A DNA stretch of 63,989 nucleotides, filler included, from Thermoplasmatota archaeon (GTDB taxonomy: Archaea; Thermoplasmatota; E2; JACPAO01; JAHFTW01), in NCBI GenBank assembly GCA_041623215.1. It is 9 parts of 9 records of this genome, joined end to end, with 100 filler letters (N's around TTAATTAATTAA, not from the genome) between each part and the next. Parts side by side here need not be neighbours in the genome. Positions count along the whole stretch, not along the records: positions 38,185 to 45,531 come from JBFJXH010000084.1; 8 more parts are not named here. One strand, written 5' to 3'. A program made the position numbers and the translations under genes. Each line of letters begins with the position of its first letter. Positions within the stretch are counted from its first letter, which is position 1. The notes below the pieces were generated by a model. That model worked only from the letters and a program-made list of their open reading frames with translations. It was not told where the DNA came from and searched no databases. Shown one piece after another: positions 1 through 63,989 of this stretch.

Positions 1-1634
1 CGTTCACCGGCACGACCCTAACCGTGGCAGGCAGTGGCGGGCTGGTTGTAGGAGAAGACCTGCAAGTCGGTAGCGCTTCGGCAACCGATGACGACTCGCT
101 GTACTTTGATTCCGGCCTTGCAGAATTCCTTCGATGGGACGACGCACCCGGTGAATTCGACCTGAGTGACGATTTGAACGTTGACGGCACCACGACCTCG
201 TTCATGTTTATCGGCAACGGCAGCGGCCTCACCGGCATCCCGTGGACAAGTATCACGGGTCGGCCGGCCGGCCTCGATGATGGCGACGATGATACCACCT
301 ACACCGCCGGAAGCGGCCTCGCCCTCGCCGGCACGACGCTCAGCACCGACCCCACGGCAACCCAGAACCGCGTCACGGGCTCCTGCGCCGCAGGCAGCAG
401 CATACGCGCCATCGACCAAGCAGGTGGGGTTACCTGCGAGTTGGACGATGGAAGCAGCAACGCGGACACCCTGGACACGTTGGATTCGACCCAGTTCCTC
501 CGCAGTGATGTCGCCGATGTCATGACCGGCGACTTGACCCTGACCGGGGCGGACCTTGGGGTTCGCAGCGCCCCCGTCGATGGTTGGTCCATCAACAGCG
601 TGCACCCAGGCGGTGGACTCACGGGCTACGGCGCCGTCCGCGGCGATGGTCAATTTGGCCCCACCCGCGGGTACCTTGGTGCACAGGGAGCTACCGACTT
701 TGACGGAATTCTAACGCTAGACCGGACCGGCTACGAAATGGGCGTGGTCGGCATCAGCACAGGCGTATCAGCCGGCGACAACTTTGGTGTGCTGGGCCAC
801 AGTAATGATGCTGGTGTGCGCGGGGAATACTCCGGCAACCCGTTGGGCGTCTATGCGGAGCTTGGCACGAGCGAGGGCTACGGGATTGTTGCAGCCGGCA
901 GCACGGGGGCCGCGGACTTCATCGGCAACGTGGATATCTCGGGCGACTTGACCCTCGGCGGTTCGCTCATCGTACCAGGCACAATGGAAGGCTTCGTTGG
1001 TGTCGGCGACCTTCGCTTGTACGACGACGGATCCTTTGGCGGCGGAACGCTTGTTGGCCCCTTCTCGGGCGACATGGTTCGGCAGCTCCACTACTTTGGT
1101 GGCAGTGCCATCTGCTGGGACGACCGAGGGGGTACAACATCCTGGGACAACGGCGACGGGCTGTACCTTGTGCCCGAATCGGACACCTGCCCGGCCAGCA
1201 TTGCCATTGGCCACATTCGCCTCGTCGGCGTAGCGGGTAATCTTGCCTTCACCCGAGTCAGCGCATCGGCAACCCTGGAACTTGGCAACGCCTACGACCC
1301 GGCCGCGGTGGCGACTGGCACAAGTGGCTTGGCGGACGGGATTGCCTCCATTGGCTACATCGATGTTGACGCAGACGGCCGCTTCACGTCATCCGATTGG
1401 CTCATCCAGGACATGGACAACAATGGCTTCGACGCCTTCGATGTTCGCCTCACGGCCACGATGGCTGGTGCGGCAGGAACAGTGGTGCTGGGTGGCGACC
1501 CCGACGTGACGAGCTACGGAGGGGCGTTTGCCGGCGTGCGCGACCTAGACTCGGCGCTAGCAATGTGGGATCATTATCAAGATGGAACGCGCCACATCGA
1601 GGACTTCGTCTACCTCGATCTCTCGGTTGTCTAG
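1..1634 (+). CDS. C-terminal part of a large repetitive secreted fibre/surface protein (5'-truncated)
   Basis: Open frame to TAG at 1632-1634. Carries the DDDTTYxAG..C..GSSIR.I...G.V.CE module and the NADTLDxLDSxQFLRSD motif shared with 58254-60122. C-terminal DxDxDG-like acidic repeats. Confidence 0.75.
   Translation, partial: FTGTTLTVAGSGGLVVGEDLQVGSASATDDDSLYFDSGLAEFLRWDDAPGEFDLSDDLNVDGTTTSFMFIGNGSGLTGIPWTSITGRPAGLDDGDDDTTYTAGSGLALAGTTLSTDPTATQNRVTGSCAAGSSIRAIDQAGGVTCELDDGSSNADTLDTLDSTQFLRSDVADVMTGDLTLTGADLGVRSAPVDGWSINSVHPGGGLTGYGAVRGDGQFGPTRGYLGAQGATDFDGILTLDRTGYEMGVVGISTGVSAGDNFGVLGHSNDAGVRGEYSGNPLGVYAELGTSEGYGIVAAGSTGAADFIGNVDISGDLTLGGSLIVPGTMEGFVGVGDLRLYDDGSFGGGTLVGPFSGDMVRQLHYFGGSAICWDDRGGTTSWDNGDGLYLVPESDTCPASIAIGHIRLVGVAGNLAFTRVSASATLELGNAYDPAAVATGTSGLADGIASIGYIDVDADGRFTSSDWLIQDMDNNGFDAFDVRLTATMAGAAGTVVLGGDPDVTSYGGAFAGVRDLDSALAMWDHYQDGTRHIEDFVYLDLSVV
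123..221 (+). repeat. 99-bp exact repeat, identical to the contig end at 60024-60122
   Basis: GAATTCCTTCGATGG...ATCGGCAACGGC is identical at both sites. Confidence 0.95.
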
Positions 1635-1792
1635 GGCCACGCACCAGCAGCCGGTCCGCGGCGGGGTTGCGCCCAGGCATACTTGCAGTGCCACTGGACA
1701 GGCGGCGCTTACGGTTCGGCGGCCTAAAAGGGCCGAGCTAGCCGCGCCAGGTTCACACGACTAGGTAAATCGGGGGAGAGGCCAAGCTTCGA

Positions 1793-2416
1793 TTACTGCT
1801 TCGCCTTGATGCGCTTCATGGTGAAGAGGCCCTCGCGCTCCATCTCCTCCAAACGGAGACTGATGAAGCCTTGCACTTCTTCGAGTTCAGGCAGCACCTT
1901 GAATTCCAGGGCATTGACACGCCGCTTGGTCTTTTCCACCTCATCGAGCAGGCGCTTGATGGCGGTTTCATACTCGGCAGCGACGATGATTTGCTCCACG
2001 AGCTTCTCGTACGCGTCCACCGCTTCGTCAATGGCGGCGCTGGTGCCAACAATACCGTAGCCGCGCTCCGAGAGGCTCTTGACGACACTGTCAGCCTCAA
2101 TCTTCGGGACGCGAACGCCCATGATATTGTTCTCTGACAGCCTGACCGTAGGCGGGCTTCCGGCCGCGTAAGCCACCGACTTCACAGCCAGACCGCCTTC
2201 AACCACTTCAGCCGCCGCAATCGCTTCCTTGGCCTCGCGGTAGGTGGAAACCAAGTCCTGGCGGATGGTCTTCACCTTGGGAAGAATCTCGAAGACCTCG
2301 AACATCAGGCCATCCCGCTTCTTCTTCAAGAGATTGTAGCCGTTCTTGGAGAGCTGGATGCGTCGCTTGACGTTGATGAGCTCGCTCCGAGTCGGCGTGA
2401 CGTTCTGGGCCGCCAT
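1793..2416 (-). CDS. atpD: A/V-type ATP synthase subunit D
   Basis: MAAQNVTPTRSEL...GYNLLKKKRDGL...NIMGVRVP...EKTKRRVNALE...LEEMERE. Confidence 0.95.
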   Translation of the reverse strand: MAAQNVTPTRSELINVKRRIQLSKNGYNLLKKKRDGLMFEVFEILPKVKTIRQDLVSTYREAKEAIAAAEVVEGGLAVKSVAYAAGSPPTVRLSENNIMGVRVPKIEADSVVKSLSERGYGIVGTSAAIDEAVDAYEKLVEQIIVAAEYETAIKRLLDEVEKTKRRVNALEFKVLPELEEVQGFISLRLEEMEREGLFTMKRIKAKQ

Positions 2417-2552
2417 GGCTGGAGCGCGCCACAAAGGGGTGGTTGATAAAAGGAAGGGGCGCACCAGGAGGGCACCTGCAAGAACCACCCGCGACCAACT
2501 GTTCCCTCTGACCCCCGAAACCCTTTTTAAGACTGGAGCCCACAGGGCAAGA

Positions 2553-3479
2553 ATGATGGCGGCCGTCCGCGTCTTGGGTACCTTCACGGTTGTAGCGCTC
2601 ACAATGCTGGTGGCAGCTTCGACGAGTGCAGCGACCCCCCTGGACCCGCAGGACGTTGTTGACACCATTGAAGGTGCAACAGGCCAGGAAGTTCCGGCAA
2701 CCGGAACGCCCGCCGACGACTGGACGCAGGGCAACAGCGATGGTGCCGACGCCCCCGCCGAGGACCCCGCGGCGGGAGACCCCGGCCTGGGCGCTGATCT
2801 GCGCGACGCGCTCATGGGACCCTTGACGCTCGTCGGCTTCGCCGGGCTATTGACTGCCGCCCTCGGCGTAACCGGCTTCGCCTTAGTAACCCGCTATGTC
2901 TCGCCCAAGGAGGCCCTCAAGAACCCCCAGCGCTCCATGCTCTACGGGTTCGTGATGGCGACTCCGGGCGTCCATCTCAAGAAGCTCTCCGACGAGTTTG
3001 GCATGAAGTCGAGCAGCATTCTGTGGCACATGCGCAAACTGGAAGCGGCCGACTTGGTGCGCTCCGAGCAGGTAGGCGGGTACCGCGTGTTCCACCCCAC
3101 AGAAGGTGGCGTCGCCGCCCGCGAACTGGGTCGCGCTGTTGCGGCCATCCAAAATCGCAACGCCGCAGCCATCCTCGACGCAATCGCGTCTCGGCCAGGA
3201 GCCAACACCAATGACCTTGCCCGTGGCCTCGCCTTGAGCGCCGGCAACGTGCGCTGGCATGTTCGCCGCCTACGCGACGCCGGCCTGTTGGAGGAACTCG
3301 TCCGCAGCGACGAACGCACCATCTTCGCCACGCCCTTGGGCAGCAACGCTCTCGAAGCCACCCAAGGACGCGCCACATCACCCCAATCCAACGCTCGAAA
3401 ACACTCCGGCCACGACGCGGCCGGCTTCCCCCTTTCCGTCTCCGCCTTCTCCCAGAAACCATCCCCTGCACAGGAGTAA
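2553..3479 (+). CDS. Membrane-anchored double winged-helix (ArsR/COG3398-like) transcriptional regulator
   Basis: Signal-like N-terminus, acidic linker, TM helix, then two wHTH repeats (PGVHLKKL..WHMRKLE; PGANTNDL..VRWHVRRL). Confidence 0.8.
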   Translation: MMAAVRVLGTFTVVALTMLVAASTSAATPLDPQDVVDTIEGATGQEVPATGTPADDWTQGNSDGADAPAEDPAAGDPGLGADLRDALMGPLTLVGFAGLLTAALGVTGFALVTRYVSPKEALKNPQRSMLYGFVMATPGVHLKKLSDEFGMKSSSILWHMRKLEAADLVRSEQVGGYRVFHPTEGGVAARELGRAVAAIQNRNAAAILDAIASRPGANTNDLARGLALSAGNVRWHVRRLRDAGLLEELVRSDERTIFATPLGSNALEATQGRATSPQSNARKHSGHDAAGFPLSVSAFSQKPSPAQE

Positions 3480-3483
3480 GATT

Positions 3484-4200
3484 ATGATTCGACGACTAGC
3501 CGCACTGTCCCTGACCGCCCTTGCTTTGGCCGCCGCGCCAAGCGCCCAAGCCCTTGACGATCCGCTTGCTACGGCCGACGATCAAAGCGCCTGGAGCGAA
3601 GGCATGACGTGGGGAATCGCAGCCGGCGGCGCCACGCTGCTGGGGGTGCTAGGTCTCCTTTACTACCTGGGCGTCGGCGGACTGCGCCACATTGACCGCG
3701 AAAACGTGCTGGAGCACCCCCTTCGGGCCGACCTGATGGCATCCTTGCGGGAAGAACCTGGCCTCCACCTGCGCGAACTGGCCAACCGCCACGACACCGC
3801 CGTGACGAACACCCAGTGGCACCTTCGCAAGCTTGAGATGGCAGAATTGGTCCGCACGCAAAAGGTGCAAGGACGCCGACTCTACTACCCGGTCGAAGGT
3901 GGCATTGCGGCACGAGCGGTCGCCCTTCGCAACGCCGCGCTACGAAACCCCAATGCCGCAAGCCTCATCGAATTCATTACAGCCAACCCCGGCATGAACC
4001 AACGAGCTCTCTCCGAGGCATTGGACATGAATCCTGGCACGGTCCGCTGGCACCTGCGACGCCTTGAGGCCGCCGGCCTATTGCGGGCCCTCCCCGATGG
4101 GGCCCAGATTCTGTACTTCGCAACCCAAGAAGGACGTGGCCCAGCGACGCGGGAGCCCGCGGCCACCTTGGCGCCCGTCGAAGTCGGCCCCCGATACTAG
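3484..4200 (+). CDS. Membrane-anchored double winged-helix (ArsR/COG3398-like) regulator, paralog of upstream gene
   Basis: Signal peptide (AxA), TM helix, PGLHLREL..WHLRKLE and PGMNQRAL..VRWHLRRLE. Confidence 0.8.
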   Translation: MIRRLAALSLTALALAAAPSAQALDDPLATADDQSAWSEGMTWGIAAGGATLLGVLGLLYYLGVGGLRHIDRENVLEHPLRADLMASLREEPGLHLRELANRHDTAVTNTQWHLRKLEMAELVRTQKVQGRRLYYPVEGGIAARAVALRNAALRNPNAASLIEFITANPGMNQRALSEALDMNPGTVRWHLRRLEAAGLLRALPDGAQILYFATQEGRGPATREPAATLAPVEVGPRY

Positions 4201-4412
4201 ACAACCGGCAAGCCTCCGCCGCGCGTCGCTGGCACCCTTTCTGCTGTGCACCCGGTCCGCGCGGCGATTGCCTCCCCCGGCCCCTGGCTTGGCCCATGCA
4301 TCTTGGACGGCCGAGCTCAGCAGAAGCCAGAAAGGTGCTTTTATGTGCGCCTAACTGACCCATCCTTCATCCTACTGTGCCCCAGGCTCCTCCTGCGGGC
4401 AGGGTTGAAGCC

Positions 4413-5651
4413 ATGAACCTCATCGCCCGCGCCCCCCTAGTTGCCCTAGCCCTCATTCTGCCCGCGATGGCAGGCTGCCTCGACCTCCTCTCGGATGACG
4501 AGGCCGACCATCAACCCACATTCGCTGAGTTGGGCTTTGACGGCGAGCATTGGCCCGACTTGACGGGGCACCAGCTGACGGTGTTGGATCACGGCGCCTT
4601 CTTCGCCTTCGACCAAGCCAAGTCGATGTTCTACAACCTCACGGGCGCGACCGTCACGCACGTGTCGGCCGGTGACGCTGGCAGCGCCTACAACCAAGCG
4701 TGCCTTGAGGCGACGTCCTCCGTTTCACCCACGTTTGATGTGGTGTATGGCATCGACAACGTCCTGTTTGGACAGGCACTTACGTGTGCGGGCGGCGCCT
4801 CCGTGTTCGAGCCTTACACGCCGATTCTGGGACATCGGATTGCCCCCCAATACCTCTTCTTCCTTGAGGGCGACGACGCCCCCGGACACCACGAGTCTGA
4901 CCACGACGACCATCACCACGACGCCTGGCCGGCCACTCCCGTTGACCACGGCTACATCGCCATCAACGTGGACATCCACCACCAGGCCCTGAACAACACA
5001 CCCATCGGCAACCTCCATGATGTGGCTGCCAACGCACACCTGTTTGCCACGCAAGACCCTCGCACCAGTAGCCCCGGCCTCGGCTTCCTCCTGGCCACCA
5101 TTGCCCGTTTCCCCGAGAATGACCAAGGCCGCGATGATTGGATGGACTACTGGGCCGACCTGTTCACGAATGGCGTCAAGATTACCTCCGGGTGGACTGA
5201 GGCCTACGAGGTTCACTTCAGCGGCGGGTACGGCAAGTGGCTTGACGGCCATGTCGGCGACCGCCCCATTGTGACCAGCTACACCACCAGTCCAGCCTAC
5301 GAGCACTACTACGAAGCGCCTGCTGAAACATTGCCGGAGGTCCTTTTGGACCGCAGCGCCGCATTCCACCAGATTCAGACCATGGGAATCATCAACGGCA
5401 CGGCGAACTTGGCTGCGGCGCAGGCATGGATTGAATTCACGCTCACGGACGCATTCCAAGAATTGGCCGCGCCAGCGAATGCCATTTACCCGGTCGTCGC
5501 AGGGATTGATGTCAGTGGCACGTACGCTGGCATTGACCCCCCGCCAGGAACCTTTAGTACGGCGCGTCTCGACCACGATGTGATTGCTGCCAACGTGGAC
5601 GACTGGGTCGCCGACTGGGTCGCCCTGTGCGAACACTACGGATGTGTTTGA
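4413..5651 (+). CDS. thiB: Thiamine ABC transporter substrate-binding lipoprotein
   Basis: Lipobox AMAGC; DVVYGIDN, PVDHGY, QDPRTSSPGLGFL, GWTEAY, SYTTSPAY motifs of TbpA. Confidence 0.85.
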   Translation: MNLIARAPLVALALILPAMAGCLDLLSDDEADHQPTFAELGFDGEHWPDLTGHQLTVLDHGAFFAFDQAKSMFYNLTGATVTHVSAGDAGSAYNQACLEATSSVSPTFDVVYGIDNVLFGQALTCAGGASVFEPYTPILGHRIAPQYLFFLEGDDAPGHHESDHDDHHHDAWPATPVDHGYIAINVDIHHQALNNTPIGNLHDVAANAHLFATQDPRTSSPGLGFLLATIARFPENDQGRDDWMDYWADLFTNGVKITSGWTEAYEVHFSGGYGKWLDGHVGDRPIVTSYTTSPAYEHYYEAPAETLPEVLLDRSAAFHQIQTMGIINGTANLAAAQAWIEFTLTDAFQELAAPANAIYPVVAGIDVSGTYAGIDPPPGTFSTARLDHDVIAANVDDWVADWVALCEHYGCV

Positions 5652-7312
5652 CGGCCCGACACCTTGCACGCGAACAAGCAGTAGCCAGTCAATCTGCGAG
5701 CCGCTGGCAAGCGCGATTCGGCTGGGCCGCCCTGCTGGGGCTGCCCGTGGCGTTTCTCCTCCTGTTCTACGCGTACCCCCTAGTGACCGTGCTTGGCAAC
5801 GGCCTAGACGCCACTGCGTGGCAGTGGCTGGTTGGACCCTATGCGCGGCAACGCATCGCCATGGGCTTTTTCCAAGCGATTCTTAGCGTGCTGGCTACGT
5901 TTCTCATCGCCGTACCGTTGGCTACCCTATACCATCGCTTCCGAATCCCCGAGCAGCGCTGGCACCTGGCATTGCACGCCGCACCCTTTGTGTTACCTGT
6001 ATTCGTGGTAGTTTTCGGGCTTCGGGAAGTGGGTGTCCTTTCGGGCTTGAGCCCACTGGCGGCGGTCGTCGTGGCGCATGCCTACTACAACTACGGCTTC
6101 GCTGCTCGGCTGCTTGCAACCACGCTCGAGAACCGCCCGCGCGCTATGGAAGCGGCATCCCAGGTCCACGGTGCATCACCCTGGGCGACCTGGCTGCGCG
6201 TGACGTTGCCCCTTCTGGCACCGCAACTGATTGCCATTGCGCTGTTGGTTTTCTTGTTCAGCCTGACCAGTTTCGGCGTCGTGCTCCTGCTTGGCGCAAA
6301 CGAGGTTTGGACGATTGAAACGCTACTCTACCAACAGGTCGGGGGCGCTTTTCCACGCTACGAGAGAGCGGCAGCACTGGCGACCGTGCAGTTGGCCCTC
6401 AATGCCACCCTACTCTGGGCCTACCTTGGCCTGCGCAGGCAAGCCCTGCCCGCCGGCCCATCCCAGGGCAGCGCTACCAGGCCGCCTTCGAAAGGAGCGA
6501 AACAGGCGGCCCGCCTGGTGGGCTGGCTGGCCCTTGCGGTTGCCCTCGCGCCCGTTATCGCACTGTTAGCCGGAGGATTCCAGGTTCGCGGCCGTTGGAG
6601 CTTGGAGCCGTGGCGCGCACTGCTTGACGCGACGCACCCTGCCCACCGAGTCGGGTTCGACTTTGTCCAAGTGCTGGACCGCACCGTAGCGTATGCTCTC
6701 ATGACCGCCTTGGTAAGTGTCGCCCTTGCCCTCCTGTGGGCCGCAGCACTTCGTCAGGCCGGCGCCCGCGCTGGTGGGCGGCGACGCTGGTGGCAACGAG
6801 GAGCCGAATTGGCTGCCGGCTTGCCACTTGGCACAAGCAGCGTCATCCTGGGGCTGGCATTTCTGCTGGCCTTTGGCGCCGTTGGATTGCTTGATTTGCG
6901 CGGCACGCGCATCCAAATCATCATCGCCCACACGCTGGTGGCATTTCCGTTCGCAGCACGGATTCTTATTCCCGCCATGCACGCGCTCGACCCAAGGCTC
7001 GGAGAAGCGGCGGCGGTGCTCGGTGCCAGCGCGTGGGCACGGGCTCGAGCCATCTATGGGCCGCTTCTTCGCCCGGCCCTTGCGGCGGCCGCAGGCCTTA
7101 CGGCTGCCATCAGCATTGGCGACTTCGGGGCCAGCTTGGTACTCATGCGAACGGACAACATGAGCCTGGCCGTTTGGGTGCATGCCCATGACCGGCCGTT
7201 TGACCCGCTTGCACGCAGCATGGCGACTGCCTTGGCCGGCGTCCTGATGGTGCTAGCTGCGGCATCGATGATGCTGGCCGAGCGCTTCGCCCCTCGCGAG
7301 GTGCGGTTCTGA
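5642..7312 (+). CDS. thiP: Thiamine/iron ABC transporter permease
   Basis: Two EAA motifs (EAASQVHGAS, EAAAVLGAS), many TM helices, AHAYYNYG; directly follows thiB. Start codon uncertain. Confidence 0.85.
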   Translation: MCLTARHLAREQAVASQSASRWQARFGWAALLGLPVAFLLLFYAYPLVTVLGNGLDATAWQWLVGPYARQRIAMGFFQAILSVLATFLIAVPLATLYHRFRIPEQRWHLALHAAPFVLPVFVVVFGLREVGVLSGLSPLAAVVVAHAYYNYGFAARLLATTLENRPRAMEAASQVHGASPWATWLRVTLPLLAPQLIAIALLVFLFSLTSFGVVLLLGANEVWTIETLLYQQVGGAFPRYERAAALATVQLALNATLLWAYLGLRRQALPAGPSQGSATRPPSKGAKQAARLVGWLALAVALAPVIALLAGGFQVRGRWSLEPWRALLDATHPAHRVGFDFVQVLDRTVAYALMTALVSVALALLWAAALRQAGARAGGRRRWWQRGAELAAGLPLGTSSVILGLAFLLAFGAVGLLDLRGTRIQIIIAHTLVAFPFAARILIPAMHALDPRLGEAAAVLGASAWARARAIYGPLLRPALAAAAGLTAAISIGDFGASLVLMRTDNMSLAVWVHAHDRPFDPLARSMATALAGVLMVLAAASMMLAERFAPREVRF

Positions 7313-7659
7313 CACTTCGCGTTGAGGACGCAAGGTTCGCCTACGCCACCCCATCTCGGGTTCCGGCCGCCGACACGCAGGTCCTGAAGGGCGTGAACCT
7401 AACTGTCACCCCCGGGGAAGCAGCCTTTGTCATGGGGCCAAGTGGTTGCGGCAAGTCCACGCTCCTGCGCTGCATCGCTGGCCTAGAATCCTTACAACGA
7501 GGGCGAATTCTCTGGGCAGGCGAGCCGGTCCAGCATCTCGCGCCCCACCACCGGCGCATGGGCATGATGTTCCAGGAACCAGCCCTGTTTCCACACATGA
7601 ACGTCCTTGAGAACGTGGCATTTCCGCTTCGCTACAGAGGCATTCCGCGCAAGAATCGA
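7309..7659 (+). CDS. thiQ: ABC transporter ATP-binding subunit (3'-truncated by contig end)
   Basis: Walker A GPSGCGKST, Q-loop FQEPALFPHMNV. Probable CTG start overlapping the thiP stop. Confidence 0.85.
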
Positions 7660-7759
7660 NNNNNNNNNNNNNNNNNNNNNNNNNNNNNNNNNNNNNNNNN
7701 NNNTTAATTAATTAANNNNNNNNNNNNNNNNNNNNNNNNNNNNNNNNNNNNNNNNNNNN
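7660..7759. other. Artificial contig linker (N44-TTAATTAATTAA-N44); also at 15406-15505, 23037-23136, 30614-30713, 38085-38184, 45532-45631, 52868-52967, 60123-60222
   Basis: Identical 100-nt spacer with stops in all six frames; flanking contigs decrease in length (7646, 7531, 7477, 7371, 7347, 7236, 7155). Confidence 0.98.
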
Positions 7760-8593
7760 GAGCCGCCGTCCCCAGCGAATGAGATAACCCGTGATTTGCT
7801 CAATCTCCGTGGGCCGCTTCCCGTCGACGTCCTGTACCATGCTGCACCGGTTGGTTTTGGTGGCGACGAGCGTTTGCTTGAGCAGGTCGGATAAGTCCGC
7901 GGGCAGGTGGATGCCCGCCGCCCGCGCCAAGGCCGCGCCTTCGGCAAGTAGCCCTTCGCAGCGCTGCCACAACAGTGGTTCGCTTGCCACCCCCCCGTTA
8001 GGGACGCCGGCTAGCGCCGCTACCGGATTCAGGCCCGCGTTGACGACGCCTTTTGTCCACACTGGGCTGGCCATGTCGTCATGCCACTGGGGGCTCCAGC
8101 CCGCATCCATGAGCAAGCTGTAGGCTGCCCGGGCTGCATCTTCGTGCCCTGGCGTCGCCGGCCCAATGTGGGTCAAGCCGACGCCTGCGTGGACCAAATC
8201 TCCTGGGCGCCGACGCGTAACGCCGTGGCTGGTGGTGCCCACCGCACTGGCGGCTGCTTGGCCGGTGGCCGCAACTAGCTTGGTCCCGTTGCCAAAACCG
8301 TTCTGAATCGATACCACCAGGGGCGCGTGCTTCGCCGCAACTTGAGCTGCGGCGGCCGTGGCCGTCGCCTTCGTGGTCACAAAGGCGAGATCGAACTCGC
8401 CATCCGGCTCGGGCGTATAGTGGTCCAAGAAGGAGCCATCGTGGAATTCCGTGCACCCGGAAATGGAGAAACCTTCCATGGCCGCGATGGTTGCTGGCCG
8501 TGCCGTTGCAGTGACCTGGTGGCCCGCCACATGTAGGTGTGAGGCTAGCAAGCCACCAATTGCCCCGGCGCCTACCACTAGGATTCGGGCCAC
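7760..8593 (-). CDS. panE: 2-dehydropantoate 2-reductase (3'-truncated)
   Basis: GAGAIGG Rossmann motif, VTTKA, SIQNG, WTKGVVNAGLNP, SMVQD..KRPTEI. Confidence 0.9.
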
Positions 8594-8594
8594 G

Positions 8595-9602
8595 CTACAC
8601 CTGGATTCGCCGGTGCATGGACAACAGCGTCTCAGCGGTTTCCGAACTCTCGTCTCGGATAATGGATGGCGCATCCTCGTCCGGCTCAAGTCCTCCAATG
8701 CGCTGCCGCCAATCAGCAACTACGTCAGGATCAAGACCCGCTACCGGCCGAAGCACCGGAACAGGGCCGGCACCCACGACGAGGCGTGAGGCTAGCGAAT
8801 CTCCGGTGACAACGGCGACGGCTCCAATGCTCCGTGCCAGCGTAGCTGCTGCCTCTACTAGCGCCCTTTTGCTCACGGAACCTGAGCAGGCGGGCAGGAG
8901 GTCCACATCGCGTGAGAGCCCCCAAGGCACAAGCGCCTCAATGAGCTCCACGGGAGCACTGCCCATGTCGCCTGCGTGGACGGGCACGACGCGGCAGCCG
9001 CGTCGAAGCATGAACCATGCAGCGACTGCGCTGTTGGCGTCGGACAGCAGGGCAACAACCTTGCCTTGAGAGCCCACTGGCAAGCCGCCGGGGCCCGCGA
9101 CCTTCGCCCGATAAAGGTAGGCCTGGGCGTCGCGAACTTCGACGTACACTTCAAGATCGGGCGCGGTAAGGTCAACCTTGGGCTGGCGCCCGTCTTTCTC
9201 GGCTGCCGCGTAGACGGCGTTGCCAAGCTGGATGCCCAAGTCTTGACTGGTAAAGGCATGCTTGCCGTCCCTGCTGGCGCGGATGGCGAATCGGTGCCAA
9301 GCAGTTTCGTCGAGCGCAATCTCCACGGCACTCGCTTGCATCGGCTCCATGTCGGCGGCCACGTTGCGGGCAAGGCTGGCGGATACCACGCCAAAGGTAT
9401 GGGTAGCGACGTCAAGGAGCGCGCTCGTGTCGGGTCCAACCATCCACAGGCGGCTGCCCAAGATGGTTACTTGGCCTTCAACGCCCGCCAAGACCATGGC
9501 GTCCAGCAAGTTGTTCTGGAGTCGCCCCAACATTTGGCGTCGCACCGGCGCCGACTTGATGCCCACTTCGCCGAAACGCACCAAGACGCCGTCCCAGTTC
9601 AC
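8595..9602 (-). CDS. ThiI-like THUMP-domain protein with degenerate PP-loop
   Basis: VRFGEVGIKS, THUMP domain, GPGGLPVGSQGKVVALLS; the canonical SGGxDS reads SDANS. Confidence 0.8.
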   Translation of the reverse strand: MNWDGVLVRFGEVGIKSAPVRRQMLGRLQNNLLDAMVLAGVEGQVTILGSRLWMVGPDTSALLDVATHTFGVVSASLARNVAADMEPMQASAVEIALDETAWHRFAIRASRDGKHAFTSQDLGIQLGNAVYAAAEKDGRQPKVDLTAPDLEVYVEVRDAQAYLYRAKVAGPGGLPVGSQGKVVALLSDANSAVAAWFMLRRGCRVVPVHAGDMGSAPVELIEALVPWGLSRDVDLLPACSGSVSKRALVEAAATLARSIGAVAVVTGDSLASRLVVGAGPVPVLRPVAGLDPDVVADWRQRIGGLEPDEDAPSIIRDESSETAETLLSMHRRIQV

Positions 9603-9695
9603 GAGCGCGCCAGCCCCGGTGCCGTTAAAACCGGCGGCCCGCGTCGGCCGCCCCGCGACGGGTCCGCATCGGTCCCGCGGCAGCCGCCACCTCAT

Positions 9696-9777
9696 GCACG
9701 GTTACCCAAGTGGCCAACGGGGCGAGACTCAAGATCTCCTGCTTAGTGCTTCGCAGGTTCGAATCCTGCACCGTGCA
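9696..9777 (+). tRNA. tRNA-Leu(CAA)
   Basis: Acceptor GCACGGT/ACCGTGC, anticodon loop CTCAAGA, long variable arm, T-arm GCAGG-TTCGAAT-CCTGC. Confidence 0.92.
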
Positions 9778-9942
9778 TTCTCTCGGGCGGCTGCCTACCC
9801 GCACCTTGCGGATACGCCAATCAAGTGTGGCTCGGCCACCAACCGGCCCAGCGAACGCTAAGCCTGGCTGGAATGCGCGTGCTGGTCGCGGGCGACCCGC
9901 GCCCCCTCTGATTCGTAGCGCCCCTGGGAGCTAAAGCCGCGT

Positions 9943-12066
9943 TTAGGCGCTGCACAGCGTGTCAGCCAGACCGTAGAACGGATTGGTCGGGTTGGTGGGC
10001 GACTGGCCAGGCGCCGGCAAGCCCGCGGCACCGTAGAGGAACGCCCGGCAGAGACCTTCGTAGTCGGTGCGGTCGGCCATCCAGGGGGCTGCGGCGGGAT
10101 TGGTCGCTGTCAGGATTTGGAATGGTCCGTCGTAGATTTCCAGGTGGCCCCACGTCGTGTTGCCCATGTCGCCAAATTCGGCGCAGTGGTCTTCGAAGTC
10201 GAAGGTCAAGGCAAACTGCTGGTCTTGTGCGATGTACGTGGTGTTAGCGAAGAAGTCGTCACCATGTAACTCACAGCGGCTGGCGTCCCCGGGGTGCATG
10301 TCAATGTAGGGTCCGCGGCCAACGGTGAGGTAGGCGCGGACTTGGTCCGGGTGCTGCGTCTTGAGCCGGTTGGGGTTGTCGGGCTCGACCGACGGGACAC
10401 TGCCGCCCACGAGCACATCGAACGAGCCGGTGTAGGGCTCGGCCGCCTGGCTGGGTTCGTCGGGAATCAGCAGCACCGGCGTGTAGGGCACGCCGAAGCC
10501 GGGATTGGAGTCGTACGCTGTACCACGCTGGGTCACCATGTAGAAGGGCGTCGCGGTGCTGCGAATGCCAGTGTTGGCATCATCAGTTTCGATGCGGTCG
10601 GCAAGGTCGCGCGCCATGCGGACGCCAACCGGCGTCTGGTTGCCGTAGGCCAACATGGTGTTGGTGGTCACCGAGTGCATGGAGGTCCTGCACGCATCTT
10701 CGTTGGGCGGGTTGCAGTCGCGCACACCAACCAAGAAGTGGTTCCCGGTTCGCACGGGGTCGAGTTGGATGATGGCGCTCGTGGGCACGACGACGGTGCG
10801 GAACCCGCTACCGTATTCGCCGCCGGGCAGGCCGTCGTCGGACGGGTCGCCATTGCCGGTCTGGAACGGCTGGGCGTAAATGGCGGGGTAACTGGCGTAG
10901 CCAGCGTAGCCGGGCACGCCATCATCGTTACGGGTCGTCACGTGGTAGAATTCTAGCATGTAGTTGCCGTCGCGCGCCGGGTTGTATTCATTGAACCCGT
11001 AGTCCTCATAGAGGCTAATGCTCACGGCTAGGCTGAAGTCGCTGCGATCTTCGTACACGACGGTGCCGGCCGGGGTTCGAAGCGGAACGCTCGGCACGAA
11101 TTGGCGCACGGTGTCGCCGACCGGCTGCAGCGCGCCCTCGGGGCTGTATTGGAAGTCCGCTTGCGGGAACACGATGCGCGCAAGGAAGCCGTCGCCCGTG
11201 CTGGTTCCTCGCATGCCCATGTCGCCGCCACTCTTGTAGAGCTCAATGGGCGTCGAGAGGTTGACGCCGAAGTTGCGGAAGAAGTTCGATTCCATGTTGT
11301 CCGCTTCCCGGGTGCCGGCGCGCTTCAGGAGGCCGTTGTGAATGAGGTAATTGGTGGTTGCCGAGTGGAACGATTCACCGCACAAGTCAACCTCGTAGTA
11401 GCGGTCAGGGCTCGTTGGTGCGACCCAACTGCGGGTCCAGTTCTGGTGGTGGCAGCCTGACACGGATACGGCGAAGCGCGCTGTGGTGCTCTCGAGCGTG
11501 TTGGCAATCACGTAATCCTCAAGGACGGAGACCGGAACGCCGATGCGTTCACCCGCGTAGCGCGGGCCGTCCTCGTACATGCTGAGGGTTCCATCTAGGC
11601 TGATGGGTGCTGTGTAAATGGCCTCGCGCTCGAAGTTGGGATTATTGGCGCGAGCCGGGTAGATGTTGAGTTGGAGGGTGGCTTGGTCGCCCAGCGCGGG
11701 GGAAATGGGCGACATGCCGTACGTGTTGCCATCGTACCAGCTTTCGTGGGGTCCAGTCCAAACGGCCACGTCGAAGTAGACCAGTTCGTTTTCCCGCAGG
11801 TCCAACACCGTTGCGGCGGGCGTACGGGTCGGAACACCCGGCAGACCATCGGCGACATCCGCCAGGGTGGCATTACCGGTGAAGTTGTTTTGGTGGATAT
11901 CCTCCACCGACTGAGGTAGCGTAATGCGAGCTACGAAGCGGTCGCCCATGTCAACGAGTCGACTGCCCGGAACTAGCGGGTGGTCGTCCGCGATGGACAG
12001 GGGTACAAGGGCAACGGCTAGGAGTGCCGCTGTGACAGCGAGTGTTAAGGGAAGTCGGTTGTCCAT
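9943..12066 (-). CDS. Secreted hypothetical protein with an internally duplicated domain
   Basis: Signal peptide; repeats GDRFVARITLPQ..PGVPTRTPAATV and GDGFLARIVFPQ..PSVPLRTPAGTV. Confidence 0.7.
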   Translation of the reverse strand: MDNRLPLTLAVTAALLAVALVPLSIADDHPLVPGSRLVDMGDRFVARITLPQSVEDIHQNNFTGNATLADVADGLPGVPTRTPAATVLDLRENELVYFDVAVWTGPHESWYDGNTYGMSPISPALGDQATLQLNIYPARANNPNFEREAIYTAPISLDGTLSMYEDGPRYAGERIGVPVSVLEDYVIANTLESTTARFAVSVSGCHHQNWTRSWVAPTSPDRYYEVDLCGESFHSATTNYLIHNGLLKRAGTREADNMESNFFRNFGVNLSTPIELYKSGGDMGMRGTSTGDGFLARIVFPQADFQYSPEGALQPVGDTVRQFVPSVPLRTPAGTVVYEDRSDFSLAVSISLYEDYGFNEYNPARDGNYMLEFYHVTTRNDDGVPGYAGYASYPAIYAQPFQTGNGDPSDDGLPGGEYGSGFRTVVVPTSAIIQLDPVRTGNHFLVGVRDCNPPNEDACRTSMHSVTTNTMLAYGNQTPVGVRMARDLADRIETDDANTGIRSTATPFYMVTQRGTAYDSNPGFGVPYTPVLLIPDEPSQAAEPYTGSFDVLVGGSVPSVEPDNPNRLKTQHPDQVRAYLTVGRGPYIDMHPGDASRCELHGDDFFANTTYIAQDQQFALTFDFEDHCAEFGDMGNTTWGHLEIYDGPFQILTATNPAAAPWMADRTDYEGLCRAFLYGAAGLPAPGQSPTNPTNPFYGLADTLCSA

Positions 12067-12205
12067 TGGTCTACCACCGGACGAGATTGGTGCTTCAGCC
12101 CCCTCGGCTACTTGAGCCTAGTTGTGCGTGCATGGTGCGTCAACAGGAGGGCCGAAAGCGCAGTGCACCCCAACCCCTAAAACCATACCGGCCGGTCCAT
12201 TTCGC

Positions 12206-14581
12206 ATGGAAACTCGGGTGGTCGTGCTGGCGGTAGCTGTCCTCTTGGCGGCCACGGCACTGCCAACAGAGGGAGCGTGGCAGCAATTTCGCTACAACCC
12301 CGCCCACGAAGCGCGGACCGACGTTCCGGCAGGCATCTTGTCTGCCACCGATCGCTTCGTTACCACTCCAGGCCCGATTCTTTCCGGCATCACGACGGCC
12401 GAGATTGACGGCGAACGAATCGCGTTCTACGGAACCTACACGGGCATCAACCAGCCTGGTGAACTGTTGGCCACACGCGCTGATGGCTCCACCTTGTGGG
12501 CTCGCGCGCAGGCTGTGCCAGCACCAGCTGGCTACATCGCCACGCCAACGGTACGTGATCTAAACGGCGACGGCGCGTTGGAGGTCATCGTGGCCAGCCT
12601 GGACGATTCCACGGTCCGCGTCCACGACGCACGTACCGGCGGCGTCCAATGCAGCGCCACGGTTGGCACAGCAGGCCGCGACCTGCTGGCATCCTCGGCC
12701 ATGGTGGCTGACTTGGATGCTACACGCCCCGGCCTCGAATTCGTCATTGGCGGCTCGAAAGGCAACGAGGCAGGCAGCCTGATGGTTTTCGACCAGCATT
12801 GCAACGAAGTGTGGTCGGCGGTATTGGATGGACCCGCCTGGTCCTCGGCGCTCATCCAGGACTTGGATGGCGATGATACGCTTGAGGTGGCTATCACCAC
12901 AGGTCTGCCCGAAGCCATTGAAATTCTGTTCCCGAACGCCAAAAGCGGCGGCCAGGGACTATTCGTGTTCGAGCAAGATGGTTCGCTGCACTGCAGCCAC
13001 GTCATGGCCGCTGCCAGCATGGGCAGCCCGGTCGCCGCCGACATTGACAACGATGGCGGGATTGAAATTGTGGCTGCCGACACCCTGAGTCAGACGCGTG
13101 TTCTCAACGCCGATTGCTCGCTGCAAGTCACCATTCCCACAAGCGGGATTGGTACGCCCGTGCTGCACGACATTGACGACGACGGTGTCATCGAGGTCAT
13201 TTACGGCGACTGGACCACGGTCCGCGCCTGGGAAGTTACGACGACAGGGCGCAGTTTGGACTATCGTGTTTCGCTGCCGTGGAAGCCGAGCGACGTCGAC
13301 CCCTGGGTGCTTTCCAGCGTCGCGCTTGGCGACCTCGACAACGACGGCGACATGGACGTCGTGGCTGCCACGACGCCGGTTCGCGTCAATCTCGAGTCGC
13401 CGTTGGAATCCGATGCATTGCCGGGTACCGTGTATGGCATCGACCTTGCCAATGAGGCGATTCTCTGGGCTTACGAATTGCCCAACGACGGCGCCATCAG
13501 CAGCCCCGCCATCGACGACCTCGACGGCGACGGCTGGGCCGAGGTAATCATCGGCGAAGGGGTGCCGCTAATTGGCGATGGAGGGGCGTTGCATGTCATC
13601 GAGAATGCGAACCCCATCATTCGCGCGGTAGCCTCTACGACGCCCGACCCGATGGCAACCAAACCTGTAGCCTTCGTCGCCAACGTGATTGACGGTGACC
13701 AAAGCACGGCCAGCCTTGCTTACCTGTGGGACTTTGGCGACGGCAACACCAGCACCGCGCACGCGCCCAGTCACCGATTTGGCCCAGACCGGGCAGGTGC
13801 GAACATTGTGCTGCTCACCGTAAGCGACGCCGAGCATTCATGGCAAGAGAGTTTCGTCGTCCACCTGCGCGAGCATCGGGAGGCCACGTCGTCGGCGGTC
13901 GCCGTGGCGGAGGACCAACCGCGCGACCCCGGGGCGGCCGTCACGCTGCAAGGAACCCTCACCAACATGGGGTCGGTCCCAGACACCTTCCGCTTTACCT
14001 CATCGTACCAAACCGCTTGGCAGATGTCGCTGCCAGGAGATCTCACCCTGGCGCCCGGGGCGACCGCCGACATCTCGGTGCCAGCGGTCGTACCGTCGTC
14101 CGGGGCCACGCCCGTGGTGTCCATCCGGGCGACAAGTCTGGGAGATGCAACCGTTGAAACCCAAATCGCGTGGACGTTCGGAGGCTCGCTGCGCTTCATC
14201 CTGGACATGGATGGCGACTTCAGCAGGCCCTACTTTGCATCCAACCGGCACCCGGGCATGCATGACCAGCCGGTAGCGGGTACGCTGGTCATGGACCAAG
14301 GAGACGAAGGCATTGCCAACGTCACGGTGACCTTGCAACGCGTCCAGGAAACGAGCACATCCACGGTGCTAGCAATTCTTACTGGAGGGGGTGCAGGGGC
14401 AACCAGCCCTGCGTTGGCGGTTACTGACGACAACGGCGTGGCCCATTTCTCCTTCACCGACGACGCTAGTCGCACCCCTGGGCGGCATAGGGTGACGGCC
14501 ACGGCCACGTACGACGATACAACCTACACAGCCATCACGTACTACGAAATTCGTGCCCCGCCTGCTTTGGCGGATTCTTGA
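12206..14581 (+). CDS. Secreted FG-GAP/VCBS-repeat beta-propeller protein with PKD and Ig-like domains
   Basis: Signal peptide; repeated DLxGDGxxEV motifs; YLWDFGDG PKD motif. Confidence 0.85.
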   Translation: METRVVVLAVAVLLAATALPTEGAWQQFRYNPAHEARTDVPAGILSATDRFVTTPGPILSGITTAEIDGERIAFYGTYTGINQPGELLATRADGSTLWARAQAVPAPAGYIATPTVRDLNGDGALEVIVASLDDSTVRVHDARTGGVQCSATVGTAGRDLLASSAMVADLDATRPGLEFVIGGSKGNEAGSLMVFDQHCNEVWSAVLDGPAWSSALIQDLDGDDTLEVAITTGLPEAIEILFPNAKSGGQGLFVFEQDGSLHCSHVMAAASMGSPVAADIDNDGGIEIVAADTLSQTRVLNADCSLQVTIPTSGIGTPVLHDIDDDGVIEVIYGDWTTVRAWEVTTTGRSLDYRVSLPWKPSDVDPWVLSSVALGDLDNDGDMDVVAATTPVRVNLESPLESDALPGTVYGIDLANEAILWAYELPNDGAISSPAIDDLDGDGWAEVIIGEGVPLIGDGGALHVIENANPIIRAVASTTPDPMATKPVAFVANVIDGDQSTASLAYLWDFGDGNTSTAHAPSHRFGPDRAGANIVLLTVSDAEHSWQESFVVHLREHREATSSAVAVAEDQPRDPGAAVTLQGTLTNMGSVPDTFRFTSSYQTAWQMSLPGDLTLAPGATADISVPAVVPSSGATPVVSIRATSLGDATVETQIAWTFGGSLRFILDMDGDFSRPYFASNRHPGMHDQPVAGTLVMDQGDEGIANVTVTLQRVQETSTSTVLAILTGGGAGATSPALAVTDDNGVAHFSFTDDASRTPGRHRVTATATYDDTTYTAITYYEIRAPPALADS

Positions 14582-14582
14582 C

Positions 14583-15191
14583 ATGCCGACGTTGTTGCAG
14601 GAGCGGATGTCGGCGCCCGTGCATCACGGGCCACTCGATGATGCAACGGTGGTGGCGAGTCTTGGCAATCCCGCCTGCGGGGATGTCCTGACCTTGCACC
14701 TGCGTCTCGTGGGGGACACCGTAGCAGCAGCGTCGTTCGAGAGCTTAGGAAGCCCCTACCAGTTGGCAACCGCCAGCGTGCTCTGCGACTGCATTGTTGG
14801 CGGGACGCTAGAGTCGGCCAGGGCACGAAGTCCCACCTGCGTGTTGGAAAAACTGCCCGACCTCCCCCGAAATGCCCGGTACCTTGCCCGGCTTGCTGTG
14901 GATGTGCTTCACAAGGCACTCGACGAAGGCGAGGGGAAAGACGTCAGCGAGCCCTGTGGTGATGGTCGGCGCCGCATGGGCCGCGGCGAGGCGGAAGCTT
15001 GGCTCCGCGGTCTTTTGCAGGATGGCGCCGCACTGCCCGCTAGTGCGATTGACGATGAGGCGGTCAAGCAAGGCGTTTGTTTGCCGGGGTCCACCCTACA
15101 ATTCCTGAGCGTCTTGCGGCGCGAAGGGACCGCTGCCTCGGACGCGGATGCCACGACGAAGCAGTGGCTGTGGCGGTTGGCTGACGCTTGA
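14583..15191 (+). CDS. IscU/SufU/NifU-N-like scaffold domain fused to a C-terminal wHTH-like domain (degenerate cluster ligands)
   Basis: GNPACGDVLTLHL..ASFESLGS..ATAS; canonical Cys2 and Cys3 positions are substituted. Confidence 0.75.
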   Translation: MPTLLQERMSAPVHHGPLDDATVVASLGNPACGDVLTLHLRLVGDTVAAASFESLGSPYQLATASVLCDCIVGGTLESARARSPTCVLEKLPDLPRNARYLARLAVDVLHKALDEGEGKDVSEPCGDGRRRMGRGEAEAWLRGLLQDGAALPASAIDDEAVKQGVCLPGSTLQFLSVLRREGTAASDADATTKQWLWRLADA

Positions 15192-15764
15192 GCGGGTGTA
15201 CACGATGTCTGGGGCGATGCCTCATGAGCCCCGTGGCCCGCCGGGAACGGCACCCGGGCTCTGACCTAGCTCTTGGAGTTGTGCCCCGGATCTGGCTGGC
15301 TCTGCTTGCCGCCGCCGCGCCCCCGGACCAACCGGGCGCAGGCTCGCAGTGTGGCTGGCACGCGCCATGTAAGCAACCATGTGACCGTGAGCACACCGAC
15401 AAACANNNNNNNNNNNNNNNNNNNNNNNNNNNNNNNNNNNNNNNNNNNNTTAATTAATTAANNNNNNNNNNNNNNNNNNNNNNNNNNNNNNNNNNNNNNN
15501 NNNNNCCCCGGCCGCAACGCATTGCCGAAGCCGAGCATGCCCCGCCTGAGCGGGAGGCGCAGCCGGTAGTTCGCGTGCAACCGCCGCGGCCCTGATTTCT
15601 GTGCCGTTACCTAACCCAGGCCCGCCTTCCTACCTACCACCGCATCTAGGCGGGCCTGGGCACACCACCATGGGGAGAGAGGCCAGATCCGCCTTGACAG
15701 TGTCGCTTGCCACCAAGCAAATGCAATCGGAAGCGCCAACAAGCTGACAAACCTGCCTTGGCCC

Positions 15765-16034
15765 GTGGCTCGCAACGACGCCCCCTTCGACGCCTGGAGC
15801 CTCATTCATTTTGGGGCCGCCGTGGTGCTGACATGGCTGCTGGGGCCGCTGGCGGCCCTGTTCATCGTCGTCGCCTGGGAGCCTCTTGAGGTGCTCGTCT
15901 TGTCCCGGCTTGCAGCACGATGGTTCAAGATTGAATTCGGCAACGAGGGTCGCGTCAACATCCTCTTCGACCTCATTATGGACATGGCAGGCGTCGCCTT
16001 TGGAGCGTGGATTCTTCCAGCGCCATGGGGTTGA
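15765..16034 (+). CDS. Small membrane protein
   Basis: Hydrophobic helices with D-x-WS-x-x-H, WE..E and E...N...D pattern. Confidence 0.6.
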   Translation: MARNDAPFDAWSLIHFGAAVVLTWLLGPLAALFIVVAWEPLEVLVLSRLAARWFKIEFGNEGRVNILFDLIMDMAGVAFGAWILPAPWG

Positions 16035-16077
16035 GCTTGACACGCATGGTCCGGTGCAATCGGTCCCGCGCCCGGCT

Positions 16078-16500
16078 TCACTGCGCTTTGTAGCCGGGCG
16101 GCTCCCAAACTGGCGCTAGCCCAAGATCTTCGCCGGCTGGATGCCCTAGGTCATGGAGACATTGTCTAAGGAATTCCCTTGTTGCCACGTCCGGGTCCAC
16201 GGTGTCCTGCCACACGATGATATCGAGATCGAGCTCACGCGCCGCCCACCGATCTGCGCTGCGAACACGGCCTTCCCGTCGTTCGATGTCCCGGCACAGT
16301 TCCCGAAGTGAATCCGAGTCATCGCCCCAGGCCACTTGCACGCACCCGTTCCAATAATCGGCCTGCTCCAGTCGGTGGAGGGCGGCCGTCTGGTAGAAAC
16401 GACTGCTGGCCTCAATCTCCGCCGATGCGTGCAATTGCTCAAGGCCTCGCGGCACGTGGAGTTCGGGCTCGATATTGCTGCCGACCGCGATAATTGTCAT
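16078..16500 (-). CDS. folK: 6-hydroxymethyl-7,8-dihydropterin pyrophosphokinase
   Basis: IAVGSNI, SRFYQT, IERREGRVR..RWAARELDLDII. Confidence 0.9.
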   Translation of the reverse strand: MTIIAVGSNIEPELHVPRGLEQLHASAEIEASSRFYQTAALHRLEQADYWNGCVQVAWGDDSDSLRELCRDIERREGRVRSADRWAARELDLDIIVWQDTVDPDVATREFLRQCLHDLGHPAGEDLGLAPVWEPPGYKAQ

Positions 16501-16862
16501 GCCGTGGCCGCTTGCGCGCGATGAATTTCGACGGCGACAGAGTCAGAAAAACGCAAGGCCCCCGGCTTATCCACGGACACATCGACGGCAATAACGTTCG
16601 CGCGCGACAAGACCTTACTCGCTAGGTGCTCGGCCAGCGTTTCAAGTAATTCGTGAGGCGTCGACTCAACGTAAGCAACCACTTCGTCCCGGATGCCTTT
16701 GTAATCAACGGTGAACTGCAAATCGTCGGTGGCTGCCGCCTTGCGTTGATCATGATGTATGGTGATGTTGATGACGATGTCTTGGCGGGCCTTCTTTTCC
16801 CACTCGGCAACACCGATATTCATGCGCACGCGAAGATCTCGGATGTGAATGCGGTCGCTCAC
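16497..16862 (-). CDS. folB: Dihydroneopterin aldolase/epimerase
   Basis: DRIHIRDL..IGVAEWEK..Q, TVDY, LLETLAE, VDKPGA; 4-bp overlap with folK. Confidence 0.9.
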   Translation of the reverse strand: MSDRIHIRDLRVRMNIGVAEWEKKARQDIVINITIHHDQRKAAATDDLQFTVDYKGIRDEVVAYVESTPHELLETLAEHLASKVLSRANVIAVDVSVDKPGALRFSDSVAVEIHRAQAATA

Positions 16863-16987
16863 GGCCAGCCATGGCGGGTGACGGACAAGACTTGTGCGGT
16901 TGGATGGCACCGCAGGCAGCCGTGCGCTTGTCCCCATCCAAGAGAATGAGCCTGGCCCCTTATGGCCCCGCGCAAAGTAGTGCCTTC

Positions 16988-17413
16988 ATGACCCAAGGTA
17001 TGGTCGCGACCGTCCGCTCGCCTTCGACCCGTCGCCCGTTTGGCCGCGTAATTGTCCCCGTTAAAGGCGACGATGATGACCTGTTGGTCCACGATGCGGC
17101 CACGGCGCTTGCGCAGTGCCTTTCCATCGGTGTCCACGTATTCCATGTGACCCCTCAACGCCTCGACGCTGACGATGAGGGCGCACTTTTCGGGCCTGTG
17201 TGGGCCATGGCGGTAAGTCGCAAAGTGCCTGTTGAAGCTACGGTGCTCATTGGAAATGACGTTATCGCGGAATTGCTTGACGTCCTAGACCCGCATGACC
17301 TCGTTGTCATGGGGACCCGCCGACTCAGCGAAGACTACTACATGGGAAGCGTGGCGCGGCGCCTCATCAGTCGAGCCCCTTGTCCAATTCAGGTCATGCG
17401 GCTTGATCCATAG
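16988..17413 (+). CDS. Universal stress protein (Usp family)
   Basis: VIVPVKG, VHVFHV, DLVVMGT..MGSVARRLISRAPCPI. Confidence 0.85.
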   Translation: MTQGMVATVRSPSTRRPFGRVIVPVKGDDDDLLVHDAATALAQCLSIGVHVFHVTPQRLDADDEGALFGPVWAMAVSRKVPVEATVLIGNDVIAELLDVLDPHDLVVMGTRRLSEDYYMGSVARRLISRAPCPIQVMRLDP

Positions 17414-17533
17414 GGGTCCGGCACCACGCTGCGGGGCCATCGAACGAAGTGCCCCTGCTACCTGGGCTGGCGGGCAGCGTCGCGTGCCGCCACCGGGCAC
17501 CACGCTCAAGAGCCCGCGCTGGTAGCCCCGCTT

Positions 17534-19345
17534 GTGCAGCCACTGGTTCGCGCTGACGGCATCAGCAAATCGTACGGTTCAGCGCACATTCTGGAAGGCG
17601 CATCGTTTGTCATTCATCCCGGGGACAAGGTGGCGCTAGTTGGCCCCAACGGAAGCGGCAAGACCACGCTGTTTAAGCTCCTCGCTGGCCACATTCGGGC
17701 CGATTTAGGCGAATTCGAGACCAAAGGCGACCTGCGCATCGCCTACCTCCCCCAAGTGCCGGACATTCCCAGCAACACGCCCGTCGTAGATTTGCTATCG
17801 GCACCAACGGCTCGTGCTCAAGCGTTGGAGCGGGATGTGGCCGCCATCGAAGCCTGGATGGCCCAACCAGACGCGTGGGATGCCCCGGATGCGAGTGAAC
17901 GCATGGAGCGCTATGCGGAGCTACAGCAAAGATTGGGAGAAGAGCGTTCGAAGGGCACCGCCACGGATTCGCCCTTGCTCAATCACCTTGGCATCCCCGA
18001 GGGGACCCTGGAGAAGACGTTCGGGCAACTATCCGGAGGCGAGCGAAGCAAAGTGCTCCTTTGCAAGGCACTCTCGGCCGCCAAGGACACCGACCTGTTG
18101 CTGCTGGATGAACCCACGAACCACATGGACATCGACACGGTCGAATTCATTGAGAGCTATGTTCGCGATTTGGACGCGGCCGTCTTAATTTCGGCCCATG
18201 ACGAGTACCTGCTGGACAACATCGCCACACGCGTCTTCGAAGTGGACCATCGGCGCGTCGCGCAATACGCCGGCAATTACTCAAGTTACCGCGGCCAGCG
18301 CGAGGCGCTACGGCGCGCCATCGAAGCCAAGAAGAAGCGTCAATTCAACGAGGTCAAACGGCAATTAGCCATCATTGAGGAACTCAAGAGCCGCAACCGG
18401 TTTGACGCGCAAGTCAAGAGCCGCAAGACGCGGCTGGCCGGGCAGCAGGCGCAGGACCGCCACATTCCGGAAGCTCCCACTGCCCGCAAAGGCTTCCGGC
18501 TGTTGTTTGACAACGACAATCCCCCTCGCCAATCGATGCAGTTTGACGGTCTTGCCAAGCGCTTTGGCAATCGCGTACTGTTCGATGGGGCCACGTTTGA
18601 AATCGAGGGTGGCGACCACGTCGGCGTGATTGGCCCCAACGGTTGCGGGAAATCGACGTTTTTACGCATGCTTACGGGCGAACATGAGCCAGACGGCGGC
18701 CACCTAGAAATCGCCCCCGGCGTCAAAGTGGGCTACTTTGACCAGCACCATAGCTCGCTGGATCCTGAGCGCACGCTCATCGAGGAAGCCCGCACCCTTC
18801 GCAATCCGCCGCCGCCCGATGAGTGGACGCGCGGTTTGTTGGGGCGCTTCAAGTTTAGCGGCGATGATGTGTTCAAGCGTGTTAAGGACCTTTCAGGCGG
18901 GGAACGGGCTCGACTGGCGCTTGCCAAGTTCATCGTTGATCGCCACAACACGCTGATTCTTGACGAACCCACGAACCACTTGGATATTGAGTCGCAGCAA
19001 ATTGTCGCGTCGGCGCTGCGAGACTACGAGGGAACCATCATCGTTGTGAGCCACAACCGTGCCTTCCTCGATGCCACGACCGATCGGACGTTGGTCATTG
19101 CCCACAAGCGACTTCGCATGTTTGGTGGCAACTTCAGCCATGCACGTGCATCCAAGCAGATGAGCGACTTCATCCAGACCGGAGTAAAGGGCCGCTACCG
19201 CGTCATGAAGACGTTCAAGGATTGGGAAAAGGACGAGAAGCACTACCAGGGCACCACGTTGGAAGTAACCGGGCTAGAGACCCAAGGGTTCAGGAGATTG
19301 CTGCGGACGGCCGAGGCGGAAGGCTGGATTGAAAGTGTGACGTAG
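17534..19345 (+). CDS. ABC-F family ATPase
   Basis: Two NBDs (GPNGSGKT, GPNGCGKS), LSGGE, LDEPTNH twice, no TM segments. Confidence 0.92.
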   Translation: MQPLVRADGISKSYGSAHILEGASFVIHPGDKVALVGPNGSGKTTLFKLLAGHIRADLGEFETKGDLRIAYLPQVPDIPSNTPVVDLLSAPTARAQALERDVAAIEAWMAQPDAWDAPDASERMERYAELQQRLGEERSKGTATDSPLLNHLGIPEGTLEKTFGQLSGGERSKVLLCKALSAAKDTDLLLLDEPTNHMDIDTVEFIESYVRDLDAAVLISAHDEYLLDNIATRVFEVDHRRVAQYAGNYSSYRGQREALRRAIEAKKKRQFNEVKRQLAIIEELKSRNRFDAQVKSRKTRLAGQQAQDRHIPEAPTARKGFRLLFDNDNPPRQSMQFDGLAKRFGNRVLFDGATFEIEGGDHVGVIGPNGCGKSTFLRMLTGEHEPDGGHLEIAPGVKVGYFDQHHSSLDPERTLIEEARTLRNPPPPDEWTRGLLGRFKFSGDDVFKRVKDLSGGERARLALAKFIVDRHNTLILDEPTNHLDIESQQIVASALRDYEGTIIVVSHNRAFLDATTDRTLVIAHKRLRMFGGNFSHARASKQMSDFIQTGVKGRYRVMKTFKDWEKDEKHYQGTTLEVTGLETQGFRRLLRTAEAEGWIESVT

Positions 19346-19362
19346 CCACCGCTGGGGCGGGT

Positions 19363-21900
19363 CTAGGCGCCGGCGGTTCGCGCCTCGTCATCGGCGGCCC
19401 ATGCATCCAAGACCGAGCTAATCTCGCGCTTGCGAGCGGCCGCAATGTGGCGCTGATTGGCTAGCAATTCCTTCGCCACCGCCATGTCTGCCCGGCTGAA
19501 TTCTCCATCCTTGATGAGACGCTCCAATGCCACGACCACGCCGTGGGGAATGTCTGCGTAGTCGAAACCGAACGCGGCCAGGCGGGCCCGGACGTAGGCG
19601 CGATCGAGACGTGTCTCGACGATGCCGTAGTGGTCCGTGGGGATGCGCCCTTTATCCAGGGCTCGGCGCAAATCTCGGTGGAGTGCGGCAAGACTGTTTT
19701 GCAGGGCGACGGGGTCTTCGCTATGCTCTCGGCGCAGGCGGTCAACGTCCCGAAGATACGCACGGAGGCGGGCGCGGCGCCGAAGGACGAGCCCGGCTGA
19801 AACGAGCACCGTAAGAATCGCAAGCGCCACCCCGATGATGTCCCAGAAATTCGTGATGCCGAAAGGTTCCGCCCAAAAGCTGGGTGGTGCAACTGCACTG
19901 GCAGACGCGAACGCAAGGACCCCGCCGTCCCGCTCTGCCGTATCAAGGACAGAAACCGCAGCGGAGCCAGTGGCCGTTGTGCGCAGTAAAAACGTCCCGG
20001 CGGCCAGCGTTTCTAGTGGCTGCTCCAGGCCTTGTGAGTCGCCGAGGCAGGCTCGCGGCGCGTAGATGGCCACGATGCCCGCACCGCTTCCCGCGGTGAC
20101 TTGGCCGCGACCAGTGGCGGTCCACGGTACGCCCGAGGGATCCGTAGGATTGGGGCCAAACAGCGTGTCCTGGGCGCAGAAAGCCGTTCCTGCTTGACCT
20201 GTGCGCAGGATGTAGCCCAGCATGATGTCGCCACCGTCAACAGCCGTTTGCACGGCGTACACCACGGCGTCATAGCCCAAGGGGACCTCCACGCTGTTGA
20301 GGTTTTGGACTTGGACCACGGCGCGCGCTTCATGCTCGCCCTCGCCCACCAAGCTGAACCCCGTAATGTCGAATGCGCGCGGGTCCTGCCCAATCGTACT
20401 GAGGTCTGCGGGCAAGACCACGTCCCCTTCGTCGTCCTCGCCCGAGATGCCTTCAGCCACCGCATCGTCGGGTGCATCAAATTGGAAGACGTAATTGGGC
20501 CCTGCCGCCAAGTCAGTCATGCGAAGGTTTTGGATGTACGAGTAACCCAAGGTTTCTTGGAGGATGGCCGGGGGGTATTGCGAGCTGCCCGTTCCTGCCA
20601 AGCTCATAAAACCCTGAACATGCGAGCCTGCAGCAATGGGTCGCAGGTCCGCTCGTCGCAAATGGAACGTCACGGTTCCGGGCTGGCCTTCCTCGACTTC
20701 AACCTCGGCAGGCACGTTTTCGACGGGGCCGACACCGGCACCCAAGTCTGAGTCTCGTTGCACCGTGGTGGATTCAACGCCACCCGTGCGGAAATAGAGT
20801 AGCACGTAGGATTCGTTGCCAGCTACAAAATTGACGCCGGTGCGAATGTCGGCTCCAGCAGCAATGCGCCCGTAGCCAACTTGGACCGCAAGGTGCGTCG
20901 GAGTCTCGTTGATGCCCAAATGCACGATGTCGAGTGAGGGGTCCTCAGGAGTGCCGATGTCGATATCAGGCAGCATGCTCGGTCGCTGATTGGGGGCGGA
21001 GGCCAACGGCACTTCAAGGCGCCCGCCATTCTCGGTGCTATCCACCGAATATCCTTCGCTGTGAGGGATGTACAAGGTCCCGCGGGTCACCACGCCCCCG
21101 TAGCCAATCCGCCAGGCACCCCACTCCGGGTCGAACACCACATTGGTGCCAGCGGAGAAATTGTAGTAGGGGCCCGGACCAAGCCACCATGTGGGTGCCC
21201 TGAAGGTGACGGCTCCCGGCGTGCCAAACGTTGCTTCCATGTCCGCGTGCACTAAGCAAACGCCGGCCCGGCCACTACATTGGCCACCCCACTGGTCGCC
21301 GTCGGTTGCCACGCCGGGGCACACGTTGTGCAATCGCTGGGCGACTGAAATCGTCGTCAGTTGGCCGTTCAGGGGATACACGAAGCCCCCAAGGGCGTTG
21401 GTGCAATCGCCATCGTCCATCCGGTCGAAGGCAAGGCCAAATTGGGCGCCCAGGCGCTGATCTGCATCCACCGCGTTGGCGAATCCTGGTTCCAGGGATG
21501 CCAGGTGAATCGTTGCCTCAAGGTGGCCATCCACAATGCGGCCTGAGAGCCCGGTGATGTCTAATCCCTCGCGCGCCGGGATGCCCTCGATGGGGGCCTC
21601 GCCGCCCACGTCCGAGCAAGTCCCTTGCAGGTCTCTGACGGCGGAGCAGCCGTTCACGAGAACGTCGCGAAAGTAGTCGCGATTCCATTCCCGGGCATCT
21701 CCCTCGGCGTCTTCTACCAGCATGACTGGCTCTTCAGGCGCCGCTCGTGCTGCGCCGCTGCCATCGTCGCGGCTGTCGCTCGGGGCCCCGCTGCCTTGCC
21801 CACTCTCGAGGGTGGTAGAATCTTCGCCCTGGCCCAGGCATCCGCTGAGCAAAAACACCAATGCGAGGAGGACCGGGAGGACCGGCGGCCGGCGAGTCAC
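19363..21900 (-). CDS. Lipoprotein-like surface protein with repeated D..GD/LDI beta domains, a C-terminal TM helix and a cytoplasmic tail
   Basis: LLSGC lipobox; EDAEGD..LDITG, SLDIVH, EDDEGD..FDITG; TM WDIIGVALAIL followed by RRRAR. Confidence 0.7.
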   Translation of the reverse strand: MTRRPPVLPVLLALVFLLSGCLGQGEDSTTLESGQGSGAPSDSRDDGSGAARAAPEEPVMLVEDAEGDAREWNRDYFRDVLVNGCSAVRDLQGTCSDVGGEAPIEGIPAREGLDITGLSGRIVDGHLEATIHLASLEPGFANAVDADQRLGAQFGLAFDRMDDGDCTNALGGFVYPLNGQLTTISVAQRLHNVCPGVATDGDQWGGQCSGRAGVCLVHADMEATFGTPGAVTFRAPTWWLGPGPYYNFSAGTNVVFDPEWGAWRIGYGGVVTRGTLYIPHSEGYSVDSTENGGRLEVPLASAPNQRPSMLPDIDIGTPEDPSLDIVHLGINETPTHLAVQVGYGRIAAGADIRTGVNFVAGNESYVLLYFRTGGVESTTVQRDSDLGAGVGPVENVPAEVEVEEGQPGTVTFHLRRADLRPIAAGSHVQGFMSLAGTGSSQYPPAILQETLGYSYIQNLRMTDLAAGPNYVFQFDAPDDAVAEGISGEDDEGDVVLPADLSTIGQDPRAFDITGFSLVGEGEHEARAVVQVQNLNSVEVPLGYDAVVYAVQTAVDGGDIMLGYILRTGQAGTAFCAQDTLFGPNPTDPSGVPWTATGRGQVTAGSGAGIVAIYAPRACLGDSQGLEQPLETLAAGTFLLRTTATGSAAVSVLDTAERDGGVLAFASASAVAPPSFWAEPFGITNFWDIIGVALAILTVLVSAGLVLRRRARLRAYLRDVDRLRREHSEDPVALQNSLAALHRDLRRALDKGRIPTDHYGIVETRLDRAYVRARLAAFGFDYADIPHGVVVALERLIKDGEFSRADMAVAKELLANQRHIAAARKREISSVLDAWAADDEARTAGA

Positions 21901-21989
21901 GGAACGCCACCACTCTTAGGCCTCTTGAAGGGCACGGCTGGCATCGCGGCGACAATCGGGACGGGACCTTCCCCCTTCATGTGCCGTAG

Positions 21990-22718
21990 TTAGGCCAAGG
22001 CGGCTTCCGTGAACTCGTCTTCCCGATGAGCTAGAAGGAGCAGAATCATGGCCGTAATGGCGAGGCCTGGGCCCAGCACATAGAAGCCCAATCCGGCCAC
22101 ACCCGCCACGGCACCCAACCAGCCTGCCCACGGCCGGCGAACGTGGAATACCTCGAAGGCGCCGTACAAGGCAATGGCGCCAGCAACGACGTTGATGAAG
22201 GCAAAGGTTGACGGCGTGTCGGGAAAGAGGGGCGCAGTCAAATTGTCGGCAAACAGCATGCCGGCCTGGAAGAGGCTCACGATGCCGGCCACAAGGAGCA
22301 TCAAACTGGCGGCCAGCGCCTTGTCGGGCCAAAGGCTCGCGTCCCAGGTGTCATCGTCGTGAATGGTTTCTTCACCCTCCACATGGCTCATCACCAGGAA
22401 GATGATGGCGACCAGCGAAAGAATGGGTACGAGGCCCAGCATGCCCATGCTGATGAGGCCCGCGACCACACCAAGCCATACCCAGACGGCGGCTTGGAAT
22501 CGAATCGCCAAGGTGCCCAGCAGAATCATGAGGGCGCCCGCCAGCAATCCAACCCATGGCGGGTAGGGTAGGAGCCAGCCCGGAATGTCATTTCCAATGG
22601 TCGCTCCAGTGGACATAAGGAGCGAAAACAGGACGGCAAGTCCTCCGCCAAGCGTCACCGTCATGGCGGCGAACATGATCTTGTCGGGCCATTCGGGGTC
22701 GTGTCCGGCCTCAGCCAT
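21990..22718 (-). CDS. Membrane protein with two-fold internal repeat
   Basis: WPDKIMFAA/WPDKALAAS and SHVEGE/AHREDE repeats; about 8 TM helices. Confidence 0.7.
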   Translation of the reverse strand: MAEAGHDPEWPDKIMFAAMTVTLGGGLAVLFSLLMSTGATIGNDIPGWLLPYPPWVGLLAGALMILLGTLAIRFQAAVWVWLGVVAGLISMGMLGLVPILSLVAIIFLVMSHVEGEETIHDDDTWDASLWPDKALAASLMLLVAGIVSLFQAGMLFADNLTAPLFPDTPSTFAFINVVAGAIALYGAFEVFHVRRPWAGWLGAVAGVAGLGFYVLGPGLAITAMILLLLAHREDEFTEAALA

Positions 22719-23136
22719 GCGTCCCTACCTACCACTGGGCTCATGAATGTTGGCAGTTGCTGCGGGCGAGCTTACGCCTGGAGAAAATTGCATGCCTCGG
22801 GACACCGACGTCCGACCTTACTCAACATCCGCTTCGATGGCGTCCGCCAGCGGGGGATTCTTTGAACGGCCAGCCAATCCCGGCGCGTGGAGCAGCCACC
22901 CGCTTTGGAATCACCAACGCCAAACATGGCCGCGTGGGCTTCCACTCCGGCTCGCGACGCCATGCGTGTCGCCACAGACCTCGCAGCCACGCCGCATGAC
23001 AAGGGGGCCATTAAGGCAAGCTTGCAAGAAGGCCGCNNNNNNNNNNNNNNNNNNNNNNNNNNNNNNNNNNNNNNNNNNNNTTAATTAATTAANNNNNNNN
23101 NNNNNNNNNNNNNNNNNNNNNNNNNNNNNNNNNNNN

Positions 23137-23304
23137 AACCACGCCATTTTGTGGCACCGCAAAGCATGTGGTGTCGGCGTGAACGCAGCGCGCTTCTAGG
23201 ACGAATTCGCCGGCATAGTAGTCCGACGTGTGCCAAGTCGTGGCCTGGGCGCCGGCAAGGCCGACGATGAGGGCCACTATGCACGAACCAGCCAACCGTC
23301 GCAT
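23137..23304 (-). CDS. Secreted protein, N-terminal fragment (truncated)
   Basis: MRRLAGSCIVALIVGLAGAQA signal peptide; frame runs into the linker. Confidence 0.5.
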
Positions 23305-23441
23305 GAAGGCTCAGTCGTGCCCGCGTTGATAGGATTTGGCAACCGGGCGCCGCGGCAAGTTTTCGGCGTATGTCGTGCAGGTTCCACAATCGTCGAAGCG
23401 GATTTCCCGACGCTTTTTCATAGAGGCCGTTTCGCGCGCCC

Positions 23442-24515
23442 GTGGCCATTGGCATCCTCGGCTATGGAGCGTACGTCCCCCGGTACCGCATTAGTAGCGA
23501 CGAGATTGCCCGCGTATGGGGCGATGATGCGAATATTGGCGTAGCGTTGAACGTCCACCAAAAGTCCATCCCTGGGCCGGATGAGGACGTTGCGACCATT
23601 AGCGTTGAGGCCGCTCGCCAAGCCATGCGTCGGGCAGCCGACGGCGGCCACCACGACCCCCAGCACATCGGCGCCATCTACGTTGGGTCCGAATCGCACC
23701 CCTATGCCGTCAAGCCAACCGGCACCATTGTTCAAACCGCCATCGGCGCAGGCCCGTACCTGACCATGGCGGATTACGAGTTTGCCTGCAAGGCCGGCAC
23801 AGCTGCGGTCCAAAGTGGCATGGCCATGGTTGCGTCGGGCATGGCCAAGACGGTCTTGGCGGTTGGAGCGGATACCAGTCAAGGCGCACCTCGCAATGCG
23901 CTTGAGTACAGCGCCAGCGCGGGCGGTGCGGCGCTTCTCATTGGCGACGACAAAAAACGCGTAGTTGCTGAACTGAATCGAACAGCGAGTTTCACGACGG
24001 ATACGCCCGATTTCTGGCGTCGAGAAGGGCAGAAGTACCCAAGTCATGGCGAGCGTTTCACGGGCGAACCGGCCTATTTCCGGCATGTTCGCGAAGCGAG
24101 TCAACGGCTGCTTGCCGAAGTGGGGGCCAAGCCGACCGATTATGACCACTGTGTCTTCCATCAGCCCAACGGCAAGTTCCCCGTCGCGGCCGCCAAGAAG
24201 CTGGGCTTCACCCCCGAACAGTGGAAGCACGGCTTGTTGGCGCCGCGCATTGGCAACACCTACTCCGGCGCCGTGCTATTGGGCCTCGTCAACATCTTGG
24301 ATCACGCCGAGCCAGGGGACCGCATTTTCATGTGCGGCTACGGCTCCGGGGCTGGTAGCGATGCCTTTGACATCACGGTTACCAAGAACATCGCGCGCTA
24401 CCCGCGCGGCGACGACGAAAGGCTTGAGAGCCGCCTGGCCGAGACGACGATGGTGGACTATGCGACCTACGCCAAGTTCCGGGGCAAGCTGGTGATGGCG
24501 GAGGGGGTCGTATGA
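23442..24515 (+). CDS. Hydroxymethylglutaryl-CoA synthase (archaeal type)
   Basis: [46 protein letters not shown]. Confidence 0.95.
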
Positions 24516-24550
24516 CGCGGGAAGCAGTTGGCGTCGGCCGGTCTGCACCG

Positions 24551-25732
24551 ATGGATGCCTACGTGATTGGCGTGGCGCATACCCGCTTCGGCGAGGCATG
24601 GGACCGCTCGCTGCGGGACCTCATGACGGAGGCTGGCTTAGCTGCCATCGAGGACGCGGGCGTCGCGGGCGAATCCATCGACGAAGTGTTTCTTGGCACC
24701 ATGAGCACGGGCAAACACGTTGGCCAAGAACACGTGGCCCCCTTGCTGTTGGATGGAGCCGGCCTTGGTAGCTTGCATTTGCCAGCGACACGCATTGAGG
24801 CGGCGGGAGCAAGCGGCGGCGTGGCCTTCCGGGCAGCGGTCACCAATATTCGCTCCGGTGCAAGCGACGTGGTCGTCGTGGGCGGCGTCGAGAAGATGAC
24901 CGATGTGAGCGACCGCGACCAGGCAGCCATCCAGGCGAGCGGACTCGACGTAGAATGGGAACATGTCCACGGCGCCACCCATGCCAGCCAACACGCGCTA
25001 TTGGCCAAGGCCCACATGGCCCGCTACGACACAACGCGCGACCAATTGGCCGCAGTGGCAGTGAAGAATCACGCACATGCCACCAAGAATCCTCTAGCCC
25101 AATTCCAACGGGCGATTCAGCCGGAAATGGTGACGGGTTCGCCCGTGCTGGCCGACCCGCTTACGATGTTTGATGCTGCGCCAGCCAGCGACGGAGCCGC
25201 CGTAGCAGTCCTAGCCAGCAGCCGAGTGATTGACCGCTTCAACCGCAAGCGGGCCGTCCGCGTCTCCGGCAGTGGTCAAGGCAGCGATTGCCTCGCGCTG
25301 CATGGACGAGCCAGCCTCACGGCGCATGAAGCAACGCGGGCCGCAGCCCGCCGCGCCTACCAACAGGCGGGCATTAGCCCCGCAGACATCGATGTTGCCG
25401 AAGTTCACGACAACTACACCATCAGCGAGCTTCTTGCCATCGAAGACTTGGCCCTCGTCAAGCCGGGCCACGGCGGCCCAGCTACGATTAACGGCCGCAC
25501 CACGTATGGAGGCGACCTTGTGGTCAACCCTAGCGGCGGCTTGAAGGCAAGGGGACATCCGGCGGGTGCCACAGGCATCGCCCAAATCTGTGAGATCACG
25601 TGGCAACTTCGTGGAGATGCGGGCGAACGGCAAGTGCCGGGGGCGCGCATCGGGGTCGCCCACAATGCCGGGGGCACTGGAGCCACGGCCGTGGTGCATG
25701 TGCTCGAATGTGCTGAGGAGGCCACCAAATGA
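24551..25732 (+). CDS. Thiolase-family protein (acetyl-CoA acetyltransferase-like) lacking both catalytic Cys
   Basis: GGVEKMT, VAVKNH, VNPSGGLKARGHP, HNAGG; RIEAAGASGG and VHDNYT. Alternative start at 24512. Confidence 0.88.
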   Translation: MDAYVIGVAHTRFGEAWDRSLRDLMTEAGLAAIEDAGVAGESIDEVFLGTMSTGKHVGQEHVAPLLLDGAGLGSLHLPATRIEAAGASGGVAFRAAVTNIRSGASDVVVVGGVEKMTDVSDRDQAAIQASGLDVEWEHVHGATHASQHALLAKAHMARYDTTRDQLAAVAVKNHAHATKNPLAQFQRAIQPEMVTGSPVLADPLTMFDAAPASDGAAVAVLASSRVIDRFNRKRAVRVSGSGQGSDCLALHGRASLTAHEATRAAARRAYQQAGISPADIDVAEVHDNYTISELLAIEDLALVKPGHGGPATINGRTTYGGDLVVNPSGGLKARGHPAGATGIAQICEITWQLRGDAGERQVPGARIGVAHNAGGTGATAVVHVLECAEEATK

Positions 25733-26169
25733 GCGTCCCTCGCTTCTGGCGCGAAATACCCCAGCGCTACAACCTAGAGGCAAGCCAGTGTGGCAACTGC
25801 CAGCGCATTCACTTCCCACCACGGCACATTTGTCCGACCTGCCGCCGCGCCAGCATTGGAAAAATGCAAACCACTCAACTTGAAGGCCGTGGCACGATTC
25901 TGGAAGCGACTCGGGTCCACAAGGCTGCACCCGGCTACGAAGGCCAAGTGCCCTACTACGTGGCGTTGATTCAGACGGCTGAAGGGCCTGTGCTCACCGG
26001 ACAAGTCGTCGATTCGCCCTTCGAGGCAATCGTGCCGGGGGCCTCCGTGGCATCGGTCTTTCGCCGCTTGGGCGCAGACGGCGACGCGGGAGTCATCCAT
26101 TATGGCACCAAGTGGCAGGTGCGCGCCTCGAAGGAGGCGGCTCCCAGCAAAGAGTATGACATCGCTTAG
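25729..26169 (+). CDS. DUF35 Zn-ribbon/OB-fold scaffold protein
   Basis: CGNC..FPPR..CPTC, VFRRL, GVIHYG; canonical third gene of the cluster. Confidence 0.92.
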   Translation: MSVPRFWREIPQRYNLEASQCGNCQRIHFPPRHICPTCRRASIGKMQTTQLEGRGTILEATRVHKAAPGYEGQVPYYVALIQTAEGPVLTGQVVDSPFEAIVPGASVASVFRRLGADGDAGVIHYGTKWQVRASKEAAPSKEYDIA

Positions 26170-26217
26170 AGATCGGTGTCAGGTTGACCCGGATGCGGTC
26201 CATCCAGGCAGCAGGAA

Positions 26218-26291
26218 TGGGGAATCGGGGACTCGAACCCCGGATCTTCGGATTATGAGTCCGACGCCCTAACCAACTAGGCCAATTCCCC
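26218..26291 (-). tRNA. tRNA with CAT anticodon (probably elongator Met; Ile2 not excluded)
   Basis: GGGGAAT/ATTCCCC acceptor, TCGGA-CTCATAA-TCCGA, T-loop TTCGAGT; no A1-U72, so not initiator. Confidence 0.9.
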
Positions 26292-26377
26292 AGGCAGGTC
26301 CGCGCGACGCGACCTTGCGGCCTTGGCGGCCGCACAAACTGCGCCCACGAATGCGAGCGGTGGGCCCAAGAGCCCAG

Positions 26378-26450
26378 TGGAGCGGGAGGGATTTGAACCC
26401 CCGGCCTCGTCCATGCCAAGGACGCGATCTTCCAACTGATCTACCGCCCC
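26378..26450 (-). tRNA. tRNA-Ala(GGC)
   Basis: GGGGCGG/CCGCTCC with G3:U70, CGTCC-TTGGCAT-GGACG, T-loop TTCAAAT. Confidence 0.93.
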
Positions 26451-26568
26451 GAAGCGACGGGCAAAGCCCGTTATTTCGGCGCCCTCTTGGTGCTGCCAGG
26501 AGGACGAGCCCCGCGACTTGGGGGCGCTATTTGACCCCTTCTATGGGGGGATGTAGCGTGCCTTGTGG

Positions 26569-27336
26569 TCAGTTGGTCAACGCCTCGTGGTCTGCGTGCT
26601 CGCTGGCGTCCAGTTGTGATTCTTTGCTGCGCACCGCATCCTGGATTTGCTGCACATTTTGCATGATGATTTTCGTCACCAAGGCATCCATGCGTTCGTC
26701 CCGGAGCATGTCGATGACCACCCGTTGGCCAATGCGGCTGGTTCCCTCTACCACGTCGTCAAAGAAGGGCAAGTGGCGGATGCGACCCAAGTCGGGATCC
26801 TCCTTTACCTTCTCAACCGCAATGTGCACCATGTCGTCCCCGTATTCGTCGAGGGCATCGGCCAGGTTGCTGCAATAGCGACCTTTGCCCATGACTGCCG
26901 CGGTTTCATCAAGCACACGAAGCGTTACGATGCCGCTAATGGCATCCGCGATCGTGCGCTTGAAGCGGCGCACAACCCTGTAGGTGAATTCCTCGCCAAA
27001 CGCTCGGTCGGCGGCCCTGCCAAAGCGCGACAGAATCACAATGATGCGGATAAACCGTAGCAGACGGAAACTGCGAATGGCCGGGTGGCTGACCGGAATC
27101 ATACCCAAAATCTCGTACCAGTTGCGAAATGGGAATTGCTTGGGATTGTCCGACTTGGCCCAGCGGATGCTGAATTCGACGGCAAATACGGCGATGATCG
27201 CCAAATCAATGCGGAAGACTGCTTGCTGCTGGTCGGGACTCAGGTCGCTTGTCATTTCCCACACTAGGAGCGCAATGCTTCCCAGCGCTAGGCCAAGCAT
27301 GATCCAGTCGGTGATGCGGATACGGGGCCGCGCCAT
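26569..27336 (-). CDS. Ion-transport family protein: voltage-sensor-like S1-S4 domain plus soluble helical tail
   Basis: IDLAIIAVFAVEF, NWYEILGMIP, S4-like RSFRLLRFIRIIVILSRFGR; no GYG pore. Confidence 0.75.
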   Translation of the reverse strand: MARPRIRITDWIMLGLALGSIALLVWEMTSDLSPDQQQAVFRIDLAIIAVFAVEFSIRWAKSDNPKQFPFRNWYEILGMIPVSHPAIRSFRLLRFIRIIVILSRFGRAADRAFGEEFTYRVVRRFKRTIADAISGIVTLRVLDETAAVMGKGRYCSNLADALDEYGDDMVHIAVEKVKEDPDLGRIRHLPFFDDVVEGTSRIGQRVVIDMLRDERMDALVTKIIMQNVQQIQDAVRSKESQLDASEHADHEALTN

Positions 27337-27433
27337 GCTAGGGCCACGCGGGCGGCCACTCAAAGGTCTGCCTTCCTGGTTCCATGTAGGGGCCGCCTTG
27401 TTCCGCAACCGTCTTAAAGGAGGAAAATCACGG

Positions 27434-28081
27434 ATGCTTCGGGTAGTAGCCGTGCGTAAAGTTGCCATGTCCGCCTTGATTGCAGGACTTCTCATTCCAT
27501 TCGTCGCCGACGCGGACCACTCCACCTACGACCCCGACGGCTCGTTCTATCGCGATTGGGATTACCGCCTAACCACGGAGGAGTTCTTTGCGGGAACCGG
27601 CGATGGCAATGTCTACCTGGACCGAACGCTGGCCGGCAAGAATTTCGGCGGCGTAGAATTCCACTTGGATGGCATTGAACGGGCCTTCCGGTTGACGGCC
27701 TACAACACGCTCGTCGTGCCGGATACGGGGCCAACAAAGGTTGGCTTCCGTTACTTCATCACAGATGAGGATGCCAACGTGCTCGCTAATGGCCACGGGT
27801 GCCTTCGCATCTGGCCCACGGGCGACACCTACCTGCCGGTGCCCGACGGTGCTACCCACTTGACCGTCTACGTCGATGAGGTCATCGGGCCGGAGAACTG
27901 CACACCCTTTAGCCCGGCACCCGGCACGGCGCTTCATGGCTACGTGGACGCAGAGTTCATTGTTGACCGCGTCTGCACGCGTAGCGAGTGGCACAGCTAC
28001 GAGGCGGCGCCGGTGCCACCGCATGGCAACCCCTGCGTATGGATTTGGGAAGACGGCGGCCTCGTCCTGAGCGAGACCTAG
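27434..28081 (+). CDS. Secreted hypothetical protein
   Basis: Signal peptide ending ADA-DH; paired Cys; TTAAAG promoter-like motif upstream. Start could be 27467. Confidence 0.6.
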   Translation: MLRVVAVRKVAMSALIAGLLIPFVADADHSTYDPDGSFYRDWDYRLTTEEFFAGTGDGNVYLDRTLAGKNFGGVEFHLDGIERAFRLTAYNTLVVPDTGPTKVGFRYFITDEDANVLANGHGCLRIWPTGDTYLPVPDGATHLTVYVDEVIGPENCTPFSPAPGTALHGYVDAEFIVDRVCTRSEWHSYEAAPVPPHGNPCVWIWEDGGLVLSET

Positions 28082-28126
28082 GTTGTCTGCAGCATTCCAC
28101 GTCAGGCGGCGCGTTCCCGTTGGCCA

Positions 28127-28555
28127 CTAACCGTTGGACTCACGGGCGGGCTTGCTACCGGACTTGAAGGCCAACGCCGCTGAATTGATGCAATACCGCT
28201 CTCCGGTTTCCGTTGGGCCATCAGGGAATACATGGCCCAAATGTGCGCCGCACTTGGCGCAGCGTGTTTCGGTTCGCAGCATGCCGTGGGAGATGTCCTT
28301 GCGGCGTTCGACCGAGGTCCCTGGGCCACCGGCCTCGCGGTCAAAGGAGGGCCAGCCGCAGCCGGCGTCAAACTTGGCGGCAGACGCGAACAAATCTGCA
28401 TCGCAAACAACGCATGCATAGGTGCCTTCGCTCCAGTGTTGGTCGTATTCGCCGGTACCCGGTGCTTCCGTCGCCCCTTGTTGGGTGACGCGATATTGGA
28501 TATCCGTGAGCCGACCTCGTAGCGCCTCCGGCGAGTCTGGCTGCGTGTCCTTCAT
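28127..28555 (-). CDS. msrB: Peptide-methionine (R)-S-oxide reductase
   Basis: [40 protein letters not shown]. Confidence 0.96.
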
Positions 28556-28667
28556 GGGTCGCCCATGGAACTGGCACGATTTGGCGTCGTCGGCTGGCGC
28601 CAATGGGGGCTTTGCCGCAGGCCGGGGGTCGCGTGGGTAGTGCGGCGAGCCCCTGCACAGGGTCTGC

Positions 28668-29216
28668 CTAGAACAGCAGGCCGAGGCTGCCGAGTTCGGC
28701 CGTAATCTTGTCCACGGCGTCTTCGGCATCGGTCTTTTGGCGGGCGCCCGTGCAAACCAGCTTGCCGCTGCCGAAGATGAGGACGACGACCTTGGGGTCG
28801 CTGAGGCGGTACACGAGGCCGGGGAACTGTTCGGGTTCGTATTCGACGTTCTCGAGACCAAGGCCGATGGCGATGGCGTTGAGGTTCAGTTCGGCGCCGA
28901 GGTCGCTGGTAGCGACGATGTTTTGAATCGTGATTTCGGGGTCATCGATGGTTTCGAAGCCGTGTGCGCGGAGGCGATCACAGACGATGCCGACGGCGGT
29001 GTGCACTTCGTCGATGCTCTTGGCGCCGGTGCAGACGACCTTGCCACTGCGGAAAATGAGGGCCGCGGTCTTGGGTTCGGGGACACGGAAAACCAGGCCG
29101 GGGAACTGCTCCGGTTCGTATTCGGCATTGCTGAACGTGGCACTGATGGCGTTGAGGTCAAGTTCCTCTCCAATGCTCGTGGATGCGACGACGTTCTGGA
29201 TGTGAATGACAGCCAT
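28668..29216 (-). CDS. tbp: TATA-box-binding protein
   Basis: Two repeats [28 protein letters not shown]. Confidence 0.97.
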
Positions 29217-29248
29217 GGTGTTCCTCGATTGGGCCGAGCCTACTGGCC

Positions 29249-29312
29249 TATTTAAATGGCCAGCCACGCCTTATAACCTAGTATTTAACGCTAAAAGCCA
29301 AAGGGCATAAAA
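29249..29312. promoter_or_regulatory. AT-rich divergent promoter region (TATA boxes for tbp and the PAP2-like gene)
   Basis: TATTTAAAT, TTATAA, TATTTAA and CATAAAA clustered in otherwise GC-rich DNA between divergent starts. Confidence 0.6.
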
Positions 29313-29332
29313 GGGGACCTTGGTCGAAGCGC

Positions 29333-30259
29333 GTGGGCCTTGGGTCAATCGTGTTCTGGTCCGTCATCGGGACTACGCCATTTGCCCTCCTGGTAGCGAC
29401 CAAGCGACGCTACGACGTCGGGCTGCTGGCCAACCTTGCTCGCATGCTGCGAGAGTACCCGGCTCACTTGCTCCTCTTCTTCGCCATCTTGTTCGAAAAG
29501 AACTGGGTGGATGGCCTCAATGATCCGATTCGAGGCGTCTTCGGCGACTTCACGTGGCTGCTTGCTGAATTGGAAGGAACCCTAACCTACACCATTCAAA
29601 GCGCCCTGGAAACCGCCTGGCTCACGGCGTTCCTGAACATCCACTATCTGTGGATGTACGTGTTCATGAACTACTTCACCGTCCTGCTGTTCGCTTATGT
29701 GGATGACCGTGAACTCGCCAATTTAGCCGCGCTCAACTACTCGGTCATCTACTTGCTGGCGATTCCGTTCTACATTTTCTTCAACGTGCAGGTCACGAGC
29801 GACTATATTCCGGGCATGAAGAGTCTCCTGTACCACTCCGGGGCCGACTTCTTCGCCTTCTTTGTGGCGGGGGACCCGCTCGACAACGCCTTCCCCAGCC
29901 TGCACATCGCCATTCCGTTCGGGCTCATCCTGTGCCTGTACTGGACCATGCGGCGGCGCGGCTACACGCTGCGCGATTGGGAGTTTCGCGGTTACCTGTG
30001 GTTCCTAATCGTCAATACGGCGGTCTTTGGCTTCAGCATCCTCTACCTGGGCATTCATTGGGCCACCGACATTCCAGGAGGCCTGCTGGTGGGATTGCTG
30101 GGGGCGACCGTTGCTGATGAATTGCACTGGGGCTTCTTCGGTGCCTTCGAGCGGGCTCTAAAGCGGCCCTTGGATGCCTTGGACCGCGTGGTAGATTGGC
30201 TGAGTGGCATGGCTCGCAGGCGTCGCAAGCTTCCACTCGTGGGCGACGACCGTTCGTGA
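29333..30259 (+). CDS. PAP2-superfamily membrane enzyme (Aur1/IPC-synthase-like)
   Basis: NAFPSLH and YLGIHWATD motifs; multiple TM helices. Confidence 0.8.
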   Translation: MGLGSIVFWSVIGTTPFALLVATKRRYDVGLLANLARMLREYPAHLLLFFAILFEKNWVDGLNDPIRGVFGDFTWLLAELEGTLTYTIQSALETAWLTAFLNIHYLWMYVFMNYFTVLLFAYVDDRELANLAALNYSVIYLLAIPFYIFFNVQVTSDYIPGMKSLLYHSGADFFAFFVAGDPLDNAFPSLHIAIPFGLILCLYWTMRRRGYTLRDWEFRGYLWFLIVNTAVFGFSILYLGIHWATDIPGGLLVGLLGATVADELHWGFFGAFERALKRPLDALDRVVDWLSGMARRRRKLPLVGDDRS

Positions 30260-30319
30260 CGCAAGTACGTCCACGCACGCCAGGCCAGGGCTTTTGACGA
30301 CAGGTTTGTTACCAATGCT

Positions 30320-30613
30320 GTGGCGATGATTCAAGGGGCCCTCCGGGGGCCTGAAACGGTTCGCGACCGCATCATCGCCTACCTGCGGGACGCCAAGAGT
30401 GACAGCATCAGTGGCATTACCCGGCACCTGTCCGAAGGACGCGCTAAGCCGCTCCATCGCCTGACCATTGCAGGCCACCTGGTATCCCTCGCGGAATCAG
30501 GCGTGCTAAGGGAGCTGGAACGACCACCAAGCAAGCACTATGCCCTTGCCGATCCCACGGTTCATCAGGATCTGTATGCGCGCCTTGGCCGCATCGCGGC
30601 CAACGTGGTGCCG
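30320..30613 (+). CDS. Winged-helix DNA-binding protein (truncated)
   Basis: SISGITRHL..LHRLTIAGHL..LAESGVL..PPSKHY. Confidence 0.6.
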
Positions 30614-30713
30614 NNNNNNNNNNNNNNNNNNNNNNNNNNNNNNNNNNNNNNNNNNNNTTAATTAATTAANNNNNNNNNNNNNNNNNNNNNNNNNNNNNNN
30701 NNNNNNNNNNNNN

Positions 30714-32503
30714 CAGACGTCTGGCTCCATGGCTGTTCGCACCTCGGCCGGCCGCTCCTGGGACTTGTGGGCATCGAGACGCTCGGGCAAGGCAGCAAGC
30801 GCCGCATCGTCAAAGCCGGTGCCAAGTTTGCAAACGGTTGGGAACGTATCGGCATCGCCATCGCGCGCCGCCATGAGAAGTGCCCCGTACCAGCCAGCGC
30901 GGCGGCCGCGCCCGTGGAAGGCACCCACGACCACGAGGTCCATCGTGTCCACGAGATCCTCGGTGTAGTCGGTCTTGTACTTAATCCAGTCAAAACCACG
31001 GTTGCCCGCCTTGTACCCCCCGGACAATCGTTTGGCCATGATGCCTTCGCCGCCTTCTTGCACGGCCTCCAGGAACCAAGACTCGGCCGCCGCCACGCTG
31101 CCGCAAATCCGCATATGGGAAAGGCGGACGTCACCGCGGTCGCTCAACTGGAACAATTCGGCTAGCTGCTCGCGCCGCTTCAGATAGGGCTCATCCATCG
31201 TGGGCTTCCCGTCCATGGCGAGGCAATCAAACAGGAAAACGGCGACCGGCACCTCGTCCATCATGGTCGTGGCTCCGGTGCCGCCGTCGGCCAGTGCTGA
31301 TTCCTGGCGTTGGTCTTCCCCAAGTCCCGTTTTCCGTCCACGTCGCCGACTGAGCTCCTGGAATGGGCGAAGGAAACCTTTGGCATCAACGGCCACGCAT
31401 TCCATTTCGACAATGCAGTCGGGGCCCCGATGGGCTGCACGAAGCATGGCTTGCACGTCGGGGAATTGGGCGGTCAGTTCCTCCATGCGCCGGCTGAATA
31501 AGCGCACCGGCTGATGCGGGTCCCGCGGCACATGCGCTTGCATCCGAAGGCCGTCGTACTTGACTTCAATTGCCACCGCCTGAGCTTCGCCTTCGTCCCC
31601 GGAGCCGCCCTCGGTCCCGCCGCCGCTTGCGCTGGATGGCGTCGGTGTACCTCCCTCTGGCATTGCTTCCCCAATTTTGGCAAGAATTTCGTGCAGTGTC
31701 TTGAGGCGTTCGGCCGCCATGGGGCGCAGGGGAATGCCCAGGGTGATGGGAATCTCATCAACGGCGGCAAGGCCCTGCGACGCAGGCGCCGCATCCTCGT
31801 CCAATGGCCAACCCACTGCGGCGAGAGCCCGGGCGACTCGGGGAAGGTCGCTGCACCGGTCATACGCTGCTTCCAGGCGTGCCCGGGCGCCCTCCAGCAT
31901 CTGACGTTCATCGGCGGCGCGCTCGGTGACGGATTTGACCGTGGCATCGGCCAGCGTGCAAATGGCCAACGCATCTAGCACACCCATGTCGTTGACGCCA
32001 AGTCGTAGACGCCCTGCCACAAACCGCGTGATGAAGCGTGCTTCCAGGGGCGTGGCCTCCGTGAGCAACTTGGCCAAAAGCTGCTGCTTCAGGTCTTGGC
32101 TGCCGGCCCCCTGGGCGCGGGCGATGCCTTCTAAGGCCGCCACGACGCCGGCCACGGTTAGTGGCTCGGGCCCAAACAGGGTGCTTTGCCGTGATCCGCT
32201 GGTGGCCATGACTGCTTCGGCGGCCGACCCCAGGTCGCCTGTGTCGTGGTAGCGCTTGGTGACGCTTCCGGCGTCTGTACCGCCGGCTTTGGCAATCGCA
32301 CGCACCACCAATTTCTCGGCCAAGCCCAATTCCAAGCCTTCCCAATCTGGCGCAATCTTGCCGTCGAGGAACCGCACCACTTGGCCTAGCGTATCGCCAT
32401 CAGGGGCCGCCCGAAACAAATCAACGAGGATTGCGGTTCGCTCGAGGCGCTTCGTCGTAGCCTCCAACCGAGAGCTATGTTGAGCGACGATGGCAAAGTC
32501 CAC
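30714..32503 (-). CDS. lig: ATP-dependent DNA ligase (3'-truncated)
   Basis: TGDLG, LRLGV, PMAA, motif I EVKYDGLRMQ, EGIMAK, WIKYK, DLVVVGA. Confidence 0.95.
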
Positions 32504-32621
32504 GCGGCGGGGAGGCCGGGCTTCCTCAAAACTCGTCGCCACCCGCGACGTGGCAAGCCCGGGCCATCATGGCCGGCCCCATTTCCGGCTCTTCAAATAC
32601 CGGCATTCCAGATGGAGACTC

Positions 32622-34100
32622 ATGCATCCGATTGCCAACATCCGTGGCGCCACGAGCCAGCATCTCAAGGGGCGACGCATTGTGTTGGCGGTCACGGGCA
32701 GCATCGCCGCCGTCAAGACGGTCGAGTTGGCCCGCGAATTGGCGCGCCATGGAGCCGAAGTGCAGGCCGTCATGTCCGACGCGGCAACGCGCATCGTGCA
32801 CCCGGATGCCTTGCAATTCGCCACAGGTTTGCCGGTGATCACGCGCCTCTCTGGCGGCGTGGAACACGTTGCCATGATGGGGGATGTGCCCGACCCCGCG
32901 GACCTCCTGCTAGTCGCCCCAGCCACGGCGAACACCATCAGCAAGATTGCCCTTGGCATTGACGATACGCCGATTACCACGTTTGCCACGGTGGCGGTCG
33001 GCGCCAACGTTCCCATCGTGGTGGCGCCGGCCATGCACGAAGTCATGCTGGATCACCCTGTGGTTGCCGAGCATGTGGCCACCCTGCGCAACCGGTTGGG
33101 TGTTGCTTGGGTCGAGCCTGCTCGGGACGAACACAAGGCCAAGCTGGCGGATGTTGAGGCCATTGTAGAGACGGTGATTCGCCGATTAGCGCGCACCGGG
33201 GGTGTCCTATCAGGCCAGCGCTGCCTTGTGGTCACGGGTAGCACCGAGGAGCCCATGGATGCGGTCCGAGTCTTGACCAACCGGTCCTCCGGTCGAACGG
33301 GACGCATCATTGCGACGGAACTTCTGCGGCACGGGGCCGAGGTCACCATCTGGGAAGGCGGCACCACGGAGGCTCGGCCCGCGCACCTTGATGACTTCAC
33401 CACAACCTTTCGGCGGCACAGCGATTTACAGCGCCTGGCCGACGAGGCAGATGTAGGCGGCCTGGATCAAATCTGGATGCCCGCCGCTATTGGCGATTAT
33501 GCCCTCCAGGAGGCTTCGGGGAAAGTGGCCAGTGGACGCCCTGACCTGACCTTGATTCTGCGGCCACTTGGCAAGATCATCGAAACGCTGCGCGACCGCG
33601 TCCCACGAGCGACATTGGTGGCGTTCAAGGCGGAAAGCGACGTGGAGTCTCTGGTGCCGCGTGCCCGCGACCGGCTGCATCGCTATCGGGCACAGTTCGT
33701 CGTCGCCAATGACAGCACGGCGTTCTCGAGTCGCGACACGACGGCTCATCTCGTGACCGCTGGCAACGTCGAAACCTTCCGCGGCGACAAGCGGCGCGTA
33801 TTTGCGGACCTGGTCCTGGCCGTCGCAGGAGCCAACCCTGCCCCGGCGCGGCGCCCCCCGAGTCGCGTGGCCGACGCCCCACCACCCGATGAAACCAAAG
33901 ACGGCTCACCAAGGGACCCCGAATCCTCCGCCCCAGCTGACCCGTCGCATCGGGGCGCGGAGCACGCCCGCCCGGGCCAACCACCCGTGCGGGAGGACGC
34001 CGAAGGCGAGGCGCAGGCGTCGGCTAGGTTGTCCCCGCGCCCGCCACTGGCATTGGACCCGCTGAGCTTGCGTCGAAAACATCCGGTGGATGACTTGTGA
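32622..34100 (+). CDS. coaBC: Bifunctional phosphopantothenoylcysteine decarboxylase/ligase
   Basis: VTGSIAA, APATANTI, PAMH, DAVRVLTNRSSG, AAIGDY, FKAE, VVAND; disordered C-terminal extension. Confidence 0.92.
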   Translation: MHPIANIRGATSQHLKGRRIVLAVTGSIAAVKTVELARELARHGAEVQAVMSDAATRIVHPDALQFATGLPVITRLSGGVEHVAMMGDVPDPADLLLVAPATANTISKIALGIDDTPITTFATVAVGANVPIVVAPAMHEVMLDHPVVAEHVATLRNRLGVAWVEPARDEHKAKLADVEAIVETVIRRLARTGGVLSGQRCLVVTGSTEEPMDAVRVLTNRSSGRTGRIIATELLRHGAEVTIWEGGTTEARPAHLDDFTTTFRRHSDLQRLADEADVGGLDQIWMPAAIGDYALQEASGKVASGRPDLTLILRPLGKIIETLRDRVPRATLVAFKAESDVESLVPRARDRLHRYRAQFVVANDSTAFSSRDTTAHLVTAGNVETFRGDKRRVFADLVLAVAGANPAPARRPPSRVADAPPPDETKDGSPRDPESSAPADPSHRGAEHARPGQPPVREDAEGEAQASARLSPRPPLALDPLSLRRKHPVDDL

Positions 34101-35023
34101 GTACCGCCTTTGCGCCGGGCCACGTAACGGGCCTATTTGCCGTACATGACGACGCGCCTGACCCACGCGCACGGGGAAGCCGCGGCGCTGGATGGTGCAT
34201 CGACAAGGGTGCATGGGCCACCGCGAGGGAGTGCGCGGGGCCATCAACCGTCACCTTGCATTTGCCGGGGGGCATGCGCACTGAGCAAGCGCCGGTGACG
34301 CATGCTGCGCTCGATGCATTAGGGCTGACGCGCCAAGTTGAAGTGGACATTTGGATGGAATTGCGGCCGGGGCACGGCTTTGGCATGAGTGCCGCGGGTA
34401 CTTTGGCGGCAAGCATGGCGGCCCTCCACCTGGTGGGCCGAGAAACCGATGAAGCGTTGGCGGCCACGCACGTAGCGGAGGTCTTGCATGGAACCGGACT
34501 CGGAGATGCCGTCGGCAGCTGGTTTGGAGGCGGCGAACTACGCCTGGCACCGGGATGTCCGCCGCAGGGCCAAGTCATGCATGTGGAGCCGCACCTCGAC
34601 CCCATGTTGTTTTGCAACTTGGGCGACGCCTTGCCCACCCATCGCGTCATCACGGACGCCAAATGGAAACGCCGGACCCGCCGGTGGGGCGACACTGCGG
34701 TGGACCGCATCCTCGAAGGCGGGCGCCAAGATGCTTGGGTTAATCTACAACGTGAGTCGGCTGTGTTTGGCAAAATGTTAGGACTCATGCCGGAGCGAAT
34801 GGAACTACTGGGCGAGGACATGCCCGACGACGTGCTGTGGGGTCAAGTGATGCTTGGAAGTACCATGTGGGTGGCCGGTCAAGGCGGAGACTTGCATCGG
34901 GCGGAGGCGGTGCTGGAAGGTCAAGGCGACTTGTTCTATGCGCACCCCGACCCGAACGGGGCCCGGATGGCCCGAGGGGTTCCGGCTGCCGTCCTGGACG
35001 CGACCTCCACGTCGGCTCAATAG
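34097..35023 (+). CDS. Pantoate kinase (GHMP family, archaeal CoA pathway)
   Basis: AFAPGHVTGLF, GSRGAG, PGHGFGMSAA, HVAEV..GTGLGD; coupled to coaBC. Confidence 0.9.
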   Translation: MSTAFAPGHVTGLFAVHDDAPDPRARGSRGAGWCIDKGAWATARECAGPSTVTLHLPGGMRTEQAPVTHAALDALGLTRQVEVDIWMELRPGHGFGMSAAGTLAASMAALHLVGRETDEALAATHVAEVLHGTGLGDAVGSWFGGGELRLAPGCPPQGQVMHVEPHLDPMLFCNLGDALPTHRVITDAKWKRRTRRWGDTAVDRILEGGRQDAWVNLQRESAVFGKMLGLMPERMELLGEDMPDDVLWGQVMLGSTMWVAGQGGDLHRAEAVLEGQGDLFYAHPDPNGARMARGVPAAVLDATSTSAQ

Positions 35024-35153
35024 CACGCGGGCCAACGGAGGCCCACGGCCGCGACTTAGCGCACGGTCGCCCAAGCTTGCCATGGGTGGTGGCCCGCTGT
35101 CGGGCGGCGGTCTGCCGGTTGGCAGTCACGTGGCAGCACGCGCCTGGTGGTGC

Positions 35154-35825
35154 CTAAGCCGAAAAGCTGGTGGGCAACTTGAGCGCGGCATGGCGCTTCA
35201 TGATGTCGGCTTCCGCGATTGACCGGAACCCGTCTTGGTCAACAACGGCAATGTCCATGCCATTGCCACTCGCCGCGTCCCGGCGCATGGCTGCATTGAG
35301 CCCGCGAATTGCTAACTCAATGCCGCCCTTGGTGTCAAGGCCGGCTTCGTAGCGATCCTCCATGACCCCGTACACGAAGGCGCTGCCGCTCCCGGTGCAG
35401 GTCCATTCATCTCGGATGGAGCCGCCGGCGGAATCGACGCTGTAGACGTGTCCGCCGCGCAAGTCGTGTCCACCCACAATGAGTTGCACCCAATAGGGCA
35501 TCATCTTGGATCGGTTGAGGAGGTTCCCAAGCATGGTGGCGGCACCCTTGACCGGCATGGGTTGGTCCCGCTTGAGGCGATAGAGGGCGGCCTCGGCGGT
35601 GAGGATGCGGGCTAATTGTTGGGCGTCGCCGACCAAGCCAGCCGTCGTCAAGGCAAGGTGTCGGTCAACGGGAAACAGCTTCTGCGTCTGTTTATGGCCA
35701 ATCAAGTGCCCCAAGGTGGCGCGGCGCTCCGTAGCCAGGACGACGCCGTCGCTGCACGCAATGCCGAGCGTCGTGGTCCCCGTCTTCGCCTGCGGGGGCG
35801 CTCCGTCCGTGGTTGCATTCATCAC
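35154..35825 (-). CDS. psmB: Proteasome beta subunit
   Basis: Propeptide ending KTG/TTT, AGLVGDAQ, TGSGS, RRDAASGNG. Confidence 0.96.
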   Translation of the reverse strand: MMNATTDGAPPQAKTGTTTLGIACSDGVVLATERRATLGHLIGHKQTQKLFPVDRHLALTTAGLVGDAQQLARILTAEAALYRLKRDQPMPVKGAATMLGNLLNRSKMMPYWVQLIVGGHDLRGGHVYSVDSAGGSIRDEWTCTGSGSAFVYGVMEDRYEAGLDTKGGIELAIRGLNAAMRRDAASGNGMDIAVVDQDGFRSIAEADIMKRHAALKLPTSFSA

Positions 35826-35863
35826 AATACGTGCACCCGGCGCTCCCTTAAAGACGCCGGCCA

Positions 35864-36661
35864 GTGGGCGTGCCGCTCATGGCGTTACGCGTGTTGCCGT
35901 CCCTGCTGCGACTTCCCTTCCAATCCCTGCGGCGCCAACGCCATTCTAGGGCCGCCGGACGACGCAACGCCGATGTCTGCAAGGCGGCCGCGGGCCGCGC
36001 TGCGATAGTCGCCTTGTCCCTCGTAGCCATCGCCGTTGCCGGGTGCACGGCCACGGGACCAACGACCTCGGACGACGGAGGCGATGCGTCTCTTGGCAGC
36101 CCGGATTCAGCGCACCCAACGGCGCTGCAATCCTTGCCTGCGGCACGCGCCCTTGCCGACGCATGGCATCCGGATGCAGCTTTGGCCTTGGTCGCAGGCT
36201 ACGAGCGAACCGGCCCCCATGCACCGGGGGGCGGACCATTTTCGTCTGTTGACGCCGCCGATGATGGGCGCCTTGATGGCCGGGCTCCCGCGTGGGTGTA
36301 CGTGTTTGGGCCACGAGACGCGTTGACGACCGGCAGTCGCGCCAGCGACGACGGCTTCTGGGTGCTTATCGAAGCCGGCCAGGAGGCTCGGGGCCAGGAG
36401 GGCGAACTGCCCCCCATCGGTATGCCGCTGGATGCCGATGCGCTCATCAACTCTGACGCGGCGGCCCAGGCGGTCCGGGCCCATCCCTTCTTTGACCACG
36501 ACTTGGGCGAGGAGCCTGATGTAACCTACAACCTCGCCGACGTGGGTGCGCTGGGTGGGAACCAAGGGCCAGAATGGCGCATTGTTGTTCGCGGCGACCA
36601 AGGCGATGACCGCACCTGGCGGGTCAACGCTCACACGGGCGAAGTCAGCGGCGTCGAATAG
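35864..36661 (+). CDS. Lipoprotein with PepSY-like C-terminal region
   Basis: VAIAVAGC lipobox, DGRAPAWVYVF, WRVNAHTGEV. Start uncertain. Confidence 0.6.
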   Translation: MGVPLMALRVLPSLLRLPFQSLRRQRHSRAAGRRNADVCKAAAGRAAIVALSLVAIAVAGCTATGPTTSDDGGDASLGSPDSAHPTALQSLPAARALADAWHPDAALALVAGYERTGPHAPGGGPFSSVDAADDGRLDGRAPAWVYVFGPRDALTTGSRASDDGFWVLIEAGQEARGQEGELPPIGMPLDADALINSDAAAQAVRAHPFFDHDLGEEPDVTYNLADVGALGGNQGPEWRIVVRGDQGDDRTWRVNAHTGEVSGVE

Positions 36662-36706
36662 CGGGGCGGGCCAACGGCTTTGACGGGCACCGGACGTCGG
36701 CCCTTC

Positions 36707-37537
36707 GTGGCCACCGCCTTGCCTCCGCCCGTCGTCATTTGTGTTGGCACCAGTCACCCCGGCAACGTCGGGGCCATTGCGCGCGGGGCGGCCAACTTTG
36801 GCGTCGAGCAACTCCGCTTCGTGGCGCCCCGATGCGAGGTGCAAGGGCCGGAGGCGTTGGCGCGGGCGAAGCATGCCCGGGGCCTCCTGGAATCTGCCGT
36901 GATTGTGGGGACCCTGGATGAGGCCCTGGAAGGCATTGGACACGCGGTGGGCACAACGGCGCGAAGCACCCTGGCTGCCAAGCGCTTCCTTCGCAAGCCA
37001 GACGATGTTCGGGATTGGGCGGCGCAGATTGGACAGTCGGACACGGTGGTTGGCCTCGTGTTTGGGCGCGAAGATTCGGGTCTTACGGGAGATGAAGTGA
37101 ATCGCCTCGATGCTTTGGTCACGGTGCCGACGGCGGACTATAGTAGTCTCAACCTTGCCCACGCGGTTACCCTGTTGTGCTACGAAGTGCATCGCGTGCG
37201 GGACCTTGAATCGCGGTCCCCAGAGCGACAACTAGACCCCGCAACGTTGAGGCACCTGCATCGGGCCTTTGACGCCTTGACCGACACCGTGATTGACAAA
37301 CCGTGGACCCGCGATGCCAGCAAAGGCATGTGGCGGAAACTGATTGGTCGCAGCCAGCCTGACGACCATGAATTGCACGCCATTTTGGGGGTCTTCACGA
37401 AGACCTTGAAACGGTTCGATGTGGCTGGATTTGGCACCGCGCGAAGCCAGCACCGCCTGGCAGAGTTGGGTCTACTCGTTCCCACGGTGCCCGGCGGGGC
37501 GCAGCCCAGCGACCGGGCCAGGGACGAGGAAGAATAG
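36707..37537 (+). CDS. trmJ: SPOUT RNA methyltransferase, TrmJ family
   Basis: PGNVGAIAR..NFG, VGTTAR, LVFGREDSGL, YSSLNLAHAV. Confidence 0.88.
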   Translation: MATALPPPVVICVGTSHPGNVGAIARGAANFGVEQLRFVAPRCEVQGPEALARAKHARGLLESAVIVGTLDEALEGIGHAVGTTARSTLAAKRFLRKPDDVRDWAAQIGQSDTVVGLVFGREDSGLTGDEVNRLDALVTVPTADYSSLNLAHAVTLLCYEVHRVRDLESRSPERQLDPATLRHLHRAFDALTDTVIDKPWTRDASKGMWRKLIGRSQPDDHELHAILGVFTKTLKRFDVAGFGTARSQHRLAELGLLVPTVPGGAQPSDRARDEEE

Positions 37538-37538
37538 C

Positions 37539-38084
37539 ATGGCCTCGTGGGTCATCCACCTGGTTATTCCGGTCTTGCTTGCCTTAGCGTTTCTGCCGCA
37601 GCAGCGCCGGAGAGTCCTGCTGCTTGCGCCGTTCACGTTGCTGCCCGACGGCGACTGGCTGCTGCCCTTCCTGCATCGCGGGCCCACGCACAGCCTCCTT
37701 GGGCCCCTGTGGCTTGCTGCCATTGCCCTAGCAGTGGCACGAACGCGACGCGAAACCCCGTGGACCTGGAGTGGGCGCGTGGGGGCGTGGTGGCTCGCGG
37801 CCTTGTTTTGGGCTAGCCACATCCTTTTCGACCTGTTTCTTGGCGGCGTGCAAGCATTGTGGCCGCTGACGCCCCATAGCTACTACGTCTGGGTCGCGTT
37901 GTGGGTAGAAACCGCCACCAACCGGATGCATTGGGACATCGAATGGGGCATTGTCCGCGATGGCGTGCCGACCGTCTCCGAGCGCTACGCCTGGATTGGC
38001 TACAGCGACAGCGCCATCCTGGTCCTGATTCTCCTGACAGCACTCGCGGTTGGTGCCGTGCAAGGCCGGCTTTGGTGGCGGGCC
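37539..38084 (+). CDS. Membrane metal-dependent hydrolase (YdjM-like), truncated
   Basis: IHL, LLPDGD, HRGPTHSL, SHILFD, ALWP. Confidence 0.8.
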
Positions 38085-38184
38085 NNNNNNNNNNNNNNNN
38101 NNNNNNNNNNNNNNNNNNNNNNNNNNNNTTAATTAATTAANNNNNNNNNNNNNNNNNNNNNNNNNNNNNNNNNNNNNNNNNNNN

Positions 38185-39722
38185 ACGCCGGCCAGCAAGC
38201 CATGTTCGTCAAGGACTGGGAAGCCGTTGTGGCCTAAATCCAGCATTTGGTTGAAGGCGCGACCAGCTTCCATGTCCGCTGGCAGCGTGTCCACATCGCG
38301 GGTCATGATGTCTTTGACTTGGACGGTGTCGAGCGGAGACTGCATGCGGTCGTGGTCGTACACGATGCCGCGCTGGCGCAGGCGCACGGTGTAGATGCTG
38401 TCGCGCGACAGGCCAACACTCACGGCGTCGGCGGCCACAGCGGCGAACATGAGGGGGAGCACAATCGTGTATCCGTTGGTTAGCTCCGACAGCAAGACAA
38501 TAGTGGTGAGTGTCGCGCGGCCGGCGCTGGCATAGAAAGCGCCCATGCCCACCAGTGCATAGGCGGCGGGCGGTGCCGATTGAATGGGTGCAAACCAATT
38601 GATTAGCAGGCCCACCAGGGCACCGTAGAGAGCACCCTGGTACAAGCTGGAACTAAAGACGCCGCCGCCACCACCGCTGCCAATGGTGATGCTGCTTGCC
38701 AATGGTTTGGCCAGGATGAGCAGTGCCAAGAGTGGCACAATCAGCATGGTGGGTTCGCCGCGCAGAATGGCATTCACCGTGGCATAGCCGGTGCCGTAAA
38801 TGTGGAAGTGGCCGGTGGCCAGCATGATGAGGACGCCCAGCAGGCCGACCACCAAGCCACCAAGGGCAGGCTTGGTCCAGTAGGGCAACTGAATTTTTTC
38901 CCCAAGTTCGTTGGCGCCGGCCATCAACTTGATGAACAAGACGCCGCCGAATCCGCACAAGATGCCGAGGGCAAGGTAGGCTCCCAGTTCCCACGGCGAA
39001 ACCAGCGCGAATTCGGGAACAAGGAAGGCGGGCTGGTCCCCCAGGATGAAGGTGGCGACCGTCACACCCAGCACCGTCGCGATGACGACGGGAACAAAGG
39101 CATGGGTGCTGAACTCGGGTAGGATCAGTTCCATCGCAAACAGTACCCCGCCCAGCGGCGCGTTGAAGGTGGCCGCGATGCCGGCGGCCGTACCGGCGCC
39201 CAGCAGCACCTTAATGTCGCGGGCGCGGAAGCCGAGGCGTCGCCCGAGGCTGCTGCCAAGAGCTGCGCCGATGTAACCGATGGGCCCTTCTCGCCCCGTC
39301 GAACCACCCGTGCCAACGGTCACGGCACTGATGAAGGCGTGGCCCCACGCTGTGCGCCCTTTGATGATGCCGCCACGGGCTTGCACGGCGGCCATGACTT
39401 CCGCAATGCCTTGGCGGCGCGTTTCGGGGAAGAAATAGCGCACTCCTCCAATGATGATGCCGCCGGCAAAGGGCACGAGGAAGACGAGGAGGCCCCAGCG
39501 GGTGCTGAGAAACGTAGCGTCCTCTGACAATCGGAAGGAGAGTTTGCCATGGAAGGCGAGGTCCTCCACGAAGCTAATGGCGCCGCGAAACACCACTGCG
39601 GCGAGGCCGGCTAGAATGCCCACTAGGATGGCAAGCCCGTTGAGGGCCGTGAACCGCCTAGTCAGGAGCACAGGGCGGCGACCGCTGGGCGCATCATAAG
39701 GGGACGGTTTGCGGCTGACCAC
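38185..39722 (-). CDS. ClC-family chloride channel/antiporter with CBS domains (3'-truncated)
   Basis: GGSTGREGP, AATFNAPLGG, GGGGVFS, SIYT, CBS start VKDIMTRDV. Confidence 0.92.
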
Positions 39723-39773
39723 CTGTCAGGGTGGCGGCCGGCTCGCGCCAGCACCGGTCGTCTTACCCGGTCC

Positions 39774-41486
39774 TTAAGCCGCACCGGCGACCGGCGCATC
39801 AGCGAAGTCCACCAGCGTGCCGCGCAGAGATTGCAGGTCGACCAGCGGCATTTTTGCCGGGTCGGGTGTAAAGTTCAGCATCTTCTGGTACAAGGTCTGG
39901 CTTTGCCACGTGCCGCAGTTGATGTTCATGACATTGCGGTAATGGCGGATGCCGGGCACATGCACGTGGCCGGTGACGAAGATGTCCGGCACATCACTGA
40001 TGACGAGGTGGTCGTGGTGCTCGGGTGCCAGGGGCGTTCGCTCGCCGTAAATGGGGGAGAGGTGCCGGCATTGGAGCATTTGCTCCATGGTTGCCAAGGG
40101 GTCTTCGTAGTCCAGGTGCGTGACACTGGTGGCAAAATCGATGAGGCTGAAGCCGTGGTACCCAAGCGTCAATACATCGTGCATGCGAAACCACGCCGGA
40201 TTTGCCACGAAATCGGTACCGTGGTGGTCGAAGGAGGTGCGAACCTCTTGGCTGAACGCTGGCTGGGGTTCGGCCGGCCGTGCAGCATCGTGGTTGCCGG
40301 GCTGCACAACAATCTGCAGGTGGTCCGGCAGGTGCTCCATCCAGCGCCCGAACTCAGCGTACTGGTCGTAAATGTCCCCGATGGTCAATTCGTCCTGCTG
40401 GCCCGGGTAGATGCCGATGCCATCAACAAGATCGCCCGGGATGATGAGATACTTGACTTGGCCGGCGGCCTGGCGGCCCCGACGGGAGTCTGCGTCGCCG
40501 CCGAGCCACTTGATCATGGCAGCAAAGTTGTCCGGCAGGAAGGTGTTACTACCGACGTGGATGTCCGATAGGAACGCGGCCGACAGGGGTACGTCGCTGC
40601 CTGACTTGCGCTGATTAAGGGGAACATCAGGTCGCACCAGCGACTCCACGAACAGCAGGTCGCCTTTGTTGCTGGCCGTTGCCACCACCCCAATCACTTC
40701 GTCGGGCACGAGGGTATCCGCGAAGGTTGTGAGCACCTTTTCGTCTGCCCGAACCAGGGCCGTGATCGTGCCGCTAGGGTCTTCCAATTCGATGCGGCGG
40801 TGGCCGTTTTTTGTGGTCGCCGTGGTTTCTACCATGGCAATGACGGCTACCTGTTGCTGGCCGGCTCGGATGCGCTCAATGGGAACCGCCGAGCGAAGCT
40901 CGCGCCGCTGCCGGAGCATTTTGCTGATTTGCTCGTAGCGGTCCTGAAAATAATCCACGAAGTCGCTCGTGGTGCCCTCGCAGGTGCTGTTGCCAGTCAT
41001 GTCGCTGACAACGTCCAGCCGCGCTTCGTGCTCCGCAGCCATCGGGCGCCAGTCGCTGCGGGGGCGAACTACCACATGGGTTGCCTCGGCGCCCAGCGTA
41101 CGGGCGTTGCGGGGCGCTTCCGGGTGAAGGTCTTCGCCGTGGTCCTCCACGACGTCATCGTCTTCGTCGGCGTCGGGTGCCGCTTGGGCGCCGTCGTAAA
41201 TGGCGGCAAGGGCTCCCTTGAGCGCTTGCTTGGCGGCTTGGCGGTCGGGGCTGGCGGCCGGCTGCGATTCGGCGGGTGTGCTGGCAGCTTCACGGGCGCG
41301 CGCCTCCAAGTCTTCCCACAAAGGCAGGTCCATGTGGAAGGGGACTTCGGATAGCGTGGCAAGCAGCGCCTGCGCGCGCGCCACAGGGTCACCGCCGCCG
41401 TCGGCCAGCAAATGGTCAAGCAGGATTGGGTCAAGAAGAGCGCCGTGGCTGTCGAACAAGGCGACTAACTCCCGGCGCGCATCCAT
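39774..41486 (-). CDS. DNA polymerase D small subunit DP1 (proofreading exonuclease)
   Basis: OB fold, SDIHVGS, GDLVDGIGIYPGQ, PGNHDA, YHG, HLSP.YG, TGHVH. Confidence 0.95.
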   Translation of the reverse strand: MDARRELVALFDSHGALLDPILLDHLLADGGGDPVARAQALLATLSEVPFHMDLPLWEDLEARAREAASTPAESQPAASPDRQAAKQALKGALAAIYDGAQAAPDADEDDDVVEDHGEDLHPEAPRNARTLGAEATHVVVRPRSDWRPMAAEHEARLDVVSDMTGNSTCEGTTSDFVDYFQDRYEQISKMLRQRRELRSAVPIERIRAGQQQVAVIAMVETTATTKNGHRRIELEDPSGTITALVRADEKVLTTFADTLVPDEVIGVVATASNKGDLLFVESLVRPDVPLNQRKSGSDVPLSAAFLSDIHVGSNTFLPDNFAAMIKWLGGDADSRRGRQAAGQVKYLIIPGDLVDGIGIYPGQQDELTIGDIYDQYAEFGRWMEHLPDHLQIVVQPGNHDAARPAEPQPAFSQEVRTSFDHHGTDFVANPAWFRMHDVLTLGYHGFSLIDFATSVTHLDYEDPLATMEQMLQCRHLSPIYGERTPLAPEHHDHLVISDVPDIFVTGHVHVPGIRHYRNVMNINCGTWQSQTLYQKMLNFTPDPAKMPLVDLQSLRGTLVDFADAPVAGAA

Positions 41487-41612
41487 GCCCACGTCGCGGC
41501 CATCCTAACGGTCGTCAAAAGGCTACGCCGCCGCCCATCGAGTGCGGGGTGCAAAGCGGTGCGCGGCGCGGGTCGAACGCTAGGCCGAGAGGCGCACCTT
41601 GCGGTTTGGCTG

Positions 41613-42239
41613 CTACAAGTTGGCTAGCCATGCCGCGACCGCATCAACGACGCGGCCGTTGTGGCTTGGCTCGAGAAAATGACCTGCGCCGGATAGGACC
41701 TCGATGGCGGCCTTCAGGCTGGCGGCGAGACGTCTTGCCTCCGCTGGTGTTACGAACTCATCCTGGTCGCCCACTATCACCAGCGCTGCCGTCGGGCGAA
41801 GGTTCGGGGCGTCTTGCAGGGGGGCCAGCGTTGATGCCGACACTTCGAGTGGCGTGCCCACCACGACGAGGCCCGCCACTTGCTCGCGGGTCGCCAGCCG
41901 GACGGCGACGCCGCCTCCGAAGCTATGTCCCAGCACGACCGGCGCGGCACCCCGGCATTGGTCTTGTAGCCAGGCAAAAGCTGCCTTGGCGTCCGCCACC
42001 TCTTCGTCGCCCTGCCCTTTCCCGCCATCGCTGCCCCCGACGCCCCGGAAATTGAAGCGCAGACAGCGATAGCCCGCCGCGGCGAGAGCCTTCCAGAGGT
42101 CGTATGTGAGGCGACTTCCCATGCTGCCCTCAAACAGGGGGTGCGGATGGAGCAACAAGACCGGCGGGCCGTCAACGGGACCTCGCAACCGCCCCTCGAG
42201 CGAACCAACTGGACCGGGGATGACGACATGCTCACTCAT
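41613..42239 (-). CDS. Alpha/beta-fold hydrolase
   Basis: HPHPLFEGSM, LRFNFRGVG, GHSFGG, GDQD, GHF. Confidence 0.9.
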   Translation of the reverse strand: MSEHVVIPGPVGSLEGRLRGPVDGPPVLLLHPHPLFEGSMGSRLTYDLWKALAAAGYRCLRFNFRGVGGSDGGKGQGDEEVADAKAAFAWLQDQCRGAAPVVLGHSFGGGVAVRLATREQVAGLVVVGTPLEVSASTLAPLQDAPNLRPTAALVIVGDQDEFVTPAEARRLAASLKAAIEVLSGAGHFLEPSHNGRVVDAVAAWLANL

Positions 42240-42269
42240 GGAACCTCTTGCCGCAATGCGGCTTGATGA

Positions 42270-42344
42270 CGGACGCGGCCGGATTCGAACCGGCGACCCC
42301 CGGCTTAGAAGGCCGGTGCAGTATCCAGGCTGTGCCACGCGTCC
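42270..42344 (-). tRNA. tRNA-Arg(TCT)
   Basis: GGACGCG/CGCGTCC, CCGGC-CTTCTAA-GCCGG, T-loop TTCGAAT. Confidence 0.93.
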
Positions 42345-42482
42345 AAACCGGCCACTTATCCTCCCCTGTTAGGGTTGCGCTTCCAAGGCGCTGCGGGGGT
42401 GGCGGGCGGGGCTGCCAATCACCTCACGCTTGCACAATACCACCGACGTGTTTAACTAAGGATGGAAACCGGTCTCTTGACC

Positions 42483-43061
42483 ATGCACCGCCGCATTCCC
42501 ACCCTCCGCATGTTTCTGACCGTCGCCGTCGCCGTTGCCATCGCCGTGCCTGTCGCCCTGACCGGGGCCTACGCCAGCCAAGACGACCCTGGGGCCGGGC
42601 AAACCTTCTCCGGGGACGGCTCGCAGGCGAGTGACGAACCTGAACGACCCGGCATGCATCGCTACCGAGGCTTCATCGATGTCTCGGCGCGAGCCGACGT
42701 CGGAACCCCCAGCCTCATCTTCAACGACCAAGAAGGTCGTGGCACCTACTTCGACATCGACGACTCCACCGGCGTCGTCTTCGAACTGGTGTGGGCCCCC
42801 GTCGACCCCTACCTCACCGGGGAGCGCGTTGACCTTCACTTGGATATTGACCACCCTGGTGGCCATGACGTTGGCATTGGTACCGGCACCGGTAGCCGCT
42901 CCGACCCCCTGACGTTCACGTACCTAGAACCCAAAGACGGCCGCTGGCACGCCCTAGCGGTCGCCGAAGATGCCGCTGCCCAACAGGAATACTACCTGTA
43001 CGTCAGCATCTTCCGCGACGGCCCCCCGCCCAGCGGTTACACCGTGTTCGATTACCTCTGA
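42483..43061 (+). CDS. Secreted hypothetical protein (beta-sandwich-like)
   Basis: Hydrophobic N-terminus; FELVW..VDLHL..GRW; TTTAAC upstream. Confidence 0.6.
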   Translation: MHRRIPTLRMFLTVAVAVAIAVPVALTGAYASQDDPGAGQTFSGDGSQASDEPERPGMHRYRGFIDVSARADVGTPSLIFNDQEGRGTYFDIDDSTGVVFELVWAPVDPYLTGERVDLHLDIDHPGGHDVGIGTGTGSRSDPLTFTYLEPKDGRWHALAVAEDAAAQQEYYLYVSIFRDGPPPSGYTVFDYL

Positions 43062-43393
43062 TCAAGACCTACACCCTCGCCCTCTTCCCCCTCGTTCCCT
43101 TGAATCACAACCACTTGCTGTTGTTGCTGTTGTTTCCCGGACGAGCCGCCGCTAACGGCTGCCACGATGGCACCGATGGCCCCCGTCATGACCAGAACGA
43201 CGGCCAGCAACACGAGGCCACCAAGCAGAATGGCCGCCGTAATCATGCCCTCCCAGTCCTCGTCACCCGGGCCATAACGGTCCGGCGCACAATCGCCAAT
43301 GCAGATGCCCCCGCCGTTCGAGGAGGATTGACTCGTGCAACCCGCCAGGAAGGCCGTCGAAACCAATAGCGCAAGCAGCAAGAAGCGGCCCAT
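43052..43393 (-). CDS. Small lipoprotein/membrane protein with poly-Gln tract
   Basis: FLAGC lipobox, CIGDC, TM helix, KQQQQQQVVVIQ. Confidence 0.6.
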   Translation of the reverse strand: MGRFLLLALLVSTAFLAGCTSQSSSNGGGICIGDCAPDRYGPGDEDWEGMITAAILLGGLVLLAVVLVMTGAIGAIVAAVSGGSSGKQQQQQQVVVIQGNEGEEGEGVGLDQR

Positions 43394-43490
43394 GGAAGAG
43401 CCGGGGTCAAAGCAACCCTTAACGCTTGCCGCCCACGCCTCGACGCCCGCCGATGCAGCAGAGACCGCCGTCTCGGCGAAGGATGAAAAG

Positions 43491-43564
43491 TGGGCCCCAT
43501 GCGATTCGAACGCACGACCTTCCGGTTATCAGCCGGATGCTCCACCAGACTAAGCTAGGGGCCC
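43491..43564 (-). tRNA. tRNA-Ile(GAT)
   Basis: GGGCCCC/GGGGCCC, TCCGG-CTGATAA-CCGGA, T-loop TTCGAAT. Confidence 0.94.
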
Positions 43565-43655
43565 TAAGGGCGCTCTTTGGAGCATCCGGCTGCGGTACCC
43601 CAATTTCTCCTGTTGGAGACGCGAGGTGCCCCGTACCGATGCCCCAGAGGACAGT
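43565..43655 (-). promoter_or_regulatory. Structured 5' leader of tRNA-Ile containing a 15-nt antisense-to-tRNA segment
   Basis: 43578-43592 is the exact reverse complement of 43530-43544. TATA-like CTTAAG at 43676-43681. Confidence 0.55.
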
Positions 43656-43909
43656 CCCGGCGACAATGACGCCGACTTAAGCACTACGGACGTGGGGCCT
43701 TGCCCCTCGTGGGTGCCCCATCATCGCCCTACCCTTGCCCGCGGCGGTCGCCTAGTCCTCGTGCCACCTGGCAAAGATGGGCTTCTCCGTCGGCCACGCC
43801 TGCGAGACGGCCAGCCCACCGGCCGACGCCCCCGGGGCCACCTAGCAAATGGTCCCAAACCACTAGGGCCCATTTGCCCCAACCGGCAACCATATCCGTG
43901 ACGGGGTCC

Positions 43910-44337
43910 AATAGAGAAGGGCGCACCCATGTGGTGCGTCAACCGGTGACGGACCCTTCGGGGAAACCGAACCGGGACCCAGAGGTAACGAAGGGTCACG
44001 CCATCCAACGGGAGAGCAGCGCGGCATACTCGCTGCCCCGGGCACGGACCGGAAACGGCACCGGCTCGGACCGAACCGGAGGGGCCACGGAAGCCTGCAA
44101 GGGCGACCGGCGGGCGCTGCGGCTTGTCCAATGCGTCTGACTGTAGGAAACCAGTCCACCTGATCCTGCTATCGCCTGGAGAAATCCAGGAAAGAACGGC
44201 CTTAGGGGGAAAAACCGCTGGAGCCCCAACGAAAGGACGGGCACAAGAGGCGCGTGTGGACCACCCCTGCCGCTGGGTGAACCGCACGATCACCTTTGGC
44301 CCGTGTGGGCGAGCCTTCCAGGCTCCGATGCTTTTTT
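43910..44337 (+). ncRNA. Putative large, highly structured non-coding RNA of unknown class (OLE-like candidate)
   Basis: No credible ORF; at least six GNRA-capped hairpins on the + strand, several 6-9 bp helices, terminal hairpin plus T6. Confidence 0.65.
44311..44337 (+). terminator. Hairpin plus T-tract ending the putative ncRNA
   Basis: GAGCCT-TCC-AGGCTC followed by TTTTTT at 44332-44337. Confidence 0.5.
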
Positions 44338-44361
44338 GCCGACGACCGAGTGGCCGAACCC

Positions 44362-44718
44362 ATGGTAACAGTCGGCGAAGGCGTCCTTGAGGAAGAGGCC
44401 TTCGCGGCCTTCGAGAGCCTGCGAACGTTTGACGCCGAAGGCGTGGCCCAGCAATTGCACGAAGGCTGCACGCTGCACGGTGGCTGGTTGGAAGTGCCCC
44501 TCGAAGGGCGCGAGGCCATCCAGGCCTACCTGGCCGAGCTGCTTGGAGACCCCGTCAAGCGCCCTAGTTTCAGCCTGCTGGATGCGAGCGGCGACGGCAG
44601 CGTGACGCGGCTGGCCCTATCCGTGAGTGGCCGGTTTGGCAAGGCGCCCCAGAAAGTACGCGTTGACATTTTGTCCCTCAAGGGCGCCATCCATCAGATT
44701 GTCGTTCGCGACGCGTAG
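44362..44718 (+). CDS. NTF2/SnoaL-like small protein
   Basis: FDAEGVAQQLHEGCTL..PLEGREAIQAY pattern; 118 aa. Confidence 0.6.
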   Translation: MVTVGEGVLEEEAFAAFESLRTFDAEGVAQQLHEGCTLHGGWLEVPLEGREAIQAYLAELLGDPVKRPSFSLLDASGDGSVTRLALSVSGRFGKAPQKVRVDILSLKGAIHQIVVRDA

Positions 44719-44772
44719 ACGCCTGGTGCCCCATGGGCAACGGTTAAGTTGCCGCAAGGGCCCTGAGGCGGT

Positions 44773-45306
44773 ATGGAATGGGTAAAGGTAGGTATGAGCC
44801 TCCTGGCGGTGGGGCTGTTCTTTGTTCCCGCTGAAGCCTCGCATGGCTGGCCGTCTGCCAAGTATTACTACGAGGATGGAGCCTTCTTCGACGCCTCGTG
44901 TGGCCCGGGCATCACCAATGCCATGTGTGCTGACGTACCCGCCGGGACCCAACTTATCCTGGTTGATTTCTACCAGCATGCCGGCATGCCAATCATGCCT
45001 CGGGTGGGCGCTGACCCGTACGACTTCAACGACCCTGTGACCGTCACAAACGATGACCGGCAATTTGTTTCCGGTGTGGTGACAATCCACCCGGCTACTG
45101 GCATTTCCTACAGTGAGCCGTTCTGCGGCGGCGCCAACATTGACCTCGCCTTGCGTGGCATCTATGATGCCACTTCGGTGAGCATCGCGTTCCGCAACGG
45201 TGGCATCGATGGCCCCGCCCACGACTGTAGCACCCTGGGTGGCCTAACGCTCGACGGCGCCAACGGCGACACGGGCTATGGCGAAATTCTCTTTCGGCAC
45301 TACTAG
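44773..45306 (+). CDS. Secreted hypothetical protein
   Basis: Signal peptide ending AEA-SH; four Cys; GTTAAG about 25 nt upstream. Confidence 0.65.
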   Translation: MEWVKVGMSLLAVGLFFVPAEASHGWPSAKYYYEDGAFFDASCGPGITNAMCADVPAGTQLILVDFYQHAGMPIMPRVGADPYDFNDPVTVTNDDRQFVSGVVTIHPATGISYSEPFCGGANIDLALRGIYDATSVSIAFRNGGIDGPAHDCSTLGGLTLDGANGDTGYGEILFRHY

Positions 45307-45413
45307 CCGGTAAGGGCCGTCCGCTTCGATTGGCAGCTAGCGCGAGCAAGGCACCGGCCGTCGCGAAGCATGGCATTTGGGGCCAGGGCAATGACAAGTC
45401 GTCGTGGACTTGG

Positions 45414-45531
45414 TCAGGGAGCTAACGCTGGTGCGTCGGCCTTTCCCAGCTGGCCAGAGCCAGCTTGCCCTTCCGCGTCCTTCTTCTCTTCGAACTCGGC
45501 GTCAACGACATCGTCGTCCGAGTCGGGGCCG
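45414..45531 (-). CDS. dnaK: C-terminal tail of Hsp70 chaperone (fragment)
   Basis: Minus-strand frame GPDSDDDVVDAEFEEKK...; DDVVDAEFEE is the DnaK terminal motif. Confidence 0.7.
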
Positions 45532-45631
45532 NNNNNNNNNNNNNNNNNNNNNNNNNNNNNNNNNNNNNNNNNNNNTTAATTAATTAANNNNNNNNNNNNN
45601 NNNNNNNNNNNNNNNNNNNNNNNNNNNNNNN

Positions 45632-47659
45632 ACTGCCACCAACCATGGCTCCACTGGCTTCGAACAATTCACCGTCCTTGGTGACGATTCGCACGCCACC
45701 CATCAGGCGGCGTCCGGCATTCATGTCTCGTGCGATGAGCGTGTCGCCAAAGACGTACCAGAAGGCGTTCTGGTAGCGCGGATTGTAATCCACCAGGTCG
45801 AGTGCAAAGCCATCGCAGCCATCCTGCTTGACCTTCATGAGGGCCTGGCCACGGGGCCGACCCGGGACCATTTTGTTGAGTGGCAGCAGCGTTGCGCGAC
45901 CCGCCCGGGCCGACTTGAGTAGCTCAATGCATTGGGCGGCAACGCCGTCATCCTCGACGACGATGGCTTGCATGCGGCCGCCGGCGGCCGTTTGCAAGGC
46001 GGTTTCGTAACCGGATTCAGCATTTGCCAACTCCGCAATGGTGCCGATAACGCCCTTGATGGCGCCGTTTTCCCGCGCTGCCAGGACCGTTTCCACTGCT
46101 CGGCCGAAGCCTCCCTTGGCGCGGTCCGCTGCGTCACGCTGGGCTTGCAATTCGGCCAATTCGCGAGTTTTGCGGCGAATCCGCTGCTCCAGGTCCTCGG
46201 CCTGCCGTGACAATTCAGCCTGTTCCTTCTCCAGCTCAAACAGCTTCTTGGCATCCGCCTTGCTGCCGCTGGCCGCCTTGGCTCGGGTGGCTAGTTCTTC
46301 CACGGCCACGGCCGCCTCAGCTACATCCGTTGCTGCCGCCTCAGCGTCGCTCGCTGCTGCTTCGGCGGCCTTTTCGGCCGTTTGTTGAGCTTCCTCCAAC
46401 CGGTTGCGCGCGAGTTCCACGTCATGCAGCTTCAGCTGGGTCGCCTCGAAGGTCTGTTTGAGCTTGGCTAGGTCGCGATTGATCCGCTGGGCCCCGTCGT
46501 CGCTGCGACTGATGAGGTCACGCACCCCATCCAATTCTTTTCTCCGCGCAGCTAATTCGATGGCTTTGCCCGCCTGGTCCTCCTCGGCCTTGCTGGCGGC
46601 ATCCTGCACGCGCTGGTGTTCCTTGGCCACGCGGCGGCGCTCCTCTTTGAGTGGTAGCAGGTCTTCCTCGCCATCCTGCAGGTGGCTGCGCGCATAGTTG
46701 ATTTTCTCTTCCAGGCGCACCATGTTGGTGCGAACGCCCTCGACCTTTTCTTGCAGTTCCTTGGCTTCGTCGCCGCCCTCCTCACGGATGCGGCGCTCTA
46801 GGTCCGCGAATTCTTGCTGCTTGGACCGAAACGCCTGCTCTTCGTCCTTGAGTTTCGCGCCAAGCGTCGTGCGCTCTTCCTGATACTTGTCAATCTGGGA
46901 TTGGACCTGGGCGATTTGCTCCTCAAGGTCCCGCTTGCGGCGCCATGCAGCGAGCCCTTTGGCTTCGCCAATTTGGGCGGTCAGGTCCCGGTGCTGTTGG
47001 GCCGCCTCTTTTTCCCGTTCCAGCGTCTTGAGTGTCCGTTCGATTTCTTCGAGGACAATGCCGATGCGCTCGAGGTTGGCCTCTACCTCGCCCCGGCGCT
47101 TGTCCGCCTGGCCAATATCGTTGTCAAATTCCGTTACGCCGGCAATGTTGTCCAGAATCTTGCGGCGCTCGACGTTGCTCATTTGACAAATCTGCAGCAC
47201 GTCGCCCTGCTGCGTAATGTTGTAGCCATCCGCGCTGATGCGGGCATGGTTCAACAGGTCAACGAACTCGCGCTTCTTGCTGGCGCGTCCATTGACGTAG
47301 AAATAGGACTTGTAGGCGTCTGGCTCGCCGCGCTTGGGCGCCCGTCGCACCTTACGGGTCAGCACCACATCGTCGGCATCCACTGGCATGACGCGGTCCG
47401 TGTTGTCAAACGTCAGCGAAACCAGGCATTCCTTGGCTGGTTTTCCTGCTTCACCGCCATTAAAAATCAGGTCCGTTAGCCGGCCTGCTCGAATGGCACG
47501 GGGCGAGTTGGGGCCCAGAACGAACAGAATCGCGTCTCCAATGTTTGATTTCCCAGACCCGTTGGGCCCGGTGATACCGGTGAAGCCGGGCTCGAAGGGC
47601 ACGGTAAGGCGCCGGCCGAACGACTTGAAGTTCTCCATGTGGACACTTTTCAGGTGCAT
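45632..47659 (-). CDS. smc: Chromosome segregation protein SMC (N-terminal half plus hinge; truncated)
   Basis: ENFKSF, GPNGSGKSN, QQGDV, coiled coil, hinge GRATLLPLNK..GELFEASGAMVGG. Confidence 0.96.
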
Positions 47660-47798
47660 GAGGGTCCCATCGTTTCGGGATGCGGCACGACCAGAACCCA
47701 TAGCTGCCGCTGGCTACAGCGGCTGACGGACGGGTCCGTAGCGTGCATCCTATCCCAAGATGCCACCCTGTTGCTCTCCTATAAGGCCTTGGAATCTG

Positions 47799-49445
47799 TT
47801 ACGCCCGCCCTTTGGGTGGCTCCGGCGGCGCTCCAGGCGCTGCGCGCATCTCGTCGCGGACATAGTCCAGCATGCGGGACGGGTGCACGAGGTCCATCGC
47901 TTGAGCCACTTCGTGGCGCCCCACCTGGCGAAGCGCCGCGAGGCCTGCTAGGTATAGGAGGCCAAGCGCCAAGCAAGCAGCCAACAATTCCCACACGCGG
48001 TCAATGCCACCAAAAGCCGCCCGCACGGCGGGTAATGCCATGGCAGCCACCGCAATGGCACCAGCCACCAGCTGTTTCACCACGCCGCGATGGAGCAGCC
48101 AAGCACCCACTTCACGGCGCGTAGCTACGCTAACAAGCAGGAAGCCCAGCACACCGGCGGCGAGTGTGGCCATGGCCGCCCCGGGCGCCCGCAGGCCCGC
48201 CAGGGGTACGCCAAGAATACTGGTGGGGATGAGCACCGTGTTGAGCACCAGATTGAGCACGGTCGTAATGACGGCCAGCTTGGCCAAAACGCTAGGTCGG
48301 TCAAATCCTTGCATGACGCTTCGATCAACCAATCCCAGTCCGTTGACAACGACGTATACCGCTAGTAATCGAACCACCGGCGCCGCCGGCAGAAAGCCGT
48401 CACCAACCAGAATATGGAGCAGTTGCCGAGGAAACGCCAGGAACGGAAGCGCCGAGCCGATGATGAGAATCCCCACGAGCCTGTGGGTACTGCGGGCCAC
48501 GGGAATGACGAGGTCTCGCCCGCCCCTGCTGGCCATTTCACTGATAAGTGGGAAAAAAATGCCGCCGACCAGGGTTGGGATGATGAGGATGAAGGAAATG
48601 AGGCGTTGCGCCCCATAGTAATAACCAACCTCCGTCGCCGACCAAAAATAGCCCAACATGACCCGGTCGACGGCCAAGGAAAGGGTGCCGATGACTCCCA
48701 CCAAGGCCAATGGCCTGGCAAACCGCCAGTAGTCGGACGCCATAGCCTTGTCAAAGCGCCCTGGTCGAAGCCCGAATCGCGCGAGCAATCCAACGGTCAG
48801 TAACAGGCTGCCGAGGACCGAAAGCGCGTAGGCTGCCAGGATGAGCGTTGCGCCATGCTCCTGGCTCCAGGGAACCGGGCCAGCCATCTCTTTTAACCAC
48901 CCCCCGAAGGCGGCGCCGCCCGGCAGCCATTCGCCGCGGCTCGCCCCGTACAGGAGGGCCACGGCCACAACGGCCGGCAAACGAATCACGTGTTCAGCCA
49001 GCACGGCCGCCTGCGTCCGAGCCGCCTGCTGTAGCCCTCGGAAGGTCGATAGCAGCATCTCTCGGATTTCCTGCAGGAAGAAGACGCCGCCCGCGGCCAA
49101 TAGCACCACCGCCGAAGTAGCATCATAGAATCCCTGGTATCGATTCCACCACCAGACCCCGGCGAAGAAGAGCGTCGCGTACGCCAGGATAGCGCCGCTT
49201 CGCAGCCACAAATGAGTCGCCATCGCGGCCGGCAGTAAACGGCCTTCCGACACTCGCTTAACATGGGCGTGGTCGAGGCCCATGCGGCCCACCATGGCCC
49301 CTAGAGTCACCGCCGCCAGGCCAAAGCCCACCATGCCGTACGGCTCCGGCCCCATGAAGCGGCCGATGGCCAACAAGGCGATGGCGCCACCTACGGCGCC
49401 GACCACATTGACCACGAATCCGAGCAAGGCCTTGCGCCCGAGCAC
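47799..49445 (-). CDS. Wzx/MOP-family oligosaccharide flippase
   Basis: GPEPYG, VDRVMLG..EVGYY, LNTVLIP..GAAMAT; 12-14 TM helices. Confidence 0.88.
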   Translation of the reverse strand: MLGRKALLGFVVNVVGAVGGAIALLAIGRFMGPEPYGMVGFGLAAVTLGAMVGRMGLDHAHVKRVSEGRLLPAAMATHLWLRSGAILAYATLFFAGVWWWNRYQGFYDATSAVVLLAAGGVFFLQEIREMLLSTFRGLQQAARTQAAVLAEHVIRLPAVVAVALLYGASRGEWLPGGAAFGGWLKEMAGPVPWSQEHGATLILAAYALSVLGSLLLTVGLLARFGLRPGRFDKAMASDYWRFARPLALVGVIGTLSLAVDRVMLGYFWSATEVGYYYGAQRLISFILIIPTLVGGIFFPLISEMASRGGRDLVIPVARSTHRLVGILIIGSALPFLAFPRQLLHILVGDGFLPAAPVVRLLAVYVVVNGLGLVDRSVMQGFDRPSVLAKLAVITTVLNLVLNTVLIPTSILGVPLAGLRAPGAAMATLAAGVLGFLLVSVATRREVGAWLLHRGVVKQLVAGAIAVAAMALPAVRAAFGGIDRVWELLAACLALGLLYLAGLAALRQVGRHEVAQAMDLVHPSRMLDYVRDEMRAAPGAPPEPPKGRA

Positions 49446-49519
49446 AAGCCGCCCAGCAGGACCGGCGATTTAGCCGCCTTCATCGCGTCGCCTTTATCCA
49501 GGTGCTTTCTGGCTTCGAC

Positions 49520-50647
49520 GTGGCCCGCATCCTGATGCTGCTGTCCAAGCCATGTCGCTTCGACGGGCGCGTCATGCGCGAAGCCCACAGCTTGCAGTCG
49601 GACGGCCATGAAGTCACCATCTTGGAGTGGGCACGGCAGGAGCCTGAAGCCCCTCAGAACGAGGTCGTGGATGGCGTCTCCGTGATGCGCGTCTTTGACG
49701 CGCCCGACCGTTCGATGACGCGACGCATGATTCGATGGTGGAAACGGGGAACCCACGCCGCTTGCAACTGGGCTTCCGACCAGGCCCAGGGAGCGGTTGA
49801 CGTCGTGCATGCGCATGACTTAGACACCTTGCCGATTGCGGCGCGACTGCGACGTCGTGGGGTTGCCCGGCACGTCGTCTTTGACGCGCATGAACGATAC
49901 GGCCACATGATTCGCGTCGAGGCGGGTTGGCTGGCGTCGGCCGCTGCCGAGGCGCTGGAGCGCCGCTTGCTGGGCCACGTCGATTTGGTCATCACGTGTA
50001 GCGATGACTTTGCCCGCCATTACAGGAAACGGGGCAAACGCGTAGCGACCGTATTCAACTCGTTTTGGCGCCAAGATACGACCAACGTCTCGTTTCCGGC
50101 CGCTGCATCTGCATGCTACTTCGGCACCCTTAGCCACGACCGCCTGTGGCCCCAACTGGCACATGCGTTTGCCGAGGCCAAAGGCCTCAAGCTCGTTGCG
50201 GCCGGCAAGCGTGAAGGTGCATTCGAGGCCCTGGCGGCGATGGATTCACCTTTCGTCGAGTTTCTGGGCACCCTGCCGCATGAAGAAATTCTTCCCCGTA
50301 CCCAGGCTAGTACCCTTGTCCTCCTGCCGTGGGACCCGCGTAACCCCCAATACCGGGTCCAGATTGCCAACAAGGTGTACGATGCCATGGCTGCCGGGCG
50401 ACCCATTGTTGCCACCAAGGGCACAGCTCCAGGCGCGTTCGTCGAACAACACGGCATCGGCATTGCCGTTCCCTACGAGGCTCAGGCTTTCGTAGAACAA
50501 GCCACTCGCCTCGCGAGCGACCCCGGGGCCTGCAAACTCATGGCCGAGAAGGGTCGCGCGCTCTTCGAGAAAACGTTCCACTGGGAGGCTCAGGAAGATC
50601 AACTTCGAAGCGCATATCAAACGCTGCTGGGAGGGGAGGCGACGTGA
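49520..50647 (+). CDS. Glycosyltransferase family 4
   Basis: DGRVMREA, VHAHD, FDAHE, NKVYDAMAAGRPIVAT. Confidence 0.9.
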   Translation: MARILMLLSKPCRFDGRVMREAHSLQSDGHEVTILEWARQEPEAPQNEVVDGVSVMRVFDAPDRSMTRRMIRWWKRGTHAACNWASDQAQGAVDVVHAHDLDTLPIAARLRRRGVARHVVFDAHERYGHMIRVEAGWLASAAAEALERRLLGHVDLVITCSDDFARHYRKRGKRVATVFNSFWRQDTTNVSFPAAASACYFGTLSHDRLWPQLAHAFAEAKGLKLVAAGKREGAFEALAAMDSPFVEFLGTLPHEEILPRTQASTLVLLPWDPRNPQYRVQIANKVYDAMAAGRPIVATKGTAPGAFVEQHGIGIAVPYEAQAFVEQATRLASDPGACKLMAEKGRALFEKTFHWEAQEDQLRSAYQTLLGGEAT

Positions 50648-51858
50648 GCCCACAACGGGTAGCGGTGGTGGGTCTGGGCTACGTCGGGCTGCCTCTTCTG
50701 ACCCTGCTGAACAGCCGGGGCCACACTGCCGTGGGCCTTGATTTGAGCACATCTGCCGTGGCAAAAGCAAAAGCGCTCGGCCTTCGCGCCACCGTGGAAC
50801 CGGCGGAAGCGTTCGCCCAATCTAACGCCATCATCATCTGCGTCCCCACGCCGGTTGACGACGGTCGAGTCCCCGACTACACGCATCTTTCGGCAGCGGT
50901 TGACAGTATCAAGCAGCATGCCCCTCACGACGTGCTAACCATCGTGGAGTCTACGGTGGGCCCGGGCGCTACGCAACAGTTCGTGGCTGAGCCGTTGGCC
51001 GCCGCCTGGGGCCACGCGGTAGCAGTCGCCCATTGCCCGGAGCGCCTGGATCCCGGCAACGAGGAGTGGCCCCTCGAAGCCATCCCGCGCGTCATTGCGG
51101 GTAACAACGAGGCAGCCACGGCTGCCGCGACGGCCCTGTATGCCCAGCTCCTGGACGCCCCCTTAACGCCTGTTTCTAGCTTGCTGGCCGCCGAGGCGGT
51201 GAAGGTGGTTGAGAACAGTTTTCGCGATGTCAACATCGCGTTCGTGAACGAGTTGGCCATGAGCTTCGACAAAATGGGATTGGATGTCGTCGAGGTCATC
51301 GAAGGCGCCAGTTCCAAGCCGTTTGGCTTCATGCCCCATTGGCCAGGCTGCGGCGTGGGCGGCCATTGCATTCCGGTTGACCCCTACTACCTAATCGAGC
51401 GCGCGGCAGGCGTTGGATTCGACCATCGCTTTATGCGCCTGGCCCGCGAAATCAACGAAACAATGCCGGACTATACAGTTCGGCGTCTCCTCGACCTTCT
51501 CGCAGAACAAGGCCTCGAGGTGAGCAAGAGCAAAGTGGCCATTCTGGGAACAGCGTACAAGCCAGGGGTTGCCGATGCGCGTGGCAGCCCGGGCCAGGCG
51601 ATGGCCAGCTTGCTTGCGGCGGCCGGCGCAGATGTGGTCCTCTACGACCCGTACGTAGAGCCGGGCCACGCAAGTCTCGAGGCGGCCCTCACCGGTTGCG
51701 ATGCAGCGATTCTAGCAACCGCTCACCCAGAATTCGTTGCCGCTACTCCAGCGACGTGGCAGGGCCTGAGCGTGCTGGTGGATGGTCGAAACGCCCTGGA
51801 CGGGCCGGCGATTCAGGCCCAAGGTGTCACCTACACTGGCGTGGGGCGGCGGGCGTGA
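50644..51858 (+). CDS. Nucleotide-sugar dehydrogenase (UDP-GlcNAc/ManNAc 6-dehydrogenase family)
   Basis: GLGYVGLP, CVPTP, ESTVGPG, CPER, KVVENSFRDVNIA, VGGHCIPVDP. Confidence 0.93.
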   Translation: MSPQRVAVVGLGYVGLPLLTLLNSRGHTAVGLDLSTSAVAKAKALGLRATVEPAEAFAQSNAIIICVPTPVDDGRVPDYTHLSAAVDSIKQHAPHDVLTIVESTVGPGATQQFVAEPLAAAWGHAVAVAHCPERLDPGNEEWPLEAIPRVIAGNNEAATAAATALYAQLLDAPLTPVSSLLAAEAVKVVENSFRDVNIAFVNELAMSFDKMGLDVVEVIEGASSKPFGFMPHWPGCGVGGHCIPVDPYYLIERAAGVGFDHRFMRLAREINETMPDYTVRRLLDLLAEQGLEVSKSKVAILGTAYKPGVADARGSPGQAMASLLAAAGADVVLYDPYVEPGHASLEAALTGCDAAILATAHPEFVAATPATWQGLSVLVDGRNALDGPAIQAQGVTYTGVGRRA

Positions 51859-52757
51859 CGCATCGGCTCCTGGTGGTCACACCGGCGAAGGATGAGGCCG
51901 GCGACCTGCCCGATGTCATTGAGGCGGTGGTGCGCCAGTCGAAGCGCCCTGCCGTGTGGGTCATCGTTGACGACGGGAGCGAGGACGAAACGCCAGCCAT
52001 TGCCAAGGCGGCGGCGGCAAGCCATGACTGGATCTTGTATCACCGTCGACAGCCGGGCGGCCGCGACTTGTTTGGTCGCTATGCTGACGTCGTCGGCGAC
52101 GGATTGACCGTTGCCATCGACGCGGCTCGCGAACGCAGCATCGCATGGACCCACCTTGGCATCTTGGACGCCGACATCATCCCCAGCGAGCAATACTGGG
52201 CCACCGTACTGGACTTCATGGCTCAGGATGCCAACCGCGGCGTCTACGGCGGCCAAATCTTCATCCCGGACGCAGACAAATGGCGCCTCGAGACGGCCGA
52301 AACGCACCGTCCCCGGGGTGGCAACCGCGTGTTTACGCGCGCCTGCCACGAGGCAATTGGGGGATGGCCCCGCACGGCAGCGCCAGATACAGTTCAGGAC
52401 ATCAAGGCTGAATCAACCGGCTACCAGATTGGCATCGTTCCCGATGCGCCCTGCCGACAGACGCGCCCCACCAACACCGCCAGCGGCCGCTTTCAGGGCG
52501 CGCTCAATACAGGAAAAACGCGGCATTACTTGGGATACCGGCCCCTTAACGTCGTTGTGGAAGCCTTACGGGCGGGTCGGGGCGACCCCCGCGTACTCGT
52601 TGGAAGCACCCTCGGTTACTGGCGTGCTCGCAGACAACGCGTCCCGCAGGTCCCCGAACCCGTGGTGCACGAACATTTTGCCAAGTGGCGCCTGCGCCAC
52701 GCGCTTGTGAGGGCGTGGAAGGGGCGTCGAGGCGGCCAGCGGCCGCAGACAAGCTAG
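51855..52757 (+). CDS. Glycosyltransferase family 2
   Basis: VVTPAKDE, IVDDGSEDET, ILDAD, AIGGW. Confidence 0.88.
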   Translation: MTHRLLVVTPAKDEAGDLPDVIEAVVRQSKRPAVWVIVDDGSEDETPAIAKAAAASHDWILYHRRQPGGRDLFGRYADVVGDGLTVAIDAARERSIAWTHLGILDADIIPSEQYWATVLDFMAQDANRGVYGGQIFIPDADKWRLETAETHRPRGGNRVFTRACHEAIGGWPRTAAPDTVQDIKAESTGYQIGIVPDAPCRQTRPTNTASGRFQGALNTGKTRHYLGYRPLNVVVEALRAGRGDPRVLVGSTLGYWRARRQRVPQVPEPVVHEHFAKWRLRHALVRAWKGRRGGQRPQTS

Positions 52758-52867
52758 GCGCGCGCTTGCGTCAGCACTTCGTGGAAGCGGCGCGCCATGG
52801 TGGCGTGCGACCACGGCTCTAGTTCATTTGCGGACCTACGCCAGGCATCGTGGTTGCCCGCCCGCCA
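52754..52867 (-). CDS. C-terminal fragment, probably a glycosyltransferase
   Basis: ...PWSHATMARRFHEVLTQARA* resembles a GT4 terminal helix; converges on the glycan cluster. Confidence 0.4.
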   Translation of the reverse strand, partial: WRAGNHDAWRRSANELEPWSHATMARRFHEVLTQARA

Positions 52868-52967
52868 NNNNNNNNNNNNNNNNNNNNNNNNNNNNNNNNN
52901 NNNNNNNNNNNTTAATTAATTAANNNNNNNNNNNNNNNNNNNNNNNNNNNNNNNNNNNNNNNNNNNN

Positions 52968-53402
52968 CACGGCAACTTGCAAATGCTCAGCATTGACCGC
53001 CGCGACGAATCCAACATCGACGAGCTGAACCGGCTGGGCTCCATTAAGGAACTGCAGGAGCACGGCATTGACCCGTCCTTCGTCGTCACGGGCAACATCC
53101 CGATGGTCATCCGCGAATCGTTGCTGCCCAAGGTCTTCCAAATGGGCGAAGGCGTCGTGCGTGAATCCTACCGCCGCTTCGGTGGGCTCTGGGGACCGTT
53201 CTGCCTCGAAACCGTGGTGACGCCGGATCTCGAGTTCAAGGTGTTCGAGATTAGCGCGCGCATTGTGGCCGGCACCAACCCGTTCATCGCCGGCAGCCCC
53301 TACACGGAGATGATCGAGCCCGGCATGAGCACTGGGCTACGCATTGCCAAGGACATCCAGAAGGCAGCACGCACCGGCCAACTTGGGACCATTTGTAGTT
53401 AG
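52968..53402 (+). CDS. purP: FAICAR synthetase, archaeal ATP-grasp (5'-truncated)
   Basis: SIDRRDESNID, GNIPMVIRESLL, GPFCLE, FEISARIVAGTN, MSTGLRIA. Confidence 0.92.
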   Translation, partial: HGNLQMLSIDRRDESNIDELNRLGSIKELQEHGIDPSFVVTGNIPMVIRESLLPKVFQMGEGVVRESYRRFGGLWGPFCLETVVTPDLEFKVFEISARIVAGTNPFIAGSPYTEMIEPGMSTGLRIAKDIQKAARTGQLGTICS

Positions 53403-53436
53403 AGCGGAGCGTCACGGCCGCCTCGGCCGGCGCACC

Positions 53437-53673
53437 CTACGTCATGAGCCAGTACACGATGAAGCCGAAGCCCATCGTTGTGTACGCCGCACTTACCAGC
53501 CAAGCCCACTTCAAAATCAGGGCCCGACGCGCCCCCTCGGGCGTCGTCGCATCAAGACCATTTGCTTCCGGCTCGGGCCGGTAGGGGTCATACTTGCTGA
53601 AGGCCACGACGACGGCGCGTACGCCACGCGACATAAGCGTTACCGGACACGAGACTCCCCCGGGCCGGGACAC
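53437..53673 (-). CDS. Small membrane protein
   Basis: Single C-terminal TM helix (WAWLVSAAYTTMGFGFIVYW). Start uncertain. Confidence 0.5.
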   Translation of the reverse strand: MSRPGGVSCPVTLMSRGVRAVVVAFSKYDPYRPEPEANGLDATTPEGARRALILKWAWLVSAAYTTMGFGFIVYWLMT

Positions 53674-53691
53674 GCTGGGGGCCGAGCCCCC

Positions 53692-55047
53692 CTAGGAAAC
53701 GCCGTATTTGGTCAGCACTTTGCCGTCGATCTGGGTGCGCATCTCAACCGGCAATTCCAGCCGCGCCGCGAGGCGGTCCAGCGTCTTGCGTTCCTTCTCA
53801 GTGAGGATTCCGTCACCGGCTAACATTTCGGCCGTGGTCGTGTAGATTTCGACGCGCTTGCGCTGTAGGCCCCGATCATCTTCTTCGCCCTCCACGGCCG
53901 GGAACGCCATGTCTGCAATCTTGGCGGCTAGCGTTTGCACGGGGCTTAGCGCCAGGGCCACCAACACGGCTCCGGCAACCGCGATGAGGTTGTTGTCGGC
54001 TTCCGGTAGTTGGCGCTCAATCAACTCACTCGTGATGATGAATACCGCCGGGAACACGGACACGACCACGCCCCGGCGGAAGCCAGTCTTCACTCGAAGG
54101 TCCACGTCAAAGAGATGGTGGCGCAGGAGGGCATAGGTCACCAGCGCCGGCAGGCTTAGCCGCCACAAAGCGACCGGGACCGTATTCAACCATTGTAGGC
54201 CCCCCTCGGCGGGCAGGAAAAAATCAATCAGCGCCAACGTCAGACTCCCCGTAACCAGCCACATGAAGCGCGAGTAGAAGCGCATCGTGGCAACAAACTG
54301 GCCATCGTTGGTGGACCGGGCGGCGCGACGTAACTCCCACCAGGCAATGCCAACTGCAACGGCACTGCCCACAATGAGAAGCAATCGTAAGTTGACGTCG
54401 TAGCCAGCTTCTCGCACCAAGATTCCCAACAGGACCCCCACCCCATCATACCATGCACTAACGCCGAAGCCGAGACTCATGAACAGCATGGTTTGCCGCA
54501 TGTGGCCCGGCGGGTCGGCCATGGCCTTCCGGGCAAACCACCAGGCAATGGCGCCCTGCGCCAAGTACAACATGCCCAGCGTCAACGCGAGAGGGCCATC
54601 AAGACGTGGCCACAGCGTACCGGTTTCAGGAATCTCTCGGTAGGTGGTCCACAACGTTGGGTTCCACGCGTAGAGCGCCCACAGAATGCCGATGACGGCC
54701 AGCAGCAGCGCGCCAGCCCAGGGGCTGTTGCCCAGCCAGCCTCGCCGCCGAGGATAAGTTGAGGCGAACCAGAGGAGCAGGAATGGCAGCGGTATCGTAA
54801 ACCACGCCTGTAGCTTGCTCCAGAAGAGAACCATGTCCGGATTGGGCATTTGGAAAATGGCATTCGACCACAGAAACGTGGCCGCCATGGAAGCCGCCCG
54901 CAGCACTAGATAGGACGCGAAAATGATGCTTGCCGGATGCTGGAATCCTACGCGAAACAGCACGAAGACCAACGCAAACATCGCCAGAATGGAAATTAGG
55001 AACAGCAGCGCGCCCGGCACCAGCAGCACGTCCCAATCCCAAATCAC
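53692..55047 (-). CDS. Multi-pass membrane sensor-like protein with C-terminal TerB-like helical domain
   Basis: HisKA_7TM-like N-terminus (FASTYP; YALLRHHLFDVD); tail DGILTEKERKTLDRLAARLEL; no kinase domain. Confidence 0.65.
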   Translation of the reverse strand: MIWDWDVLLVPGALLFLISILAMFALVFVLFRVGFQHPASIIFASYLVLRAASMAATFLWSNAIFQMPNPDMVLFWSKLQAWFTIPLPFLLLWFASTYPRRRGWLGNSPWAGALLLAVIGILWALYAWNPTLWTTYREIPETGTLWPRLDGPLALTLGMLYLAQGAIAWWFARKAMADPPGHMRQTMLFMSLGFGVSAWYDGVGVLLGILVREAGYDVNLRLLLIVGSAVAVGIAWWELRRAARSTNDGQFVATMRFYSRFMWLVTGSLTLALIDFFLPAEGGLQWLNTVPVALWRLSLPALVTYALLRHHLFDVDLRVKTGFRRGVVVSVFPAVFIITSELIERQLPEADNNLIAVAGAVLVALALSPVQTLAAKIADMAFPAVEGEEDDRGLQRKRVEIYTTTAEMLAGDGILTEKERKTLDRLAARLELPVEMRTQIDGKVLTKYGVS

Positions 55048-55152
55048 GGCTCCGCATCGCCGGGGCGTTTCAAGGTTGTCGTGCGTGGTGCCGCAGCCCA
55101 TGACCAAAATGCTAAGGTGCCGAAATCGGTCAAGCGGCTGGTTGGTAGAACC

Positions 55153-58100
55153 ATGACGCGTTACACCTTCGTAGCCATTGCTTGCCTAACCGTTGCCTTC
55201 GTTGCTGGCATGGCCGTTGCTGATGCAAGCCCAGATTCGCGAGACGGCCATGATTCGAGTGGTTCCGTCACGAACGGCGATTCCGACAGCGCGGGCTCCG
55301 ACCTCGCCCGGGCTGTTGAGGGCAGCATCCCTGACCAAACCATGGGCACTTGCGCTCCGGGCTTTGGCTGCGAAGCAGCCGTTGACTATCCGGAATTGGT
55401 AGATGAAATGGGCGACCACATGTTCGGGAACCTCATCATGAAGGACCGCGCCCAGGTTCGCATGCAAGATGGCGCCATCATCTTTGGATCTACACCCGCC
55501 GAACTCCAGGATGGCCAAATCCATGAAGACGATCTGATGGACTTCTCCTTGCCTAACGGCCTCAGCCGCATTGGCGCCCAGGACGCCTTCCTCCACATGC
55601 CCGTGAGTGTCACGGATTCGCTTCAAATTAAATCCGGCGGCGCTATCATCATTCAGGACGGCGCCGACTTAGTCATCGAGGACGGCGGAGGCATCGTGCA
55701 ATCTGGCGGTGACGCCCTCATCACGACCGAAGACAACTTCACCGTGAAGGTCAACCAGGACGTCGCAATTTTCGTGCAGGAAACGGCGAATGCCCCGGAG
55801 GTTGGCATTGGCACGGATGACCCGCTTGACACCTTGGATGTCAACGGCAACATCGTGCCCCACGTGAATGCTAGTTTCACATTGGGCCGGCCCGACTTAC
55901 GGTGGACCGACCTTTACCTTAATTCTGTCATTCACCACAACGGCGACCTCGTATTCCAGAACAGCGCGGGCGCCGAAACCGCCCGGTTGGGTACCTCCGG
56001 CTTCCTCGAGGTTGCAAACGGCGCCTCGATTGGCGGCAACATCACGGCCGTCGGCGGCATTTACGCGCTGCAAGGCGGCTACATCGCAAACGGCTTGCAT
56101 GTTGGCGGCGCCATGACGGCCGATTCATTTCCACAAATTACACCGGCGGCCATCGGGGCGGTGGCTATTGATCTATCCTGCCCTGCCAGTGAATACCTGG
56201 TGGGCCACGACGCCAATGGCGTTCTCTGTGAACCGCTGCCACCTGAAACGCTGGGCTGGAGTCTCACCGGCAATGCCGGCTTGACGCCAGGCGCGGCATT
56301 CCTTGGGACCACGGACAATGTACGGTTGGACTTGCGGCAGAACGACGTCACCGTGGTGAGCGTTTTCCGCCCGACAAGTGGCGACGACACGCCGCATGTC
56401 ATCCTCGGCAACGTTGCCTCCCACACGGTTCAAACCAATCCCTTCGCCGAGAACGGTGCCACCATTAGTGGCGGGCGAAACCATGTCACGTACGGGCGTT
56501 TGCCGACCATCGGTGGCGGTGACGCCAACCAGGCCAAGCACGACTTTGCGACCGTGGCGGGCGGCTTCGACAACGTGGCAAGCGGCTACGCCTCAGCCAT
56601 CGGCGGCGGCTACAACAATGACAACGCAGGCTCCTATTCGACCATTGCAGGCGGCATCAACCACTACGTTGGAGGGGTCCAGTATGCGACCATTAGCGGC
56701 GGCTACCAGAACGCGGCGGGTGCAGCGGCATCGGTCGGCGACGGCCTCCGCAATACCGCGACTCAAACGAGCACCATTGCTGGTGGTTCAGACAATTTGG
56801 CACAGGGGACCAACGGCGCCGTCGGCGGAGGCTCCAACAACGGCATCTGGGCAGGCCAGTACAGTACCATCGCCGGGGGAATCAACAACTACGTCGCGTC
56901 CAGCCGTGCGTTCATCGGCGGCGGCGAGGCCAATTACGCCGGCCCAGGCGATTATGTCACAATCGCGGGCGGGCGGGACAACACGGTCGGCCTCAGCATC
57001 TACGATGTCACCCATTACGGCACGGTCGCCGGCGGCCGTGACAACCTCGTGGTCGACAACTACGGCACCATCGGCGGCGGCTACCAGAACACCGTTGGAA
57101 CTAGCGGCGTCGGCGCGACGCCTGGGCCGTACGCGACCGTTGCCGGCGGCCAAGGCAACACGGCCAGCGGGATTCAAGCATCGGTTGGCGGCGGGCTCTC
57201 CAACACCGCCAGCGGCCCCCGCGCCACCGTAGCCGGGGGGGCCAGCAACCAGGCGACGCAATGGGATTCATTCGTCGGCGGCGGCATCCTCAATACCGCG
57301 TCAGCGACCGGCTCAGCGGTGGGGGGCGGACAGGGCAACGTGGCCGCAGGGCTGCATTCGTTCGTAGGCTCCGGGACGTCAAATAACAATTCCGCGCAAG
57401 GCGGTGCCATCGGGGGCGGCAATGCCAACCAGATCACGGGTCGCTGGGCCACCATTCCTGGTGGTGCCAGCAATCTAGCTGGGGGCGACTACTCGGTCGC
57501 CATGGGCCGGCAAGCTCAGGCCACCCACTTCGGGGCACTCGTTTGGGCAGATGCCAATGCATTCAACTTCACATCCTCCGCCGCGAATGAATTCAGCGCC
57601 CGCAGCACCGGCGGCGCACGTTTCGTTTCAGCGATTGACGGGACCGGCGCACCCACTGCGGGCGTGGCTTTGGCACCGGGCGGCGGCTCATGGGCCACAA
57701 TTTCTGACCGTAACTTGAAGGAGAATATCGCGCCGGTCAATGCGGGTGCAGTACTCGATGCCGTCGCTTCGCTGCCCATCTCCGAATGGAACTACATCGC
57801 ACAACACGACAACGTGCGGCACATGGGTCCCATGGCACAGGATTTCCACGCGGCGTTCGGCCTCGGGCCGAGCGACCAAACCATTGACACGGTTGACGCG
57901 GACGGCGTCGCATTGGCCGCGATCCAAGGATTAAATTCTAAGCTGGAAGCGGAAAACGCGGAGCTTAGAACGATGCTCATCAGCATGGAGGACCGCCTCA
58001 GTGCGCTCGAGGCGGTGGGGGCAGGGAACACCCATCAAGCCGCCGGCACGGCGAGTCCCAACCTGGTCAAAACCCCCGCCAACACCCTAACCTTCGCGCT

Positions 58101-58179
58101 CGTCGCCGCAGGGGCCTTGGTTGGCGCCCTCCTTGCAGCCGGAGTCGCGTTGGGCCTCCGCCGAGTGAAAACAAGCTGA
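55153..58179 (+). CDS. Secreted tail-fibre/adhesin-like protein with Gly-rich ~14-aa repeats, peptidase S74-type intramolecular chaperone and C-terminal TM anchor
   Basis: Signal peptide; many (A/S)T(I/V)xGGxxNxA repeats; SDRNLKENI..W.Y..HMGPMAQDF..FGL, coiled coil, TM helix plus RRVK. Confidence 0.85.
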   Translation: MTRYTFVAIACLTVAFVAGMAVADASPDSRDGHDSSGSVTNGDSDSAGSDLARAVEGSIPDQTMGTCAPGFGCEAAVDYPELVDEMGDHMFGNLIMKDRAQVRMQDGAIIFGSTPAELQDGQIHEDDLMDFSLPNGLSRIGAQDAFLHMPVSVTDSLQIKSGGAIIIQDGADLVIEDGGGIVQSGGDALITTEDNFTVKVNQDVAIFVQETANAPEVGIGTDDPLDTLDVNGNIVPHVNASFTLGRPDLRWTDLYLNSVIHHNGDLVFQNSAGAETARLGTSGFLEVANGASIGGNITAVGGIYALQGGYIANGLHVGGAMTADSFPQITPAAIGAVAIDLSCPASEYLVGHDANGVLCEPLPPETLGWSLTGNAGLTPGAAFLGTTDNVRLDLRQNDVTVVSVFRPTSGDDTPHVILGNVASHTVQTNPFAENGATISGGRNHVTYGRLPTIGGGDANQAKHDFATVAGGFDNVASGYASAIGGGYNNDNAGSYSTIAGGINHYVGGVQYATISGGYQNAAGAAASVGDGLRNTATQTSTIAGGSDNLAQGTNGAVGGGSNNGIWAGQYSTIAGGINNYVASSRAFIGGGEANYAGPGDYVTIAGGRDNTVGLSIYDVTHYGTVAGGRDNLVVDNYGTIGGGYQNTVGTSGVGATPGPYATVAGGQGNTASGIQASVGGGLSNTASGPRATVAGGASNQATQWDSFVGGGILNTASATGSAVGGGQGNVAAGLHSFVGSGTSNNNSAQGGAIGGGNANQITGRWATIPGGASNLAGGDYSVAMGRQAQATHFGALVWADANAFNFTSSAANEFSARSTGGARFVSAIDGTGAPTAGVALAPGGGSWATISDRNLKENIAPVNAGAVLDAVASLPISEWNYIAQHDNVRHMGPMAQDFHAAFGLGPSDQTIDTVDADGVALAAIQGLNSKLEAENAELRTMLISMEDRLSALEAVGAGNTHQAAGTASPNLVKTPANTLTFALVAAGALVGALLAAGVALGLRRVKTS

Positions 58180-58253
58180 ATTGCTGCCCCGCGCGGCACC
58201 CTAGGCCAAAATGCTAAGGATTTGAGCGTTTTCGACCCCTTGGTGGTTGACCC

Positions 58254-60122
58254 ATGAAGCGGTACGTCTCCATTGCGTTAGCATGTGTAACAATTGCAAT
58301 CATGGCCGGTGTGGCTGTGGCAGAATCAAACTCCGACGAGGCAGGTCCTCCGGGCGAAGCGGCTCCCTTGTCAGAGGCGCCAAAGCCCGCAACCGGCGAC
58401 GATAGCAAGACGGTTGGCGCGGCGCAAGGCACCGTTGACGACGCCATTCCAGACCAAGCGATGGGCACATGCCCCCCCGGCTTTGGCTGCGAGGGGGCGG
58501 CGGACTACCCCGAACTGGTGGACGAAATGGGCGACCACATGTTTGGAAACCTCATCATGAAGGACAAGACCCAGGTGCGCATGCAGCACGGCGCCATCAT
58601 CTTCGGGGCGACCCCGGCCGAACTACAGGATGGCCAAATCCACGAAGACGATTTGATGGATTTCAACCTGCCCAACGGCCTCAGCCGCATCGCCGCAGAC
58701 GCGGCCTTCCTCCACATGCCAATTACCATCACGGACACACTAACGGTGGCGCCCGGCGGCCAGATTGTCATCAAGACCGGCGCCGACCTCATCGTGGATA
58801 CGGTTGACGAGCAATTGCCTGTCCAGGGTCATATTGTGCCGGCAGACGACGCGACCTACGCTCTGGGTTCGGACGACAAGCGTTGGACCGACATCTACCT
58901 CGACTCGGTAATTCACCACAAGGGCGACCTCATCTTTGAAGGCCAAGACGGCCAGGCATCACCGATGGAGAGCCTGCGACTGACGCCATCAGGCAACCTC
59001 ATTGTGCCGGGGACCCTCACCGCAACAAACATCATCGGCGAAGATGTTTACACGGCCGGATTCGGCTTGGACCTAACAGGCCTTGAATTCTCGGCCGACA
59101 ACACGGTCTTGCAGCAGCGCATCACGGCCTCCTGTCCACCAGGGACCAGCATCCGGTCCATCGGCCAGGACGGGAGCGTCGCTTGTGAAGTGGACGACGA
59201 CACGACCTACTACGCTGCCGGGGGCATCGTCCTCACCGGCACCAACCTGAGCACCGACCCCACGGTGCTTCAGAGCCGCGTTGCCGGCACCTGCGCCGTC
59301 GGATCCAGCATCCGCGTCATCAACCAAGACGGCACGGTGGCCTGCGAGGCCGACGACGACACCACCTACTACGCTGCCGGCGGCATCGTCCTCACCGGCA
59401 CCAACCTGAGCACCGACCCCACGGTGCTTCAGAGCCGCGTTGCCGGCACCTGTGCCGTCGGATCCAGCATCCGCGTAATCAACGAAGACGGCTCAGTCCT
59501 TTGCGAGATTGACGACGGCACGCCGAACGCCGACACCTTGGACTCTCTTGACAGTTCCCAGTTCCTTCGGAGCGACACGGGCGATGTGTTTACCGGCGGA
59601 ACCTTGACGATAGAAAGTGCGTCGCTTGTATTGGACGACCTCAGTCTCCTTGTGGCAAATGGTCCCGCCTTCATCACGTCGCCTACCTTGGGTTCCACGG
59701 GCGACGGGACAGACATCATTCTGCGTGGACCGCTCGGCGAAGGCCGCCTTGAGTGGGGCAATGCCGCAGACCGCCTTGAACTGGATGGTGGCGCAATCTT
59801 GGAAGGCCCAATCGTAGCTGGCGGGGGCACTGGCGCAACCGACGCCGTGTTCAACAAGTTGGGATTTGGCACGCCGACGTCTGGGACCATGGACACGGGC
59901 GGCGACTTGTTCGTAAGCGATAACCTGGAAGTGGCCGGCCACGCCTACTTGAATCAGGATTTGTCGATTGGTCAAAACAGTGGCCTTGGCGATGACACGC
60001 TTTACTTCGATACGGGCGTGCTCGAATTCCTTCGATGGGACGACGCACCCGGTGAATTCGACCTGAGTGACGATTTGAACGTTGACGGCACCACGACCTC
60101 GTTCATGTTTATCGGCAACGGC
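58254..60122 (+). CDS. Secreted fibre-like paralog with shared N-terminal module and 53-aa Cys-containing repeats (3'-truncated)
   Basis: Signal peptide; 92-aa block 80/92 identical to the upstream protein; NADTLDSLDSSQFLRSD. Confidence 0.8.
59193..59510 (+). repeat. Intragenic 159-bp tandem repeat (2 near-identical copies, a diverged third just upstream)
   Basis: GACGACGACACxACCTACTACGCTGCCGG... starts at 59193 and 59352. Confidence 0.9.
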
Positions 60123-60222
60123 NNNNNNNNNNNNNNNNNNNNNNNNNNNNNNNNNNNNNNNNNNNNTTAATTAATTAANNNNNNNNNNNNNNNNNNNNNN
60201 NNNNNNNNNNNNNNNNNNNNNN

Positions 60223-60591
60223 GCCGGCAACGGCACCATCCTGAAACCGCACGACCCCGAGACCTACAATCAGGCCGCAGACCCTGAGTTCCGTGAGTCG
60301 ATTGCAGGACGCGTCGTGCGGCGCTTCAAGGGCGGTGCCGAGGCCAGCCTGCGGCGCGATTGGGCCGGTCTTTGTGTGGCAACACCGGACCGTCACGCTT
60401 TGTGCGGCCCCGTGCCGGAACATGACGACCTGTTCGTTGTGACCGGCGACAATGGCTTTGGCCTGATGCGTGGGCTAGCCCTAGGCGAGCGGCTGGCGGA
60501 TGCGGTGGATGGCGAGGTGGCACCATGGCTCAGTCCCGCCCGCTTTGCGGACATGGATGATGACTTTGAGATGCGCGAGGGATATGGATGA
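60223..60591 (+). CDS. FAD-dependent oxidoreductase (DAO/sarcosine oxidase-like), C-terminal fragment
   Basis: WAGLCVATPD..GP, VTGDNGFG, LSPARF. Confidence 0.8.
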   Translation, partial: AGNGTILKPHDPETYNQAADPEFRESIAGRVVRRFKGGAEASLRRDWAGLCVATPDRHALCGPVPEHDDLFVVTGDNGFGLMRGLALGERLADAVDGEVAPWLSPARFADMDDDFEMREGYG

Positions 60592-61550
60592 ATGACGATT
60601 CATGGGACAGCCAGGGGGCTGTCTTCATGGTGGACCAGCAGCGTGTGTGGTGCCGCGTCGACGGTCCCGGCCAAGGGGCTGCCAACGGCAATCTTCGCCA
60701 CTTGAACACCACGTTTCTGCATGGCTTTCCGACCAGTAGCCTCGATTGGCGTCCCCTTCTGGACGCACTAGCCGTCCCGTCCGACTCGCACGACGGCTCC
60801 GTGGGTCGGCGGCGCATCATACCCGACCTGCTTGGTTACGGGGCCAGCGACCGACCCGCAAGCATCACTTTCCCCGACCAAGTGGAGATGCTGCTTGGTC
60901 TGTGGCGACAATTGGACGTCGAACGAACCATCCTCGTGGCGCACGACTACAGCGTCAGCGTGGTGCAGGAAATCCTCGCCCGCATTGTCGCCGGTTCCTG
61001 GCCGGGGCCCATCATTCAAGGCGTGGTGCTACTGAACGGGGGCGTTACGTGGTCGGGCAATCGCCCCCTGCCCATCCAACAAGTGCTGCGCGTGCCGGTC
61101 GTTGGACGCGCCATCGCTCAAGCTGCTCGGTTCCCCCTTTTCGAGCGCAACATGCAACGAATCTGCACCCGCCCCCCGCCCGACTTGCAGGCGCATTGGC
61201 AGCGCATGGTGGATGGCCCCAACGGCCCCGGAACCGGCAAAACATCGGTCGCCATCCTGTCATCCTACCACGACGAACGCCGCGAGAACGAAGCGCGCTG
61301 GATGGCGGCGCTCGCCCATGCGCCTGTGCCGGTTCGCATGGTGTGGGGGATGGCGGACCCCATTGCCGCCGGCCAGGTGGCCATCGTCCGTCGGCGCGCA
61401 CCGTCGGTGGCCACTACGCCGCTTGCGAACGCCGGCCATTACCCACACTGGGACGATCCCCGCGCCGTCGCCCGAGCCATCTTGGCCATGGAGACGGTGG
61501 CCGGCTCGGACGTGCCCCCTCTTTGGCCCGCTAGCAAAGCGGCCGCCTGA
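60588..61550 (+). CDS. Alpha/beta hydrolase (epoxide hydrolase/MEST-like)
   Basis: FLHGFPTSS.DW, DLLGYGASDRP, VAHDYS, WGMADP, GHYPH. Confidence 0.88.
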   Translation: MNDDSWDSQGAVFMVDQQRVWCRVDGPGQGAANGNLRHLNTTFLHGFPTSSLDWRPLLDALAVPSDSHDGSVGRRRIIPDLLGYGASDRPASITFPDQVEMLLGLWRQLDVERTILVAHDYSVSVVQEILARIVAGSWPGPIIQGVVLLNGGVTWSGNRPLPIQQVLRVPVVGRAIAQAARFPLFERNMQRICTRPPPDLQAHWQRMVDGPNGPGTGKTSVAILSSYHDERRENEARWMAALAHAPVPVRMVWGMADPIAAGQVAIVRRRAPSVATTPLANAGHYPHWDDPRAVARAILAMETVAGSDVPPLWPASKAAA

Positions 61551-61555
61551 GCCCA

Positions 61556-62158
61556 TCAGGCGTGCAATTCGCCTTGGAATCGCCTCTCCTCAGCCGAACC
61601 CCTTCGTCGTGCAACGTCGCTCTCGAGGCGCTCACGAACCGAAGGCCATTCCGACTGTAAGACGCTGAAGAGTACGGTGTCGCGAACAAAGCCATCCGGG
61701 AGCACGCGGTGACTTCGCAGTGTCCCCTCTCGCGTAGCGCCAAGCTTTGCCATGGCTCTCTGACTGCGAAGATTGCGACCATCCACGGTGAATTGAACGC
61801 GGCGCAGGTCCAATTGGTTGAAGCAATAGGACAGCACCAGTGATTTCATGATGGCGTTGAGGCCGGTGCCTCGGGCCGACGTAGTGAGCCAGGTATAGCC
61901 CACACTGCAAGAGCCATTCTTGCGGTCCAAGTCGTACACGCTGGTTGAGCCCACCACGGCCGCCGTGTGGTCACGAACCACCCACGTGATGCCCTTGCCT
62001 TCCACCGCCACCGCGAGCCGTTTCTCCATCCACTTCCGCATGCCTTCACGACCACGCGATGGGGCAATCATGTACGTCCACGCTTCGTCGTCGTCGGCCG
62101 CCTCCACCAAGCCATCCAAATGGTCAACACGGAGGCGCTCCAAGGTGCAATCGGGCAC
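61556..62158 (-). CDS. GNAT acetyltransferase, RimJ/RimL family
   Basis: VVGSTS, VGYTWL..ARGTGLN, RVQF..D.RNLRSQRAM.KLGA.REG.LR. Start uncertain. Confidence 0.9.
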   Translation of the reverse strand: MPDCTLERLRVDHLDGLVEAADDDEAWTYMIAPSRGREGMRKWMEKRLAVAVEGKGITWVVRDHTAAVVGSTSVYDLDRKNGSCSVGYTWLTTSARGTGLNAIMKSLVLSYCFNQLDLRRVQFTVDGRNLRSQRAMAKLGATREGTLRSHRVLPDGFVRDTVLFSVLQSEWPSVRERLESDVARRRGSAEERRFQGELHA

Positions 62159-62274
62159 AGGTAAGCAACCGTATGCGAAAATGAAATCTTGCTTGAGCCC
62201 CCGCCCGCCGCGCGCTCTTCTCTCGCCCCGGACCCTCCACACAAAGCCTTAGCCGCCAAATCGAATGCCGCCGC

Positions 62275-63318
62275 GTGGTCGTAGCCGTACGTTGGATTCT
62301 CGTTAGCCTAGCCATGGCCGTGATTGGCACAGCAAGCCTTGGTGCCGCGGACGAGCCCCCGCCCGCAGGCGTCGTTCACCCTGTTTGCCCAGGCGCGACC
62401 CCCAGCTTGACGCAGTTTGCCCAATGGGACAGTCAATTGGAAAACCTCGCCTTCGATGACACCGGGAATCTGGTCGTTGTGGACTTGCACGGAGACCGCT
62501 TACTGCTGTATGACCCGGCAGGACACCTCCTGGCCGTCACCGACTTGGCCGCCAGCCACGGCATCACTTGGAACGCGGCGGACCGCCACTTCTACGCCAC
62601 AGGGGTGTTGGAAGAAATGGCCGGCCCCGCAGGCGTTGTTCGCTTCCAAGTGGCTGACGGCTCCTTTGGACCCATGACGCCTTACAGCGACGGCCATCGC
62701 GTCGTCAACGGCATGGCGTTTGGCCCCGATGGTTCACTCTACACCAGCGACCCGTTGGCGACCGCCCCACCCTACCTGAACCGCATTCCGCCAGGTGGAG
62801 GACCAGCTGCCCCTTGGCGCGACCACTACGGGCCTAACGGCCTATGGCCCGCCAGCCATGGCGGGGAAGCAGGATTGCTGATTGCCATCACCGGCAACCA
62901 ATCCAGCCCCATCGAGTTCGTCCCCTTCGATGAGTCGGTGCCGCGCGCCATCCTGCACACCTCGACGCTAGGTGCCGCAACCCTACAACCGTCCTTGTAC
63001 GCCCCGCACGGGGACGCCTACCTGGCCCCCAAGGGGTACGACGACTTGACGGTGGGCCCCGACGGCAACCTGTATGTTACCGCTCACGTCACAGGCGAAG
63101 TCATCCGCATCGAGCCCGACACCGGATTCGCGTGTGCCGTCGCATCTGGCCTCGAGGAACCGACCAGCCTGCGATTTGCGCCTGCATCCTTTGGCCCCCA
63201 TGCGGGCGACCTCTTTGTCACCGACATGGGCGGTACGGCCGTGACCGCCCTCGTTGGGCCCGGTGCGGGTGCCGTGTGGCGCCTCGACACGAACCCCGGC
63301 GACGTGACCGAGGCCTGA
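62275..63318 (+). CDS. Secreted SMP-30/gluconolactonase-like beta-propeller protein
   Basis: LENLAFD, NGMAFGPDGSLY, DDLTVGPDGNLYV, PTSLRF. Confidence 0.8.
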   Translation: MVVAVRWILVSLAMAVIGTASLGAADEPPPAGVVHPVCPGATPSLTQFAQWDSQLENLAFDDTGNLVVVDLHGDRLLLYDPAGHLLAVTDLAASHGITWNAADRHFYATGVLEEMAGPAGVVRFQVADGSFGPMTPYSDGHRVVNGMAFGPDGSLYTSDPLATAPPYLNRIPPGGGPAAPWRDHYGPNGLWPASHGGEAGLLIAITGNQSSPIEFVPFDESVPRAILHTSTLGAATLQPSLYAPHGDAYLAPKGYDDLTVGPDGNLYVTAHVTGEVIRIEPDTGFACAVASGLEEPTSLRFAPASFGPHAGDLFVTDMGGTAVTALVGPGAGAVWRLDTNPGDVTEA

Positions 63319-63330
63319 GGCTCGACCTTC

Positions 63331-63702
63331 ATGGTTGACATCGGATTCTGGGCTAGCGTCATCGTCGGTGTTGGCGTAGCGGGCCACGCCGTTGTCGGTG
63401 TCGTCTTGACAACCCGCCTCGCCGGACCCACGCGCCGACTGTGGCGCCGCTTCGGCGAACGCACCGACTTGCTGCAACTCAACGGCACGCTACTCGTGGT
63501 TGCTAGCGCCTTGCACCTCATCATTTCGGCCGCCAAAGCTTACGACGAAGGGGCCCTGCTCTTCGTGTCGTCCGTCGCTCCATTTCCGTTTTTCATGGTG
63601 GCGGGTTGGATGGAACGCGGGACGCCCGGGTCCTTGCATCATTGGATGATGGCGGCCGGGTGGGTGGCTTTTGCGGGGCACGGGGCAGTCGTGGGCCTAT
63701 GA
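63331..63702 (+). CDS. Small membrane protein
   Basis: Four hydrophobic helices. Confidence 0.5.
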   Translation: MVDIGFWASVIVGVGVAGHAVVGVVLTTRLAGPTRRLWRRFGERTDLLQLNGTLLVVASALHLIISAAKAYDEGALLFVSSVAPFPFFMVAGWMERGTPGSLHHWMMAAGWVAFAGHGAVVGL

Positions 63703-63725
63703 TTGCGACCGATCCGAGACCCAAT

Positions 63726-63989
63726 CTAAATCCACGTCACAAATTCTTCCAACTTCTTGCGCCGCAAATCTGGCACTTCACAATCCTTTGCCGCGTAGCC
63801 AACGGGCACGACCAGGTAGGTGCGCTCATTCTTCGGCCGGCCAAGCAAGTCCCGGAGGAAGTTCATGGGGCTGGGGGTATGCGTCAGGGCGCATAGGCCG
63901 GCCATGCGAAGGGCGGCGAGCAGGAACCCGCAGGCGATGCCGACGGATTCGTTGACGTAGTAGTGCTTGGCCTTGCTTCCGTCCGCCGC
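63726..63989 (-). CDS. Nitroreductase-family protein, iodotyrosine deiodinase-like (C-terminal part)
   Basis: Frame missing from the ORF track: KHYYVNESVGIACGFLLAALRMAGLCALTHTPSPMNFL..LGRPKNER.YLVVPVGY..PDLRRKKLEE. Confidence 0.8.
   Translation of the reverse strand, partial: AADGSKAKHYYVNESVGIACGFLLAALRMAGLCALTHTPSPMNFLRDLLGRPKNERTYLVVPVGYAAKDCEVPDLRRKKLEEFVTWI

Follow-up and report, generated by a model that had tools for sequence, protein, structure and literature searches.

A tRNA-Ile(GAU) gene of a Thermoplasmatota archaeon carries, in its own leader, a perfect 15-nt antisense copy of part of the tRNA that it encodes. The repeat is real and, among the relatives searched, private to this genome; an accident of DNA copying that has been tolerated is its most likely origin, and a switch built for the purpose is unlikely. 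We think it probable that a templated inverted copy entered the leader and was tolerated because the leader hairpins, as predicted, form first and hold the antisense segment until RNase P has cut.

The inverted repeat and its sequencing support

The locus lies on contig C84 of a 1.94 Mb genome assembly that has 63% G+C and is 88% complete; "the window" denotes the whole 63,989-nt stretch of DNA that was analysed, a series of contig pieces with N runs between them. An inverted-repeat search bore out the observation of an earlier note on this DNA that 43578-43592 is the exact reverse complement of 43530-43544. The antisense target is tRNA-Ile(GAU) nt 21-35, running from the 3' side of the D-loop through G34, which confirms that the leader antisense reaches the 3' side of the D-arm and the anticodon arm up to G34. 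The two arms are separated by 33 nt, and the copy stops 13 nt short of the tRNA gene (Table 1). Perfect inverted repeats with a loop of up to 80 nt number 7, 7, 2 and 1 at 12, 13, 14 and 15 bp across the assembly; the tRNA-Ile repeat is the longest of these and the sole 15-bp case. None of 3000 leader shuffles gave an antisense match of more than 11 nt, and the analytic chance of a 15-nt match is 1.1e-5 per leader, or 1.5e-3 for any tRNA flank of the genome. The gene is whole and is not in pieces joined by flanking helices, which does not fit a split or permuted tRNA-Ile.

Table 1. Features of the tRNA-Ile(GAU) locus, in window coordinates.
Feature	Position	Strand	Remarks
Trailer stretch	43443..43470	-	Possible pairing partner of the leader's last 27 nt; duplex -31.5 kcal/mol, P 0.025
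tRNA-Ile(GAU)	43490..43564	-	Intact; sole copy in the assembly (88% complete); contains the antisense target, 43530-43544
Proximal leader, 13 nt	43565..43577	-	Last 5 nt single-stranded in the predicted masked fold
Antisense segment	43578..43592	-	Antisense to tRNA nt 21-35 at all 15 positions
Second masking arm, adjacent	43593..43603	-	Predicted to pair with the antisense segment as an 11-bp hairpin of -12.9 kcal/mol (P 0.014-0.15, depending on window size)
Core hairpin, small, AACA loop	43606..43619	-	No significant likeness to other cassette cores
5' masking arm	43636..43652	-	Partner of the antisense segment in the predicted long leader hairpin; P 0.04-0.08 against shuffles
GTCG-led element common to family tRNA promoters	43651..43664	-	Predicted start at ~43652, from spacing in short-leader relatives
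TATA-like box, predicted tRNA-Ile promoter	43674..43681	-	Matrix score 14.6; weaker than most tRNA promoters of the genome

The earlier note had named a local inverted duplication created by assembly as a possible artefact. A single contig from run X1 spans both arms (43515-43701, 0 letters differing), as does a single contig from run X2 (43516-43853, 1 letter differing), and run X3 covers 43572-43724. All three runs come from one study, and the source sample may be among them, which leaves an artefact some room. However, the X1 and X2 contigs were assembled separately and both cross the two arms, the third run covers the leader and no joints are listed; the repeat stands, and we regard an assembly error as extremely improbable. 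The X1 contig departs from the window at 43697-43701, a point 20 nt upstream of the TATA box, beyond which it runs into 229 unrelated bases. Run X2 follows the window where X1 diverges, indicating that variable DNA adjoins the tRNA-Ile promoter.

Upstream of the promoter, 43700-44290 comprises ~600 hairpin-rich bases with no Pfam or Rfam match and no homologues in the relatives that were fetched. We considered this non-coding stretch as a candidate RNase P RNA and rejected it, the archaeal RNase P RNA gene having been found on another contig. Within it, 43846-43867 (minus strand) matches the anticodon arm (nt 24-46) of tRNA-Pro(UGG) of G023, a genome of another genus, at 22 of 23 bases. The match is to that tRNA and not to the genome's own tRNA-Pro (score 39; none of 150 random stretches exceeded 35), and the segment has its own inverted arm; a foreign element may have left it behind. 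Near the locus lies a DNA polymerase II small subunit-like gene, which together with the RNase P RNA identifies the genome as archaeal. The end of contig C84 (45154-45531) is repeated on contig C170 with 97% identity over 379 nt.

Relatives, promoter and leader length

We compared the locus with 31 other tRNA-Ile(GAU) loci, from 28 genomes of the order and one metagenome contig. No antisense of more than 9 nt was found within 200 nt upstream at any of them, the same-genus genome included; one local-alignment score of 29 stems from a neighbouring tRNA on the other strand. A gapped antisense pattern matched a single one of 197 genomes of the class, namely this genome (0 of the 196 others). A looser pattern was run over GTDB species, covering just tRNAs with this anticodon arm and an antisense ending within ~30 nt of the gene; it returned 20 loci, in all of which the antisense is at most 9 nt. 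Its Poseidoniales matches were rejected as conserved antisense, their apparent conservation being that of promoter bases that fit the loose pattern. The leader had no homologues at E<=0.001 in 31 family genomes, nor any in its own genome or in viral contigs, and a metagenome scan yielded one tRNA-Ile locus, with a short leader. Complementarity is thus not conserved in relatives, an outcome that the earlier note had named as refuting its reading. Because the antisense is private to one genome, covariation cannot be shown.

The promoter was located with a matrix trained on 25 of the 38 other tRNA upstream regions of the same genome. A GTCG element, 18 nt downstream of where the TATA box begins, is strongly conserved in 25 of these 38 regions and is present in Poseidoniales records too. 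The best tRNA-Ile site lies at 43681, where the score listed in Table 1 is reached with a spacer 1 nt short; the score at the usual spacing is 3.6. Typical tRNA promoters score 20-32, random positions reach 10 at a frequency of 1e-4, and none of up to 20,000 random positions reached 12. Among registers closer to the tRNA that would leave the antisense segment out of the transcript, no promoter had a score above 0, and the register that would start transcription at 43578 scored -7 to -12. The matrix thus supports the TATA-like box from which the earlier note predicted a ~90-nt leader, and lends no support to a start within ~13 nt of the tRNA. With a start at ~43652 the leader would be 88 nt long, and the antisense segment is probably transcribed.

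The GTCG element lies 100 nt from the tRNA here, compared with 14-35 nt at 25 of the 26 relatives' loci at which the distance is measurable (64 nt at the remaining one; five further loci are unmeasurable), indicating that this leader has gained sequence. The first 45 nt of the leader were tried as a homologue of the same-genus leader and rejected (rank 11-12 of 162, non-significant). G010, one of the relatives, holds three tRNA-Ile(GAU) matches (on C38, C77 and C216), two of them near contig ends.

Predicted folding of the leader and the precursor

All folding described here is secondary-structure prediction, with neither modifications nor tertiary contacts taken into account. The leader alone is predicted to form a single long hairpin from its first base (-39.6 kcal/mol, z -2.7), and the stability of the whole leader with the antisense held fixed has a P of 0.005. 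The competing leader hairpin drawn in the earlier note is therefore present in the prediction, but its best form omits the GGUAC/GUACC pairing, and the helix between the 5' arm and the antisense segment goes weakly beyond chance; it is equalled in 1 of 94 other leaders. The adjacent arm, which the earlier note did not remark on, looks like tRNA nt 21-31 apart from one deletion and two changes that are G-U-compatible, and is the source of a T-box look-alike discussed below. Together with the trailer, these arms give the antisense strand three possible partners other than the tRNA, each statistically marginal. The trailer-leader duplex score is matched by 7 of 284 family tRNAs, and this pairing is unpopulated in equilibrium folds. 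The 5' arm and the trailer were also considered as a direct repeat, which was rejected (P 0.04-0.12; 34 of 284 score as high).

For a precursor ending at the tRNA (162 nt), the antisense fold is predicted at -74.1 kcal/mol and the masked fold at -71.0 (strict cloverleaf) to -72.5 kcal/mol. These are the two mutually exclusive folds that the earlier note had proposed, and the antisense fold includes the helix, also foreseen there, that captures tRNA nt 1-4. The near-equality of the two energies arises because both folds use the same strand. At equilibrium the antisense misfold dominates for 6 of 7 precursor 3' ends at 37 °C, which counts against masking, and does so for 6 of 7 at 20 °C and 5 of 7 at 10 °C. 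At the 162-nt end, the predicted share of cloverleaf is 0.12 at 37 °C and climbs to 0.68 on cooling to 10 °C, but most of the longer 3' ends do not show this trend. Rescue of the cloverleaf by the trailer is predicted at 1 of the 7 ends only.

When folds are predicted in order of synthesis, transcripts of 70 to 116 nt have the leader hairpin as their best fold. The direct-path barrier to the antisense fold is predicted to be 13-19 kcal/mol while the tRNA grows and 22-32 kcal/mol after the acceptor stem closes; these estimates are rough, because a start with the tRNA part unfolded gave a barrier of just 4.6 kcal/mol. Deletion of the 5' arm brought the predicted acceptor stem to 0.0, as against 1.0 for a 13-nt leader, which fits the survival of masked variants only.

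We propose that templated DNA copying created the 15-mer from tRNA-Ile nt 21-35, likely recently and in a single lineage. The copying may have been a short template switch or the process that makes tRNA-copying cassettes in the family, two routes that are inseparable here. The leader hairpins would form before the tRNA emerges, and the cloverleaf would then close. RNase P would meet five single-stranded leader bases, cut a normal cloverleaf and free a closed leader hairpin, and no regulatory input would be required. Since tRNA-Ile(GAU) is apparently present as a sole copy, only a masked version could persist.

Copied tRNA pieces, rival explanations and known systems

Copies of tRNA pieces are frequent in the tRNA flanks of this family. 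We surveyed 353 tRNA genes of 11 family genomes. Each of 10 relatives contributed the best 30 of its 34-48 tRNA matches, together with any neighbours at the same loci, and this genome contributed the 38 genes that were left after one false ARAGORN call had been discarded. In this sample, with its best 30 matches per relative, own-tRNA copies scoring at least 26 comprise 24 direct copies upstream, 57 direct copies downstream, and 16 inverted copies downstream and 3 upstream; 3 of 955 trials with shuffled flanks reached that score. Most upstream direct copies among these best-30 loci span nt 1 to 20-27. Direct copies of the anticodon arm lie upstream of 11 of 322 genes, again from the best 30 per relative, against 0 expected, and just one of the 322 leaders, the present one, holds an inverted copy of that arm. 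In the leaders of G005 tRNA-Lys and G007 tRNA-Gln, a direct copy is followed by a loop, an inverted copy, 10 or 13 nt, and the tRNA.

The tRNA-Ile leader has no clear direct copy of a tRNA piece (P 0.18-0.45 in some tests, 0.03-0.15 in another). The idea that the leader core contains tRNA nt 1-21 in decayed form found no support (P 0.90), and the AACA-loop hairpin was rejected as a family motif (5 upstream cases, with enrichment no greater than that of other tetraloops). In six other leaders (L063, L064, L107, L234, L240 and L347), tRNA nt 1 to ~21-26 are copied, a hairpin is inserted and the anticodon arm is copied separately, which makes them pseudo-tRNA 5' halves split at the D-loop. Elsewhere in the present genome, a segment 14 nt downstream of tRNA-Glu(UUC) (G000:C24, 13861-13934) is antisense to nt 16-33 at 16 of 18 bases and is possibly a second case, although the segment is nearly palindromic. 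Two tRNA-Phe(GAA) genes (G000:C74, 143-217, and C101, 6129-6203) have direct copies of their 3' ends downstream (26 and 12 nt), with shared flanking blocks.

How the 15-mer arose can be explained in other ways. A G+C-rich leader may simply have happened on 15 complementary bases, its other helices being by-products of 63% G+C. The analytic chance of a 15-bp short-loop repeat anywhere in the genome is 0.27, and only one is present; events with a probability of 1e-5 are expected when very many tRNA genes are surveyed, and the individual masking helices have P values of just 0.01-0.15. On the other hand, copying of tRNA pieces into flanks is far more frequent in this family than the per-leader chance, the length of the leader is out of the ordinary, and its overall stability is improbable with the antisense fixed. 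We judge coincidence unlikely, though it deserves to be kept in mind. A further possibility is that the leader half of a functional leader-trailer stem was rewritten against the nearer tRNA arm, so that the stem and not the antisense is what matters; this is a variant of the copying account and not a separate function. Contiguous leader-trailer stems of 12-15 bp, with different sequences, occur in G010, G002, G011, G016 and G020, and the last 26 nt of the present leader match the trailer reverse complement at 19 positions. However, that match has a P of only 0.02-0.06, its pairing is unpopulated in the folds, and the same-genus genome G001 has no such stem (P 0.69), so that we give this origin very little credence. 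In the tRNA-Ile flanks L013, L383, L386 and L380-L382, from three genera, contiguous stems of 12-15 bp with differing sequences suggest that the leader-trailer helices of tRNA-Ile in those genera covary. The copying account has a difficulty of its own: the antisense arm is perfect and its partners are imperfect, a pattern that selection could equally explain.

Selection on function would take one of two forms. In the first, the leader is a young folding switch that sets the share of precursor reaching the cloverleaf, its masking hairpins racing the antisense helix in dependence on elongation speed, temperature or a binding factor. The two predicted folds lie 1.6-3.1 kcal/mol apart at 162 nt, the cloverleaf share shifts with temperature at that end, the antisense strand has three possible maskers, and the variant whose sequence departs from the window upstream of 43701 still has the promoter. 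In synthetic constructs, moreover, RNase P has been brought under the control of a leader (PMC7897497). By contrast, there is no conservation even within the genus, no sensor domain was found, and the temperature trend is lost for most longer 3' ends. Of the riboswitch-like architecture suggested in the earlier note, the two exclusive predicted folds of similar energy stand; no aptamer, sensor or known family came to light, nor a conserved ligand-binding domain or conservation with compensatory changes. A selected switch is, in our view, doubtful. Its most specific form, a newly evolved kinetic switch on tRNA maturation, derived from a selfish tRNA-copying cassette and set by transcription speed or temperature, in which the leader unzips its own D and anticodon arms, is more doubtful again. 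In the second form, the released leader acts in trans on tRNA-Ile as an antisense RNA, a modification guide or a T-box-like sensor. The 15-nt complementarity (duplex -32 kcal/mol) would allow this, and a T-box-antiterminator-like pattern can be drawn that is expected at 4e-4 per 88 nt and occurs in 1 of 406 tRNA leaders, the pattern having been chosen post hoc. But the antisense is predicted to be locked up in the free leader. Box C/D guide RNAs carry C and D boxes next to the guide, and box H/ACA guide RNAs have a split pocket, a K-turn and a 3' ACA. The leader has no UGA and so neither a C nor a D box, and the guide RNA that the earlier note had offered as an alternative fails; its complementarity is contiguous and its sole ACA lies in the apical loop, which does not fit an H/ACA guide. 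The T-box-like bulge is 5-6 nt long and has no leading U, the corresponding fold (-2.8 to -4.9 kcal/mol) is 8-10 kcal/mol weaker than the local hairpin (-12.9) and loses to it, and RF00230 matches none of 32 family genomes. Rfam searches of 43000-44300, 43560-43900 and the whole window returned tRNAs only. Action in trans is therefore highly improbable.

If the copying account is right, the locus is a small example of a tRNA gene that survived although its leader had acquired an antisense insert that could have blocked it. It would also be a further trace of tRNA-piece copying around tRNA genes in this archaeal family, a process of more interest than the single tRNA-Ile locus. If it were instead a switch, it would be a natural counterpart of a synthetic RNase P riboswitch and a new level of control over tRNA supply; a kinetic switch would be the first natural leader switch with tRNA processing as its output. 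Searches of the open-access literature brought up neither a natural leader in archaea that is antisense to the tRNA it precedes nor a description of the tRNA-copying cassettes.

The locus was compared with several known systems. As in the synthetic RNase P riboswitch (PMC7897497), 5' processing of the tRNA would depend on which pairing the leader adopts, but that construct is engineered, has an aptamer and sequesters the leader only, whereas this leader lacks an aptamer and would target the tRNA body. The T-box riboswitch (RF00230; PMC7583486) shares two short helices around a bulge ending in ACC, which can be drawn at 43577-43603. All known T-boxes have a leading U in the bulge (PMC7583486); here the bulge is not 7 nt and has no UGGN at its 5' edge, there are no Stem I motifs, terminator or ribosome site, and the T-box family is bacterial. 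The attL/attR tRNA fragments exemplified by Caldiarchaeum tRNA-Thr-F (PMC3293823) also place a piece of tRNA beside an intact gene with variable upstream DNA. Such integration scars are direct repeats of the tRNA end with a recombinase gene between them (PMC3293823), whereas the present piece is internal and inverted; the longest direct match within 200 nt is 7 nt, and the 8 neighbouring ORFs scanned contain no integrase family.

Template switching yields perfect reverse-complement inserts in one step (PMC5453318, PMC8794818). Those mutations resemble the present case in being short perfect reverse-complement copies, tens of bases from their source, private to a lineage and flanked by unrelated sequence, and they too create inverted repeats and RNA hairpins (PMC5453318, PMC8794818). 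They differ in that the source here is an archaeal tRNA gene and that the leader has no close homologue from which the four switch points could be placed. The leader also resembles the family's own tRNA-flanking cassettes. The copied piece here is nt 21-35, compared with tRNA ends (nt 1 to ~20, or the last ~20) in the cassettes, and no core is shared (best score 28 against 801 flanks, null 22-33); we therefore do not file this leader as a member. It nevertheless works like one: a gene-less, hairpin-rich stretch between promoter and tRNA holds a copy of the gene's own tRNA and lengthens the leader, the inverted copy ends 10-13 nt before the gene (13 nt here), and one end of the copy falls at the boundary of the D-loop, a frequent end point of the other copies.

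Follow-up and report, generated by a model that had tools for sequence, protein, structure and literature searches.

Comparative sequence analysis supports a structured RNA family of Thermoplasmatota that is real and strongly supported, and one long member of it occupies the gap between a tRNA-Ile gene and a SnoaL-like gene in the genome studied here, very probably as a stand-alone structured RNA gene. Both family and fold appear new and are apparently undescribed. An earlier note on this DNA had read the gap as a large structured non-coding element of an archaeon, either a relative of OLE RNA or a new class; the general reading is borne out and, of its two options, the new class is the supported one. 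The literature searched, largely outside subscription journals, yielded no description of the family. The COMPASS preprint (10.64898/2026.10.21.760802) clusters, according to its accessible text, all GTDB intergenic regions, archaea included; that accessible text does not contain 'Thermoplasm-', and the atlas or supplements may contain the family as an unnamed cluster.

The window, i.e. the whole stretch of DNA analysed (63,989 nucleotides), joins separate contig pieces across N runs. The RNA locus lies within a contig of 7,347 bases (window 38185–45531), so that sequence beyond these limits is not adjacent DNA. The features of the locus are as follows.

43491–43564, minus strand: neighbouring tRNA-Ile(GAU) gene, divergent, not a conserved neighbour.
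43888–43897, plus strand: predicted archaeal promoter box, BRE/TATA-like, judged from its sequence and from a similar box 25 nt before the ATG at 12206; putative in function.
43911–44337, plus strand: whole non-coding RNA gene, long variant of ~425 nt, with estimated ends (start 43911–43920, end 44320–44337).
43920–43997, plus strand: variable 5' domain with hairpins at 43920–40, 43943–52 and 43952–97, replacing the P1/P2 hairpins of most relatives.
43999–44002, plus strand: 5' strand of P3, pairing with 44249–44252; 4 bp here versus 6 bp in most relatives.
44004–44011, plus strand: 5' strand of P4, which closes the four-way junction, pairing with 44215–44222 (7/8 pairs; 7/8 compensatory in the family).
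44016–44036, plus strand: P5 hairpin with the 11-nt loop GCGGCAUACUC, the most conserved stretch; 44021–44026 kisses the P9 loop.
44038–44069, plus strand: P6 variable arm, including CCG-GAAA-CGG, ~12 to ~45 nt among copies.
44072–44209, plus strand: P7 arm, with C44072–G44209, a GAA bulge, CC/GG (44076–77/44207–08), a purine-rich internal loop and a stem (44082–86/44198–202).
44087–44197, plus strand: window-specific insertion of ~110 nt in P7, with three hairpins (loops GCGA, GAAA and GAAA); a 107-nt gap in the model.
44210–44241, plus strand: A-rich junction strand AAAAA (44210–14), 3' strand of P4 (44215–22) and P8 hairpin (44224–41).
44254–44287, plus strand: P9, the 3' hairpin, whose loop UGCCGC (44268–44273) pairs with GCGGCA (44021–44026).
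44311–44337, plus strand: 3' hairpin and T6; the T6 probably serves the SnoaL gene as TATA box and may be the end of the RNA as well.
44362–44718, plus strand: neighbouring gene for a SnoaL-like (NTF2 fold) protein (PF12680, E 9.4e-6).

All GNRA-capped and other hairpins listed in the earlier note are present in the sequence at the positions given there, as are the AACCATA motif at 43888 and its counterpart upstream of 12206. The plus strand of 43905–44340 folds at z = −3.14 against dinucleotide-shuffled controls (0/100 shuffles as stable) and the minus strand at z = −1.01. An extension of the RNA to ~600 nt had been considered, but 43570–43910 folds at only z = −1.27 and has no match in 40 relatives; likewise a long 3' stem at 44237–44304 was not confirmed, being in conflict with the covarying helices of the family. 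The last hairpin and T6 lie where they had been placed, but a terminator function of the T6 is unsupported, because 30 nt separate it from the SnoaL ATG, a position at which relatives have a T-rich box even with the RNA ending 100–250 nt away. As to coding capacity, the gap had been considered free of credible ORFs. Overlapping ORFs do exist (146 aa on the plus strand and 190 aa on the minus strand), but no frame is common to the homologues: in 7/54 copies every frame of both strands is interrupted by stops, and the remaining copies do not agree on which frame is open.

Known RNA families do not account for the locus. Rfam gave no family match in the gap at the gathering score and two chance matches at E ≤ 10; across the window, Rfam 15 yields tRNAs only, and searches at E ≤ 10 of the region and 10 homologue loci gave scattered weak matches, none recurring. 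The exclusion of RNase P, SRP and tmRNA by the earlier note was correct. The RNase P, SRP and 5S RNAs of the host genome lie on other contigs (112, 139 and 80 bits), and an rRNA fragment or displaced 5S was rejected, given the tRNA-only Rfam result in the window and the 5S elsewhere.

The search for homologues among Thermoplasmatota that had been proposed, with a covariation test, found both homologues and strongly covarying helices. BLAST of the gap against 40 relatives gave a match restricted to 43993–44037, in 6 of them. A 21-nt pattern was present in 17/38 genomes of the order (0 for the reversed control); 15 matches are real on inspection, and two (L016 and L017) were dropped as chance matches. 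A first covariance model (R1), built from 13 copies with the window copy left out, was positive in 31/32 genomes of the host family, the negative genome being 71% complete, and scored nothing >17 bits in the remaining 6 genomes of the order and in other families (151 genomes of the class). This model matches window 43986–44297 at 60.6 bits (E 3.6e-23), the single copy in the host genome. A second model, limited to a core of 115 positions, reproduced this distribution with two further paralogues and no new lineage. Samples of the phylum (151 genomes) added a second class, in which 5/21 genomes carry 1–3 copies each, including 1/9 genomes of family f15; the copies of this class form one clade (support 0.999). 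The RNA thus occurs in family f1 and in G207, G217 and G289–G291, and is missing in f2, f3, G202 and G240.

Beyond these samples, the exact pattern over a genome collection gave 12 loci, 10 of them titled Thermoplasmatota or Thermoplasmata. The other two, titled 'Halobacteriales archaeon' and 'bacterium', are typical members (133 and 168 bits) and are probably mislabelled; diverged bacterial relatives may exist, the exact pattern being strict. Metagenomes contributed 6 real loci of 93 pattern matches, the other 87 being non-members, the best of which reaches 27.4 bits without the P7 arm. In viral contigs, the first pattern gave 21 loci (best 10.6 bits), the second at least 120 (~200 estimated; best among the matches listed 13.1 bits, in the pattern region only) and the third none. 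Four matches of 35–41 nt in the plasmid collection are unconvincing, and the phage collection gave none. Weak model matches of 11–22 bits were left uncounted, and three of them that were inspected (L062, L064 and L065) are without core motifs. In total, 56 copies were collected, of which 53 were aligned (mean identity 54%, lowest 37%); the model-matched span is 199–312 nt in full-length single copies. Two to three copies occur in G207, G217, G289 and L146. Genus g11 has fused double cores in 3/3 genomes, the second core directly behind the first and grouping in the tree with the copy of another genus, not with its neighbour.

Covariation is the main evidence for the fold. Counts of compensatory pairs, all inflated by the relatedness of the copies, are 38 of 50 for the RNAalifold structure of 13 copies in a plain MAFFT alignment, 39/55 for the proposed structure on the 13-copy alignment (91% of cells paired, 0/500 shuffles, slid controls 35–46%), 43/49 for 33 copies in an alignment fitted to the model and 15/20 core pairs in a fresh MAFFT core alignment of 34 copies; effect size and slid controls leave little doubt on covariation. 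The median folding z is −2.2 (18 of the 53 copies). Judged by these comparisons, the RNA comprises helices P2–P9, with a four-way junction (P4–P7) nested within a larger junction (P3, P4 and P8) and a kissing helix between L5 and L9. Optional 5' hairpins and P2 are followed by P3, which encloses P4 and two P8 hairpins (one GNRA-looped in relatives), and then by P9; P4 closes the junction with P5, P6 and P7, and the conserved core measures ~200–230 nt. Twelve columns are invariant in 53/53 aligned copies, and the A-rich junction strands (AGA, the GAA bulge and AAAA) are near-invariant, two A's of the last being unchanged in 53/53.

Individual helices are supported in the same way. Compensatory changes occur in 6/6 pairs of P3 (33 copies; the window pairs were checked) and in 5/6 pairs of the lower stem of P9 (33 copies). 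In P7, mutual information identifies a Y–R pair closing the GAA bulge (U–A in 33 and C–G in 11 of 53 copies), next to CC/GG pairs kept in 51 and 52 of 53 copies. The kissing helix changes on both sides, with G–C in 45 and A–U in 7, and C–G in 49 and U–A in 2 of 53 copies, and further changes at both of its ends; when a single contig or genome has differing copies (L146; paralogues of G011 and G013), each of them keeps its own kissing halves matched. A second loop contact may join the invariant CU of the P5 loop to AG in the P7 internal loop (U–A in 52/53, the exception being C–G, an exchange that two other members of its paralogue group share); in the window, 44029–44030 probably pairs with 44080–44081. 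This contact is suggestive only, because its support amounts to one compensatory event. OLE has a k-turn near P5 that OapC/YbxF binds, and the GAACC/GGGGA segment resembles the non-canonical stem of a k-turn. Several copies are without the G run needed for a k-turn, the Y–R covariation favours another register, and a Kt-7-like kink-turn register was set aside.

Some copies depart from the common form. The paralogue group of genus g4 (L061:2678–2890, L370:2435–2653 and L371:2637–2849), with changed kissing and loop-contact pairs, has a tryptophan 2,3-dioxygenase gene on one side and, on the other, a co-directional gene without Pfam match at E ≤ 1e-4; it is the foremost candidate for a different role, or one in cis. 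Two copies at L223:15236–16974 (G207:C13) are direct repeats around a radical-SAM gene; the GAA bulge consensus is lost in one of them and in a near-identical third copy (L225:9983–10216). The window copy retains the conserved pairs, and most of its GNRA hairpins sit in the P7 insertion and the enlarged 5' domain. Similar enlarged 5' domains beginning GAAGGGCGC occur in G001 and genus g11. At the P7 insertion site most copies have a short hairpin, and a larger insert is found in G024, whose expanded copy (L081:125–518, G024:C8) is split into two model matches because its insertion is so large. In the window copy, the nested family fold (−183.6 kcal/mol, pseudoknots uncounted) lies 12 kcal/mol above the minimum-energy fold (−196.0), and an alternative with CCAGU/GCUGG pairing reaches −192.9; since the family fold is energetically above these alternatives, the long copy may misfold or switch, and for this copy the energy gap is the chief finding against the proposed structure.

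Gene context supports an independent gene. Counting neighbours within 1.5 kb of 54 copies (some flanks being short), the main copy of the host family usually lies between a divergent dnaJ (15/54) and a gene for a secreted protein (16) or SnoaL (19), both of which follow the RNA on the same strand. These downstream genes carry their own T-rich boxes ~29 nt before the ATG, the position of the T6 in the window; convergent Pfam-supported genes directly follow 5 copies, and in G217 a TATA-like box precedes each of three copies, which are spaced ~430 nt apart with no gene between them. Separate promoter-like boxes, the gene-less triple array and convergent downstream genes thus argue for a stand-alone RNA gene and not a riboswitch. 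In the second class, an AT-rich box lies at a fixed distance upstream in 12/12 copies. The SnoaL-like gene is syntenic with the RNA in the host family only, and three RNA-bearing genome handles of the second class have none, with the window protein as query. No neighbour is conserved across both classes among the 54 copies. An apparent link with metH, which precedes 2 of the RNA copies in genus g11, was dismissed as local synteny.

Other sequence elements were seen around the copies. In genus g5 and one metagenome locus (L044–L049, L052 and L162), a conserved box TTTCG-N-TTTCCC, ~77–83 nt before the model start, lies upstream of the RNA promoter; absent from the window's genome, it is possibly a regulator site shared with the divergent gene. 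The RNA is often followed by a gene for a secreted protein of ~385 aa (L076:5332–6510, L068:4639–5793 and others); these proteins form a family unmatched in Pfam, and their C-terminus is a membrane anchor that ends in basic residues. In the host genome, dnaJ lies on a different contig and the tRNA-Ile gene adjoins the RNA instead; none of 6 relative loci inspected has a tRNA beside the RNA. A perfect 15-nt inverted repeat (window 43530–43544 / 43578–43592) relates this tRNA-Ile gene to its upstream flank, by which the precursor leader could pair with the D/anticodon arm region of the tRNA. A tRNA-Leu gene precedes copies in G217 and L146. At L222:17724–17960 (G217:C8), two to three repeats of the tRNA-Leu(UAA) 3' end and flank, which look like integration scars, lie between this tRNA gene and the three RNA copies directly behind them. 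The single clade of second-class copies and the two cases after tRNA-Leu, once behind 3'-end repeats, suggest island-borne transfer.

It is tempting to propose a role. With evenly balanced confidence, this RNA, absent from Rfam 15 and with a predicted promoter of its own, would have a junction core locked by two loop contacts and would bind a protein or ribonucleoprotein partner stoichiometrically, as scaffold or decoy. Transcription from that promoter is predicted to give a stable, compact RNA. By docking also on the P7 internal loop (2 bp), L5, a single 11-nt loop, would clamp the P7 arm as well as the 3' hairpin. The A-rich junction strands may pack the core and form a binding surface, and P6, distal P7 and P8 would point outward, tolerating insertions of >100 nt as in the window. 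The mechanism of scaffold or decoy, taken by itself, is tentative, at slightly less than even confidence. Action in trans, in which amount matters, is suggested by the tandem fusions and by repeated copies that each have a promoter box, and the L5–L9 contact is likely made within one molecule because each copy keeps its own halves matched. Copy repetition outside the host family could reflect mobility instead of dosage. As to the partner, no neighbour is common to both classes, and a Ro60/TROVE gene, the sign of a Y RNA, was found in 0/5 genomes (88–100% complete; the control was positive in 2/14).

The main rival is a stand-alone ribozyme, whose doubly clamped junction would be an active site, with the RNA itself or a different RNA as its substrate. 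Many ribozymes have cores with a double pseudoknot, and doubly locked cores with invariant residues are as typical of aptamers as of ribozymes. The compact core with its invariant columns and two crossing pairings, and the near-universal, mostly single-copy retention in the host family, would suit a ribozyme. It is nevertheless unlikely, as no Rfam ribozyme matches the region or the homologue loci at E ≤ 10, each copy lies between its own promoter box and ends and shows no trace of being cut out of a longer precursor, and repeated whole genes would fit a stoichiometric role better than a catalyst. Slightly less probable is a ligand-binding RNA, whether a riboswitch-like leader of the secreted-protein or SnoaL gene or a free aptamer. 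The frequent position of these genes after the RNA on the same strand, the tandem cores, which recall tandem riboswitches, and a topology that loosely resembles cobalamin riboswitches are countered by varied neighbours, convergent genes directly after 5 copies, three copies without intervening gene, downstream genes with their own T-rich boxes and a start ~21 nt later, and the lack of any riboswitch model match at E ≤ 10 in the region and homologue loci. A consistent position 5' of co-directional, functionally related genes, as in cis-riboswitches, was not found; these points bear on cis control and not on ligand binding.

A mobile or formerly mobile element, borne on integrative islands, domesticated in the host family and without host role, is very unlikely. 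Such an element would explain the patchy occurrence in the second class (5/21 genomes; 1/9 in f15), the single clade there and the copies behind tRNA-Leu, in G217 behind repeats of the tRNA 3' end, but 31/32 genomes of the host family have one syntenic main copy (a divergent dnaJ lying upstream of 15/54 copies), the flanks inspected hold no integrase, transposase or reverse transcriptase gene, and viral, phage and plasmid collections gave no convincing copy; moreover, mobility would account for spread, not function. Least probable is a remote, shortened archaeal relative of OLE. Its general character (multi-junction, stand-alone) is similar, and a CNNM-domain gene exists in the host genome. 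However, the OLE model (RF01071) has no match at E ≤ 10 in the region, in the homologue loci or in 6 genomes (the genome searches being without positive control); the spans of 199–312 nt, with unconserved upstream hairpins, differ from a conserved structure of ~600 nt. OapA is a protein of ~200 aa without CBS domains, whereas the host CNNM protein (346 aa, CNNM and CBS) is encoded on a contig other than that of the RNA, and a CNNM gene also occurs in an RNA-negative genome. In 5 genomes, searches in which OapA itself was not the query gave only CNNM matches in open frames of 352–509 aa and no short OapA-type gene. The relationship had been suggested from three motifs, of which GGGAG..GGCAU..CCC is conserved and the other two are not: GCUUGUCC falls inside the window-specific insertion that other copies lack, and the CCAGU/GCUGG pairing competes with the covarying helix P4. 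Shortened OLE variants do exist, according to the accessible part of PMC11332333.

Among large structured RNAs, most of those with solved functions are ribozymes or form the centre of basic machines, and those still unsolved (OLE, raiA, ROOL and GOLLD) come from bacteria or phages; the new family extends this kind of RNA to archaea, and combines a fold absent from Rfam with near-universal retention in one archaeal family. A bolder interpretation, somewhat unlikely on present evidence, would see here the first class of ornate, stand-alone RNAs that is native to archaea. Such an RNA would fold by itself around a four-way junction clamped twice, one Thermoplasmatota family could not do without it, and tRNA-linked islands would be carrying it into a second class; its invariant junction would be an undescribed ribozyme active site or an undescribed ribonucleoprotein core tied to a DnaK/DnaJ stress locus. 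Nature offers a minimal form of ~200 nt, an expanded one of ~425 nt, a fused double of ~530 nt and a paralogue group with altered tertiary pairs, so that structure and activity are directly testable in vitro despite the lack of a cultured host.

Among known RNAs, OLE is comparable in being large, ornate, independently encoded and of unresolved function, and it is thought to act as a scaffold, the role proposed for the archaeal RNA too (accessible parts of bioRxiv 10.1101/2024.12.08.627333, PMC11332333 and PMC9723947). According to the available text of PMC11332333 and PMC9723947, OLE measures ~600 nt, is nearly confined to Bacillota and almost always occurs with OapA. OLE is also characterised by localisation to the membrane and by dimer formation. 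The archaeal RNA differs in its core of 200–230 nt, and neither a model match nor an OapA-type gene was found. The raiA motif RNA (ModT; ~200–250 nt, Bacillota and Actinomycetota) is closer in size, in being a stand-alone gene without consistent neighbour and of unknown function, and in its fold, which is rich in junctions, has variable peripheral arms and places two crossing pairings about a compact core (PMC10861870 and PMC12968392, as far as accessible). The host is bacterial in one case and archaeal in the other, and the raiA model has no match at E ≤ 10 in the region or homologue loci. The architecture differs as well: in the accessible descriptions the two ends of raiA are joined by a closing P1 that is strongly conserved, and the pseudoknots of raiA (PK1/PK2) use a linker strand, whereas the end pairing of the archaeal RNA is weak and variable and its crossing contact is a loop–loop kiss to a hairpin 3' of the closing helix. 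ROOL and GOLLD share kissing loops seen by covariation, and some archaeal copies lie beside tRNA genes on island-like DNA, as ROOL often lies near tRNA islands; both are much larger, phage- or prophage-borne and nanocage-forming, whereas the archaeal RNA has neither an Rfam match nor a convincing viral copy, and matching within each copy favours an intramolecular kiss. There may also be some likeness to TPP riboswitch or Kt-7 motifs. The topology of cobalamin riboswitches is loosely similar, with a four-way junction, a large variable extension of the last arm and kissing to a hairpin 3' of the closing stem; the archaeal RNA differs in having no match to their model at E ≤ 10, no shared motifs recognised and no tie to a downstream gene, and in that one loop makes both contacts.
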